DNA of 64,000 nucleotides from assembly GCF_963676685.1 (NCBI RefSeq), contig NC_092344.1, forward strand, positions 88,412,001-88,476,000, written 5' to 3'. This document shows, piece after piece, positions 1 through 64,000 of this stretch. The DNA is from Mytilus edulis. Lineage: Eukaryota. The first letter of the stretch is position 1. The number at the start of each line of letters is the position of its first letter. Both the position numbers and the translations under genes were made by a program. The notes beneath the pieces are model-generated. The model did not search any database. It was not told the DNA's origin and worked only from the letters and a program-made list of their open reading frames with translations.

Positions 1-219
1 CGTACTGTCTATTTTAATTCGTAAACCGAGTTATTGTTTTGTTTTTTTCTGACATGACATTGATTGTATCGTTTGCACAGTACAGTGTATTTATAATAGC
101 TTCTCCTCTTGAATCTCTGAATTATGATTTGATAAAATGTTAGTATGAACCGAATAATTAGTTTATTTGAACTATTTTGAGGAATGCCTTCAGCAAATCA
201 CAGACTTTCTACATTTGAT

Positions 220-392
220 ACCAGGCATAGATAACCTTAGCCGCACAACTTGTTTTAATGTGGGTCATCAATGCTCTTTAACTTTGTATTTTTTTGGATT
301 TCTTACTATTCTGAGCGTCAATGATTAGTTTTATGTAGATAAAACGCGCGTCTGACGTATTAGATTATAAACCTGGTACCTTTGATAACTAG
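220..392 (+). mobile_element. Partial retrozyme-like copy with decayed hammerhead (313-359)
   Basis: GAGCGTCAaTGATtAGTtTTATGTAGAtaAAACGCGCGTCTGACGT followed by CCTGGTACCTTTGATAACTA; reverse complement of part of 50183-50542. Confidence 0.75.
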
Positions 393-689
393 TTGCTTTG
401 TCATTGTATTAACTGGAGTACGCATTTTGTATTTGCGATCCATCCTAAACCTCTTACAGTATTATTAAACCTTTTTCAGCATTTTGTTAATTCATTTGAA
501 ATAAATTTTGGATTCCCTCAGAAAATATTTTTTTTTCATTGATACTACGAGATAGGGTAGCATTTTGTAAGCTCTGCTTGCAGTAGTACCTATAGTTTTA
601 TAGTTGCAATTGAGCTTTAATCTAGCTTTCAGTCTTTTTTGCGTGTACTCTATGGTCTGTATGTGGTGTCCTATTTGATATTTGTGTTT

Positions 690-1000
690 GTGTTGACTAT
701 CGATTGATTAATCAATCCCATTTCAACTGGTGTTCTCATTTTGTTCTTGTGGTGAAATGATACACCTCTCTCCTAGGTAAGGGTTATATGATTGAGCGCC
801 GGTGACTGCCCGATGGTTGTAATCACGTGGTCGTCGTTGGTTTCTGTCTGTCCTATCTTCATGTATAAATCAGGCCGTTGTTTTCTTAAGAATTGTTTCA
901 TATTTTGTCATTCCAGTGCCTTTTATGGCTCACTTAATAAAAGGTAAGGACAGTGAATTGTAATTGTTCACATCTTAGTCTTATGGGATAGCTGCCTCGT
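690..1000 (+). mobile_element. SINE-like family 1, decayed copy
   Basis: Patchy similarity to 12370-12780 (CAGGCCGTTG.TTTTCT, CCTTTTATGGCT, GGATAGCTGCCTC). Confidence 0.45.
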
Positions 1001-2439
1001 TTTTTGTTGTTGTTGTTGCTGTTGTTTTTTTTTTTTTAATGTTTATCATACTTAACAGTATAAAACAGACTTCGTAGTTCCAGATTCAATGGAGACATCA
1101 TAATAATGAACTAGGTCATGAACTGCCAATGCTCATACCTCATATACTACAAAGTGACAATTTTTAAAATTGTGTGCTTTCGAAGCGCTTTAATGGATTT
1201 AATTCATCACGGACGCTTAACCCCTAACATTTAAAAATCCAGGATTGGGTATATCTGTAGAAGCTGCAAGAGCTGTATGACTATTAGGATCCTAAAAATG
1301 ATATCCAAATTTATCAGAGGTCAGTTTTGCTTGGGGGAGTGGAAACCTAAAATAATGTCACAATTACTAGTAGTTAAACACCCCCGTAGTAGTACTTGCA
1401 TATGCATTATGAACAATTAAGTGATACTTAAATATGATGACATAGAAATCATACTATATACTGTATAGATAATCAAACGAAAGGTTAACAATGATATGGC
1501 GTCCAGGTTACGTAATTTTGAGGAGGAAGAACTGTTAATCTTTTGAACTCGTATCAAGATCTTAAAATTGATCGGAACATGATACCATGTTTTCTTTAAA
1601 GAAGGCGTCATATATTCATTCCACTTTGTTTGTTAATTTATCATATTATTTATATACGGAAATTGTACAATTTATACTATATGAGCATGCAATTTTGAAT
1701 TCCAGAAAGTAATTTGTAGATTTTTTCATGTTTTATGTAAATTGTTGTAACACTTTTAGATTATCTACCGAATTGGTTTGACCTTGCAGAAAATTTTGTA
1801 AAGCCTTTTTTTATTGACCAATGCCATTGAATAATGAAGTCTATCGAAAAATTAAAAAAAAACACTTTATAACTTTGTTGCGTCCAAACCGCTTTTCAAG
1901 ATGTTTAGTTTTGTTTAACTTTATTATAATCAATGTAAGAACCAATAAAAACCATATTAAAATATCTTACTTCTTTGAGTATAAGATTAATGCGTTTGTA
2001 TGAATCGTATTTAAAACGTTGTATCTATGATGGAATTTTAAACAGTTTTAAGCCATTTGTCGCAACGAAATCTCTTCCTCAATTTTTCACTAGCTATTGT
2101 CTAAGGCGTCAGACGACGCGATTTTGTCGAATTCGGTTACAATTGATGTACATTTGTAGGCGTCTATTAATTGTGTTACTATGCCGGTAACATTACATCG
2201 TGGTAATCTTTCCTGGAATTATTGTTTTTAGAATGACCAAAGTTCTTCTAAAATCTTTTATTGCAAAGGGTTTTTAGAACAAAACGTTTTAACATTAATA
2301 CCAAAATCATGAATACATTCAGTTAGTGGATATATGTTTTGAAAATAACTGTCAGCGTCTATTGTGGTGCTATACGTTTATTTTGTAGAGTGGTATTGCA
2401 AAGATAACTGTTTCTATACAAAGTTTCCCATGTCTATAG

Positions 2440-2775
2440 ATATAAGAATATGTGGTATCAGCGCCAAATAGACAACTCCCCATCAAAGTCACAATTTGTA
2501 AAAGTAAACCATTATAGGTCAAAGAACGGTCTTCAACACTGGGCTTTGGCTCACAATGAATAGCATGATATATAAATGGCTCCCAAATTACTTGTGTAAA
2601 ACCATTCACACAGGAAAACCAACGATCTTATCTATAATAAAAAAAAAACAAGAAACGAGAAGCACTTATGAACCACATCAACAAACAACAACCATTGAGC
2701 ATCAGGTTCCTGAATTATGAAAGGTGCAAATAAATGCGTTTTAATAGGTAGCAACCTTTATCCTTACCTAAAACA
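2440..2775 (-). mobile_element. SINE-like family 1 copy
   Basis: Aligns with 9062-9410 (GTAAACCATTATAGGTCAAAG..CGGTCTTCAACAC). Confidence 0.65.
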
Positions 2776-3616
2776 AACATCATAAAATTCAGGATCACTT
2801 TAAATAGATATAAAGGCCAGACAAGCTTTATTTAAAACTAATATTTGTACAAAAGCTACATTCTTGATTCATCCTACACCATTCTTCTTATGGGCAGTAC
2901 ATTAATTCACTTAAAGAACATTTTGTTCATTTGGAACTTTTGGAAATTTTCATGGAAACAAAATTTCGATCCAAACGAAATTTTGAAGTCGCTCATAGGA
3001 AGTTAGGATTTTTCATGGATAAAGCTTTTAGGATTTTTTCAATGGGAATTATCATTATTTTCTCCCGGGAATCTTATATTTCATTGAAAAATACAAATGA
3101 CATTCTGAAGTGACCTTGGTGACAGGTGTCATTATTTTTGTATAACTTTTTTCTTTCCTTGTTTTGATAAAAATATTGCCATTTCGAATTTAATGTTACC
3201 TAAAATTGGTATAATCCTACATTCTCCAGACTCGTTCGACGCATTCTATATATGTTTGTTCATTATTTTTACTTGTTTTGCAAGCTGCTTCTGCTAGATT
3301 GTCATTTATCTAATGTTATTTCGTTTTTTCGTCCCGTTAGTTATTTGGCTACAAAAAGGTGTATGTAATGTTGTAACGATTATCGCTATTTTACGAAATT
3401 TACCTTTGATCTTACTGACTGATCATTTCCTTTCTCAGCACAGTAAAAGTGATTTGAAAAACTATCGCTAGAAACTAAGGCGCACGTTCCCGTTGTTAAT
3501 GAAATTATAGGTAAACAGTGGTAAACAGATTATCATAGTACCGGCTCAAACGAGAAAATCAATCACGTTGGGCTGACCAACGATAATCTATAATTATCAG
3601 ATGTGAATAAAATAGA

Positions 3617-4068
3617 TGGTCCGAGACCACAGTTATTTCCTAGTGCTTTTCTTTTAGACAATATTAGAAAATTAAAAAAATCCCACCTGCGCTTTCTAAA
3701 TAATATTTTTACAGTGTGTTGTACTACTTTTGGGACACATTATATCAAAATTATAGAAAACTTCATCAGCTCTAACTCAAAATATGGACAATTTTATGTT
3801 AAGGGGGTCATGAAATATTTTGACAGCTTCCGAAATGCTAATTTTTAACCTTTTTCGGCTGAACCAAATCACTACTTGACTTTCAAATTCATGACCCAAA
3901 TTTTTTTATAGTGTAATTTCATCTCCCTACTTGGTATTTGAGGCATAAAACATGAAGAAATAAATTTGGAAGAGGTATAGAAAAAATTAGCAAGTAACAA
4001 ACTGTCCACACTCGGGACTATATTCATGGCAACGAAAATCAAGGGACAATAACTGTGTACTCGGACCA
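3617..4068. mobile_element. MITE-like element with 21-bp imperfect TIRs
   Basis: TGGTCCGAGACCACAGTTATT ... AATAACTGTGTACTCGGACCA (19/21 match); flanked by GA on both sides. Confidence 0.6.
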
Positions 4069-6332
4069 GATTCCTAATGCGATGTCATTTTTTTTTTTAT
4101 AATTATAAGTATTGAATAGTCGTTGCTATCTCAAAAATAGAAAAAAACATTATTAAATATGAACAACATTCTTTTTGTCAGTTTATATTTTAAACTATTG
4201 ACTTAACACCTTTTATTTCCGATTAATATGGGCATATTTGTTTTTATTTTCACAAAAGTAAAATAATAAATCTAAAATAGGTATTATTGAAATTATGTAT
4301 TTTTAGTTTAAACAATATTTTATTTTTCTAATAAAAGTGCACGAAATATAATTATTCAATTTAAATACTGGGATTCGGAAACAAGAAAAACTTATATAAA
4401 TCCGTCTTACTAAGTGTTTTTAAAATAAGACATACATACATGTATAAACAAATTATTGGTCAAATATCAAAGAAGCATCAAAATGTGTCAATGTATGTTG
4501 ACGTTTCTTAAAGGAAGTTCCTTACATAGTCTATAGTAGATCTATCTAAAAGATCATAAATGTCGTCGCGGTTTCCTTTTATCACTCATCGATTATTATT
4601 TTTATGATTTTTATACAAAATCCATAGCGGCCGGTGTGATCTTAAATCATTACAATACATCTTTCCTTCTTATTGCCCAGTAATGGCTATTCAATTAAAT
4701 GTGGGCGGGTTATATTGTAAATCTTGTCAGAGCTAATCATTGCCATAATAATCAATGTCATTTTTGGTCAATAGTTAAACAATTAGTTGTATTAATTGTA
4801 CGTGGATCGGACAATTGACAGCACGTGTCATAATTCCAGATGTAATATAATAATAATGAAAGTTGTGCTTGCCAATGAAACACTGAACCATTCACCAGAG
4901 CAGTTCATAAAAATCGCAATGTGCATTTTTTTTCTAGCATATTACTTTAATCTTATTTTAGTAAAATATAGATACTTCACGTTAAAAAGAAATTGATACA
5001 ATTATATAAATAAATGAAAAAAATATATCCTAATGATACGTAAAACATTGGATATGTTCCATACTAAAATATATGTGAAATGTTTATAGCGAGACAGTCA
5101 TAGTGTACACATGGACTAATTCTACTAATAATGCATTTTGTTTCGCTTTATGATTGTTTGAGAAAGAAATGATAGACAGTAATCGAAGCGAGTTGAGTAA
5201 ATAAAGTCTAAATGTATATTATTCTATTTACTTATACCCCTTTCGTTATGCCCGCGTCACACTGTCCCGATTTTTACGCCGATGGCAACACGATAATGGA
5301 AATTTTCAAAATCGGGACTGATCGTATCAAGATCGGGCTATTCGTAGTGCCATCTTTAACCATCGTAGAACCATCGGCCACTTTTTCTAGCCTTCGGGGA
5401 CAACTTCGGGAAGGGTTCTAAATTTTTTAACATGTTAAAAAATCCCCGAAGGTGCGTCCGATGTTGAGGGTTCGTATTGAGTCCGTATCACCATCCTCAC
5501 TATCGTAATGTCACCGGGAATGCATCTTTGCACATCGTATTGCATTCGTGTTTCCATCGTTTCCATCGGGCAGTTTTGACATTACGATGTCTACACGAAT
5601 GAATCACGAAGATACCCGAAGGTCTTACGATGGCAACACGACTTCGTGAAGACCTCGTAATCCCGTCCTGTTGCCATCGAATAAAAGTACGAAGGCGACA
5701 AGATGGAACTACGACGGCAATAAATCCAACTAAATGTAAGTTAATTTTCGCGTTAAAATACATTTAAAGTGCCATGCGCGATATGCACCGGTCAGTCTAA
5801 TATGACAGTTAAGAAAGACGTTCACAAAACATGGAGCTCATATCATATGATTCTATGAGAACAAGAAAGGCGACAGCGTTGTTTCTATTAATTCAAATGG
5901 AACAAGAAGAGCAGCTATTACAGGCTCAGGATTTACTTTTACAAATAAAATATTATTTTTGTCAATTTTCCATATCAAGTAACATAATGAAAATCATAAA
6001 CGCGCAGCCCTCGTACACCAACACTGCAGGTACATGTTTATAGGGAAACCAACTTTTTCTTCATTATTCTGATTTTTTTATGTATCGTCTGAGTTGTTGT
6101 CACACGAATGTTAACTCCATAACCATTTTGTTTTCTATATGTCATATTTTGCCGCATTTGTTGCTTTCCCCACATCCTTCCTTTTGTCTATATTATTATG
6201 ATATTCTCCTGGAAAGAGCTCTTTTTGAATAAAAGGGATCAACGAACCCATTACATTACCTTTAAGATAAATCAGTAAACATGGGCATAATTATGGGTGA
6301 TTATTCAGACTAGTGCACACATTTTACAGTTC

Positions 6333-6845
6333 AAACAAGGCAATGCCGAGCGTGGCATCCCCTCGTATGTAACATATTGGGGACAAATATGGACACTATA
6401 TTTGTATATACACATGCAGAAAATGGTAAATTGAATATGCATATTTGATACATAAACTATTTTTCTAGAAATCAACCAAAACATTCAGTAACTGGAAATA
6501 TACCTTTAATATTGTCTTTATAACCAGCAGGTAAAAAAATGAGCAACCAATTCCTGTGTATTATGCTATTTCAAGGAGAAAAACAAGTCCATCTGCATGA
6601 CCTTGACCTTTGGCCTTGAACGTAAAAAATGTCAGATCATTACAAGGAGGAACAATATACCAAATGTGGTTAAAATCTTTTGAAGCATATTGGTTTTAGA
6701 GTGTCCACAAGGGTGATATTGCCTTGTATTAAAACTGCCACTGTGACCTCGACCTTTGAACTTTAAAGTCAATAGCGCTTAAGATATTCTTAACAAGTAA
6801 CACCATACCAAGTTTTGAGCATTTTGGGTCTAGAGTGTCAATAAC
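6333..6845 (-). mobile_element. Helentron-associated (HINE/pearl-like) fragment nested inside the Harbinger-type element
   Basis: AACAAG followed by the hairpin ATGCC-gagcgt-GGCAT at one end; two ~146-bp core repeats starting TGACCT(T/C)GACCTTTG (6598, 6744). Confidence 0.5.
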
Positions 6846-6985
6846 AATTTTATATTAATAAACTAAGTTTTATAAGAATTAGACAAAAAGATCGATTTCC
6901 CGCCATGCATGGCAGACTTGTACAGAAACGATATGTTGTCGAAATTCTGTTCGTATCTTTTAGACATCGTATGGCCATCGCGCCA

Positions 6986-7076
6986 TCATCGTAATCCATC
7001 GTGTAGCCTTCGTAATCCATAGTGAAGCCTTCGTAATCCATCGTGTAGCCTTCGTGATCCATCGTGTAGTCTTCGG
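6986..7076. repeat. 21-bp tandem repeat (~4 copies) in the transposon subterminal region
   Basis: Unit CTTCGTAATCCATCGTGTAGC; explains the YTMDYEG repeats of ORF 6850..7227. Confidence 0.85.
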
Positions 7077-9061
7077 CTGAGATATGAAGCTTAAATACCC
7101 GTCTTCGGTTAACCTTCGTATGTCCATCTTTTGCTATCGTATATAATTTCGGCACCATCGTATAGACTTCGTTATTCATCGTACTTTCTTCTGTCACCTT
7201 TTGGTATTTTAACGAGATCGGGACCAACTTCGTACGAACTTACAATTTTCGCATTCGGGTGTCCATCGTATATAAAAATCGGGACAGTGTGACGCGGGCA
7301 TTAGCAAAAGTCTCCTGCTCACAAACTTGGAAGAGTGCTGAATACTTGAAGCCCACAGGTTTTAAGAAAATTAATTCGGTCAACTTTTGGAATTCTAACA
7401 TTTGCATATTTATCTTAAGTACAGCTGCTGGTTATCAAACCATCTATTTAAGTTTTGAACGCGGTTTGATATTTAAGACAATCGAAATTCCGTATTTGTG
7501 CATTGACAAAGTGGCTGAAGTTATTTACTAAAATGATCACTATTTATTTAAAAAAGGAAACTTAATACGAATCATTTTTCAGAATTCCTCTTTCAGCTAA
7601 ATGTGTGCCTTAATCACTTACGATACGATATTTCTCTTGATTACTTCGGACTTTTTTAAAATCCATTATGAAATAATAAAAGTATAATTCCAAAATCATA
7701 ACCTTCGACACATTTTCCAGGAATTGTCTTTGTACTAATTACATGTGCTCCCTGTAAAACTGAATGCGCGCTATAAAAATATTCTGCAATAAATGCAGCA
7801 TGTGATACGTACATGGACTTTTTTGGAAACAAAATAAATGCTTACTAGTTGTTTCGAATGAAGAATCGAACAAACATTCACAGATATAATAACACAACTG
7901 ACAACTGTAAAAATAAACGTAACTGTAACATATAATGAGGTCTATCAAATAGTTCAATATTAAGTTAAAATCTCAAAAGTACGGTTACCGAACCATGAGG
8001 AAAAACCCAAATGGAAATTCCGCAATCAAATGGCAAAAGCTCAAGAGGGTTACATAATTCCAATCTACTTTTTACCATTTTGTTTGTCATGATTTAAGAC
8101 GACGGATGATACCAGTAAAGAATGAAGTGTTTTTATCTTCCTAAATGACGAACAAAATTAATCCTTAGCGCTTTCCAATATAGAATATTTTGAACTATCG
8201 TCTTGTTAATTTGTTTTATGTTATCGAAATTTACACTTCTGTGAAATCTCTTTTCGGTCTATGGTTCTTAATAACAACATATTTCATACAGCCTCCGATA
8301 TAACACATATTTGATTTGGGAACGGCATCTCTTGCAGCACAAAATAACTTAGAAATGGCAACAATCAAAGCAGTTAAACAAGAAACAACTAAGAAAAAAG
8401 TTATTCTTGACCAAACCTCAAGATACCATCGACATATTGTTGGACACCAACTTCTACTGACAAAATCAACATATATTTGTTTTAAAAGACAGGCAAAAGC
8501 CCAAACGCGATATTTAAACTCATAAGTTGATAAATACTGACAATGTCATATTCAAAAAATCTCGCATTTATACTACGGTGCTAAGTCTTATTTTATGATG
8601 CCACATCTATTGGAACGTACATGTATATATATAGCCGTTGTCATCTGTAAACAGATATTCCGTACCAATAAACTTACTAGGGATAGCGTTCATTAAAAGC
8701 CATGAGCCATGTCGCTAAATAAATACATTTAAGTTGTGAAGAACCAGTCTTTACATTCGACTGGAACAATTTTGAACATGTTTTTTTAAATGCCACATGC
8801 TCATATATTTTTTTAATTTTGACTTCAAAATGTTTCAGTTTTTGTTTTAACTTTAGGCCTATTTGGTTTTTATCCTTCCAACTGTTCATCATTTGGATTC
8901 CCAAGCATTTAGTTTCGAGAAATGATGGTTTTTCCAGAAAGTAATGTACACTGACATTGGAGTTATATGTTTTTATTGTAGATTATAAATAAAATGTGTC
9001 GCATTATTTTAATTCATGTTTATGAAATAACAATTGCTCTTATAAATATGCATAAAGTCCA

Positions 9062-9480
9062 TAGATATAGGAAGATGTGGTGTGAGTGCCAATGAGACAA
9101 CTCTCCATACAAATAACAATTTAAAAAGTAAACCATTATAGGTTAAAGTACGGTCTTCAACACAGAGCCTTGGCTCACACCGAACAACAAGCTATAAAGG
9201 GCCCCAAAATTACTAGTGTAAAACCATTCAAACGGGAAAACCAACGGTCTAATCTATATAAACAAAACGAGAAACGAGAAACACGTATATATTACATAAA
9301 CAAACGACAACTACTGTACATCAGATTCCTGACTTAGGACAGGTGCAAACATTTGCAGCGGGATTAAACGTTTTAATGGATCCAAACCTTCTCCCTTTTT
9401 CTGAAACAATAGATAACATCACAACAAAGAAAAACATACGATAAAGTATCAATTGGCAGACTTAACTCAATCAAAAAACG
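9062..9480 (-). mobile_element. SINE-like family 1 copy
   Basis: GAAGATGTGGTGTGAGTGCCAATGAGACAACTCTCC...TTCCTGACTTAGGACAGG... Confidence 0.7.
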
Positions 9481-11023
9481 TATGACTAAACAATGAACGA
9501 ATAAATTTGATCTGCGATATCTGAATACAAATGCACAGTTAATTAAATATTAGAGACAAACATTCATGACCAAAAAGCTAACAAACAAATTCAAACACAG
9601 GACATGACTGAGAAATATTTAACCAATCAATGTTCACTTTAGAAAAAAAAACCGTTTTTTTTATAATCTTGAAGTTTATACAAATGTTGTAAGAATAGGT
9701 GAAAAATTGAAGATATTACAAATAATGAAAGCTGGTGTACAGACAAGATCCATATAAATAGAAAATAACAAAAAAGGATTATAAACAGTATCAACAGTTC
9801 TTTTGTCATCGTATCAAGGCTGGTGTTGTCTGATAATTGTCAAGAAGTTCAGTGTCGAGACATTTGTTGATTAAGCTAGTTGTATTTCTCAGACTTGCAT
9901 GCTAAATTTTTTTTCATTGTACAGAAATTTAATTTTTGGAATATAAAACACCGGACAAAACTTTTGTCATTGCATAATCGAAAATTCAATGTCTGACTTT
10001 TCAGTTGATAAAAAAAAAAAAGAGGAACAAATTTCACCTGCTTATGAAAACATATGATTATCTGTATGTTTAACATGGGAATGGCTCAAAATTTAATGTC
10101 AACTTTACAGTTTTTCAAGCAATTTTCAATTTTATTATAAATGATGTTTTCAAGAATGATATCTATTTAGCACCTGAAAATATTATCAATACATTTAGAC
10201 TTTTAACAACTTCTCCTTTGTGTTTTTCATTAGCACACAAAGTGTGTGTTTTTTTATGCACTTTTTTTTTAAACTAAAATAGTATTAAACACATTGATGT
10301 CACGGTGAACGGGGGTGATAAACTTACTGGCACTTTTATGCCATTTAGGTTTGTGAGTGAGCAACTTAGACAAGTCAACACGAGGACAACCTCTAAAAAA
10401 CTGTAACCTTTACATTTCCCAAACACAAAAAAGTTCAATTTTTTATAAATATTTTTCTTAATGGCAAATCCACATTTGACATGTCGTAAACTATAGGATT
10501 CAAAATTGACTTGCTGAAATCTATATTTCTATATATTATTATGGAACCATGTATTATCTGGAAAGTTAGGTCCGTCAAATTTTACGGAGTTCCATTTTAA
10601 ATTCTTTATCGTAACTCTACGAAAGTGAAAGAAACAGCAATACGTCAAAACTTTTTAAAATAAGAACGGGATCACTATGGCGATAATTATATATATAGTC
10701 ATAACCGTGATCATAGTTGAAGGCTGCTCTCTTGTTGTTAATTGCTTACATCCACTTCATTTGAACTTTAGTTGTTAGTTGTCTCATTTTCAATCAAACC
10801 ACACTTCTTTTTATTTTTATAGTTTATTAGATGATACCTTGTTTTATATTTAATCTTAATTCACTTTATCTAAAAACAGAGTAAGTACATTTGAAAAGAC
10901 AAAACTCACCTCACCTCACCTATTCTCTTCATGCCGGTCGGCAATTAAAGGCCCTAAAAGACAAAACTATATTTATTAAAATATACATGTTTGGACCGCT
11001 ATGGTCGTTCTAACCGTTATTAT

Positions 11024-11313
11024 CACGCTGAAAGACGATAGTTTGACGCTGAAGTACGACTATTTGATGCTGAATTACGATTGTTTGACGCTGATCTACT
11101 ATTGTGTGACGCTTGAATAAGTGTTTGACGCTTAAGGACCATTGTGTGACGCTGAAGTAAGATTATTTGACGATAAAATACGATTGTATTATGCTGGTGT
11201 ACTGTTGTGTGATGCTTAAGTAAGAGTGGTTGACGCTAAAGGACGGTTGGTTGACGCTGAAGTACGGTTGTTTGACACTGAAATATGATTGTGTAACGCG
11301 GAAGTACGATTGT
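11024..11313. repeat. 21-bp minisatellite (~13-14 copies)
   Basis: Consensus TTTGACGCTGAAGTACGATTG repeated in tandem with divergence. Confidence 0.85.
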
Positions 11314-11683
11314 AATGCCATCTTATTAAACAACGATGTATTATAATATTTTCAATATTTTCTATGTTCCCTTGTCGCTGAAGAAGTATTTTTTAAACTT
11401 AATTAATCTTCGTCAGTTTGCAGGAGAATGAAATAGGAACATCTAGCATCAATCAGTAAACTTTTAATCAGATACATGTAAGTACCATGCGATTCAAAAA
11501 TATACTTCATATGGCGGTTCGAGAACACAATTTTAAGAAGACTTTGCAATTTTCAAACTATGAACTTGGTTCGCTGAGGTGACAACTACCTTTCCCACTC
11601 AACTGAGTCATTCTTCCGGAGTTCTAGCCTTTATCGTGGCATTTATAATGGTTACTTCCATATTTGGTATTTAATCGATGTAC

Positions 11684-12885
11684 AATAAGAAGATGTGATA
11701 TGATTGCCAATCAGACAACTTTCCACAAGAGACCAAAATGACACAGAAAATAACGAATAAAGGTCACCACACGGTCTTCAAAAAAGACCATACCACATAG
11801 TCAACTTCAAAAAGTCCTGAATTGACAGTGAATACAGTTCAGACCAGAAAACTAACGGCCTACTCTATGTACAAAATAATGAACAAAAAAACGAAGATGT
11901 TACACCGCAACAAACGCCAACCTCTAAATTGCAGACACCTGACTTGGGAAACGCAAGGAATGTGGCGGGTTAAATCGTTTTGAGACGCCAAACCTCCCCT
12001 GACCTGGGACAGTTGGGTAACAGTACTATGCAAGAACAAACTATAAAAATCTGTTGAAAAAGGCTAAACCCATCAGATGGATACTAATAGAAAACATTTA
12101 ACTAAAATACACAGTGGATATACTTAAATATTCCACCGACAAAAAGAAACTAGCATTGCACAAGGTCATGTTTTTCTCCGACTGTTTATGACGTCTTTAC
12201 ACTAAATCCATTGGATGCTGGATGTGTACGGATTGATAATTTAGTCTTAGATGCATGATTTTTTATTAGTTGGTAGTGGCTTTGAACTAGCTGTCAGTTA
12301 ACTGCGAGTACTCTCAGATCTGTACCTAGTGCCTTTTTGTTAGGATGTACAAGTACCCGGCCACGTCCACTTGTATTTTTATCAATCTGTTAAGTTAAGC
12401 CTTTTTCAACAAATTTTTATAGTTCGTTCTTATGTTGTACTGTTATACCACTGTCCCAGGTTAGGGGAGGGTTGTGATCCCGCTATCATGTTTAAACCCG
12501 CCACATTCTGTATGTATGTGCGTGTCCCAAGTCAGGAGCCTGTAATTCAGTGGTTGTCGGTTGTTTATGAGTTACATATTTGTTTTTCGTTCATTTTTTG
12601 TACATAAATTAGGCTGTAAGTTTTCTCGTTTGAATTGTTTTACATTTATTACATTTATTTTTTTAGCTTACTTTGCGGTATGGATTTGCTCATTGTTGAA
12701 GGCCGTACGATGACCTATAATTATAGTTAATTTCTGTGTCATTTTGGTCTCTTGTTGAGTGTTGTCTCATTGGCAATCATACCACATCTTCTTTTTTTTA
12801 TATTAAGTACAGACCTTTTCTACTCGCAGTTCCTGACAGCTAGCTCAAAGCCTATAACAACTAATACAAAAAGTCATACATCCAA
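11684..12885 (-). mobile_element. SINE-like family 1 copy, split by the opposite-orientation copy at 12153-12800
   Basis: 11684-12152 is the reverse complement of the family 3' part. Homology resumes at 12805 (AGTACAGACC...ACTCGCAGTT..CTGACAGCTAG). Confidence 0.7.
12153..12800 (+). mobile_element. SINE-like interspersed repeat family 1, long copy
   Basis: Core ...CCCGCCACATTCTGTATGTATGTGCGTGTCCCAAGTCAGGAGCC... ending CTCATTGGCAATCATACCACATCTTCTTTTT; many homologues in the window. Confidence 0.75.
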
Positions 12886-15800
12886 TTCTAAAATGGTATG
12901 TATAGTGGCAGTAATATCAAAGTAAAACTTGAAAAACGTGTGAATTTCATCTTTCTCCTCAATGTGATAAGAGTAAAAAACTAAAAGGCGATGAAGTATG
13001 ATTTGAATTGAGAAAACTAACCTTAAAATTAAAAAAAAAAAACGGACGGCCAGGGATGTAATCAACTGCGGATCACCGTTCTGTATTCAACAATGATCAA
13101 ACCCGATACCGTTTATGTTCTAAGTCATAACTTCAAGCGAACATAAATTATTTACAAAATAAACTCAACACTTTTGTATGGGAGCAGCTCGCCTGACAGT
13201 GTGCTGCAAAGCTTTAATTTTATCAAAGACAAATGCAATGTAATAAATGTTCATCAGTGTTACTGTCTGCCTAGGCCGCTGCAGGTAACAAACACAAAAA
13301 CCAAGTACAAAAATAAAAACCATTTTCATTAAGTACGCAAATACATATTATGAATCAAATAAAGATTCTGTTCTTATACACATTATTGTTCACATTAATA
13401 AAAAATAACACAAGAAAAATATATTTAGTCGGGTGGGAGGGTGGGAAAACTTTACTGCACCAAAAGCAAACCTCGAATGACAAAATTTATCTTTGATTCA
13501 CAAAACCGTCATAAGTATAGCACGAAATATTTGAAATGACCGTATTCGAATATTATGGTCAGTTCTAACTCGACCAATAAAAAACATTTAACATATTATA
13601 TACTTTCAAAAACGTGTAAATTCATAAACAAATACACGTGGTAATGTTTACATACCGGTGAACATAACTTTAAAAAATATATATAGTTAAGCTATTTAAA
13701 AAGACCTTGATATGTTAACATAAATGTTAAATAACACAAACGAAAAACCAATGCTCTATGACAAAGACACAGAGTACCGTTCGTAGAGTATCCGAAGTCG
13801 TTGAAAGCTAGTTCAAAGTTAAAATGATTTCCGGGACTAAGATATGAATCAGTACACGAGTATCGATGTCATTAAACGACTGGGAAAATCGTGATCTCTT
13901 GCAATGCCAAGGTATAAGTTTGGACAGAAAGTATGACCATAAAAGTTACGTAGGTTTCTCAAGTTCTCTTCACGAAAATGGTACTAACTGAATATAATCT
14001 CAAAGAAACTGATATTTAGTTTATGCAGGTGTTCTCCAATCTTAAGGTTTTTCTCCTTTCGTCGTTTTGCTTTCTTTTTGGTCATTGTTTTATCTGCTCA
14101 TCCTCACTTTTGGCATCTGAAAAAAATAAGATGATAACACTGAGAAAAATCCGGACATATGTTCAGTAGAAAGGGAAGCAGTAACAAAAGAAGTAAAGCA
14201 AAAGATCATTTTCAACCTAATCTCATCAAAAACTGTGATGACACAAAATACCCCGGGGTGTTGCTCGTGACATATTAAAATCGGTCGATAAGCCGTAACC
14301 GATAGCAAATTACTTCCTGATAAATAGTATTGTTAAAACTATTGACAATGACAAAGGCTATTGTTAAGCCGAAATATTTGTCAACACGATTTTATTACAA
14401 CTTCTTCGTATAATACCATCTTATATTAGTACCGTTGTGCAAAGCTTTAGACTTATACAATGTTTCTAGACGATCCGTTACATATTAAATTTGCTGGTTG
14501 GTCTTTTTTATAGACTTCTCTCACTTTATATATATAAATATATGATGTATTCATTATGTACCTGCAATGAAGGACATTTCTGGTCTATTTCTAATTTAGA
14601 TTTTTAGTTTCACATAAATTTGTTTTTTTTTGTGCGCACGTAAAACTAGTTAAACCTTACGGCATCTGTGCCTGTACTTATGCAATCTTGACCATTGTAT
14701 TTTTCGTTGTCTATTTATGTGCGATTTTTTTTCTCTCGGAAGAGTCGAGATGCTGGTGGTTTGTGTGGTTTTATACTGTCCAATATATTGTGTCATTCTT
14801 TTTCATCCTTCTTACGTATGATTTATTCTTTCCTTCTTTTTTCAACGTGACGTAAGTCAAATTGAATTACCTGGGGAACATCCGTGTACATGTATGACGT
14901 ATATGTGTCTATCATCTCGTGATAAGCAGTTCATTAAGATATAAGGTCAAGCTAATTAAGACAATAATAAACACTGTCAGTAGATGTATGGTAGTACAAG
15001 GTTCATTAAGATATCACACATAAGGCCCACCAAAATGATGGGGCACATTTTGACAAACAAAATAATACTAATAAAGACAAAAGCTAATTCTTATGAATCA
15101 TCATACGATTGCAGAAACATGGAAAACATTGCAGTAATTAATAATACTAGTTATGTACTTAGTTCTGATATTCAAAATTGATAAATTTTAAATATCGAGC
15201 TTTTTGGGTGGGCAAAATGAGCGGACTTTCTGTAAAAGAATCTATTTGCCTAGTCAACATTTACCTAAGGACGATCTTATTTTAGGATTAAAGGTGTCAT
15301 GGTTTTCAAGAAGAGAGCTTTTCCCTTGATTTCCCCGAGCTAACCGAAAGAGTTTCTGATACCATCACAAAGACGTCGATAGAAAGTCAGAGTAACACGT
15401 ATTTAGGCCAAACCAAAGCCTTCAATGGTGTCACAAAGCAATCATATAAGAATTTACGAACACCTGAGGATGAGACAGACGAATGGAAAACCAATAACGA
15501 CATGTCAATCAATGCAACAAAAAATTATAAGAGTCAAAAATTCATTAAAAAGATTTCATGGAAATAAAGTTTTTTAAGAATGTGTTCAATATTATTTGAT
15601 TAATATTGTTATGCATGAGTTTACCAAAGGGAAGCCAAAATCCGTAGGTGCGTCGATACGCTGGACTACAACCCTAAAGCAAAATTGCAAAAAATGCGAC
15701 TATCTTGTCATTGATATTTAGATAAAACATAGCATAACCCAAAAATAAGTTTTGTTTGAAAATGAAAATGAACCTTATTGTTAGGTGCTTCTGAATTTTT

Positions 15801-17500
15801 TTTCTTAATTTACTTTCATCAGAAACATCAATGAGATACGAACTCAACAGCATAAGCTAAATCAAATTCGGACCCGAAAAGGCATACACGCGCTATATAA
15901 ATAATAGTCTTTATAAGCATACATATTGCAAAACTTACAACAGAGACACTTTGACCTAGATAAAGGTAAAATCAGCAAAAAATTGCCAATTTGATTTTTT
16001 GTTTGCATATATTTCATACATAATCTAATTAATGACAATACATAAGTCACACACATTATGAATTTGGACATATTTAAGACTTAACTTGAGGAAACCGTCA
16101 CATTCCGGGTTGATATAGCGAGCATGGTGATTATGACAAAAGTCATAAAATAATTGTCATAATTTGATTGATAATGATATGTTCTAATGGAAAAACAATT
16201 AATGCCCATAAAATATTAGTAATTGTTTTTTTCTCTTGCTATTGTACAATAAATGTAAACACAGCTGACCGTGGGAAATATTCCTTGTGGTCATAGCATA
16301 TTCTCGCCACTTAAACCTATCGAGTATACGAAAGTAATATTTAATCATATATAGGTTTTTTTTCTTCTAAATTCTAAATCAGAGTTTATTTCGATGTCTT
16401 TTAAAAATATAAAGACCTTATTTTTAATCTGTCGACTCTTCTACCCTGAACATTTAATCCTGATAACTGCAAAATCGTCTCATATCATAAGTAAACCGAA
16501 CTTCTGTGAAAAAAGGACAAATATGCGGGTAATATAATGTGGTTCTTGAAGGAAATCGCGATGATCCATGCCATTAGTATTCATGACAAGATATTTTTTT
16601 AATTATTTGGAATAATAATCGTTACCGTAGTCGTTTTAGTCGATTAAAAAAATTCCAACAATCGATATTGGCATTCAAATGTCTACAAATTGCACACCAC
16701 TTCTGCCATATTTATCATTGATTCAAATCAAACTGAATTTTAATGATAACATTACATCTGGATGTAAAAAATACAAAGCGAAAATATTGTTTTCTTCATA
16801 AAAGAACTTATACCTAGATATTTGAAATCAACACTTATGACAAATATGAGGATTTTAGTTTTCAAATTAATTTACAGTTCTGCATATTTTTGTATATGTT
16901 ATATACATATCACTGTTTTGGTTCGAACGTTTTTCTTGGAGAACAAATATTTATGTTTCCATAATAATGCATATATCATTTAAACGTCTTTTTTTGTTGC
17001 TAATTCACACTGAAATCATTTAACGTTGCCATGCATGGAAACAGAAAACTTGTGAAGCTTTCGCAGTTGACTTAATGATACTCCCATTTGCAGATGGGAA
17101 CCATTTGCTTTTCTATGTGTAGCTAAAATAGCATTTGTTGTAAATATACTATATGAGACAGAATTTAATTTCCTTAATGATAGAATACCGAATTAGAGCG
17201 TTTAAAAATTGCAGTTTTCGTAGTCGAACTTGATTTCCTTTTGAAATAAGATAAAACAAGGTAAAAAAAGGCATATATTCCGGAAACGTCAAACGTTATA
17301 ACTTTGTTTTAGTTATTTATACCTCGATATGCTAAAAGGGGAGTACTTCGTTAAACATTCTGAACATTTTCTCCAAATAACAAAAATGAGAAAAGCACGA
17401 TTTAATAAGAAATACATATGTTATCTTTGTGTAAATAGAGAACGTTTCCAAAGATGTTACTATTGATGAAGTATTTCCTCACAATATTGATCTAAAGCTA

Positions 17501-18087
17501 ACGTGAGGGTACCCAAATTGCACCTATTTTGACATTTTTCATAAGTTTTTGTTATGATCCAGACAAAAGATTCCATTCTGGGTTTATTTTGCAGACCTAT
17601 CATAATTTACCATATAGTTAAACAAATATAATTTTAAATCGGTATTAAATCATGGAAAAATGGACTTGAACTGACCTCCAAACGACCATGAGGAGTACAC
17701 AAATTGCATCCATGCTTGAATTCACATCCTTAAAAAAGATTAACGATGTTTTGCTCTATTTCTTCAAATATTTAGAACAATTTGGTAGTTGTCCGTGCTT
17801 AGTGTTCATTTTTTTTTTAGAAATGAATGCTTGTAACATATTCTATTTGCTAATTTTTAAAAGATGACTTTTTGTGAAAGTCGCACGACGACGTTTCCGC
17901 AGATTTTACTTTTTCAGTGAATATTTCTGTTGATATCTACTGTGAACATTTTGTGAATATCTGTTCTATGCTGAAAGCCGTGTATAGTGTCAAATCATAA
18001 AATTACAAATGGTTTGGTCTAAAAAAAAACTTGTAAGATTTCGGAAGCTATTTGTGTTGAATAGGTGCAATTTGGGTACTGCGACGT
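17501..18087. mobile_element. MITE with ~28-bp imperfect TIRs and TA TSD (Tc1/mariner-like)
   Basis: TA|ACGTgaggGTACCCAAATTGCACCTATT ... AATAGGTGCAATTTGGGTACtgcgACGT|TA; a degenerate internal third copy lies near 17693. Confidence 0.75.
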
Positions 18088-19009
18088 TATGTGCTTAAAT
18101 GTTTTTGTAAAATCAACGAAATTACCCTCAATCCTGAAGATTCTGAAGAGGAGAAAATGATTATAGAAAGTAACATTCTATATCATTTATGAAAACGTTA
18201 GATGTAAAACAGCACAGTCATATAACTGTAAACAATTATCAAAATCATACAACTATTTCTGTTTACAATATATGTAAAAAAAAAAAAAATTTGCCCAAAA
18301 CAAAACAAAAGGTTTTTTAAGCTGTCTATTTGACATATATCCCACATTTCATTTTATTCATCAGAAAAATAGAAAATAAAAAAAGCTGTGTATCTAATTG
18401 TTAAACATGACCAACAGTAATGAATGTCAATTTCTATCCATGTTTCCTATCAGATATGTTGGTTTTACATACAAGGAGAGATTGATATCCCTTGTACTCT
18501 AAATATTTTCTGTTTTGAGGTATCTTCCCCCGTCTATCCAGAGAGATCCCTTTTAAAATATATCTTTCCTACTTATAAATCAAATCAAAATTAATGTCGA
18601 AATGCAACGTAACGTCAATACAAACTAGCTGCTTTGGAATATTAAAAACACAAATGGGTTGTATGATAAGTAGAGCTTCTAAAATGTTTGTTTCTAAAAT
18701 AGCTATTTATTAATTAACTTATTTCTATTTTAGGAATAAGAACAACGAATGCAGCGACCACATTAATGTAATCTTTCCGGAACAATAAATTGTGGTTGAG
18801 GTTTATTTACTACTATTGTGCAATATGACTTTTAAGTTACAATGCATTCTTAAAATAATTTCTGTTATCGTAAATTTTAGCATTATCATCGAAACACATG
18901 ATTCACCACCAATATTTTTTATCACTGTATAAAACTACACCAAAATAAGTGTAATAAATTTGGTCCGTTCGAATCGGTGTTCAATGTAAACCTTCATCAG
19001 GAATCAGTT

Positions 19010-21920
19010 CTAACATGTCATACTGTGGTTGATCTTTGTTTTCTTAGTCTGTATGGTCTATTGGTGTTTGATCTTTTTTTCTTAGTTTAACATCATTTCC
19101 AATTAATGTTTGATCTATGGTATGTAAGTCTTAAAAGTCCTATTGATGTGTTATCTTCGTTGTCTTAGTATATATGTCATATTGATGTTTGGTCTATGGT
19201 ACCTCAGTCTTAAATGTCCTACTGACATATGGTCTTCTTTCAAAGGGTTCGGATTGCTTATTCTTTAGTTTTCTATGTTGTGTCATGTGTACTATTGTTT
19301 ATCTGTTTATCTTTTTCATTTAAGCCATTGCGTTTGCAGTTTATTTTCGATTTATGAGTTTGACTGTCCCTCTGGTATCTTTCGTACCTCTCTTATAAGT
19401 CTATATTGATGTTCGATCTTCGTTGTCTTATTCTTTATTTCCTTTTGATGTTTGGTCTATGGTCTCTAAGTCTAATATGTCCTATTGGTGTTTTGTCTAT
19501 GGTATTTTAATCTTAAATGTCCTATTGGTGTTTGATCTTACTGTTGTCTGAGTCTTACATGTCATATTAATGTTTGATCTATGGTGTCTTAGTCTTTCAT
19601 TTTATATAGATGTTTGATCTTTGATGTTGCCGTCTTACATTGCCTACCCATGCTCGATAATTTTGTCTCATTTTTCTCATTGGTATTTGATCTTTCTTTT
19701 CGCGGTCTTAACTTTTTTATTGATGTTTTCACTTAGTTGTTTTGGTTTAAATTATCTATCGATATTTGATCTTTGTTATTTTGGACTTACATGTTCTGTT
19801 GATGCTTGATCTTTGTTAACCCGGTCTCAAATTACCCTTTGATGTTTTAACTTAGTTGTTGTTTTCTTGCACTTCATATTAATTTTTGATATATGTTGTC
19901 TTGTCTTGCATGTCCTATTAGTGTTTCATCGTTGTTCTCGCGGTCTTACATGCTCTAATGATGTTTGATCTTTGATGTCTATGTCTTACATTGCCTATAT
20001 ATTAGTAGATGATTAATCTTTGTTGTTTTGTTGTTTTGTTTTACATATTCTATTAATGTTTTAACTTAGTTGTTGTTGTCTTTGTTGTTGTTGCTGTCTT
20101 ACGTTGCTTGTAAATGTTTAACTTTATTATTTTTCGAACTTACCTTGATATTTGATAATATTTATACATCGATCCAAAATGTCATATTAATGTTTGCTTT
20201 TTGTTGTCTCTGTTTTTGATCTTGATCTTTCTCGTATACATGATTGATCTTTGTTTCTTCAGTCTTACGCGCCACATTGCTGTATGCTACTTCTTGTTTT
20301 AGTCTTACACGTCTAATCAATGATTGATCTTTGTTATCTCAATCCTACTGATGTTTTATCTGTGTTGTCTTAGTCTGCTTGCCTATTGATGTTTGATCTT
20401 TGTTGTTGTGGTCTAAATGTCCTACTATTATGATTGTACTTTGTTGTTGTGGTCTTTCATATCTTATTGATGATTGATCGTGGTTCTTGTGGTCTTTCAG
20501 TAATGTACTGTCTCCGTGTTACATGTATTATCAATGTTGGAAGTATTTAATTTATTATAAATATTAAATGTCAAATTAATATTTGATCATGATTGCATTT
20601 CATGCCTGCATGTTCAGTTTTGTTTTCTCAGTCTAACGTGTGTTATTGATGTTTGATTTTTGTTGTCTTAGTTTTTCGTGACCTTTTTATTATGTTTTAT
20701 CTTTGTTGCCCTTTTCCTTTGTCTAGCATATCTTTTGTGTTGTCGTCTTACATAACCTATCAATGTCTTGTATTTCCAATTGATATGTAGTCATTGTTGT
20801 CTTAGTATAACATCTCCGAATAATGTTTGATCTTTGTGGTTGCGATCTTCAATGCCACATCAATGTTTCATTTGTGTTGTATCGGTCTTGTAATAGCAAC
20901 TGATTTTTTTTTATCTTTGATGCCATAGTTTTTGCATGTCTTATCATTGTTTGATATTTAGTGTTCTTGTCTTTCATGTCATATTATAATTTGATCTTTA
21001 TTGTTGTGGTCCTAATTGTGTTTGATCCTTTTTGTTGAGGTCTTAATTCTCATATAAATCTGATTGATCTTTTTTGTCTGAATCTTACATGTTGCCTTAG
21101 TCTAACATGTTCTCTTGATTTTTGATATTTGTTGGCTCGATCTAAAACTATCAAATAGATGTTTGATCTATGTTGTCTTAGTTTAACAAGTCCTGTTTAT
21201 GTTTGGTGTTAGTTTTTGTAGTCTTACATGTCCTTTTTATGTCTGATCATTATATTCATATTCGTACATGTCCTGTTTACGTTTGAAATGTTTTCATAGG
21301 TCTGCATGTCCTGTTTATGTATGATTTTTGTTTTTATAGTCTAACATGGCTAGTTTATGTTTGATCTATGCTTTCATAGTCTTGCATTTTCTATTGATTC
21401 TTGATATTTGTTGATTCGATCTGACATTATCCTATGTATGCGTGATCTCTGATGTTTTAGTCTTATATGTCTATTGATGTTTTGGTATTAATACATGTCG
21501 TTTTGATGGTTTTTCTCTCCTTTCTTAGTAATACATGTCCTATAGATGTTTGATCTTTGTTTCGGTCCTACATAGCAAATCGAAGCTCGATATTTGGTTT
21601 GTCGGTTTTACATGCCCTATTGGTATATTGTTGTATTAGTCTTACATGCTCTACTGGCGTTTGACCTTTGTTGTCCAAGTCTTATAGCAGCACTAATCTT
21701 TGTTGTATCAGTCTTCAAACTGATGTTAAGACTTTGTTCGTCTAAAATAAGATATTCAGTTGTTGTTCGATACCTGTTTTGTATTTCAAGAAATATTTCA
21801 TAACTATCCGATCTTCGTTTTTTTCAACAATGCAAGATGTCATCGATTTCTAATTATGTTGCCTCGGTCTTGTAATTAACTATTTTAAACGTTTGATCTT
21901 TGTTGTATTGAGCTCGCAAT
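19010..21920. repeat. Degenerate 40-bp minisatellite array, left part
   Basis: Consensus ~TATTGATGTTTGATCTTTGTTGTCTTAGTCTTACATGTCC; for example CCTATTGGTG recurs at 19481 and 19521. Confidence 0.85.
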
Positions 21921-22008
21921 AGGCTCAAAATGTCCATACTATTTTATCATTTTTGGATGTCTGAGATTGTACACTTGGTGTAGCATATCATTTTGCAGTT
22001 TGAGTATT

Positions 22009-23668
22009 AGACCTTTTCAACATCTCTCGACACCTACAGTTGAGAACGACTACGACAGGTAAAATGTGAAGGGTCGTCTCAAAAATAAAAATAAATGAAA
22101 TCATTATTGATTTTACTACTTTCATTGACAATGATACAACTTTCCTACCTAGTCCAAATAACATGATTTTTTTTATGGTTTATCTTTTGATACGTTGACG
22201 TTCTAGCTGTCCTGGTGGAATTTGGAAAATGAAAAGAACAAAGCATGCTTAATTGTGGTTAAAATTCATTTAAACAATGTATTTTGTCTGTTGACAAAGG
22301 CGGCACATGTTTCCAAAGTGTCTGTTAGTTTTGGCCTTGGGTGCCTCCATAATGTACTCAATACTTTGTATATTTTTAATTCACCAATTTGGTGTTCCAC
22401 TCGAATTCTGTATTCACCAATCACGCTATTAAATTTGCTGTTTTTTTTTATCAAATGTTATGGCTTACGATTAATTTGAGGTGTTGTAAAGGGTGTAACT
22501 AAAGGATGACGATTTGAATAAACTTTGTCTCTAAGGAGAACACAGTCCTCCGGGAAATGCATTTCTCCTTATTTTGATCCAAAACATCCCTTCTGTATGG
22601 TCATGGATGAGATAAAAAAAAAATATAAAGTACGAAAAAAAAAAAGAACTGAAAAAGGTACAAAACTTTGTTCCGCAAATTGGATATAGAGAAACACATT
22701 CTGACCCGGTGAAAACAAAACAAAATACAGCAATGACAGTGTATCAACTTTTTGTAAGAATCCAAAAGGTCATTTTCAGGAACAGGGGAAGCACACTATG
22801 ACGAAGGGACAAGGTATGTTGTTTTCGGGACATCAGCCGTTGGTCTCCAAGCCCCTGCTTAGCACTGACCATATTGATTTTGCAATGTCAACAAGCTTTA
22901 TAGTGTTAACTAACAACTTGAAATATAAATTCCATATACGCATGTATGTAAAAAAAATATGTACTGCTTAGATGTTGCAACATTAAAACAGTTAAAGTCA
23001 ACTATATAATTTTTTTCTTCAAAATGAATCATGAAAACATCAACTCTAATAAAATATCTTGAGGCCGTTGATAAAAAAAATCAAAATAGATGTGATATTT
23101 TCCTTAGACCTTCAAAATCTATATGTGATTATCCATCCAGAAATTGAATATGTACATCAACTAAGGTGAAGACCGGTTGAAAAATACCAATTTGGTCGTG
23201 TTCACAAGTGTTGTACGGACATACGGACAGTCCAGTATTTACTTCTTCTTTTTTTTTAAATTTTGGAAAATTTCATCAAAGCTTTAAATTTTACACCAAC
23301 AAATTAATCGTTATTTACTTGCGGCAAATATTTGGTAAAAGACTCACATAATCATAAAATTGAAGAGAAGCGGACCAGGATGCAGAATGGTTAATGGACG
23401 TATTTGTTTTAATCAATTCAACATGAAATGTCGTGTAAATACATACAAAATAAGAAAACTATATGACAGATACAAATATTTATTTATTTATTTGGTTGAC
23501 ATGTATTATGAAGCTATATAGTCAAGAAAGTATATAACCGCGGCGGGCGCCAATCCAATATGTGACGTATTGATAATCATGAAGGTTTTTGTCTTTGAGA
23601 CGACCCATCCATTTTACCTGTAAACTGTAGGTGTCATTAGTAGGTGTCGAGAGATGTTGAAAAGGTCT
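22009..23668 (-). mobile_element. Defective PIF/Harbinger/ISL2EU-superfamily DNA transposon
   Basis: Perfect 29-bp TIR AGACCTTTTCAACATCTCTCGACACCTAC at both ends, plus a subterminal inverted block (ACAGGTAAAATG..GGGTCGTCTCAAA). ATT flanks both sides (3-bp TSD). Contains a DDE remnant. Confidence 0.85.
22266..22568 (-). pseudogene. C-terminal remnant of a Harbinger/HARBI1-like DDE transposase
   Basis: One frame reads GEMHFPEDCVLLRDKVYSNRHPLVTPFTTPQINRKP*HLIKKNSKFNSVIGEYRIRVEHQIGELKIYKVL. This matches the LLGDxGY..LxTPF and FN...RxxVEHxIGxLK motifs of DDE_Tnp_4 proteins. In-frame TAA at 22458-22460. Confidence 0.8.
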
Positions 23669-23671
23669 ATT

Positions 23672-24420
23672 GCAATATTAATGTCCGGTCTCTGTTATCT
23701 CAATCTTACAATCCTATGATTTCTGAATAGATATCAGTTGTCCCTTTCTTCTAATTTTCCTGTATGTGTCCAATGTTTGTTGCTGCCTGGCGACAACTTA
23801 GTTATATTTGCATTATTCTGTAGATATTTGTTGTCATAGTCTTACAATATCCTTTGAATGCTCTTTGATGTTTTGGTTCTGCAATATCATTTGAATGCTC
23901 TTTGATGTTTCAGTCTTGCAATATCCTTTGAATGTTATTTGCTGTTTCGGTCTTGTCATATTTTTAAGAAATGATCTTTGTTGTATCAGTATTTTTAGCT
24001 TACAATATTCTCTATATTTCAGATCTTTGAGATCACTGTTTTGGAGTTTTCTTAAAAAATCAAATATTGATTATGTTTGTCTGGTTATATCCTATATATG
24101 TATACATCATTTGTTTTCTGATCCTGACTTGATCTTTGTTATCTCGCGTTTGCAATATCAAATATTCAATTAAGGCTTTCTCGCTCTTCCAATATCCTTT
24201 TGTTATCCAATACTTGTGTCTACGTTCTCGCAATATCCTAATGCATTGCAATATCCTTTACATATATCTGATCGTTGTGTTTCTGCTTAGCCACAACCTT
24301 TAGATATTCGATCTTGTGTTGTCTCGGTCTTGCAATTTCCTTTTAATGTCTGAGTTTTGTATCGGTCTCAGAATTTTCTATTGCTATGTGATCTTTGTTT
24401 TCTCGATCTTAAACTATTTA
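23672..24420. repeat. Degenerate 40-bp minisatellite array, right part
   Basis: Same GATCTTTGTTGT..GTCTT(G/A)CA motif resumes directly after the transposon, with a CAATATCC variant. Confidence 0.7.
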
Positions 24421-27400
24421 AACGAATGCTGAAGTTTCGAAGGGGTTGATTGATTAAACAAATATAAATTAAATACCATTTTAATAAATAAAAATCTAGC
24501 AAAACACTTAAAGTTCATACAGAATGTCATTTCTCAATAAATGGAATATACAATATGAAACTACGTGATAACAATTTAACACTTTACGTATCGCATCAAT
24601 GAGACTTTTCTCTTGGGTATTCGTATAATAATGGTGATTATCAAACGTCTCATCGTATTCTTTTCCTTTTGACAAGGTTTTTTTTTCACTTCCAGATTCA
24701 AATATGAACTCTACAAAGGCATACTCTCGATCGTTCAGGAGAACATAACCGCTGTGCTTGTACAATGACCCAGGGGTAACACAACGCTGGATCGCAAAGG
24801 TTCTGCAAAGATGGTATTGACTATTAATATCTGGAAAATGAGGTCTGTTGGATTGGGACAGAACTGTTTCTTTGCAACTGATCACCTACGAACCCCTCAA
24901 ACTTCTATTGAGAGGGTTCTTTTACGTACAGAGATTGTGGTATTCAATCTGCACGATAATTCAGATTATACATACCTGTTCCGACCAGTCATGTCAGTGA
25001 ATTTATACATCTTCCACATACACCCTCTAAACAAAGCTATTACTAACGAGCGAAAGTGAGAGCATTTTGCTATACCCAAGTCAACTTATTGGGCTAAATC
25101 CTACAAAAACTATAAAAGTCTAGTTTCAACTTTATACTATATGAAATGAGGTCTTGAAAAAATACGCGTCTAAGCTGATGACGAGTAACCAGTTAAGAAG
25201 ACCGTAGAAATAAAATTTTAGAGAATTGGATATGCTTAATATCTTAATCATTATTTCAATAGCAAAAAACACGGACGATAATCTGAGTTTATTTTCTATT
25301 AACAACACATGTTTGACATTTGAGGTGTTTAAACAACCGACCGTAAACAGTTTATATCATTGAACAAAAATGATAAAATACTAAGTGACCAATAGCAGTT
25401 TTTTTTAAATATTCAATAACTTCGAAGCTTTCGGTGTTAAAACCTATAAGTTTGATGAAAACCATCAAAGCATGATAGAAATTAAAGAAAAATGAAACAA
25501 ATAAGGAAAAACTAACAGTTAAACAAGTAATCAAGCTATTTGTGAAAAAGATTAAATCAGAAAACTAAATATAAAGAAAGCAAAAAGGTAGCATAGCATA
25601 CCCTGTACAAAACAGCTAATAAATATGCTCCAGTATGCAATGTCAAATCCTTTGAAAAGCTAATAGATTAAACTATTTTACGAAAATCCCATATCACTCA
25701 TTTATAAAGAACATACTCTTGACATGACCTGTAAAACATTTGACTGTTGTTCTCATGACTAACTTTCACTAAAATTAAAGGCTTTAAATCTTTTAGAAAA
25801 CTCGTGAATGTTGATAAAAGGTTATTTGAATTACACGAAAACGGCGTATTAATTTATGAATATTTATCAGTAATGGGTTAGATTTTTAAAGGATCTTAAA
25901 GGAGTTCTACAAATATTCATTCCCATCGCTTTTCGATTATTTTTTTTTTTTATTATTGTAACAAATCTACTTGTCTTGAAAATCAAGATGGAGCCTGAAT
26001 ATCTTTATTTATTTATAACGATCAAATAAAGGAAAACTTCCTTGAGAAAAATCGTTTAGCCTTTCTTTTTGTTGATATCATACCTTAACTCATCATGTTT
26101 ATATTTAAAGCAATACTCACATATCTTATGAAACTTTTTATTGACCAACCAGTGTTCACTGGTTATACATCCTTAAATGTGTAATTTTTAAGTTTATTTA
26201 TACCTTTTTCATATATATCGTGTTATTTTTTTCTCTCCAAATCATATGTTACAGTGCATTTAAAAACAATTACAGTCTCAATTTCCAAAACAGATACTTT
26301 TGACATATTGTTGTGGTAACCATGACCTAGATTTATTCCGTATCCCCGTTAGTATCATATAGGTACCTATGAATTAATAAAAGCATTATAGTGTTCTCCT
26401 GTGTCATCAATATTAGATGTTTTGCTTTACATTTTTACTTCCTTCTTTAAAGCCCATGATCAATACATAACTTGCAGCAAGTTTCATTTAGCCAAAATAT
26501 AAGATAACGAAATGTTAGCAAAACAATGCTATTATGATAGTTTTATAGATTATGTATAGACTATTGTTTGGTTAACAATTTAACATCCAGTGATGTGTAC
26601 CCTATACCTCGGCTCTACTATACTTTTTTTTTTAAATACTGATGTCCTTTTGATCCGATTCATATAAAACTTGATGTACATGGACGAAAAAAGCCGACAG
26701 ATCAGCAGCATATCAACAAAACTACTACCACAATTGTTATTTATAGTAAAAAAATTTACCTTCTTTGATCAAATGATGTTTTTTTTTGTATCTCTGTATA
26801 GAAAATAATTGCAAATGATTCAGTTTAAGCCGATTTAAGAAATAGAATTTTTTCCTGTAACAGCTTTCAAGTGTCCACAAATAAATTTTCAAACACATAC
26901 ATATGTATGATGAGTGTCCATTGCATTGGTCTGTGTTGGCGAAATAAGCAAGTAAGTTTATAATAACTAAAATAAGGTAGAATAAACCGAACCTTCTAAA
27001 GTAATGTTGGGATGAGAGAGTCAAAAGTTTAATAAACGTACGACTTAGGCGAGACAGGCTAAACGAAGACCAAACTCCAAACAGAAAATAGGACTGATAG
27101 CACATGTTAATATTCTAGTTTTAACTGGCAAACGCAAGATATCTCCTGGGCAAATGCATATACTTTAATGCTAACTCGCTCTGAAAAAAATAATTTGAAA
27201 GGTTTGCGTTTGATTTCACCACTGCATATTGTGTGAGAAGTTTAGTTATATCATTGTCCAGAGCAGCATTTTAATTGTAGTACAGATTTTGTTCGAAGAA
27301 TCATGCAACTGTGTGGGGTTTATTCTTGTAAACACCGGCGATTTGTCGATTATATATTTTTTCCCCTAGATAGTGACTTTTGAATGTTCGTGTCATTTGT

Positions 27401-27853
27401 ATATATAATTTGTATACATCCTTTTATTTTTGGTTCTATTAAGTATCATAGTGAAAGAAATGAAGTTCTTATGTGTTCGTTTGTGTTAAATAGTTTGTCT
27501 CTAATTAAGACTGTTCTTGATGTTATTTGGTTTCTTGTGGCGAGTTTTCTCATTGGCAATCACACCACATCTTCTTATCTGTATGTTCTAATATTATTAT
27601 CGCCACTTCAAATGAATGTTCCAAGTCAGGAATTGTTTAACACTCAATCCGTTGGCATAAAGTTTTTTTTTATTTTTTCAGTTATTATAGAATTCCGCCT
27701 TTTGAATCTCGGAGTTGTGTTTTATTTTTTTAATGTATCCTTGATGCATATGTGTTTGTTTACTGTTTGTATAGCTTTTATATAATCATTCATTCCTTCG
27801 CTGAAAGCTTGGTTTGTTGAAATAACAAAGAAAAAGGTAACATTTTTTATAAA

Positions 27854-27859
27854 TTTATT
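27854..27859 (-). terminator. Candidate polyadenylation signal for the P450 mRNA
   Basis: AATAAA on the minus strand followed by U/GU-rich sequence, ~1.1 kb past the stop codon. An alternative AATAAA lies at 28202-28207. Confidence 0.3.
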
Positions 27860-28946
27860 ATTTAACAAACTTAACAGCTTGCTGTTTATAAAGCACCAAT
27901 GTAGACAATATACATTATACTTACACTCTATCTAAAAATACCATTGAGAGTTCGTTATCAGATTACAGATCATCGCTTGAATTGAACTTTTAGACAATCG
28001 TTTCAACATTTATGGACGATTGAGAGTCGTTCAGTCTTGCATATGAGAAGAGTATACATTGATCTGTAAACAGGTATCGATCTTTCATTGACATTTTTAA
28101 ACGAAGTATATTTTGGACGTAATAAATTAACAACCTCGAATCTACAGTCTTAAATGTCTGTTTGTTTCATTCGTTCACCTCAGTATTAATCAAAATACAA
28201 ATTTATTATGCATCATAGTATAAAAATTCTGAAGAAAAAAAGTAATCGTCTGAATTGAAACAAACAAACAAACAAACGGGTATAAATAAATAAATAAATA
28301 TTTCCGCAGATTCGAACCGAGTTGTTTTCAAATAAATAATATGAATTTTTACAAATGGATGAATGATATAAAATTGAATGGAATAAATTATGAAATTAGC
28401 ACTTTTCTTATAAAAACAATAAATGGAATTGTTCATGTTATAAAATAAATAAGGGTGGAATGTTTCTTGCGACTTGCTTTTATGGAAACAAATGGCAGTG
28501 GTGTATTTTAAATGCAGTTTGTTTTACCAGTAACAAAGTAATAAATAAATAATGATATGATTGATAATGAAAACATGATATTAATCAATTATAAATAATC
28601 AATCACAGCCAAAAACAAGCACTATCAACTTTTAACTCACTTACATACTTAACAAATACATGCACTCGCTACGTATATTCATTCTTATTTTTTAAGACAC
28701 ATTTGACCATTTACCCGTATGGCGTTCCAGGAAAGACTTCACGTTTATCACAACACAGTAACACAGCCATACAATGATTAATGAGTTACGGGACTTGTTT
28801 CTGTATAAAAATAAAATCTGCACATGTTAAAACAAATTTAACAAGTATACATCTCTTTGACTCACAACAGACATAAATCACATACACACAGCAATAAATT
28901 AAAGTTTTTGAGACATGTTTTCAAATGCAAAAGATGTTGTTTTGTG

Positions 28947-29234
28947 TTATAAAAACGACAATTTCTCAATGTTTTGTCTCAATTTGTATCGGATCTGCAC
29001 TTCTTTTGTTGGTGGAAGGATTTCATGTCCATAATAATTAATATCGGGTTGAGTTGATTCACCATCACACAGTTCCATGTCAAAAGAATACATGCTGGAT
29101 AACAAAAACCACTTTGACTGTACAATTGCGTATTTTTTCCCTGGACACAATGCACCAAATGCCATAACTGGATTTTTTACTTCTTTACCATATTTGTAAA
29201 ACTTAGCATCAACGAATCTGTCGTATTTGTATTC
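28947..29234 (-). CDS. Cytochrome P450, CYP7/CYP8 clan, terminal coding exon with heme-ligand Cys
   Basis: Acceptor TTTCAG|. Reads EYKYDRFVDAKFYKYGKEVKNPVMAFGALCPGKKYAIVQSKW...GHEILPP...LSFL*, with the meander motif (YDRF) and heme Cys (codon 426). Spliced CDS is 80+929+179+288=1476 nt. Confidence 0.95.
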   Translation of the reverse strand, partial: EYKYDRFVDAKFYKYGKEVKNPVMAFGALCPGKKYAIVQSKWFLLSSMYSFDMELCDGESTQPDINYYGHEILPPTKEVQIRYKLRQNIEKLSFL

Positions 29235-29527
29235 CTGAAATATAATAAAGAACCCATTAGCAATTAATCATACAAAAGTTATAATTGATATACATGTATT
29301 TTAACTTCCTAATATGATAATCAGCATGTGATAAATTGGAAAATAAAAACTTTCATCGGAAATGCGGGCGGTGAAGAATAAGTAATGAAATGTTTCAATC
29401 AATTTAAAGTTCAAGTGCTCCTCAATCTTTTTTTTCTCTAATTGTAGATTTTAGAAAAACTTTTCAAAAACCGGATGAATTGATTACAATAATATATCAA
29501 ATAAAATAAACATGTCAATATACTTAC

Positions 29528-29706
29528 ATCTGGGTTTTCGAAAATTTCTGGGTCTTTGTGCATTGCTGGTGGGTACATTGCTACTTTATCTCCTTTCCTG
29601 ACTGTAAAGTTCTGACCATTCTCCATCTCAAATTCTGTGTCTTCTAATACAGATCGTACCACAAACACACCACTAGATACTCTCAGAGTTTCGTTTACGA
29701 CACTGT
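29528..29706 (-). CDS. Cytochrome P450, CYP7/CYP8 clan, coding exon 3
   Basis: Acceptor CTACAG|. Reads (D)SVVNETLRVSSG...RKGDKVAMYPPAMHKDPEIFENPD, with the K-helix ExxR and HxDPEIF motifs. Donor GTAAGT at 29527; 179 nt, phases fit. Confidence 0.95.
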
Positions 29707-30064
29707 CTGTAGAATTAAAATATTTTTTATGATTTATTGTACATATGAAACTTTTGACTTCAGTTATTGACAATTTATAATTCAGATATGAAATACTTTT
29801 ATATTAAGTAAAAGAAATTTTTGAGGTACAAATACGTTAAACCGCAACTACATCAAATGTTATAAATCCAAATAAACAAAAATGTTCTCATGTGGTTTTT
29901 ATACGAGTTGCGTGTTATATTTGAATACTGAATGGGGCTTTAAAATAGTTTAATTTGCGTCATACTAAAGTATCGCACAATTTATTCAAGTTTGAAGTGC
30001 TAGTCGTGAGCGCCTTTTTAAATTCTAACAAATTTCAGACGAATTAGTAATATAATTAACTTAC

Positions 30065-30993
30065 CTAAAACTTTTAAAGAATCAATTTCTTCCATGCTGA
30101 AAACAATTTCTTCTTCGTCGTCGTCCATCTCTGCTCGTTTACATCGGACCACCTCGTCAATTTCCTTTCGTAATCCTTCTAGTGCTTCTCTGTTTTCCAA
30201 AAGTTTGTAAAGGCTCCAGAAGGCCAGTCGAAATGTATTGTAGTTAACGTGTAAATAAACCAAGTTGTGTCCGATAATGTCTTGTTCTGTTTGGTTATGC
30301 TCTAACATGAAATTGGTAGAAAATCGGAGGTATTCGGACAGATCGTCTCTTTGTAACAACTCTGCTGATGTTGGTTGATTACACAGCCCTTCTAATGCCT
30401 TCACAGCCTTTGGAAACAATTTAACAGGCATGCCTAACCACAAAAAGTTGAAATACTTGTGGAAAGTATCGAAATTTTTGTAAACGCTCAATGGTTTAAA
30501 TCTTGCATCACTCGCATCTCCTTTTCCGAAAATGGTGTAGAACAGTGAGGCGAATAATGTTTGAGAGTTGAATGAGCGAAGTCCTGCTGTTTTCCATTCA
30601 TCTGTGTGTTCACCTGTAGAAGACTGAGTAACTTCCGTGAATGTTTCGTTGAGATAGTTCGAAAATTGAGCCATTCCTTTGTTAAGATATGGTCCTCTCA
30701 CAGTTTTTCCGGCTTCCTTCAACATTTTACGCGCATTCACCAACTCGAAACTGAATACATTGTGGTTCACTTGCTTTTGGATCTTATCAAAGTCAAAATT
30801 TCTCTCTTTGACAAATTTTTCATACGAATGGGGATCCAATATAACGGTCATGTGTTGATTGAAAAGTCGAATAGTGAATATATCTCCGATTTTTTTCTGC
30901 GTAGAATGTAGAAATTTAACTGCGTTCTTTGAAAATTCTTCACCATTGCCCCAAAACCAATGTCCTGTTGGAATAGGAGGTTCATTTTCCCTT
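30065..30993 (-). CDS. Cytochrome P450, CYP7/CYP8 clan, coding exon 2
   Basis: Acceptor TTTCAG| at 30994. Reads (R)RENEPPIPTGHWFWGNG...GDIFTIRLFNQHMTVILDPH...FDTFHKYFNFLWLGMP...NTFRLAFW...LKVL, with the Pro-rich hinge and CYP7/8-type signatures. Donor G|GTAAGT at 30064; 929 nt. Confidence 0.95.
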
Positions 30994-31226
30994 CTGAAAT
31001 AAAAAATATGTAAACTTTATAAACTTATGTTTTCTATACATCATGTTTGCTTAATCCTATTCATAAAGTACTTGAAGGTTTTAAATCACTGTTGTGTTGT
31101 TTTATCTGTTTGTGCTAGAAATAATACGAGATTATCGCCATAGTTTTAAGTGATTACTGATGACTAATCTAAAATTCATAAACCACACCATATGAAAACT
31201 TTAAAAAAATTTAAAATTGTTCTTAC

Positions 31227-31306
31227 CTTTTCCTAAATAAGAATTTAAAGTAAGCGGCTACACACAGTGCCACTGCTATGGCCAAGTAAACTGTTAACGC
31301 AACCAT
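31227..31306 (-). CDS. Cytochrome P450, CYP7/CYP8 clan (CYP7A1/CYP8B1-like), coding exon 1 (membrane anchor)
   Basis: ATG at 31306 gives MVALTVYLAIAVALCVAAYFKFLFRK(R), a hydrophobic anchor followed by basic residues. 80 nt, ending at donor AG|GTAAGA (phase 2); splices in frame to the next exon. Confidence 0.9.
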
Positions 31307-31394
31307 CGTGATTCTTTGGCTTTATTCTATTGCTGTTTTCTTCTTCTTGTTTTTCTAGATTGATCAGTTTCCTGAGATTCTTTAATATTGTAGT
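31307..31394 (-). other. 5' UTR part of the ATG-containing exon of the P450 gene
   Basis: Strong acceptor TTTCTTTTGTTTTTAG| at 31395; no upstream ATG in this segment. Confidence 0.6.
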
Positions 31395-32123
31395 CTAAAA
31401 ACAAAAGAAACCAAATGTTATTAATGATATTATTTGACACCGTTCTTTTATTAGATTAGCTATAACATTTTCGTTAATGAAAGTGTTGTAATTGACATAT
31501 AAAATTGATATAAAAATCGTACTTTGTTAATCGACAAGTATCCAGACTTAAATATCATTATGATATCAATGAAAACGAAAATCTAATGAAACAATAGAAA
31601 AAAGTTGTTTGTAAAAACACTAAGCGACAGGGGATTTCCTCAACTTACTATTTATAAACTATAGCTGTTGCTTTGTTTAGTGTAATTTAAACAGGACGCG
31701 TTTCGTCATTAATTAAAAATAGCAACTTCTCATTCATAAAATAAGAATGAACTTAATCATACGGATTAAAATAAACCAAACCATGTGCATTGACGGTGAT
31801 TTCCCTGTCTATTGTAATGATCAATGTTTTTTTGTGAATGACATATCTTATCTAAATAATTTCCTTAAGGTTAGCAAAGATTTATTGAATCATATAATCG
31901 ATTGTCTATAACCGAAGTAATTGATGTCCTTATAACTTCCCACCTACTATTGGTTAAACACAGCTTTAACTGGCATTATGCAATGGTTAAACAAAGCTTC
32001 AATTTAAAACAAACAATCCCATCTGATAATGCAATTTTATAATTAAAAAAAATTGCTGAATAGTGATTATCGAAATGCATTTTTGAAACCAAAAACTATA
32101 GTTTAAGAATAAGTTTAACTTAC

Positions 32124-32252
32124 CTTATAATGTTGGCTGCTGAAACAATCTTTATAAATATTCCTTGTACTATTAAAATATTCACTTATAACTAAAGTCA
32201 CTGGTTAGTTATTCCAAACAAAGTGTTTCTCTTACTTTTATCGTAGTATTCT
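32124..32252 (-). other. Predicted non-coding first exon of the P450 gene
   Basis: Consensus donor AAG|GTAAGT at 32123. Starts ~30 nt downstream of a TATA box; contains no ATG. TSS is approximate. Confidence 0.55.
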
Positions 32253-32273
32253 GGTTTTCAAATTCACCGTTAT

Positions 32274-32430
32274 CCTTATTTATACACGTGCAGTTACCGT
32301 AGTACAACCTAGCGTAGCCATGATTGGTCGTCGTAAAACCGGAAAAGATCTACTTTACTCCGCCTTCCATTACTAATCGATAGCAGAATGATTTTTCATG
32401 AATGAAATATAATTTAGTAGCTCCGCCCAG
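32274..32430 (-). promoter_or_regulatory. Core/proximal promoter of the P450 gene (TATA, E-box, CCAAT, GC box)
   Basis: On the minus strand: TATAAATAAGG at 32284-32274, CACGTG at 32285-32290, CCAATCA at 32327-32321, GGGCGG at 32428-32423. Canonical order and spacing upstream of a consensus donor. Confidence 0.6.
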
Positions 32431-35400
32431 TTTTCTCACGCGATCTACTATTCTCATAACGTCTAGTTGTCATATCTCTATCATAACACTGACATTTAAC
32501 TGGAAATAAGGATTTAATAAACACATCATGTACGTACAATCAAATTACTGATCCAATTTAGATTTGATATTTTATGTGCGATTTTACTTTTTTCTCAATA
32601 TCAAACATGATATAGTTTCTGTTTTACTAACTATAACAGATTGTCGAATCTATTATTGTTCGTAAAACAGAAATTTGTACGGTTGGTTATAGTCAGATTG
32701 ATTGTATGTACGTGTCAGTAATTATAACATATATATTTCATAAAATCACAGCACATTACATTAAAGTAAAATAGACACCTGTAAAATTTCTACTGTTGAG
32801 TAGCTTAAGGCGACAACTTAAACCCTAATACGTGATTAATATGCGTTTGCTTTACGCCGTCTTACTACAAAATCACAGTTAGTGTATATGCCCTGATGCA
32901 TATGTTTAAACGATTTTCACCTAATTTCTTTACCTTCGATTTAAAACAATTGAGGTTAATTGACATTCATTTTAAATAAATAGAAAAATGAAAATCGCAA
33001 ATCGGACTGTTACGATGGTTAAGTATCAAATCATTAGTCCCGAATTGATAAGTAGTACAATTTCATGAAAGCCAAGAGAAGATAACGGGTGCTGAAAAAA
33101 GAAAAAGGTATGAAAGGGACGTAGAAAGTTAAGATAACTCTGGTATCTCTTTTTCTCCACGACACTCTTAACGTAACTTTAAGATAACTCTGGTATATCT
33201 ATATTCGTCAGGAATCTCTTCGGACCATTCTGCCATATGTTATGTCGGCCTATGTATCTATGGTCTGCCAGAGGTTCAGTCTTCTTTTTTAAAACTTGGT
33301 TAGTTTTTAACGGGTTAAAGAGAATGTCACTCGGGAAACCTTTGTATGTAGTTTTTGTTTGTGTGTTTAATTGTTTACTGCTGCTGTATATAAATCAACA
33401 CGTTCTTGGAATCAACCAAATTAAATAACGAAAAAAAAAATCGAATAGAAATCAAAATAAAAAATTACCGTAATATGATTTAAGACTATATATATTTTTC
33501 AATTTAGAACTAATTTGAAAAAGTGCAATATTTAATATACTTGTATAAAAAAAAAAAAATTGTTATCTATTTTATTTTTTAATCCGGTTTTCAAACTTTT
33601 AGCTTTCTTTATCACTTTTGTGCGGTTAAGAATGGCTAACGCTTGAAAAACAATAGAAATGGTAGACGCAAATGTCCTTTTCTTTCTTAATTTATTTACT
33701 GTTCACATTCACTAAAAACTTTAGAAAGCATAAAAAACACAGGGCTTATAGTTTAACTTAAGATAATGCTTTCTTATAAAGCATCGCTAAATTAATTTGT
33801 GTTTCCGCTAGTTTGCTCGCCGCTATTTCATAACTTCCAAATATATTGCGTCTTTTTTGCTGCTACTACCTTTTTCTTCTTTATTGCTGTTATTTTTTTA
33901 CTTCATTTTAATATCAAATCTAAAATCTCAAATGAAAAATAATAGTTTGCTCTCCAGATAAAAAAAACGAAACAAAAATTCATAAATATATATTATGTTC
34001 CTTTGCATATTTGGGCGCCTGTAAAACTAGAAAATAGAAAAATGAAAGACACTCCTGTTCTAAGATTCGAAGAGTAATAAATAAATTTCGTTTGTCAAAT
34101 GCATTATCAGAAAACTTCAGATTTTATTACTGAAAAATCAACCTTTAATTTTAATGCAAAACAAGACGAAATACTAAAACAAATTTATAACATGATGATG
34201 TTGTTTTATAATTGTGAATGTTGGTTTGGTTTCTATTTTTCTATTCTCTCTTTTCTTCTTTATCAAAAATAATTTTGAACTTTGTGTTAATTGTTAAAAT
34301 ATTTTTAACTTCGTTGTGATGTCAGACTTTAAGGAATTTGTTTGATTTTTCGTCACAGTATTAATAACGTTTATTATTTCCGATTTCTATCGGATGCGGA
34401 AGAGACGTCTAACTATTCAAGTGATCAGAGATTGACTCTGTTTAATACATTTTTATTAATTTTAAACAGCATATCACGACACAAACAGGGAAATTTTGTA
34501 ACTGAAAATGTGGATATAAATTCTAGGAATACCTCTCTGATAACAATTGAACAAATTTCTTGAGAGCCTATTAATATATATTGTGCCATGCAGAGTCTGT
34601 TATCTTTACGACTTTTACCGCGACGGACTTTTATAAAAATTTCTAAGAAAGTAACTGCATGTTCACTCAATGTTTGTTGAACTTTTTTTCAAATATACAT
34701 GAAAAATATATGACAAGAAAAATATTTTCAAACGCCATAAGCCTTCAACTGTCGACAAAATCAGGTAAAATATTGACCTATTGAAAACTAAACCTTTGTT
34801 TTCTGAACAAAATCTCAATAATAATATTAACGGTACCAATTTTCCTGTGACGAATTCGCATTCACACAATAAATGTAACGTCAGTGATGCTTGATGTTCA
34901 ACACCAAATTATTATGAAAATCCGTAATTTAAAAAGACGGAGCGCTTATAAACCAAAGAGGGACAGAAATAGCAAATTTCAAAAAGACACACATCCCAAT
35001 CAAATAATAATATTAAAGGGATGCAATAAGCTTCAAGCACCGAAAAAGACAAAACTTTAAGACTTAAACTGTTTCACACACAAGGTTTAATATGACCTTT
35101 CATTTTAAAACTCTATAACCAGAACTATTGGAATCCTCATGAACTTATGCTAATGGTGCCGCACCAAAGGAGTGATTTATATGCGGGACATCGGTAATAC
35201 TAAATGCAAAATTAAGAAAAAAATATTTTTATCTTATTTCCAATTTCCAAAGAATGTTTTTAATATATTCAGGATTATTTTAGGCAACTTGAACAGTTTT
35301 AATTCTATTCATATTTCGATTGCAATTAGTGGAACAGTGACTGGTATGCCTGTCTTGGATCAACTAAATTCATATCATGTTCTTAGATTGGTCCGTGAAG

Positions 35401-38400
35401 TTCAAACCTCAGTTTAGTGTATCTTGTTGAATGTTTTTTTTACTTCTGTTTTTGCTCTCCGATTAATTGTTTCAGATTGTCCCTATCATCTCTTTCTACT
35501 TTTCATACATGCTGCTTGGGGTCCTAAACATCTAGCTTGGAAGGCTGCACCAAAACATGAGTGTTTCAAAAAGTATCTATTTGTTATATAGACTTTTTAT
35601 TCAAGAATATCTCTATAAAGAAGTACACACTGAGGCACTCATACTTATTCTTGGCAATTTCATTTCTTGAGACTAGTCTAGTTATTGTGGGTTGAATGAG
35701 CTATTGTTTTCTTGTATTATTTGGATCAAGCCTTTTCATCAAATATTTTTGTTAAGATTTATACTCAATATGTTTCACAACAAAAACCACCCCGAGTCAA
35801 ACAAGAAAATGCATAGGAAACTATGGCATTGTTTATTCACCCTCTGTTTCGGACTTTTCATCGCCATTTCCCTAAATCCGTTTTCATTGAAATATAACTT
35901 TATTGTATATAAATACAACATGTACCAGAATTGTAGTTATTTGTTATTTCCTGTAACCTGGGAAAGGTTTAAAACTTTGGTGAAGTTTTTACTACAATAA
36001 TTTTATTTATCTATATATACCGTTACCGTTCAAATAAAATATTGTTTGGAATATGCAAGAAACGAAAGAAGAAAAAAACGGAAGAAAAACAATAAGGTCT
36101 TTCCTTTGTAGAGGAAAGACCTTAATAAAGAAAACCAACGAAAGCATGCAGTACAGATTATGGGAGGTATAGAGTGTTCCTGAATTTTATCTTTGGTTGG
36201 CAATCTGATGGGATAATGCACGTATCCATATAATAAAACACTTCCCAATGCAAAGAAAAAAGAAAAGAAGACAAGATGGGTCTTTATCTTTGTCTTCATA
36301 TTTTAGACGAATAAAATATAACATTTTCCGATAAAAGTTTTTTTCTGTTCTTCTTCCCTCTAAAATGTTAAGTGTACTTTGCGAGAATCACAGACAGCTT
36401 GAAGTCTACAGTAACCCCTGCAGAGAGAAAAACAATTCCTTATTGACACCCATGGTGTTAATACCCCCTACGAGCTTTATGCATAATATATTGATGTAAT
36501 ATAACGATTGAGTTGATTGACTGACGAAATTGTTCTACCTGTATTGTAAAACCTTGAACAATATATTACATAGGGGAAACATTAAGATGAGCGAAAAATT
36601 GACTTTAATTACGAGTAAAAATTATTTATGCATATTTTTTTGGTTTAAAAAAGACAACCTACGGTTTTTAAAAAGTATTTTTCTTTATTGTCCATGTAAT
36701 AACCCAAATACAATTTAAAAAGGCCTAGGTCGACCCTCAATTTAAATGTTATCGAAAGTCAACATTGAAACACATTGAATGATGTATTGTTAAAGTTTAC
36801 TATGCGGAAACTATTCATAAGATGTTGTTTGTGAAGACCGGTTATAGATGTAGGACGTTTATATTGAGCATTGATATGAGCAATCAGGTCTTCGATCGAC
36901 TAACCTTGATTAATCATCCAAAATCAATTGGTCAATCCTCGAGTGAGGGGGTTGAAAATCATCGTTCCTGATTTCTTGAGGATTAAAAATAAGAAGTATG
37001 TGGGGGATAACACGCACCTGATTATTGTGCAGTTTGTATATGTTATGTTTGTTATATTACAGCTAACAATTACTCAGCACGTCTGTTCCATTATTGTGCA
37101 TATGTTTTGATCCTTCCCCAATTAACTGTACTTCCGACTGCACAGCATGGGTCAGTTCATCTTGGAAGCTGGATATTTTGCATTGTCAATTTTACGCTTT
37201 GACAAACGAATTGTCAATCATGATAGGAAATAGAATAACCATGAATAAGCGCAAATAGTTTGATTTTTAAATTTAATGCTTTTCCCTAATACTGTAATAC
37301 ATGCAAATCTTACATTTACCAATCGAAATGCAATAGGCTCTTTCTTTATTAACTGATTGTGAATTTCTGCCAAAAAATAAATCTTTGTCATTCTGCACTG
37401 AAAAATTTCGTATCGTGTAAACGAAGGTCCCATGGGCAGTTATAGAAGTACTTTGTCTTTAAATATTGCAATCTTTTCACATATTTTTAAAAGTTCTGAA
37501 GCAAAAATGCGCATAACATGCATTTTTCTTAAGGAAGTAAAATATGGTATATCGAAAAGGTAATCATGATTACCAGCCACGAGAGAAAACAAGTTAGCTT
37601 GTATACTTGTATCCCAGACTTATAAACATACACTTAGAATAATATTGATAAGAGCTTATACTGTGAATTGACTTTGTGGTGTAAACTTGTTCCTTAATTC
37701 TACCGATATTTGTTTTGTCGATTTTCATTTCTACAGTTTTTGTAAACATACACGACACCCCTTTTTAAAATTTACTTCCAAATAAATATGTACTTTATTT
37801 TATGTAATTAAATCGATTCTATAAATAATAAACATATTTACTTATTACGTTTCTTAAAGAAGATCACAGATTACAGATTAAGGTCAATAAATTGTGTCAA
37901 ATTCAATTTTTAAATTAACTAGGATATTAGTGAATGAATAGAAATGAAGGACTTCCTGATTGAAAGAATCATTGACTTATTTGGGCACATCCTTATTTGC
38001 ATAAGTCACAGATAGTAAAGGGTGACAAGGGTAGTTTTGTATATGTCAGAAGAATATTTATGAATGGATTTGATGTTATCGTCAAACTTGTATAATGTAC
38101 AATATTAAGTTATATTTTCGTCAATAAAAATACATACAAATAGATATTTATATAAAAAACAGACTATTTTATAAAGGTAAACAGAAGCGATTATTAAAAA
38201 CTAAGTCGTTAGATAATTTGTTTAATGACCTACATTTTGATTGTATGGCCTTTATTTGGAGGAAAAAGTTGTGTTATTACTACTTTTACTGATAACATAT
38301 TTCTTTGATTAGAAAAAAGTAAAACGTAAACGCTTAAAAAAAAAAGAAGTAAAATCACAACAATACTGAACTTAGGGGTAAATCAAATCGGAAAGTCTCT

Positions 38401-38767
38401 AATCACATGGCAAAATCAAATGACAAAACACATCAAAAACTAGACTAAAAGCTGACTGAGAGATAAGAAAAATCAGGGTTTTTGATGATTCTGATGTCAA
38501 CGTATATATGACATGGCATCACTTAATGGACAGAACACATACTTTTGGAAAGAAAGGACATAGATATATGGTATCTTAAGCGTAATAAAGTATTTATTGA
38601 CCTCAGATCTGTGGAAAGGACAAGATGTTAGGCTTGATATGTATTTGACTCTTACAATAGAAATTAGTTAAAGTTTAGTATTATACTTTGAAAGAACTTT
38701 GCAAAACATAAACATTGATAAAAATCATATACCAGCAGTGCAAATTAACAGAACAAGACAATTTATA

Positions 38768-39600
38768 GATAGATATAAGAAGATGTGGTATGATTGCTAA
38801 TGAGACAACTCTCCATCCAAGTCACAACTTGTAAAATGTAATCATTATAGGTCAAAGTACGGTCGTCAACACGGAACCTTTATTTACATATCTGTTTTAA
38901 TAATAATAATAAAAAAAGAAGAGCATAATACAAATAAAAAACAACAACACAATTTGTTTAATCAACCTAATATTCCAAATAGAGACCTTAGGATCGTCCA
39001 TTAGTGAATCATATATAGACATCAATCTTCAAGAATATGTTTCATTTAGTAATTAATTAATTTTCTCCTGACGAATTCATGACTCAACATTAATACTCTG
39101 CATCAATTTCTAACTGACAGATGCTATGGTAAACACTAACTTGTAACAATGAATTCATTATTGGACAAGATCAAACTATATGCTTTAACATTAGAAAAAA
39201 AAACAAAATTGAGAGGGGAGCGCTTACAGTATAAAAATAAGGAGATACAGTATGATTTTGAATGAGACAACTATCCATCAAAGTTCTGTCAAATGCAGTA
39301 TGTTTGACCCTGCACCTTTCTTTGCGAGTTCCATGTCATGTTCATATAATTCAGTGACTGTTGTTGTTTGCTGTTTGTCATATTTATATTTCATATACTA
39401 ATATGGTCGTTGGTTTTTCTTGTTTGAATTGTTTTTAATTTTGGCATGACGAAGTATTTCATATCTTACTCTGCGGTATCTTTTGGTACTTGTACGGTCA
39501 CCTACAATTGACTACACCAACGCTCTTTGGTCTTTAGTGGATAGTTGTCACATTGGAAATCATACCCTATATCCCTTTTTTTTTCTTTTTTTTTTTTATT
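38768..39600. repeat. Cluster of SINE-like family 1 fragments in both orientations (38768-38880 -, 39235-39285 -, 39298-39600 +)
   Basis: GAAGATGTGGTATGATTGCTAATGAGACAACTCTCC and the inverse GTGGATAGTTGTCACATTGGAAATCATACC. Confidence 0.6.
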
Positions 39601-41274
39601 AAATGTTTGCATTTCCATGTATGACCAAAACCAAGTTCTGTATTCGTTAATGAACAAAAACCAAAATATTTTTTTCATTAACGTCTAGACAATAACTACA
39701 TGTAACTATGTAATATAGATGAACAATAACAAACAACATATCCATTAATGGACAACACCAAACTGTATATAAATAATTAATTCACACATCACACAAACTA
39801 TATATGTATTCATTAATGGACAAACTAAAAATAATGATTTAGTAAGCATTGGAAAAAGAATTATATACATGTAAACAATGGATCTTGAAAACACAGAAAC
39901 TGTTATGTTGAAAAAATAGACAAATTGATGAATTGAGATTGAGACAACCTTCAACTAAATACCAAGGTACAGAGATGTAAACAACAGCAACTCAATATAC
40001 GCAAAGGACGTACTATTCATACAATAATTTTTCTCTTTTCGCTTTCTGCATTTATTTGTCAAAATTACTTTTACACGAAATTTGGCTTGATATATATAGA
40101 AAACATGCAACATTTATTTCTTTATGCAGTTCTGAATCTCCTCATGCACGCGAGTATCCAAATACTCTTGCTTCAAATTCATATGTAGTTGTTGCGCTGA
40201 TCGTTTAATCGGTATAAAACAATCATATGCATATCTAAAGCTCGTAATTATTTTTACCATGAAAACAGTCTAAGTAGCATTGACACTCATACCACATCTT
40301 ACTATATCTAAGGAGAAAACAAAAAGTCAAACATGGAATAACCACTGTCCTTCAAGATATGTTTTACCTCACTTTAGATTTTGTTCACATTTAATAATGC
40401 GATCAGTCGAAAGCGAAGAAGTACTCAGGATGCTGTGAAAAAAAATCATAATTAAAGGAAAGAAAAAGACGAAATCATTATGTATTTTTTGAATAAATGG
40501 TAACTCATGATTTAATAATTCTTTGAAAAAGAAGTAAATCTTGAATTAACACATTCTTAATATTAAATCAATTGCCTGATATAAGAAAACTTATCTATAG
40601 TCATCTATTCATAGTTGAAATAATCTTGTAAGTATAGTTTAAATTTTGATTTGACCCAGTTTTTAATTCAATTTTAATCTCTTTCATGGTCAAAGCCATA
40701 TATGTACATTTTTTGTTTAATTTTAACTCAAATCTTACAGGATACTTTTTTTTATGGATTATTTGTTCTATCCATCTCTTAATCTGCAAATATAAGTAGT
40801 AATTAAAAGATATGAATAAACATATATATAAAAATAAGTGTCCTTAATCTTTTGATCATCCAACAAATATAGATATCATTCTTAATCCGAGAATGAAGTT
40901 GAAGATGATGCATTCAAGGATAAGTTTAATATGTAGGTCATAATGTAATTAAAAAATAAAATAAATAAAAAGCTCCCAGGTGACAAAATATTATCCAATT
41001 CGATTTCAGGATATAATCATACTTATGGGAATGTCTTAATTCTGATGAAATATACGCTGAAGTAAAATCTAAAGTGCATTCCATAAAATTCCCTGCATGT
41101 GATAAGACTCTCCTTGTCAATTATTACTTCCTGATTACCTGTAGTAATAATAGCAGTGATATTTACGACTATTTGCAGATTTTTGATACTAAAGTATACA
41201 CAAACAAGATTTTGACCATTTCATACAATTACTCATGAAACTTCCTTAAAGATTGCACTTATTAATTATAACTA

Positions 41275-41555
41275 GTAAAAGAGGGACAAAAGATACCAAA
41301 GGGACAGTCAAACGCAAAGACCGAAAATAAACTCACAACGTCATTGCCAAAAAAGAAAACGACAGACAGACAACTTATAGTACACAAGACACAACATAGT
41401 ATACTAAAGAATAAGCAACACGAACCCCACCAAAAACTGTGGTTGATCTCAGGTGCTCTGGAAGGGTAAGAAGATTCTGCTCCATATGTGGCACCCAACG
41501 CGTTGCTTATGTTATTACAAATCCCGTAAATATTATAATTCGGTAAGTTACGTTA
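41275..41555 (-). mobile_element. Retroelement 3' tail repeat (family 4, probably Penelope-like)
   Basis: AAAGAGGGACAAAAGATACC...CACGAACCCCACCAAAAACT...CTCAGGTGCTCTGGAAGGGTAAG. Homologues at 19243-19395 (+), 44175-44365 (+), 51138-51345 (-) and 56030-56300 (+). Confidence 0.65.
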
Positions 41556-43047
41556 GTAACTTCATAACGGCACATTGAGCCTAAATTATTAGATAATATA
41601 AGGTTAGTATACCGATATCTATCAAGTACAGCGAAGCGTCTTCCATATTTGCAGGTTCAGAATAAATTTTAAAATCATGAGATTCAGTTTATCTCCGAAA
41701 GCCACCCCTTTATTGAGCTACAAGTATAGTTAATGCATATATCTTTTACATGTTCTATTCTCATAATGTTACCCAAGTTGGGACCCCATCTTTTTAAATC
41801 TTGAATCAGCATCTGGTAGATTATGTTCTTGAATAATGTAAGACCACCCGACTCAAATCAATCATATAATGCTCTCACATTGCTTAAAGTAGTCTGTACT
41901 TTAATTACATTTATCTGAGCCACTTGATTTTTCCTTTTGAAAATTAAAGTTAACTTATATTGGTATAAGGTTGCATAATCATGATGCGCTCTCGATGTTT
42001 TACTAAATAGATTATATAACAAGTCTTTTGTATCAATTTGTTAATCCAGACTTTACGCGTTTAACACATTTAAAGTTGTAAACATGACCCTGTCTACATG
42101 TATGAATTGTAAATTTCACCTTTCGCTGACAGTGTGTATTCATCTTGTTTACAATACTCCTACTGCTATTTTCACATCTGCCACTGAGTTAATTCATGGT
42201 GTTGTTTATTATTGAATCTACCGGAAGTAAACAAAAATATAGTAAACATCTCAATACACAACAATGGTGTTGTCAATTTACAAGTTGTTATGTCACAAAT
42301 ACTATTTTATGCTTAGATGAATCTAACTACCATATTAGGAAGACCAAGGTGTTTGCTTTTAAGAAACTGATCTTAAATTTGCATATATTACACACACCGA
42401 TTAATTTTATGAATGAAAGGCGACATAAATACACGTTTATTTCCCACAGTGGATGTAGTAAACATGCTCTAGTTTTTGCTCAATTTTGTCGAGTCATATT
42501 CAAGACATAAAACAATTATAGAAATTGACAAACATTATTATGTTACGGGCGAATTCTACATGTATGCAAGTATTTGAAATGTATCACCCTTGCGCAAATT
42601 TTATAAAAGAAGAGACACATGTTTTAACATTTAAACATAAACTACCAACATTGACCCTTTGAAGAATTTGAATGAATTTTCTTGTCAACTCAACTTGGTA
42701 ATGCTAAAAAAGATAAAAATCATATAAGCAAAAATTTCGATTACAATATTCCCACGTTTGTTTTATGGTATATGCAAACATCACACGCAATAAAGCAATC
42801 CCTCTGGGTCTTAAATCTGGTCTTTTCATAGCGTAAGGTTTCATTTTCTTTACTTTATATACGCCATCGCTTTAATTGCAAAATATTTATATTGATACTA
42901 GAGAATGTTTGTAGTAAACCATGTAAAATTCTAGGGACTGGCCGGATTGCAAAGGTGTTTCAATTTTTGCGTGGTATGTGTGCGTGTGGTAATTTTAGTT
43001 CATTTCATACTTTCGGATTTCAAATTTTCGTTTCAAGAAGCTATGAT

Positions 43048-43440
43048 AAATAAATTCATCATAGATACCAGGATTCAAATTTTATGTTTGCGCCAGACGC
43101 GAGTTTCGTCTAACAAAAAATGTTAAAAGGCCAAATAAAGTACGAAGTTGAAGAGCATTGAGGACCAAATATTTCCGAAATGTTTTTCCAAATACCTCTA
43201 AGGAATTCTATTCCTTAGGTAGAAAAGCCTTAGTATATCAAAAATTCAAAGTTTCGTAAACAATTTATTTATAACCATGAACATATCAATGATAACTCGA
43301 GTCAACACAGAAGTGCTGACTACTAGGCTGGTGGTACCCTCGAGTAACTTAAACTCCACCAGCAGTGGTATTGACCCAGCGGTTGTAAATAAACTCATCA
43401 TAGATACAAGAATTCAAATTTTATATTTGAGCCAGACACA
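43048..43440 (-). mobile_element. Retrozyme-like copy, one monomer plus ~50-nt terminal repeat, hammerhead 5' half deleted
   Basis: AAATAAA(T/C)TCATCATAGATAC...GCCAGAC occurs at 43048 and 43387 (period 339). Retains GCCAGACGCGAGTTTCGTCTA but lacks the CTCATCAG part; body aligns with 50183-50542. Confidence 0.75.
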
Positions 43441-44590
43441 AAAAGATAAGTCTAAAAAAAATAGGCCCCATAGTCTTCGAAAGTATTTGTACAGATATTG
43501 CTAAACAATATATATATATATTTGGTATTATATGCATTTTCTTTAAAAAAAAAAATTATATTGGAGATTCGTTCATTAGCATCCAATGAACTCTAAGACG
43601 CTGAAATAATAAAAAAAAATTAGCATATCTAACATGGCAAATTATCGCAATTTTTCAATAAATATATTTATTTTGACATAATTTGTACAGCTTTTAGGAA
43701 GAAGTATGCATTTTCCCATGACCTCTAGTCGATAAGAATGACCCTAAAATTATCTTTCAACTTCAGACAATAGGAAACAATTAACAACCCATGAAAACTA
43801 AAGTATGTATAATTCATAAAGTAATGGATAACGATATTTCACATGGAATTTCATTTGTTCATCAAACTCATCGACAAAATAGGGTCCTTATCTACTCCCC
43901 ACGAAAATGAGCAAATATGATTTTGCTATCATGAAATTTCATAATTTATTTGTATGTGTTAAACAAATTTTTACTTTCACAAAAACATTATATGAATTCT
44001 CTGAATTGCACGCAGCCACAAACTAATCGTGATCGAAGAAGTGCTGCTTCTCAAAATATCTAAGGATCTGTATACATGGTTCATGTATTCTTGATCTATC
44101 TAAAGATATAGATAATTAAAAAAAAATGTTTGATCAAAAATGGAACATGCCCACAAACTTTATGCATTTCACTTGTGTAAAGGGAGCTGCATACCCATAT
44201 AACTTATTGATCTCGTTGACGATTTTTAAAGGCTGTTTTTCTTGATCAATCTTAAGTTTTATGTGTTGTGTTTAAAGGGTTAGAGTATTTTTGCACTGTT
44301 TTTTTTTTGTCTACGGTGTTGTCTACTCTAATTCTGATTGTGCCCTTTGTTTTACTATGTTGCTTATTTTGACTGTCCCCATGGTTTTACTTTGTTGCTT
44401 ATTAAAACACCCCCTTGCTATTACTTTTTCTCTAATTTCCATTGTTCCCCTGGTATTACATTTAATTGCTAGTTTTGATGTTTCCCCTTGGTATTTTTTG
44501 TTGCGATGCATGATATGTAGGTTGTGTACTATCAAGGTGTGACGAAGTTCTGAATAGTATCTCTATTTTCAAATTGATTCTATAACATCA

Positions 44591-45055
44591 TTATGTCCCA
44601 CCTACGATAGTAGAGGGGCATTGTGTTTTCTGGTCTGTGGCTCCGTTCGTCCGTCCGTCCGTCCGTGCGTCTGTGGTTCCGTTCGTCCGTCCAGGTTAAA
44701 GTTTTTGGTCATGGTAGTTTTTAATGAAGCTGAAGTCCAATCAACTTGAAACTTAGTACACTTGTTGCTTATGAGATGATCTTTCTAATTTTAAGCCAAA
44801 TTAGACTTTTGACCCCAATTTCACGGTCAACTGAACATAGAAAATGAAAGTGGGAGTTTCAGGTTAAAGTTTTTTGTCAAGGTAGTTTTTGATGAAGCTG
44901 AAGTCCAACCAAGAAACTTAGTACACTTGTTGCTTATGATATGATCTTTCTAATTTTAATTCCAAATTAGATAATTACCCAATTTCACGGTCCTTGGAAC
45001 ATGGAAAAGGATAGTGCGAGTGGGACATCCGTGTACTTTGGACACATTCTTGTTT
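44591..45055 (+). mobile_element. Complete Helentron-associated interspersed element (HINE; DINE-1/pearl-like)
   Basis: 5' ATGTCCCAC subterminal IR in a hairpin, (GTCC)n microsatellite, two 168-bp cores (CAGGTTAAAG at 44692 and 44860), inverse GTGGGACAT at 45020, 3' hairpin GTGTAC-ttt-GGACAC, ends CTTGTTT. Confidence 0.8.
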
Positions 45056-46084
45056 AGAATGAATTCCTCTGAAACAATGAGAAATTAATTAACTGGGACA
45101 AGGCCTGGTTTGATTATTACAAATCGGAAAGAGCCCCTTGTAATATTTGTATTTATCAATGATTTAATTGCGACGGTACAGGTACCCTGTAGTAGCTACG
45201 CTTTTAGTGACGTCAACAGCTCTCATTATCACAAATGTATCATAACATTACGTTTACCCTGCTTTCAAAGATTGCTTAATGAAAACATTAATATAACGAT
45301 ACATAATGTGTGATTCGGAATGTGCTAGGAAGTCATAAAAGAGCAAATCAAACATATCCAGATTGACATACAGTGCTAACAAACGAACTGATTCCTTATT
45401 AATCCAATGAAATGAATAGGAAATAAACACTAAAAATTATAAACAGAATAATTGACAATTTGCGTCATAACAATATTTAACATTGTCAATCGAATAATTC
45501 ATTACAAATAATCTATATTGAATCAAAAATCTAAAATTTGACCAAATCACGCAACACTTTTTTCAAAAAGACTGACATCTGTATGTTTGATTTTTAAAGA
45601 ACACCAAACTGAAAATTAAAGGCAATTGAAATATCGTGTAATTCATTACCGTCATATAAAGATTTTTGTTAAGGTTGCAACACCCTCTTTCCGGTTAACC
45701 TTGGGTTATTAAATATTCACTGATTATCGCTTATTAATAGATACAATTTAAGTCTTAACTATAAGATACAATCTAAAAATCTAAAACTTTCGCCCATTTC
45801 TTTTTATAATTACTTGAAAGGCAACTGAATGTCGTTCATAATAGCTAAATGACTCCGGAAGAATTTAATGAAAATTGTACACTGCTGTCCACCAAGTATA
45901 AGTGGACGTATAGTTGTTAAAAATAATTACATCGAAGAATACACCTATGTTTTCAATCTGTAAAAATCCATTTTTTTTCAAAATGTAGTTTTAAAAATTG
46001 CAACAACTTGTAAATAGGAAACGCAGAAAATCATCAGTAAACTCTGAATGGATCATGTATGTTGATACTTCTGCATGTTTCTCT

Positions 46085-46420
46085 CCTGGGTTTTATGGTC
46101 ATCATCACGAATTAGTTGATCGTTACGATGTGTCTGTGACTCCATCAACTAGCGACATGAGTCGCGGTCTATACATCTTTAGATACAAGATTATAGAAAT
46201 CAGAACGGAAATTTAACTGTTTATGTTTTTATTGCAACTGTGATATTTTGACTGTGTTTATTCGCATGGCGGGTGATGCATGCGTAACAGATGACTCTTA
46301 GACGCATTAGGTATCCCTCCTTTTAGAGTTCGTGCGATTTCCCGAGTTGTAATCTGTTACACTTGTATCTTCTGAATCGATTTATATGATTTAAACATCG
46401 GTAACATACTCTTTCCTTTT
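46085..46420 (+). mobile_element. Decayed retroelement end with RT C-terminal remnant (Penelope-like)
   Basis: Translates FYGHHHELVDRYDVSVTPSTSDM, resembling the FYGRHHxLVDRYxISVSQMTxDM C-terminus I recall from mollusc Penelope-like RTs; followed by a decayed family-4 tail. Confidence 0.5.
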
Positions 46421-48027
46421 TGCCCATATTGGATTTCTATTTAACATTATCTGTTTGTTATACTAATATTTTTTCTTTCCTATTGTAATTCGTTTTGGTT
46501 GTTTCTCCATACCGATATAATGCACATTAGCTGTTTCAGATTAAAGATATTTATAGTTATTCATAATGAGTTAAGTCTTTTATCTTAACTTCAGTACTCT
46601 GTGTTGAGTTAACATCAATATTTTTATTGATGGAATATGTTAGTTGTTTGTGTATTCTTTACTAAAGTATACCCTACGTCTACTTGTAAAATCCCTGAAT
46701 TATTGAATATTTGATTTTTTGTGTCATTGCAAATGTAAGATTAACATATTATGAACATAATAGATAAATCATCGAATTTACATTAAATTTTATCGTAAAC
46801 TGCATGATTTTTTTTTAAATATGTCAAAATGACATTAACTAGATAGCAGTGTAAACTGCATTCGCTTAAAAGGAATGTATGGTTAAGTTTAAAAACTATA
46901 CATCTTCCTTGGGTTTTTTTTCCCGAAGATAATCACGTGTTTAGACAAAAGGTAAGTATAATCCATTCATGGTTGATCTTCGTAGTATGATTGACTGCTG
47001 TTTATTTAACGTTTACTACCAAATCATCAGCCATTAGTTAATTGTTATGACATCACAAGTCGCGTTTAAATATTCGATGCTTCATTTTATCACTTCAATT
47101 ACTAAGTATTAGTTTCAAATCTTGCAATCAATGTCTATTTCCAAGAATGTTTAAGAGCCGATTTTAATACCAAATATAGATGTAGTTCATTGTAACAATT
47201 TGCCTTGTATTCACCATAACCATTGATAACAACAGCTATCAAACTGATTTATTACAACGTGCATGCTACATGACAATCCGAAAGACAAATATAACTGATC
47301 ACTTGACTCAATAAATTGTTCTATAATTAGTTAATTAAAGCCATCCTCCACAGATATCGAACGGCGACAATTTTTTTGTCTAGTAGTGGTATGTACAAAC
47401 TAGCAGTTTCTGGTAAATACGACACAACTAAGGTCTTCTGACTGCAACTGTTGGTCATAAATATTAAATCAAATGATAGAATTTTTAATATCAATGATTT
47501 TAACATTTGTATAACACGTAAACTAAACGGTCAATAAATAGAGATCCTTGTATTTCTCTATTATTATTTATATGTGAACGTTGGCATACAATTAACAGTA
47601 ATTAATTGAAGAAATATTTATATAAACACTGACTTGAATTAATGTAAAAATTTTCAAAGCCAAATTTTCAAATATCATCGATGATATTCTTTTAGTTTTC
47701 ATTCAAGTATCCCGGAGTGCTCCCCAATATATCTTGTGTTGGCGTTGTGGATTTTTTTTAATTCTTGTTAAAATAATTGAAGTTAATTGATACTCGAGAC
47801 TTAATAAAAACGTCATTAGATCGCTTTAAAGGCCACGTTGAATTGATTTTGATTCATTATGTACATTTATAATTGTTCAATTGTAAAGAATTAAACAAGT
47901 AGAAATCAATCAACAGTATTTGGTCCTAATTATTTACTAAAAATAAACAAAACTAATCGAAATATGTATTCACAGACAAAATTATATGAAATACCATGAT
48001 ACCATATGTGTTATATATGTTATTTAT

Positions 48028-48250
48028 TAACTGTTTACAAAACTTTTAATTTTTGAAAAACTAAGGCCTTTTCCACCCTAGGAATAGATTACTAAGTCAG
48101 TATTTTTGTGATTTTACTTTTTACATTAGCTGTATTTGGCAAAACATTTAGGAATTTTCATTCTAGCGTTACTGATGAGTCTTCTGTAGACAAAACGCGC
48201 GTCTGGCGCAAATATAAAATTTTAGGATAATCTATGATGAGTTTATTTAT
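48028..48250 (+). mobile_element. Partial retrozyme-like copy with hammerhead at 48165-48209 (G12>A)
   Basis: AGCGTTA-CTGATGA-GTCT tctgt AGAC-aAAA-CGCGCG-TC-TGGCGC. Confidence 0.75.
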
Positions 48251-49769
48251 TACTAGTAAATACGTGTTAATATGAACTTTATATTTCAAAGAAGATTTTT
48301 TTCACAAGGTAAAATAACCTTAAGATCTCAAAATTTCTTTTATGAATTTAAAACAGAACAAGACCGGATGCGTTAAATTGGTAAGCATCTTCTGTTATAC
48401 ATGCATCAATTCGAGTCTTCAACCAGTGAAACATTCACAACAGGGTGATAGGACACAATCGGTAGATTTACAGATTAGACAACTATATACTGGTACCTAT
48501 AGATCTAAGATATCGATCATGGTATTTAGCTTGTAAATTGAAACACAGACAAATTGTACCGGTTAATTATTTCGTGATTGTGACCTTAAAACGTAAGTTA
48601 TATCTGAGTATGTCATTCTCCGTCATAACTGTTCCAACGACATCAACTGACTAACTTGTGGGTCAAAAGATGAAAACGCTAGAGCTTACTGGGTAATGCT
48701 GCACTTATATGAAAGTAGATGGGTCTTAATAAAGGTAACAGTTATTAACCGATATTCAAATCTCATAAACTATTCAAGGAGATACAAATCAAGGTACAAA
48801 AAACAAGATTCGACACCTAAAGGAACGAAAAACAAGTTATGTAAAAAAAACATATTCTGATAATGAAAAGATTCCAAAGTAAAAGGACGCGTACATGTTT
48901 GTGTCTCGTGTATTCTGTTCAACTTAGATGTCATTACGTCAAAATAATCAAACTGAGAACGCAATGAAAACTGTACACGTGTATATAAGGCTGAATGTAC
49001 CTTATGTGAATTAAATGTCAAATGTCAACAGGTTTCCGATTCGAAAACACCCCAATCCCAATCCCAACAGACACCGAAACAAACACACCGAAGATGAATA
49101 GTTGGTTGTAAATAGCGTACGACGAAAATAATAACGATTTATATTAGATGTAAAGAGAAAATTTGGGTTCTTAAACATTTTTTCTGCTACAGAATCGACC
49201 CTATCAAATCTGTCTTTAGTAGCAGTATAACATCGACTTAAGCATTCAGAACTTATTGAGTAATTCTAAAAAAAAAACACAATAATTCAATCATACAAAA
49301 AATAAGGATGTTTTAGTATCATTCATTATTTTTTTCATATCTATTTTATTTATTTATTTCTTTGCTAGTTTCATCAGTATTGTTTTAAACAAAATCTTCT
49401 GGGATATCGTTGTTACTATTCATAATTTTTTAGAATGGTTCGTTAATTTTAATTATTTAATAAAAGCAATAGTTGAAAACCGCTGTTCAATAGTCATAAT
49501 TCGATTAAGCAAAATAAAATCCGAGTAGCAAACTAAAACTGAAAGAACATTAAAAATTGTAACTATTAATTCTTTCAATATAATTAGCTTTATATATACT
49601 GTAAATATTATTAACAACATATGTATCATTCCATGAAGTTGTGTAATACTGTCCAATCTCAGAGGATGCAATGGTCACTGTGTGGTCCAATTATGATAAG
49701 TTACCTGAAATAAACACACGAACGTGCTCGTTGAACTGCTTTTTTTTTTCTTTCAAAAGGGAACATCTT

Positions 49770-50176
49770 ATTTTTACATTTAAGACTGTAACTATTTTTC
49801 ATTTTTTTTTATCTTTGTATCTCTGTCCTATATTTTATCCCATTTATTTGTATTTAATCCTATCATGTAATGTTGTCATTTTAATGTTATATTCAACATT
49901 GCCATTAAAGCGGTAGGTTTGGCATGCCACAAAACCAGGTTCAACCAACCATTTTCCTTCTTAAAATGTTCTGCACCTAGTCAGGAAAATGGCCTTTGTT
50001 ATATTATAGTTCGTTTCTGTGTGTGTTACATTTTACTGTTGTGTTTCTGTTTTGTCGTAGTTTTCCTTTTATATTTGATGCGTTTCCCTCAGTTTTAGTT
50101 TGTAACACGGATTTGGTTTTTTTTCTCAATCGATTTATGAATTTCGAACAGCGGTATACTAATGTTGCCTTTATTT
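49770..50176 (+). mobile_element. SINE-like interspersed repeat family 3
   Basis: AAAACCAGGTTCAACCAACCATTTT...AGTCAGGAAAATGGC...GAACAGCGGTATACTAATGTTGCCTTTATT. Inverse copies at 57565-57845 and 49458-49555; fragment at 57058-57098. Confidence 0.7.
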
Positions 50177-50182
50177 GTATCT

Positions 50183-50542
50183 AATAGTTATCAAAGGTAC
50201 CAGGATTATAATTTAGGACGCCGACGCGCGTTTCGTCTACATAAGACTCATCAGTGACGCTCAAATCGAAATATTGATAAAGCCAAACATGTACAAAGTT
50301 GAAGAGCATTGAGGATCCAATATTCCAAAAAGTTGTGCCAAATACGGCTAAGGTAATCTATGCCTGGAATAAGAAAATCCTTAGTTTTTCGAAAAATTCA
50401 AAGTTTTGTAAACAGGAAATTTATAAAAATGACCACATTATTGATATTCATGTCAACACCGAAATGTTGACTACTGGGCTGGTGATACCCTCGGGGACGA
50501 AACGTCCACCAGCAGTGGCATGGACCCAGTGGTTTAAATAGT
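50183..50542 (-). mobile_element. Full-length ~354-nt hammerhead-carrying retrozyme-like monomer
   Basis: Homologous to five other copies in the window. Bounded by a 6-nt terminal redundancy (AATAGT at 50183 and 50537, period 354); non-coding; contains a type I hammerhead. Confidence 0.8.
50217..50262 (-). ncRNA. Type I hammerhead ribozyme (intact core, minimal palindromic stem III)
   Basis: Minus strand reads GAGCGTCA-CTGATGA-GTCT tatgt AGAC-GAAA-C GCGC G-TC-GGCGTC: CUGAUGA and GAAA boxes, 4-bp stem II, GUC cleavage triplet. One U is missing from stem I relative to sibling copies. Confidence 0.85.
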
Positions 50543-50789
50543 AAATATGCATTAAAACTGGCTTCAACTTCCTCATCAAACAGGACTGTTCAAAATCCTT
50601 ATCAGATAGCTGTTTACACATTTAAGAACTGCCTCTTACAATTTTACCATAGAACAGTTAATGACCTTCTACACTATAACAGATTCTGAGAATTATTCCC
50701 TAGACCAGTTCTATGATAGATATGTTCTAAAGAGTTTTATAACATATTATTCTGACAGTTCTGAATAGATATTAAAATTGATTCGAGCT

Positions 50790-50956
50790 GTACTTCCAGA
50801 TAAAAATGTTATAACTTTTTCGTCATTTCAGGATGCTAACTCAAAAATGTCAATTGGCAAATGGAGAAAGATTCGGGAAAAATGAACATTTTTGACAGAT
50901 CAGAGATAGGAGATGAAGATCATAATAAAAGAATGTCCCGCATTGCAAACGAAATA
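50790..50956 (+). pseudogene. LINE ORF2 C-terminal remnant (CR1/L2-group-like)
   Basis: With frameshifts: VLPDKNVITFSSFQDANSKMSIGKWRKIREK / SEIGDEDH / IKECPAL, matching the FRxxNHKLPIExGRW...EIGDEFHYILECP tail of non-LTR RTs. Confidence 0.5.
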
Positions 50957-51904
50957 AATTTGGTACTCTTTGCCATATCTGCATACTGTTAACATATTCA
51001 TTGTATTATACAATCAGCGCAAAGTCTTATGTCATCACATTTATGAGAATTGTAATGGATTTTGATGGTTGTGTTGCATAAAATCTAGAATTCAGAAAAT
51101 ATTCAAAAGATGGTTATAACTTTTATTCGAGGTTTAAAACAGAGGCAAAAGATACCAAAGTTACAATATGACAATTCTCAAGTAATGCTATGGCAAAAAC
51201 AAATGACAAAAAGACAAACAACAGTACACAAAACATAACATAGAAAACCACAGACTAAACAACACAAACCCCAACAAAAACTGGGGGTGAACTCAGGGGC
51301 TTCTGACAGATAAGAAGATACTGCTAAACATGTGGCACCCGTCTGTTAGCCCATCTTTAAATATTACCTCCGATAAAGTGAGTTCTGATAAATAGTTCTT
51401 ACAAGATAAATACCATAATCGATATCTTAGACCTATAGGTACCAGGATATGTAATTTTATTATGTGTACTGCAAATTTATTTTTGGACATACATTCAAGC
51501 TATTTGTTTTATGACGATTATTCTTGGAACTCGTAATTCATTTTTTATACCTTTTATGGAATTTAAACACTGATATCAGGCAAGCTTATACCAAAAGTAT
51601 TTACATCACGTAACAATGCCGCATATATTTTGATTGGTCACGTTGTATCATTTCTTAGAATAGTTCGTTCTTATCTAAATAAGGGAACCTTGAAATATTT
51701 ATCTTATTATATGGTTTATGTGTAATACTACCAAACTTAGTACGTCTCACCCGGTTTCTTATTAAAATGGGACCAAAAAAGTCCCTAAAAATTACGTTCT
51801 TTTAAAATAAACCTAGCATTTCATTCCAAAAAATATATATATTTTTGATGTTTGAAAAACTATTTAGCCTTCTTTTATGTGGTGATCTGGTTATTCAGGC
51901 TTGT

Positions 51905-52110
51905 TTTCGAAAAACTAAGGATTTTTCTTATCCAAGGAATAGATTAACTTAGCTGTATTTGACACACAATTTTGGTTCCTCAATGCTCTTCAACTTTGTA
52001 CTTGTTTGGTTTTATCGCTATTATGATCTTAGCGTCACTGATGAGTCTTATGTAGACAAAACAAGCGTCTGGCTTATTAGATTATAATCCTGGTACCTTT
52101 GATAACCATT
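51905..52110 (+). mobile_element. Partial retrozyme-like copy with decayed hammerhead at 52031-52075
   Basis: AGCGTCA-CTGATGA-GTCT tatgt AGAC-aAAA-CaaGCG-TC-TGGC followed by ATCCTGGTACCTTTGATAAC. Confidence 0.75.
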
Positions 52111-52254
52111 GTAAAAATGCGTGAAAAGTTGTTTTGACTGTTGAATGTTATTTCCTATACGCAATGAAATGTTGTGTGAAATTTTCACTGTTGTACTGGA
52201 CAAGATGAAACTTGATAAATGCCAAGTAATATTTGAAACAAAGGTAAAAAAAGA

Positions 52255-52455
52255 ATAAAAAAAAACTCCGAGGAAAATTCAAAACAGAAAGTTCCTAATC
52301 AAATGGAAAAACCAAAAGCTCAAACACATCAAACGAATTGATAACAACTGTCATTTACCTTACATGGTACAGACAGTTTCGTATGTAGAAAATTGTGGAT
52401 TGATCTTGATTTTGAAGCTAGCTAAACCTCTCACTTGTATGACAGCCGCATCCAA
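52255..52455 (-). mobile_element. SINE-like family 2 copy
   Basis: Aligns with 63165-63363. Confidence 0.7.
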
Positions 52456-54326
52456 TTCAAATTCTTTGCAAAGTATAATATATCAGTTCTATGAATAATA
52501 ATAGGGACAAAAAATGATGGTATCACCCCTAAAACACAATGTTTACTGGCACGTTGAATATGGAGAAGAAAGAATTGATAAAGATAGAGTTTTCTGAAAT
52601 TCTGGAAATAGCGATAACCGTTAGATAGGGAGCGCTGAACTAATGTAGAAAATAATGATCAGAATGAAAGCTCACGTGTGTATCCTATGTTTTCGGCTAG
52701 ATTTAATTGGGATACCTTGTTTGAACTCAAACTTTAACTTATATCTAGGACGTCATTTGGATTATCGATGACTCCATTTGTTTTTGTATTACTAGTAATT
52801 GAAGTTGCGTTCAAGATAAGTCTGATGATTGATAAATTCTTTAAAAGTCGCTTCTTATCTTGAAGAATATTCTTATTTTCTTATAGCCTTATTGTTTAAG
52901 TAATTAGGTGTCTCATAAACTGCTTAACATATGACAAGTTTAACAACGTTAATTGAAGAGTCTATTTTTTTGTCATCAATTGAAAAAAAGCGAATATTGA
53001 CAGAGTTATTCTGTATTGGTAGAGTTAACACTTATACTGCATAAGCAGATTTCATCATATTAATTCTAAAAACAGAGTAGATATTAATAATATCATACAT
53101 TATCTGACATAATAACACAAAAGTGCTAAAGACTGATTATAACTTTTTTATATTTTACATTTATTATATCTTGTTTATATTTGAATAAAAGTAGATGAGT
53201 GGGAAATATAAATTAGCCTACATAGAAATTAACTATAGACGTTATTTTAAGGTCACAATACGGCTTTCCAAAATGGAAAGCACAGGAAAAGTAAGATTCA
53301 AACAAGCTGTAAATAGATACAACGTAAGTGCTTGTCAAATATCTCACACCAACACCATTACTAAATAAATTTATATCATTAAATCTATACAAACCAGGCA
53401 CTGTTTGACGCAAATACTGACGAAAGTCTTATGTCTGTATTTTCTTCAAAATTGAGAGTCATACAAAAGTATCATCAAAAGATTGCATGAAAATTAAAAT
53501 CATCAATGTGGAAAATCTATTTAATAAAATTTATGGAACATATAGACAAGAAGAGGAAGCAACAGTACCACACCTCAAGGTATATATATAAAAAAAAGAT
53601 AAAAACAATAACGGCAATTAACCGATATTTTTTAACTTTCTTATCTAGGTATTGGGTCTTTTTTGGAAATAAGCGTTGTTGTGATGGATAGTAGTGATAT
53701 TTAGGCAAATAAGATCTGCATTCATGTGATTGAAGAACAGATTTCCACTGAGAAGAAAATCGGACATATAGCAATAGTTAATAAGATGACCATTGATACG
53801 TAACGAGATTACTGTTTTGTTGTGCCTAGAAATACTGATTACCACGAATACATTGTAGAAGATACACAGTGTTTACAGTCTTGCAATTACATTGCAGAGT
53901 CATTGCAATATAATTTGGTATTCAAAATTTTTGTATGATGTATGTGTTTAAAAGTCACACATATTCTTTTCTATTTCAACTCAATTTTGACATATAAGTT
54001 GAAATACATGAAAATCAGTTTGATAGGTCAATATAAATGGGATGCTGATTTTGTAGGCCTGATAGACGCCTGGTTTGAACTAATGTTATGTTGCCTTCTG
54101 AAGTCCCGAATGTTCAGTTGAAATAGAAGTTCTTGTAATCATTTTGTATTATTGGAAGAACAATTCACTAATTTATGAAATAACAAACTTGGTTGTATGC
54201 ATTGCTTACAACACAATACTCTTTGTGGAACTCTATTAGTGTTTTTTTACTGGTCTCGTTGTACACATCTGTCGAACGATTTCATCCTTATGTTAAGTTG
54301 TGTCAAGGAATGAGTATTGTATCTTA

Positions 54327-54768
54327 GAATCACATTCAAAACAGTGTAGCTGTGGCCATTGATTGACAACCTTAAATTATCCCATTGAATGGGGTAGATC
54401 AGGTGAACGTGTGTCTGTAACGACAACTGCTCACTACTTACTTATTATAGAATTTAAACTGTGGGGTCACCAAAGGTTCTTAACGCCTTTAATATTAAAA
54501 TAGTTCGAAAAATTAATCAGGAATAACTTTATGTTTTGATTTATATTATTGATATAAATCAAAACATCGCGTTGTTCCTGATTAGTTTTTCTAATTTCTT
54601 TATTTAGGTGTTGAGAACCTTTTGTGACCCCACAGTTTAAGTGCCTTTAACAAGTACATAGTGAGCAGCGGTTGTTACAGACAAACGTTCACCTTATCTG
54701 CCCAAGTCAATGGGATAATTTAAGGTTGTCAATCAATGGCCACAGCTACACTGTTTTGAATATGATTC
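54327..54768. mobile_element. Foldback MITE, near-complete ~440-bp palindrome with TA TSD
   Basis: TA|GAATCACATTCAAAACAGTGTAGCTGTGGCCATTGATTGACAACCTTAAATTATCCCATTGA... is mirrored at the other end ...TGATTC|TA; symmetry centre near 54547. Confidence 0.85.
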
Positions 54769-55107
54769 TATTAGTGAACTCTATTGAGAGATTCAACTGT
54801 GTCGGCATATTGAAAGTGAATGAAATTTTTTATTCTTAAGAATATATATTTATATCTATAGGCGTTCTTTTGATAGTAAGAAGTAATTAGATACAATTGA
54901 CCTCATATTGTTCCTTCGCTTCTTATTTTGCCTTTTATTTATCAGAAATTGAATATTTTGTTAAAATAATAGAAAAAAAGTCTTTCAGTATGGTATTTAT
55001 TAAAACACGATGAAAGATATATTCTTTTATCATATGTTTAGTAGTAAATACAGTAGTTTTGCATATGTGATAAATAGCCTGCTGTTTAATCCATATCGCG
55101 CAACTTT

Positions 55108-55350
55108 GATGCGCACCCTTTATCGCATACCCTTTATCACATACCCTTTATCACACCCCTACCCTTTATCACACCCCTATTTTTTTATTGTTTTTTTACA
55201 TAAAGTCAGTTTTGGTTTGTTTTTTTGGCTTAAGAAAAATTTTCCTCAAAATAGGTAAATTTTTTGAATGACGTCATTGTTTGGTATGTGACGTCACGAA
55301 CGTCGAGTTTTTATATTGTATGTGACGTCACGAACGTCAAGTTTTCATAT
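55108..55350. repeat. Short tandem motifs (ACCCTTTATC x4; duplicated GTATGTGACGTCACGAACGTC)
   Basis: Directly visible repeats, probably the subterminal region of a decayed DNA transposon. Confidence 0.6.
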
Positions 55351-55593
55351 TTTTTGGCACACTAAATGCAACTATGAAAAATACAAAACACACAAATTAA
55401 TACAATAATAAACAAAATATTTTTAAAACAACAGCACGCAAATTGTAAGGTAACCCAGGTGCTTCGGATGAGTAATTGAGCAGTTCTTTTAATGCCTTTG
55501 AAACAAGACAAAAGTAGAACTGAAGGTAACCCAGTGCTATGGATCAGAAAACAGTTCATATATTATAATACTCTTCTGTTGAAATATATGATA

Positions 55594-55741
55594 AAGTGTA
55601 TAATACATGGCAAAATCCGTATCACATGCCGTATCACCCTCGACCAATATCATCCCTCGGGCCTAAAGGCCCTTGGGCTGATATTGATGTCTCGGGATGA
55701 TACGACATATGATACGGATTTTGCCATGTATTATTCTCTAT
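55594..55741. mobile_element. Short palindromic MITE (~150-bp hairpin)
   Basis: ATAATACATGGCAAAATCCGTATCA (55600-55624) pairs with TGATACGGATTTTGCCATGTATTAT (55710-55734); pairing continues to the centre GGGCCT-aa-AGGCCC. Confidence 0.8.
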
Positions 55742-57102
55742 GTAACCTCTGCATATTGAACAATTGACAGTCTTATTAAATAAAACTTCGAAACTCTTAT
55801 GCTTAAAATAAAATTGACTGTTTCGTCTGGTCTTTTATTACCGAAATATTTCACATTTTGTACCGAGTAGAATACAAAAACAACCCTGCTTATATTTGCC
55901 ACATGTATATTTTATATCTTTTCTAAATTTGAAAATGCCTGTACCAAGTCAGTAATATGACAGTTGTTGTCCATTCTTTTGATGTGTTTTATCATTTGAT
56001 TTTGCCATTTGATTAGGAACTTTCTTATTTTGCAGATGACGACGGATATTTTCCAATTTTTGTAACAACAATTCCGTTCTCTTTTCCTCGAATGTTATAC
56101 CACTGAATGAGACTTGTCCCATTCTGGAGCACCTGGGATCTATCGTGATTTTAATTGGGTTTCTTCTGCCTAGTTTTTAGTTTTTAGCCTTCTAATTGAC
56201 CTTTACCTTTTTCTATTTAACTGTTTGTATATGAATCATTTTTTACAACGGCGTTGTCAGTTTGTTATGAATTTGAATAACCAACGCCTCTCTTTTACAT
56301 GACAAAATATTAATATATAATACTTGCAACTGCAAAAATCAAAATCAACGGACAAATACTGCTCAGATAAACGAACTTATTTCGTTTGTAACCTCATAAA
56401 ATTACAGATCATCGGACTGAAACCCCGGTTAACCGAATGGCGCTCCTGGCATTACGATAACAGTGAAAACAACCACAACGGTGTAAATAAAGGTATGCAT
56501 GAAAACCAGAAGAACACCAAAGCAAACAAAAAATACATTATAAAAAGCTATTCTTCAATGTTTATTATGCGTGTATCATATCCTTAAATTTTAACGAATA
56601 AAAGAAAATGAGATGTTGACGAGCATTTTTTTTTTCAAATTAAAAAATAACCAATATATATATAGTAATCACCATATCGTCTTTTCCATATATAAACCCT
56701 ATACTATTTCAATGAGTATTCATTTAGTTAATGTGGTAGACACTAATTCCCTTAAGCCAAATGAACTCTTAAATTTAACTTTAAGACAATCCCTGATAGG
56801 GTTATTGACTTCAGACAGGCACATAAACATGTGGCTGACTAATTTAGTTTTTAATCTCTCAGTTTTAAATTTAAATCAGTAGCATCAAATAGGTTTAAAA
56901 ATTAGTTGAGAAAAGCCCGTAACTTTCAGAAAATATCCAGCTGCAGGTAAATCATAACCGTAACTCAACAGTGGTTATCCTATGTCATGTATGAAAAAAA
57001 TCGTTACTTGGAAAATTTAGCTTTATAGACAATTTTTTTAAGAAATGAAATAACACGTTATGAACTTCGAACAGCGGTATACTACTGTTGCCTTATCTAT
57101 TT

Positions 57103-57175
57103 GCATGCGTTCGAAGCGCTTTGCTGAATTTACCTTCATCATGAACGCTCAAAGCCAAATATTTGAGTTCAAGGG
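57103..57175 (-). repeat. Decayed copy of a second hammerhead-bearing repeat family
   Basis: Minus strand GAGCGTTC-aTGATGA-AGGTAAATTCA-GcAA-AGCGCT-TC-GAACGC: stem I GCGTTC/GAACGC, palindromic AGCGCT stem III. Related decayed copies at ~1170-1230 (-), ~18963-19005 (-) and 58711-58752 (+). Confidence 0.55.
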
Positions 57176-57564
57176 TAAATTGTATTCACAAATTTTAGGT
57201 GATTTAGAGTCATGTAAAAAAGTAACACACAGACACGTGTGTTTAGTTGAACATTGTATGTTGACCTCTATATTTGTATATTTGTTATTTATGATGTTAG
57301 GTTGCTTTCTCATTTACGTATACCAAGAACATCATTTTAATCAGATGTATAGCATTGTATTAGAGAATGCCCACCGGTATTGAAAGCAAGTTTGAAATGG
57401 TTGATATAGAAATTGTACCGTCATACACTTTTCGATCGGACGCTTTATCTTTGAATTGCTTTTATAAAGGGGTGTCGTCCTAAATAGTTCAGGAAGACAA
57501 GCTTGTGTGCAAGGCATATAAAGAATATGTAAAATTGCAAATCAGAACAATAATAGAAAAAAAA

Positions 57565-57845
57565 TACAACAGTAGTATACCGCTATTCAAAAGTCATAAA
57601 TCGATTGAGATAGAACAAACCAAAACAGAGGGAAACACATGACATATAAGAGGAAAACAACGGAACAACAGAAACACGGAAGTGCAAAAAAAAAAACAAC
57701 AACAAAAAAAACAACAACATAGAAACGAACTTTTTGATAACAACTGCCATATTCCTGATTTGGTACAGAAAGTCTTTAGAAAAACGGTGGATTGAACCTG
57801 GTTTTATGGCTATCCAAACCTTCCGCTTTATGTCAATGGTGAAAA
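57565..57845 (-). mobile_element. SINE-like family 3 copy
   Basis: Reverse complement of ~49895-50170. Confidence 0.65.
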
Positions 57846-60800
57846 TATCGCTAAAATTACGACATAAATACACCATAAACACACACAAGAATATTCATCA
57901 CAGAGAAACGAACAGACAAATAATATAATTGTCAACACCATGTGCAAATTACAGAAAAGCAACGCTAAATTCACAACATCACGTGACAGGAATACAATAC
58001 AAATACACAAAAGAACACTTAGGACAGAGAAAGGCATATATAAATAGTACTTAAATGTGTTATGGTATCACATTATCAATATAGGAATTGATATAACTCC
58101 TATGAGACACCACGTCATATTCAATGACAAAACGATAGAACATGTATAACCTTCCAGCAATGACCATATTACCTAAAACGATAAAAAGACAATTCTTTAA
58201 CTTCTATTTATTATGAAGGATAGAAAAAAAACTGTAATAAAGCGGGCTTTGACATGTCATTTTCTCTGTAAATTTCGACGAGTAGCATGCATCATAATTC
58301 CATAAGAGTCATTCTATGAGATGAAATTCATCAAAGTATTTTTTTAATATATTTAGTTAAGTATGCTAGAAATAATAAATGAAAAGTAACAAAGTAACCA
58401 TAACATAAAATGTAAATGAAATTAAATTAAATAATAAAATTGTATTCATTTTCATAAAAATGAAGAACCTAACCTTTTTTTTAACTTAATTTTCCATTTA
58501 ACTTAAATTGACATTTTTGTGATTCATTCTTATATTATTTTATTTCAATCTGAAGTAAAAATGAGAATCAAAATTTTAGATATCTTTTTATAGATTATTA
58601 TCTCCTTGGAGTTAGATGTATATTTGGTTATTATTGTTTTGTTCCTATTGGTCATATAGTTCTGCACGTATGTTAGAACTTACACTTCCTTGGCTTCCTA
58701 TTTGCTTGGACCGTTTCTGATGACGGTAAATGCAGAAGAGAAATTCGAACGCATACAATTAATTAAGTGTTTTCCCAAATTTGTTTTTCAAAATATTTTT
58801 TACAGAATTTTTTCCGTGAGGGGCTTGAAAGCTTTTGTGAAGTGTTGCCTCTTCGTGAAGTGTTTATCCATATCAATCATAATTTAACAAATGTATAATG
58901 TTTCTAAAAAAAATAGCCCAGACCTTTCTCTTAATTAATTTCTAAAGTCCATTAATTCGCGTCTACGCTTAGTTAAGCAAACGTGTTAAAAACTAAATGA
59001 GTTTTTGCAAATGATTAGATTTAGAAAAATCAACACCACTGCACGCGTTAATATCTATTGTATGTAAAAAATTAAAATATCAGAAGGGCGGGTTCAAGAC
59101 ACATGTTTTTCAGACCGCTAATTGTCAATTAAAATTCGTTTTTCGCTTGGCCAGACACTGAAGTACTAAAATGTATAGTACAATGACAAACAGAACAAAA
59201 ATCATCGGCATTTTCGCTATTTCGTTTAGACTACCATATTTAAGTTTTCAGTTTGTGAAAAGATCCAAAAAGGCAAGCAATTTGGAAGTTAATGAGAATT
59301 TGATGTTTGTTGTTAATACGATCAATACGCCATAACAAACATTATTAAATTGACTATAATCTTTGTAAAGTTACTGGAATGATCTTTACCTCTTATTCAG
59401 GAACAAAAGATACCAACTACCAACTACGCGGTTGGTCTATCTAAGCTCCCGATGATACATCCTTCTAATTCGCAGCGGTAAACTCGTGTGTAACCACAGG
59501 GACTCAATAAATAATACCTTACATTTCAATAGAGAGTATATTATTAATTTGATTTATATGGATCAAAAGGAAACTTCATAGAAAAGACTTCTACTATTTC
59601 ACGAATTTTCGCCCATCTTATTAGCTCACAATTTACAATCGTTCCTCTAATTTTCATTTTCTATTTGATGGTTTCATAATCAGTTTGGCTGACATTTAAT
59701 ACCATGGAATTACAAGATTTTATTGTCAAAATCTTGCTACTTATTTGCAGGCCTATAATTCAAAGATATGGATTGTTAATTTTTAGCTTAATGATTTTCC
59801 TCAAAATTAAAGTTTAACATAAAATGAAATTCCAGAGCAAGCCAAATATATTTTAATTGATGATATTCTAATATCAATTTTCACATCAAAGTAATAGATC
59901 TTCGTGTAGTAACGATAAGAAAGTTGGTAGCCAACATAATTATGGGTTTTGGATTCCGATCTGTTAACCTGACAAGCAACCTTTCGCGTTTTGACCATAC
60001 AGACTAGGTAAAAGATACAAGTTTCACTATGATTATAAAAGATCTTTTAATAGATAAAAACATAAACAAAACAAAGAGAAATTTTATATATAGTTAAACA
60101 TCTAGTAAACAACAGCGTTAAAAATGTTTCACCATGCAAATTTATATGCGTCACAAGAAATGGGTATAGTCTCTTTGGTTCTTGTTTTTTTTTATTTCGA
60201 TAGGTTGGGAACAAATTAGAAAATTGTTATTTTATCCATATTCAGATGTTAACGTATATGTCGTTATGTAGCCTTTCTAACCTAGATAAGTCTTAATCGG
60301 CAATTTATATATAAATATATGATGTTTCATTAGTTCTATGAGGGTTTTTTTTTAACACTGTCTAAATGTTGTAATTTAGTGAAAGATCTGTTCATGTTTT
60401 AGACAAACCTTAGATCAACGATAATATGCCCGTAATTTCATATTGTGCAATGTAATATATGTCTATACTGTAGACATATAGCCTTATATTACTGACACTA
60501 CGCGGGGCGAGTCAATGATTGCATACATATCCAAATGGGACTTGTCTCATTGCGCAAAAGAGCTAAATTCGCTTTTATCGTTGACAGCTTGCTAAAAACC
60601 TCTACTATATTTTTTTTTATATCTTTCTGAATATAAATAAAATGATAACGATTCATGTTTATTCAAATAAATACTCAATGTGAAAATAATAGGCTTAAAA
60701 CAAATTCGCACAAAAAAACACAAAAAAACGCATTAGCACCTCATGCTGATCATCTTTATTTTATGTTGTTCTTAAATTTGTCTTTGTATTTTGTTACTGT

Positions 60801-63154
60801 TTCATATTAACACAATTTTGGTTTTTAAATTTGATATTTGTTAAAGTGATAAAATATATATTGTTGGTATGGTTTGATACAATCAAATTTCGTATTATGA
60901 ATCAGATTTTTAAAATTCTCAAATTATGCAAGGAAACAATTAATCTCGATAAGTTGTTTGAAAAATTAAACGGGTAGCTATTTTAAATTGATTATAGTCG
61001 AAAGTAAATTGCTTTAGCGGATGTGACTTATTTAATAAGTATGATAATAAGCTAAATGAAGTTTTTATTCTTGCAGGTGTCGGTATTAGATAGTCTCACC
61101 ACGTGCGAGTAACCACAACACTTTAATATCAATTTGATAACATATTTAACTGTGTTAGGTTATAACATACTACAGGTAGATACATTTTGTCTGAACTTCC
61201 GAATATTAAGTTTAAAATGAAGTCAATAAAATTCAAATTATACACTTTAAAGAAGGTTTATAGATTACCTGTGAATTCGCTGATGAGTAGGTGATCATTT
61301 CATTGAAAGCAAATAATTAACGCAACACATCAAAGTGAAAATAAACACACGTCAATCATATATCAATGATCACACAAATTAGCGATGACAGGTGCCCCGA
61401 AAGATTGTGTGGTTATATATTTACAACTTTCATATATGTTTAGAAAAAAAAAGTTCGCATTAATAAAAAAGAGATCTCGGGTACTATGTTTGGGATTGAA
61501 TGTGGTTTTATCTTAATATTTTCATTCATAGAATTAATAACACTACTTTTTGTCAACTAAAAACGTTTGTGGAAGTCATGATGAAGCATAGTTCATAATA
61601 CATTTTTGGAAGTAATAAATTTGGCAATTCATGAAGTTTTAAGATTAAAATGCACTTAGATATAATAATCTGACAAGGAAAAGGTAACTAAGCAAACAAA
61701 AGAACAAATGCACATATACCTTTTTCTTGTAAGTATGATAAGGAGAGTGATGTTCACTCATAGTTAACTATACTGATATTACATGACACAAAACCCTCAA
61801 AAATAGCATACTTTTCAAACTTACTTTTTTCCCATAATGCAATAACCATTTCTTTTAAAAAATTTTCATTTTATTAAAGATTTTTTACTAAAGGCAAACG
61901 GTTGAAAAAAAAACGTTTCTTTAAAAAAAAATAACAGTTTAGTGAACATGAAAAATATAAAACTGCGTTAAAAAATATGAAAATTCAACACAATAACATA
62001 AAGAGGAGTGGTTGGGGACACTGTATTTGTTTAGCAGTACAATAATAATGCATTTGCTTTGATATATCAGGTATCATTAAATTATATACATATTAGGATT
62101 TTATTTTACAAAAATCTCAGTATCAACGGAATTCGTGGTGGCAATATATTCCGAGATTCAGACGAGTTGCTAAATTTTTGTATATGTCTACGATGTGACC
62201 TTGTAAATATGGGTAATAACAATAAAATTATTGTTGTCGGATGTTCAACGTTTTTCCAATGCAGGGGTTATGATCATAAATATTTACTGCCACTTGAAAT
62301 AGAGATGAAATGTTATCCGTCTTCTGATGATTCTCTCTATCTATCTCGATGGGGGACTAATGGCACACGACATAGTTTGACGACAATACCTCCTGGACAC
62401 AAACAATACCCGGATGTCACATTACCCATCATCACAATACTCTTATCTGTAAAAATAAAATAACGGATTTATGATATTAAAATGTAACCAGTTAACAACG
62501 AGAGTTAATATAAATTGCACGATGTATATTTTATATTATTCTAGATAATAGTTACATGTTCGTAGTAATTAGTAAGTAGTAATCATGTATCAATGTTAAA
62601 TGATTCACAAAACTGTAACCTTTGATTTTCGTGACCATTCCAAACGATAAACAATCTTAAAGAATGGAGTAATGGATAAACAAATTAATTAATATCTAGA
62701 AGCTTTATATATAACATAAACGATTTTTTTCTGTAAGGACAATGTTTAATATGAATAATATGTAACTAACATCCTGAAAATATTGGCTGCCAAATGCAAA
62801 AAAGTATGATACAGTTACGCACAATCCTGATGCTATTTGGAAATTAAATGAAAATGTTCATGGTGGCCTTAGCTAGTGTTAGCTGTTCGCATGAGCCATT
62901 CGTTATGTTTATATAGATATCTTGTTAATGTTTTTTCATAATTGTTATCAAAGGCGTTGTCTTCTTATCTTCATTTCTAATTCCCGCTTTTCATGCATCT
63001 GGTATGTTGTGCGTATACAATGTAGAAGGAAAAGATCTATGTGTTTTGATAAAAGTTAATTTACCACATACATAGTTATATCTGGTCAGTTTAAAGCAGT
63101 TAATGTATATTGTACGGATGTAGAACAGATATTGACATCAAAGCACGACCGCTA

Positions 63155-63363
63155 GAAAAAAGTTAAATCACACAAAATATTGAACTCCAAGGAAAATTAT
63201 AAACGGAAAGTCACTAATCAAATGGCAAAATCAAAAGCTCAAACACATCAAACGAATTGATAACAACTGTCATATTCCAGAGTTGGTACAGGCATTTTCT
63301 TATGTAGAAAATGGTGGATTAAGCCTGCTTTTATCGCTAGCTAAACCTCGCACTTGTATGACA
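63155..63363 (-). mobile_element. SINE-like interspersed repeat family 2
   Basis: AACGGAAAGTCACTAATCAAATGGCAAAATCAAAAGCTCAAACACATCAAACGAATTGATAACAACTGTC...; near-identical to 52255-52455. Fragments at 7965-8045, 38345-38440 and 55930-56030. Confidence 0.7.
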
Positions 63364-63579
63364 AAAATACCGAAACGACGAAAATATACTATAACAACTA
63401 GGTCAAAACTAAATATATAAATATACTAAAATATCAACCGCAGGTACAAATTTGGTTGTTTATAAAGTCATCATCGTCGTTGTCCCCGTTTTCTAATTAG
63501 TTAAATAAAAAAATATTCCTCTGTATTTGATAATGGATTTACACCATCAGTAACTTATTAATTTACTGTAAACAAAACA

Positions 63580-63808
63580 TTGAGTTTTTAAAATACTATT
63601 AAAGGGTTTTCAATCTAATGAATAGATTACCTAAACTGTATTTGGCAAACCATTTAGGAATTTCCGGTCCTCGCTCTTCAACTTCGTACTTTATTTGGCT
63701 TTTTTAACTTTTTTTATTCGAGCGTCACTGATTAGTCTTTTGTAGAAGAAACGCGCGTCTGGTGCAAATACGAAATTTCAATCCTGGTATATATGATGAG
63801 TTTATTTA
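63580..63808 (+). mobile_element. Partial retrozyme-like copy with decayed hammerhead at 63720-63766
   Basis: GAGCGTCA-CTGATtA-GTCT tttgt AGAa-GAAA-CGCGCG-TC-TGGTGC followed by ATCCTGGTATATATGATGAGTTTATTTA. Confidence 0.75.
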
Positions 63809-64000
63809 GGTCTATATTAAGTAATTAATTAATTTATAACCTGATAGAGTTTGTACAGATTTACACATGTTTATCAATCTGAAATCAGGTGCCTTATTGT
63901 ATCAATCTACTTATTTTTAAGCTGGACTACTATTAGATACAAGTAGACCGAAATAGATGACCTTAATTGGTAAAACTGTTTTGATTTGGGCTCTCAATGA

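Follow-up and report, generated by a model that had tools for sequence, protein, structure and literature searches.

No part of cytochrome P450s is more conserved than the cysteine loop; in this superfamily, identity above 40% is the threshold for a family. Loop length is altered in CYP74 enzymes, which carry an insertion there and have no acid-alcohol pair, and the same I-helix Asn serves peroxide cleavage in CYP74 and in prostacyclin synthase (PGIS). Oxygen activation is usually abolished when the I-helix loses its kink and small kink residue. A distal His occurs in the bacterial StaP. A loop deletion has been reported for metazoan CYP20s, one residue long in the Aurelia row, in the accessible part of PMC8110760, so that short P450 loops are rare, not unique. 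The closest described system is CYP3067A1 of Capitella teleta, named and placed in clan 7 by Dejong and Wilson in 2014 (PMC4229089); the available sections of that paper call the loop gap 'peculiar', give no function for the protein and express doubt about function.

The window analysed here, a 64-kb stretch of Mytilus edulis DNA, carries on its minus strand a P450 gene that is intact and expressed. Splicing of four coding exons (31306-31227, 30993-30065, 29706-29528 and 29234-28947) across introns of 233, 358 and 293 nt, all GT..AG, yields a 491-aa protein with a single terminal stop, and the 3'UTR extends beyond 28600. The raw-read RNA run X24 contributed 201 reads, in which one 5'UTR intron and all three coding introns are spliced; RNA contigs of X10 and X12 agree with this splicing and contain no indel, while the raw RNA runs X21, X22 and X23 contributed just 2, 0 and 0 reads, too few to bear on the loop. 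The 729-nt 5'UTR intron and the non-coding first exon (31394-32241, minus strand) were absent from the original prediction for this DNA. The features of the gene are as follows, counts referring to the family and canonical sets described below.

32124-32241, minus strand: non-coding first exon; 5' end not fixed, the piece 32124-32241 being a contig piece in X10; the joint 31394/32124 is spliced in 4/4 runs
31227-31394, minus strand: exon 2, with 5'UTR, ATG at 31306, 80 coding nt and the N-terminal membrane anchor (helix 2-23 in the AF2 model)
30065-30993, minus strand: exon 3 (929 nt), with the B', C, F, G and I helices, from splicing and RNA
30216-30269, minus strand: I-helix motif H269-W286, one residue below clan-7 relatives, with His275, Asn279 and Arg/Lys282
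30251-30249, minus strand: His275 codon, within the I-helix motif
29528-29706, minus strand: exon 4 (179 nt), with K-helix E342-x-x-R345 and beta1-4 Arg354, from splicing, RNA and alignment
28947-29234, minus strand: coding part of exon 5, with meander, Cys loop, L helix, beta4 loop and stop, from splicing and RNA
29199-29222, minus strand: shortened meander D401-F408, with a span of 8 in 38/44 family proteins against mostly 12-14 in canonical relatives
29139-29159, minus strand: short heme-binding loop F422-G-A-L-C426-P-G, Cys codon 29147-29145
29022-29030, minus strand: family-specific G465-H466-E467 of the beta4 loop (canonical G-L-G), with H in 41/44 and E in 43/44 family proteins, and G at 467 in 85/90 canonical relatives

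Elsewhere in the window, none of 114 other open frames had a Pfam match above cut-off, and degenerate tandem arrays of 21-nt and 40-nt units were seen at 6989-7075, 11025-11313, 19391-19641 and 21159-21412.

The original prediction had read a heme-binding loop three residues short, FGALCPG, in an intact, in-frame last exon, and this is confirmed at 29159-29139 (minus strand). Three residues separate Phe422 from Cys426 instead of the usual six, and alignments to the PDB entries of CYP7A1, CYP8B1 (human) and prostacyclin synthase (human and zebrafish) place a three-residue gap between FG(A) and LC. Depth of X24 RNA is about 30 in the bin containing the loop, with no insertions or deletions, so the deletion stands up to the check by RNA reads that had been proposed; DNA contigs of X15 (possibly the source of this DNA) and X16 also contain the loop without indel. 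Homologues were sought with the exon 30066-30992, which does not contain the loop, as query; among 120 examined out of 154 matches, 37 reach the C-terminus and the other 83 are fragments without the loop region. All 37 show FG[SAT][LI]C[PT]G in the loop alignment that the prediction had called for. Taken together, the RNA reads without indel and the short loop in 37/37 full-length homologues rule out an assembly error or a private deletion. Alternative splicing that restores the loop was likewise rejected, as the RNA and DNA runs examined hold no such joint or insertion.

In later searches the window protein was represented by P0001, 'cytochrome P450 7A1-like [Mytilus trossulus]', with which it is identical at 488/491 residues and whose match to Pfam PF00067 (131 bits, cut-off 22.8) places it in the P450 superfamily. 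Named homologues came from bivalves, gastropods, Octopus, annelids, nemerteans and Lingula; a search with the C-terminal part added a snail and a leech, and a profile search of all 50%-identity representatives, of which the best 150 of 10,106 matches were used, retrieved divergent members including two from the flatworm Macrostomum (the named members are spiralian). Among the homologues listed, some gastropods and Mya have two family copies. The resulting family set comprised 44 full-length proteins, namely the 37, the two from the C-terminal search and five divergent ones, and was compared with 90 canonical relatives selected from 143 representatives by a length of 400-600 and a six-residue loop; the loop count in these relatives is circular because they were chosen for that loop, a circularity that does not touch the other comparisons. 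From bivalves to flatworms the short loop is invariant (44/44): where FxxGxxxCxG has six residues from F to C, every family protein has three, and this pattern is a signature, not a definition, of the P450 superfamily. The axial Cys426 and the residues E342, R345 (ExxR) and R354 are each present in 44/44. Among the 143 new representatives the distance from aromatic residue to Cys is 3 or 6, and the few pattern matches of 11 contain a six-residue loop. Nearest clusters in the ESM Atlas carry chordate CYP7/CYP39-type names and added nothing beyond the other searches.

Divergent family proteins, P0159, P0161, P0154 and the Macrostomum pair P0157 and P0160, keep the short loop, His275 and Asn279 with changed neighbouring residues; a second helix His and the sequence CIG in place of CPG are found in P0159 and P0161. 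A fast-evolving 'CYP7A1' of Aplysia, P0162, has a short loop ending in CPA and no K-helix ExxR segment in its record, and is possibly mis-predicted or a degenerate paralogue.

By sequence, the mussel gene is a member of CYP3067. Its protein is 49.8% identical to Capitella CYP3067A1, above the family threshold, and has the gaps of the heme loop and of the I-helix by which CYP3067 is recognised; the Capitella member falls with the other proteins in one clade (100/100). The Capitella homologue in our set, P0083, has ESFR at 344, FKYDR at 400, AFGS..LCPG at 424 and NT at 286, which are the positions tabulated for CYP3067A1 in the accessible part of PMC4229089. An invertebrate subfamily had been predicted, and the shared homologues and separate clade establish a conserved family; what had been overlooked is that this family already has a name, CYP3067A1, and that its gap was noted in 2014 (PMC4229089).

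A second change, likewise overlooked, accompanies the short loop and is a stronger functional clue than the loop alone: a deletion in the I-helix, with an invariant His275 and a lost Trp. In a MAFFT alignment the span H269-W286 is 18 residues in 44/44 family proteins and 19 in 89/90 canonical relatives (one row gapped). His275 is present in all 44, where canonical relatives have Trp (85/90) then Ala (80/90); position 282 is Arg/Lys in 44/44 against Pro in 74/90, and Tyr occupies the acid position in 41/44. Asn279 (43/44 in the family) is shared with 89/90 canonical relatives. Among all P450-side proteins fetched, the His motif occurs in 64/77 with a short loop and 0/132 with a canonical loop. 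The register of His275 depends on the method, as it falls on Ala285 by MAFFT and on Trp284 by HHalign, and gap scores vary little from 275 to 279 (31.3-33.2); under either register, the kink position is aligned with His or Val. Twenty-nine columns, mostly polar, are fixed at 90% or more in the family and found in at most 10% of canonical relatives. Most of them fall in the B' (Q101, N103, N105), F (H205, N209, W212), I (N270, H275, V276, N277, Y278, R282) and beta4 (H466, E467) regions; we assume from general P450 topology that these are substrate-recognition sites. Canonical relatives have a B'-C stretch longer by about 5 residues.

An AF2 model of the family (37 rows, no heme) has a mean pLDDT of 90 and an unbroken I-helix from 263 to 293, with pLDDT below 50 only at 424-427, which is drawn as an extension of helix L. 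In a control, the amphioxus CYP7-like P0170 modelled from 37 canonical rows, the I-helix is broken at 282-283 and the loop has a pLDDT of 93-97. The contrast between the two helices predicts that the kink is lost in the family, and leaves the short loop without a confident model; the comparison is of one AF2 model with one control, and the training data contain canonical loops. The best fold match is CYP7A1 (Z 40.7, rmsd 2.6, 441 aligned), with PGIS at Z 40.1 and CYP8B1 at Z 39.2, and CYP74 allene oxide synthase at Z 23.5 only. CYP7A1 is also the best PDB sequence match (E 3.6e-60; allene oxide synthase E 2e-9).

Trees were built from 386 columns, with the I-helix and meander/loop columns left out; five animal rows were named and the rest assigned by clustering, and CYP39 and other clans were left out. 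The family is a single clade in every tree (1.0; 100/100). In a 32-row tree without long branches, made by dropping 12 of 44 rows (seven long-branched 'other', four family and one animal), the sister group of the family is animal CYP7/8 (98/96); the family's stem measures 1.62 substitutions/site, and its inner branches are short. With long branches kept, in two 44-row trees, the family joins long-branched non-animal rows, weakly supported (90 SH-aLRT; 84/89). We take this FastTree and 44-row IQ-TREE placement to be long-branch attraction, given the 32-row tree and an AU test in which forcing the family with animal CYP7/8 in the 44-row set was 12 lnL better (p-AU 0.77), the group having been defined after the tree was seen. 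The family groups with CYP7/CYP8, as a member of clan 7 should, in the 32-row tree, and this grouping is not rejected in the 44-row set; on the aligned columns, a very long branch leads to the family as sister group of vertebrate CYP7/CYP8. A long stem with short inner branches agrees with a change of function and strong constraint after it, and a single such change in an early spiralian CYP7/8 is likely. The 80-nt first coding exon (31227-31306) and the phase-1 and phase-0 introns flanking the 179-nt exon (29528-29706) presumably resemble introns 1, 4 and 5 of human CYP7A1, a likeness that would favour descent from CYP7.

The mussel genome holds at least one family copy. A fish CYP7A1 query retrieved no other CYP7/8-like gene, and searches with the gene's own exon, the whole protein and fish CYP7A1 (all lower bounds) found no canonical CYP7/8 paralogue. 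One candidate for such a paralogue, L006, was set aside because it reads as a distant P450; this locus (1444-2979, minus strand) has a canonical loop and an intronless frame of 511 codons with an AGFETV I-helix, CYP1-like by eye.

The databases label family members CYP7A1, 12-alpha-hydroxylase or prostacyclin synthase. The original prediction doubted the automatic label of cholesterol 7-alpha-hydroxylase, and the homologue set, alignment, tree and CYP7A1 A285 mutants (PMC10502461, available in part) suggest that 'CYP7A1' is likely wrong. The family is 22-32% identical to the 90 canonical relatives, fish CYP7A1 and frog CYP7B1 among them, short of the more than 40% of a CYP7A, and in place of the CYP7A I-helix Trp-Ala-Ser-Gln-Ala-Asn, with its small kink residue, it has H-V-N-Y-N, one residue short. 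In the accessible part of PMC10502461, CYP7A1 lost its activity as A285V, A285T and A285R, and with His or Val at the kink position we count this in favour of an altered, non-CYP7A1 activity.

A further suggestion, that the short loop meant no dependence on a reductase, is so far unsupported. The reductase-free CYP8A and CYP74 lack the loop Phe (PMC11900375, in the part available), and the family keeps it in 41/44; the fold is far nearer CYP7/8 (Z about 40) than CYP74 (Z 23.5). Basic residues are enriched in the family over canonical relatives at R115 and K116 (86% against 16% and 4%), K123 (88% against 44%) and position 430 (97% against 11%), and are less frequent at 429 (79% against 97%). 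Those of the C-helix and the start of the L-helix we take to face the reductase, by general P450 topology, although R115/K116 could bind heme propionates instead, and the C-helix alignment is uncertain because of the shorter B'-C stretch. The Phe argument is weak, since CYP8B1 has Trp there and yet is a monooxygenase. The isomerase pattern of an I-helix Asn with no acid-alcohol pair is present (N279 in 43/44, Tyr at the acid position in 41/44), and it is not diagnostic because hydroxylases share the Asn. A P450 reductase gene is present in the mussel genome. With the kept Phe and the basic C- and L-helices the sequence leans against reductase independence, which is possible. Of the original prediction as a whole, the conserved invertebrate family and the doubtful CYP7A1 label have stood, and reductase independence has so far not.

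An enzyme with a different heme chemistry is a likely description of the family. Our favoured account, which we put at a little under an even chance, is a reductase-fed, membrane-anchored heme-thiolate enzyme, in which a distal His would help to oxidise a specific polar endogenous lipid or oxidised sterol, rather than a cholesterol 7-alpha-hydroxylase. We count the invariant Cys, ExxR and beta1-4 Arg and the CYP7A1-like fold in favour of a heme-thiolate enzyme. Heme would be held by Cys426, with Phe422 one turn away and touching it by way of a tight i/i+4 turn where a beta-bulge is usual. The straight I-helix would put His275 and Asn279 on the distal heme side, where His275 could serve as acid-base catalyst or displaceable ligand in place of the kink and water chain. 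Electrons would enter from P450 reductase via the basic C-helix/L-helix face, and the substrate may be a defined polar lipid or oxidised sterol, a class at which we guess.

The predicted loss of the kink, together with the six-coordinate, inactive BM3 A264H (PMC11900375, available in part), favours other readings over this one. A reductase-independent isomerase or lyase like CYP8A1 or CYP74, acting on an endoperoxide or hydroperoxide with Asn279 and His275 aiding O-O cleavage, is the idea of the original prediction and a possible but unlikely reading. It would suit the lost kink, the missing acid-alcohol pair, the Asn kept in 43/44 and the altered proximal loop and meander, and prostacyclin synthase is within the sister group with a tied fold score (Z 40.1 against 40.7). 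Yet the Asn is also in 89/90 canonical relatives, hydroxylases among them, the basic residues of the C- and L-helices are strongly conserved, and CYP74 matches at Z 23.5 only and has its loop lengthened by insertion; the loop Phe, absent from CYP8 and CYP74 (PMC11900375, in part), is kept. Rather improbable, in our judgement, is a natural Cys/His six-coordinate heme protein with His275 on the iron, a redox, gas or lipid sensor or electron carrier instead of an oxygenase. His275, in 44/44, stands four residues before Asn279, the spacing of Ala285 and Asn289 in CYP7A1 and, as we assume, of Ala264 and Thr268 in BM3; the helix is predicted unbroken, and a basic proximal face suits electron exchange. 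HHalign and the upstream match G-H-x-L-x-F/Y-L instead set the His on the Trp284 'ceiling', which we take to be too far from the iron to ligate it, and invariant residues all round the pocket better suit a bound substrate than a bare redox site. An engineered precedent for such ligation is BM3 A264H, whose His binds the iron to give a six-coordinate, inactive protein (PMC11900375, in the accessible part).

The annotation taken at face value, an ordinary reductase-dependent 7-alpha-hydroxylase of sterols or oxysterols that tolerates the deletions, has a small chance in spite of CYP7A1 being the best sequence (E 3.6e-60) and fold match and of the gene being the only CYP7/8-like one found with a fish CYP7A1 query (a lower bound). 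Against it stand the loss of Trp (85/90 relatives), the replaced kink Ala (80/90), the changes of Pro282 to Arg/Lys and of G-L-G to G-H-E, the 22-32% identity to canonical relatives, the very long stem, and the intolerance of CYP7A1 for Val at 285 (PMC10502461, in the part available). A heme-free or catalytically dead P450 fold, kept as a lipid-binding or scaffold protein, is highly improbable: the loop pLDDT below 50 at 424-427, against 93-97 in the canonical control, and the doubt about function in 2014 (PMC4229089, available in part) speak for it, and the Cys, Gly423, ExxR and beta1-4 Arg, each invariant in 44/44 from bivalves to flatworms, speak against it. A bolder proposal, to which we give about the same low probability as to the isomerase or lyase, is that a His sits at the iron in this natural P450-fold heme protein, either as a ligand together with Cys or as a distal His of peroxidase type, and that its cysteine pocket does without the beta-bulge. 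Such a protein would sense, or process by non-oxygenase chemistry, a signal molecule that spiralians have in common, and in them would have replaced CYP7/CYP8.

New here is that the short loop always occurs with a one-residue I-helix deletion, an invariant His275, loss of the CYP7/8 Trp and a polar invariant pocket. In the literature searched, subscription papers lying outside it, the name CYP3067 was found in PMC4229089 alone, the loop motif strings gave only unrelated peptide work, and neither the family-wide fixation, the coupled I-helix deletion with invariant His nor the sister position to CYP7/8 was found; fixation, invariant His and pocket changes are absent from the examined parts of PMC4229089, and PMC11703216 and PMC11988029 gave nothing on the family. 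That the gap was noticed, and the family given its name, in 2014 makes the result less surprising. A loop deletion kept since the split of molluscs, annelids and flatworms, next to an I-helix that bears a His and is predicted to lack its kink, offers a natural experiment in how oxygen is activated and how the Cys pocket works, and the true substrate could uncover a new spiralian lipid signal. Mollusc transcriptome papers take such labels as cholesterol metabolism (PMC7773633 and PMC10571815, both available in part). In PMC7773633 (accessible part), LPS induces a 'cholesterol 7-alpha-monooxygenase' transcript in Mytilus hemocytes, which may be the mussel CYP3067 gene; if so, an immune-lipid role is hinted at.

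Compared with known systems, Capitella CYP3067A1 is alike in having the same loop gap and an I-helix gap, which the 2014 paper drew, for a single species, as four residues (PMC4229089, in the part available) against one in the present alignments. Vertebrate CYP7A1 and CYP7B1 have in common with the mussel protein the I-helix Asn, ExxR, CPG and the FYKxG meander motif, and identity to CYP7A1 is about 30% in structural alignment. The family differs from them by a loop 3 residues shorter, an I-helix 1 shorter, a meander about 5-6 shorter and a B'-C stretch about 5 shorter, by His/Val for Trp/Ala, and by a polar pocket. CYP8A1 and CYP8B1 belong to the same sister clade, with tied fold scores and the I-helix Asn, but have a full six-residue loop of their own starting with Trp and keep the I-helix Trp-Ala. 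CYP74 allene oxide synthase also has an altered loop length, whereas the family's is a deletion, and is distant (E 2e-9, Z 23.5). BM3 A264H has a His possibly at the equivalent I-helix position, in a variant that is engineered and inactive (PMC11900375, available in part).

Follow-up and report, generated by a model that had tools for sequence, protein, structure and literature searches.

A covarying stem-loop beside the fixed insertion end of mussel retrozymes is shared with Naiad elements, their candidate helpers

Introduction

The window that we analysed, 64,000 nucleotides of contig NC_092344.1 of Mytilus edulis, contains a 354-nt non-coding unit that carries a hammerhead ribozyme on its minus strand and has the letters AATAGT at both ends. 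A first-pass annotation read it as one exact monomer of a hammerhead retrozyme-like element, permuted as a copy of a circular or tandem RNA would be. With no ORF of at least 120 amino acids in the unit, the locus raises the question of which enzyme wrote this copy into the chromosome, and from what RNA. A Penelope-like origin of retrozymes has been proposed (PMC7229834) and argued for frogs (bioRxiv 10.64898/2026.07.22.740005), while a 2020 review, in its accessible text, states that retrozyme repeats lack any conserved motif from which a helper could be recognised (PMC7761336).

Results

The insertion is a damaged copy of an abundant retrozyme family

The insertion and its parts are located in the window as follows.

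50183..50542, minus strand: retrozyme insertion, consisting of a complete 354-nt lap and the initial 6 nt of the next one
50183..50188, minus strand: fixed 3′ end of the family (RNA terminus ...ACUAUU)
50218..50260, minus strand: type I hammerhead (stem I 5′ strand 50260-50255, core 50254-50248, cut after 50223)
50452..50471, minus strand: UUCG-capped hairpin, adjoining the 61-nt stem-loop
50471..50531, minus strand: 61-nt bulged stem-loop, common to three retrozyme and three Naiad families
50537..50542, minus strand: second AATAGT, family sequence, the start of the second lap, where copying stopped

The AATAGT motifs (50183-50188 and 50537-50542, spaced 354 nt apart) and the hammerhead core both lie where the first-pass annotation had placed them, and the second AATAGT reads as family sequence rather than as target-derived. 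Along the minus strand, CUGAUGA (50254-50248) is followed by a 4-bp stem II, GAAA, ACGCGCGU and a GUC that ends at 50223. The annotation called this core intact, which is right for the core letters but not for stem I, whose 3′ strand lacks its first base, a U. It had itself seen that sibling copies have this U. Among 276 core matches, which come from fetched loci with overlapping loci counted twice, the bases after the intact core are UG in 259 and GG in only one, the 50183..50542 copy; the U is also present in 924/1299, 1106/1512 and 520/753 reads of three RNA runs. Its absence is private to this copy. The suggested Rfam search with Hammerhead_1 gave a split answer: three siblings score 33 bits against that model (RF00163; cut-off 34, E 5e-5), and the 50183..50542 copy matches Hammerhead_3 best, at 26.7 bits. 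The annotation also proposed a minimal stem III that can require dimers for cleavage. This is doubtful, as stem III has two pairs (AC/GU) capped by a GCGC tetraloop, siblings align across the whole RF00163 model with a stem III that is neither absent nor single-pair, and a cloned mussel monomer self-cleaved at about 0.1 per min (PMC7229834).

This copy has a further private change at 50522, inside the stem-loop, where it breaks the first pair of the conserved stem; the common base is present in 184 of 188 matches. With a single hammerhead, and that one damaged, the copy is probably dead as a source. It is otherwise ordinary, with 98% identity to its closest siblings. Folding of the whole unit does not surpass that of shuffles (z -0.40), and even for an intact sibling the predicted minimum fold does not include the hammerhead. 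We considered and rejected a second hammerhead on the plus strand (50479-50506): it has neither A6 nor the G-C base of stem II, its sequence is not kept by families 2 and 3, and it is the reverse of the stem-loop. Judged by this sequence variation, the opposite strand appears to have no conserved hammerhead of the kind expected of a viroid-like RNA with ribozymes on both strands. The right junction of the insertion is continuous in contigs from two other DNA runs and is therefore no assembly artefact; no empty allele of the site was found among the joints listed in four DNA runs.

The family is very abundant. In the 1.37 Gb genome (14 large contigs), 9167 matches were counted for an exact 26-mer of the unit and 3453 for an 18-mer taken from a younger variant–more than 12,000 together–as against none for control sequences, so the repeat is not a chance find. 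Family units are 355 nt long and form tandem arrays of up to eight units, in line with the tandem genomic copies that the first-pass reading anticipated. That reading also took the class to be already reported from Mytilus, and the published description agrees: the M. galloprovincialis retrozyme consists of 350-390 bp repeats that contain a type I hammerhead, is present in thousands of copies (about 5000 hammerheads), and has two ribozyme families, tandem arrays and hammerhead-strand RNA that is mostly circular (PMC7229834). The repeat is thus of a class already known, and is likely to be the published Mytilus non-LTR retrozyme itself, although its identity with the published clones is inferred.

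We recognised further families. Family 3 has a 350-nt unit with another hammerhead, and its core pattern, which is common to a 550-nt family, has 4816 genome matches. That fourth tandem family of about 550 nt (L269-L272, L274) has the family 3 hammerhead core, but the single unit inspected lacks such a stem-loop; a different helper may serve this family.

Insertions have a fixed 3′ end and a ragged 5′ end

We examined the boundaries of 103 insertions taken in chromosome order, after dropping duplicates and one gap-ended array and with two loci unaligned. Selected by their end motif, 99 of the 103 begin within 9 nt of one fixed base. The result held with an anchor placed 330 nt away: among 28 distinct arrays, 22 began within 5 nt of that base (of the rest, one lies at +7, four elsewhere and one is unresolved), as compared to about 3% expected from random permutation. 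The opposite (5′) end is spread over the whole unit, giving insert lengths from 18 to 1741 nt. Of 99 insertions, three end at roughly one lap, give or take about 10 nt, and a near-exact monomer such as that at 50183..50542 is therefore an ordinary outcome. Nor are its AATAGT ends a special permuted structure, as was first supposed: family copies begin at AATAGT whatever their flank, and the ends reflect neither target duplication nor random permutation. A fixed 3′ end combined with a ragged 5′ end, on the hammerhead strand, is the pattern of target-primed reverse transcription. A slight excess of ragged ends at the ribozyme cut (5/99 in a 5-nt bin, as against at most 4 elsewhere) was not convincing.

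The target site shows a short match to the element. In the flank, positions -1 to -12 agree with the circle no more often than chance predicts, and positions 1 and 2 match it at 84% and 92%. Of 23 paralogous empty sites, we dropped one self-hit and one hit to a retrozyme; 15 of the remaining 21 continue with AA (background 13%) and six start without it. The right flank of the 50183..50542 insertion also starts with AA. At the ragged junction AA is not enriched (49/103, background 41%), and there is therefore no regular 2-nt target duplication; empty-site offsets are a few bases either way, again without regular duplication. The insertions thus show the fixed internal 3′ start, ragged 5′ end and partial tandems of Penelope-like elements. 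Their usual inverted 5′ copies and optional 30-40 nt tails are not part of the picture: an inverted copy at the ragged end is rare (2/103), and the 28 arrays show no cluster of second starts at 30-40 nt.

Rolling-circle DNA transposons also yield one fixed end and tandem arrays. Spread at the DNA level–by a Helitron-like element, by a tyrosine recombinase acting at AATAGT, or as a permuted monomer with a 6-bp target duplication–could in this way account for those features and for the direct repeat at the two ends of the 50183..50542 copy. We consider such spread scarcely credible, however, since the second end is ragged over the whole unit, with no regular duplication, and AATAGT is element sequence in nearly all copies. 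Two results described below also count against it: the G-U pairs and paired changes of the stem-loop favour an RNA of the hammerhead strand, and the partner signal sits in reverse-transcriptase elements.

The fixed end tracks a covarying stem-loop, not the ribozyme

Families 2 and 3 have the same fixed end as family 1; in family 3, for example, 16 of 16 terminal copies (one internal unit being left out) stop within 3 nt of it. The distance from the fixed end to the ribozyme cut site differs among families 1, 2 and 3 (41, about 47 and 33 nt, and 40 nt in the 50183..50542 copy as against 41 in intact siblings), whereas a 61-nt segment always lies 4-6 nt from the fixed end in all three. The end therefore tracks this segment and not the ribozyme. 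When the 50183..50542 unit is read as a circle, the segment begins 5 nt past the fixed end. The first-pass annotation had missed the fixed end, the segment and the change at 50522 within it.

The segment is the best conserved part of the unit: it is 89-92% identical between retrozyme families, as compared to 63-76% for other sequence and 52% for shuffled sequence. In three retrozyme and three Naiad families it folds to one nested bulged stem-loop, which is the predicted minimum in all six. An alignment of eight rows has 18 pairs, with 100% of cells paired and 7 pairs changed on both sides; slid controls are 33-49% paired and 0 of 500 shuffles reach that covariation, although these shuffle counts are not probabilities because the rows represent a few related families. 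Adding Naiad A and the 50183..50542 copy, the outer 13 pairs are 99.2% paired with 7 double changes, and adding four metagenome loci leaves 98.8% paired. The unpaired parts are also strongly conserved in sequence. Pairing of the adjoining UUCG hairpin is preserved with different letters in retrozyme family 3; we did not see this hairpin after the stem-loop in Naiads. Two other readings of the segment were rejected. A pseudoknot would need a second helix that has no double-sided changes and that breaks in Naiad C. The segment could also be read as the A/B boxes of a Pol III promoter, an interpretation that we dropped because of T-runs within the unit.

The strong conservation of the unpaired parts and the constant distance to the end would suit an unrecognised self-cleaving ribozyme whose cut, about 5 nt upstream, generates the fixed 3′ end. 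We regard this as very improbable, because hundreds of RNA reads and all arrays continue across the site, read ends show no accumulation among the ends listed, the leader letters vary, and Rfam has no match over the stem-loop.

In metagenome contigs, 14 of 120 pattern matches keep both outer helices, and all of these are AT-rich; the other matches were taken as chance as a group rather than individually, and 40 of the 120 have no guaranteed flank. Of the passing loci, three are located at Naiad-like ORFs, and in several the segment comes after a different hammerhead core. At five metagenome loci (L357, L367, L369, L446 and L463), retrozyme-like units have the same stem-loop downstream of differing hammerhead cores, which suggests that several ribozymes can be combined with this module.

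The same stem-loop precedes the ORF of three Naiad families

We searched the genome for GIY-YIG proteins and looked more closely at 20 loci. At one of them (L233, Naiad A) the stem-loop segment lies just before the start of a 1017-aa ORF, whose product has an N-terminal GIY-YIG domain, CX9CxxC, a CxC before GPKF, DKA and a C-terminal YIDD. The marks given in the accessible text of Craig et al. 2021 (PMC8557442) include an N-terminal GIY-YIG, a lengthened CX-CxxC finger, CxC ahead of GxKF/Y, DKA and a C-terminal RT; L233, L337 and L343 all have these motifs, which class them as probable Naiads, and like published Naiads the candidate helpers combine these motifs with partial tandems, 5′ truncation and the lack of a hammerhead. 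The stem-loop is in the same place in 5/5 full copies of Naiad B and 6/6 of Naiad C that were fetched, a count that leaves out three loci broken at the 5′ end. In all three families it sits between a T-rich fixed 3′ end and the AUG: at tandem junctions a T-rich run is followed about 5 nt later by the stem-loop segment. The T-rich fixed 3′ point was found within the fetched DNA at 15 of 25 Naiad A loci (three of which share one flank), at 6/6 for Naiad C and at 3/5 for Naiad B. Since retrozymes end about 5 nt before a segment that also follows Naiad ends, a Naiad enzyme is likely to copy retrozyme RNAs.

Naiad C has the stem-loop closest to that of retrozymes (85-87% identity) and, among the 150 of 3793 Naiad-like candidates that were scored, dozens of near-identical open ORFs; no Naiad stem-loop compared is identical to the retrozyme one. 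We found no hammerhead core on either strand in one copy each of Naiad A, B and C. A decayed hammerhead, in the 3′ UTR, is the only one in Naiad B. There, 5/5 copies (L337-L341) contain, 600-1150 nt after the stop codon, a family 1 unit that is decayed to about 69% and has the same orientation, a ruined hammerhead and no stem-loop; it would be either the remnant of a retrozyme captured long ago or the sequence from which the retrozyme body derives. A 29-nt piece of the retrozyme fixed end likewise occurs inside the Naiad A 3′ UTR (L312-L336), being present in 11 of 25 Naiad A loci, one of which is a separate array.

Sharing of the stem-loop could instead reflect descent or some other role, as a promoter, translation start or packaging signal, with the helper being a hammerhead-bearing Penelope-like element. 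Such elements are present in the genome, the literature favours them as helpers (PMC7229834; bioRxiv 10.64898/2026.07.22.740005), and the position of the stem-loop directly before the Naiad AUG would suit a role in translation. We nevertheless think this quite unlikely. ORF-less retrozymes keep the stem-loop best of all their sequence, and insert ends track it in retrozymes and Naiads alike. When the 20 GIY-YIG loci were compared with families 1 and 2, only two Naiad A copies had the stem-loop at their own start, and 30 shorter GIY-YIG loci compared with family 2 contained only stray retrozyme inserts.

Other copies of both element types lie in the window:

218..391, plus strand: older truncated family copy
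43058..43440, minus strand: decayed retrozyme family 2 copy, more than one unit long
48020..48208, plus strand: older family copy with an internal deletion
50048..50176, plus strand: Naiad B-type 3′ end (84% identity), tail to tail with the retrozyme, 6 nt apart
51904..52110, plus strand: older 5′-truncated family copy with the same fixed end
63555..63797, plus strand: older truncated family copy
19253-19394, 38344-38440, 41277-41418, 52240-52392, 55919-56024, 57558-57670 and 63157-63311: Naiad A/B/C 3′ ends

Naiad families A, B and C contribute, through their 3′ ends, many of the common repeats in the window. The Naiad B-type flank of the insertion is probably an older independent insertion; the facing Naiad B and retrozyme 3′ ends (50048-50183) may alternatively come from priming on both strands at one site. 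The window also contains a 332-aa open frame matching cytochrome P450 (30021-31016, minus strand; PF00067, E 8e-12), degenerate tandem arrays of 40-nt units at 19026-21684 (with a strong plus-strand T bias) and of 21-nt units at 11004-11332, and a MITE-like sequence at 54325-54770 with 126-nt inverted arms that are 90% complementary, 194 nt apart, and an inner 51-nt hairpin.

Tandem copies are transcribed on the hammerhead strand

We mapped reads from three raw RNA runs, whose organism label differs from that of the best-matching DNA runs. The region attracts 5915, 6847 and 3216 reads, counts that apply to the family as a whole. The two stranded runs place about 80-85% of first mates on the plus strand across most of the unit; under the usual library convention this denotes hammerhead-strand RNA, as expected from the first-pass reading. 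Cover on that strand is even along the unit. Reads that span the unit junction number 531, 609 and 116 in the three runs; 924, 1106 and 520 reads contain the U and pass across the cut site. Tandem copies are therefore transcribed on the hammerhead strand, at the family level. Expression of the 50183..50542 copy itself is not indicated, given the different organism label and the fact that only 226 of 5915 reads in one run are at least 99% like it; its right flank has no RNA reads.

These reads fit circles and uncut multimers alike, since short reads cannot separate the two, and this leaves some room for a template that is an uncut linear read-through of a tandem array, copied by the same helper from the same start signal, with circles a side road. 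A lizard element offers a precedent, as its main substrate is uncut RNA and ribozyme mutants left insertion unchanged (PMC11167929), and Naiads without a hammerhead still start at the same signal. We judge a linear template unlikely all the same. The hammerhead is retained, in differing forms, in every retrozyme family seen, and the mussel RNA is mainly circular on northern blots (PMC7229834). Moreover, in 8 of 8 multi-unit arrays examined one private set of variants is repeated in every unit, with a mean unit distance of 7.0 within arrays and 11.7 between them. Such array-wide variants are expected if one monomer is copied repeatedly, although local duplication would equally give them, and an 8-unit array also shows some later local duplication.

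Discussion

We think it probable that a Naiad reverse transcriptase-endonuclease wrote the 50183..50542 copy by recognising the stem-loop on a probably circular RNA and starting about 5 nt upstream of it. Tandem copies would be transcribed on the hammerhead strand, and hammerheads would then release unit-length RNA for a host ligase to circularise, as published for the mussel family and as we suppose here. The Naiad protein would bind the stem-loop and nick genomic DNA; the nicked end, usually at AA, would pair with UU at the start site and prime cDNA synthesis. Running round its template and dropping off at varied points, the enzyme would leave one fixed and one ragged end. In the 50183..50542 copy, synthesis would have ceased 6 nt into lap two.

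A broader reading, towards which we lean slightly, is that mussel retrozymes are circular-RNA parasites of ribozyme-less Naiads, with the stem-loop setting, like a ruler, the position of a telomerase-related reverse transcriptase 5 nt upstream. As this signal is situated past the end of what is copied, an RNA must be circular or tandem to carry it. In SINE-LINE pairs, a short non-coding element shares its helper's recognition structure and is copied by target priming. The mussel pair would differ from these in that the signal is downstream of the start and carried only by circular or tandem RNA, with no tail and no regular duplication.

The nearest biochemical parallel is the Anolis element Poseidon, which starts inside its RNA, downstream of a hammerhead, at AT-rich targets, and whose purified Penelope-like protein needs RNA 3′ of this internal start (PMC11167929). 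Poseidon belongs to another clade, is autonomous, and has two start sites and a tail, unlike the mussel retrozyme with its one site; its start is also not homologous to the target (PMC11167929), whereas here 2 nt (AA) usually match. Naiads typically have inverted copies and tails, which mussel retrozymes rarely show, and the accessible text describing them mentions neither an RNA stem-loop at the pLTR-ORF junction nor dependent retrozymes (PMC8557442). For the mussel retrozyme, the main text of PMC7229834 contains no fixed insertion end, start site or helper-derived motif, and Penelope-like helpers are only suggested there. Vertebrate retrozymes have likewise been tied to Penelope-like terminal repeats by Li et al. 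(bioRxiv 10.64898/2026.07.22.740005), through overall likeness to frog terminal repeats; in its accessible text that study ascribes arrays to local amplification and has no mollusc samples, end mapping or Naiad partner. A literature search outside subscription journals and supplements found no work linking Naiads to retrozymes by a shared RNA element.

The results bear on two open points, the helper of animal retrozymes and the RNA signal for Penelope-like internal starts. Both become directly testable in vitro through a stem-loop that is small, covaries, keeps a constant distance to the insertion end and occurs with intact Naiad ORFs as well. The candidate helper it indicates belongs to a ribozyme-less clade, whereas the literature had leaned to ribozyme-bearing ones. 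If the parasite reading is true, the position of the signal would explain both the retrozyme's need for a hammerhead and the partial tandems of Naiads, and the same module could direct a Naiad protein to any RNA.
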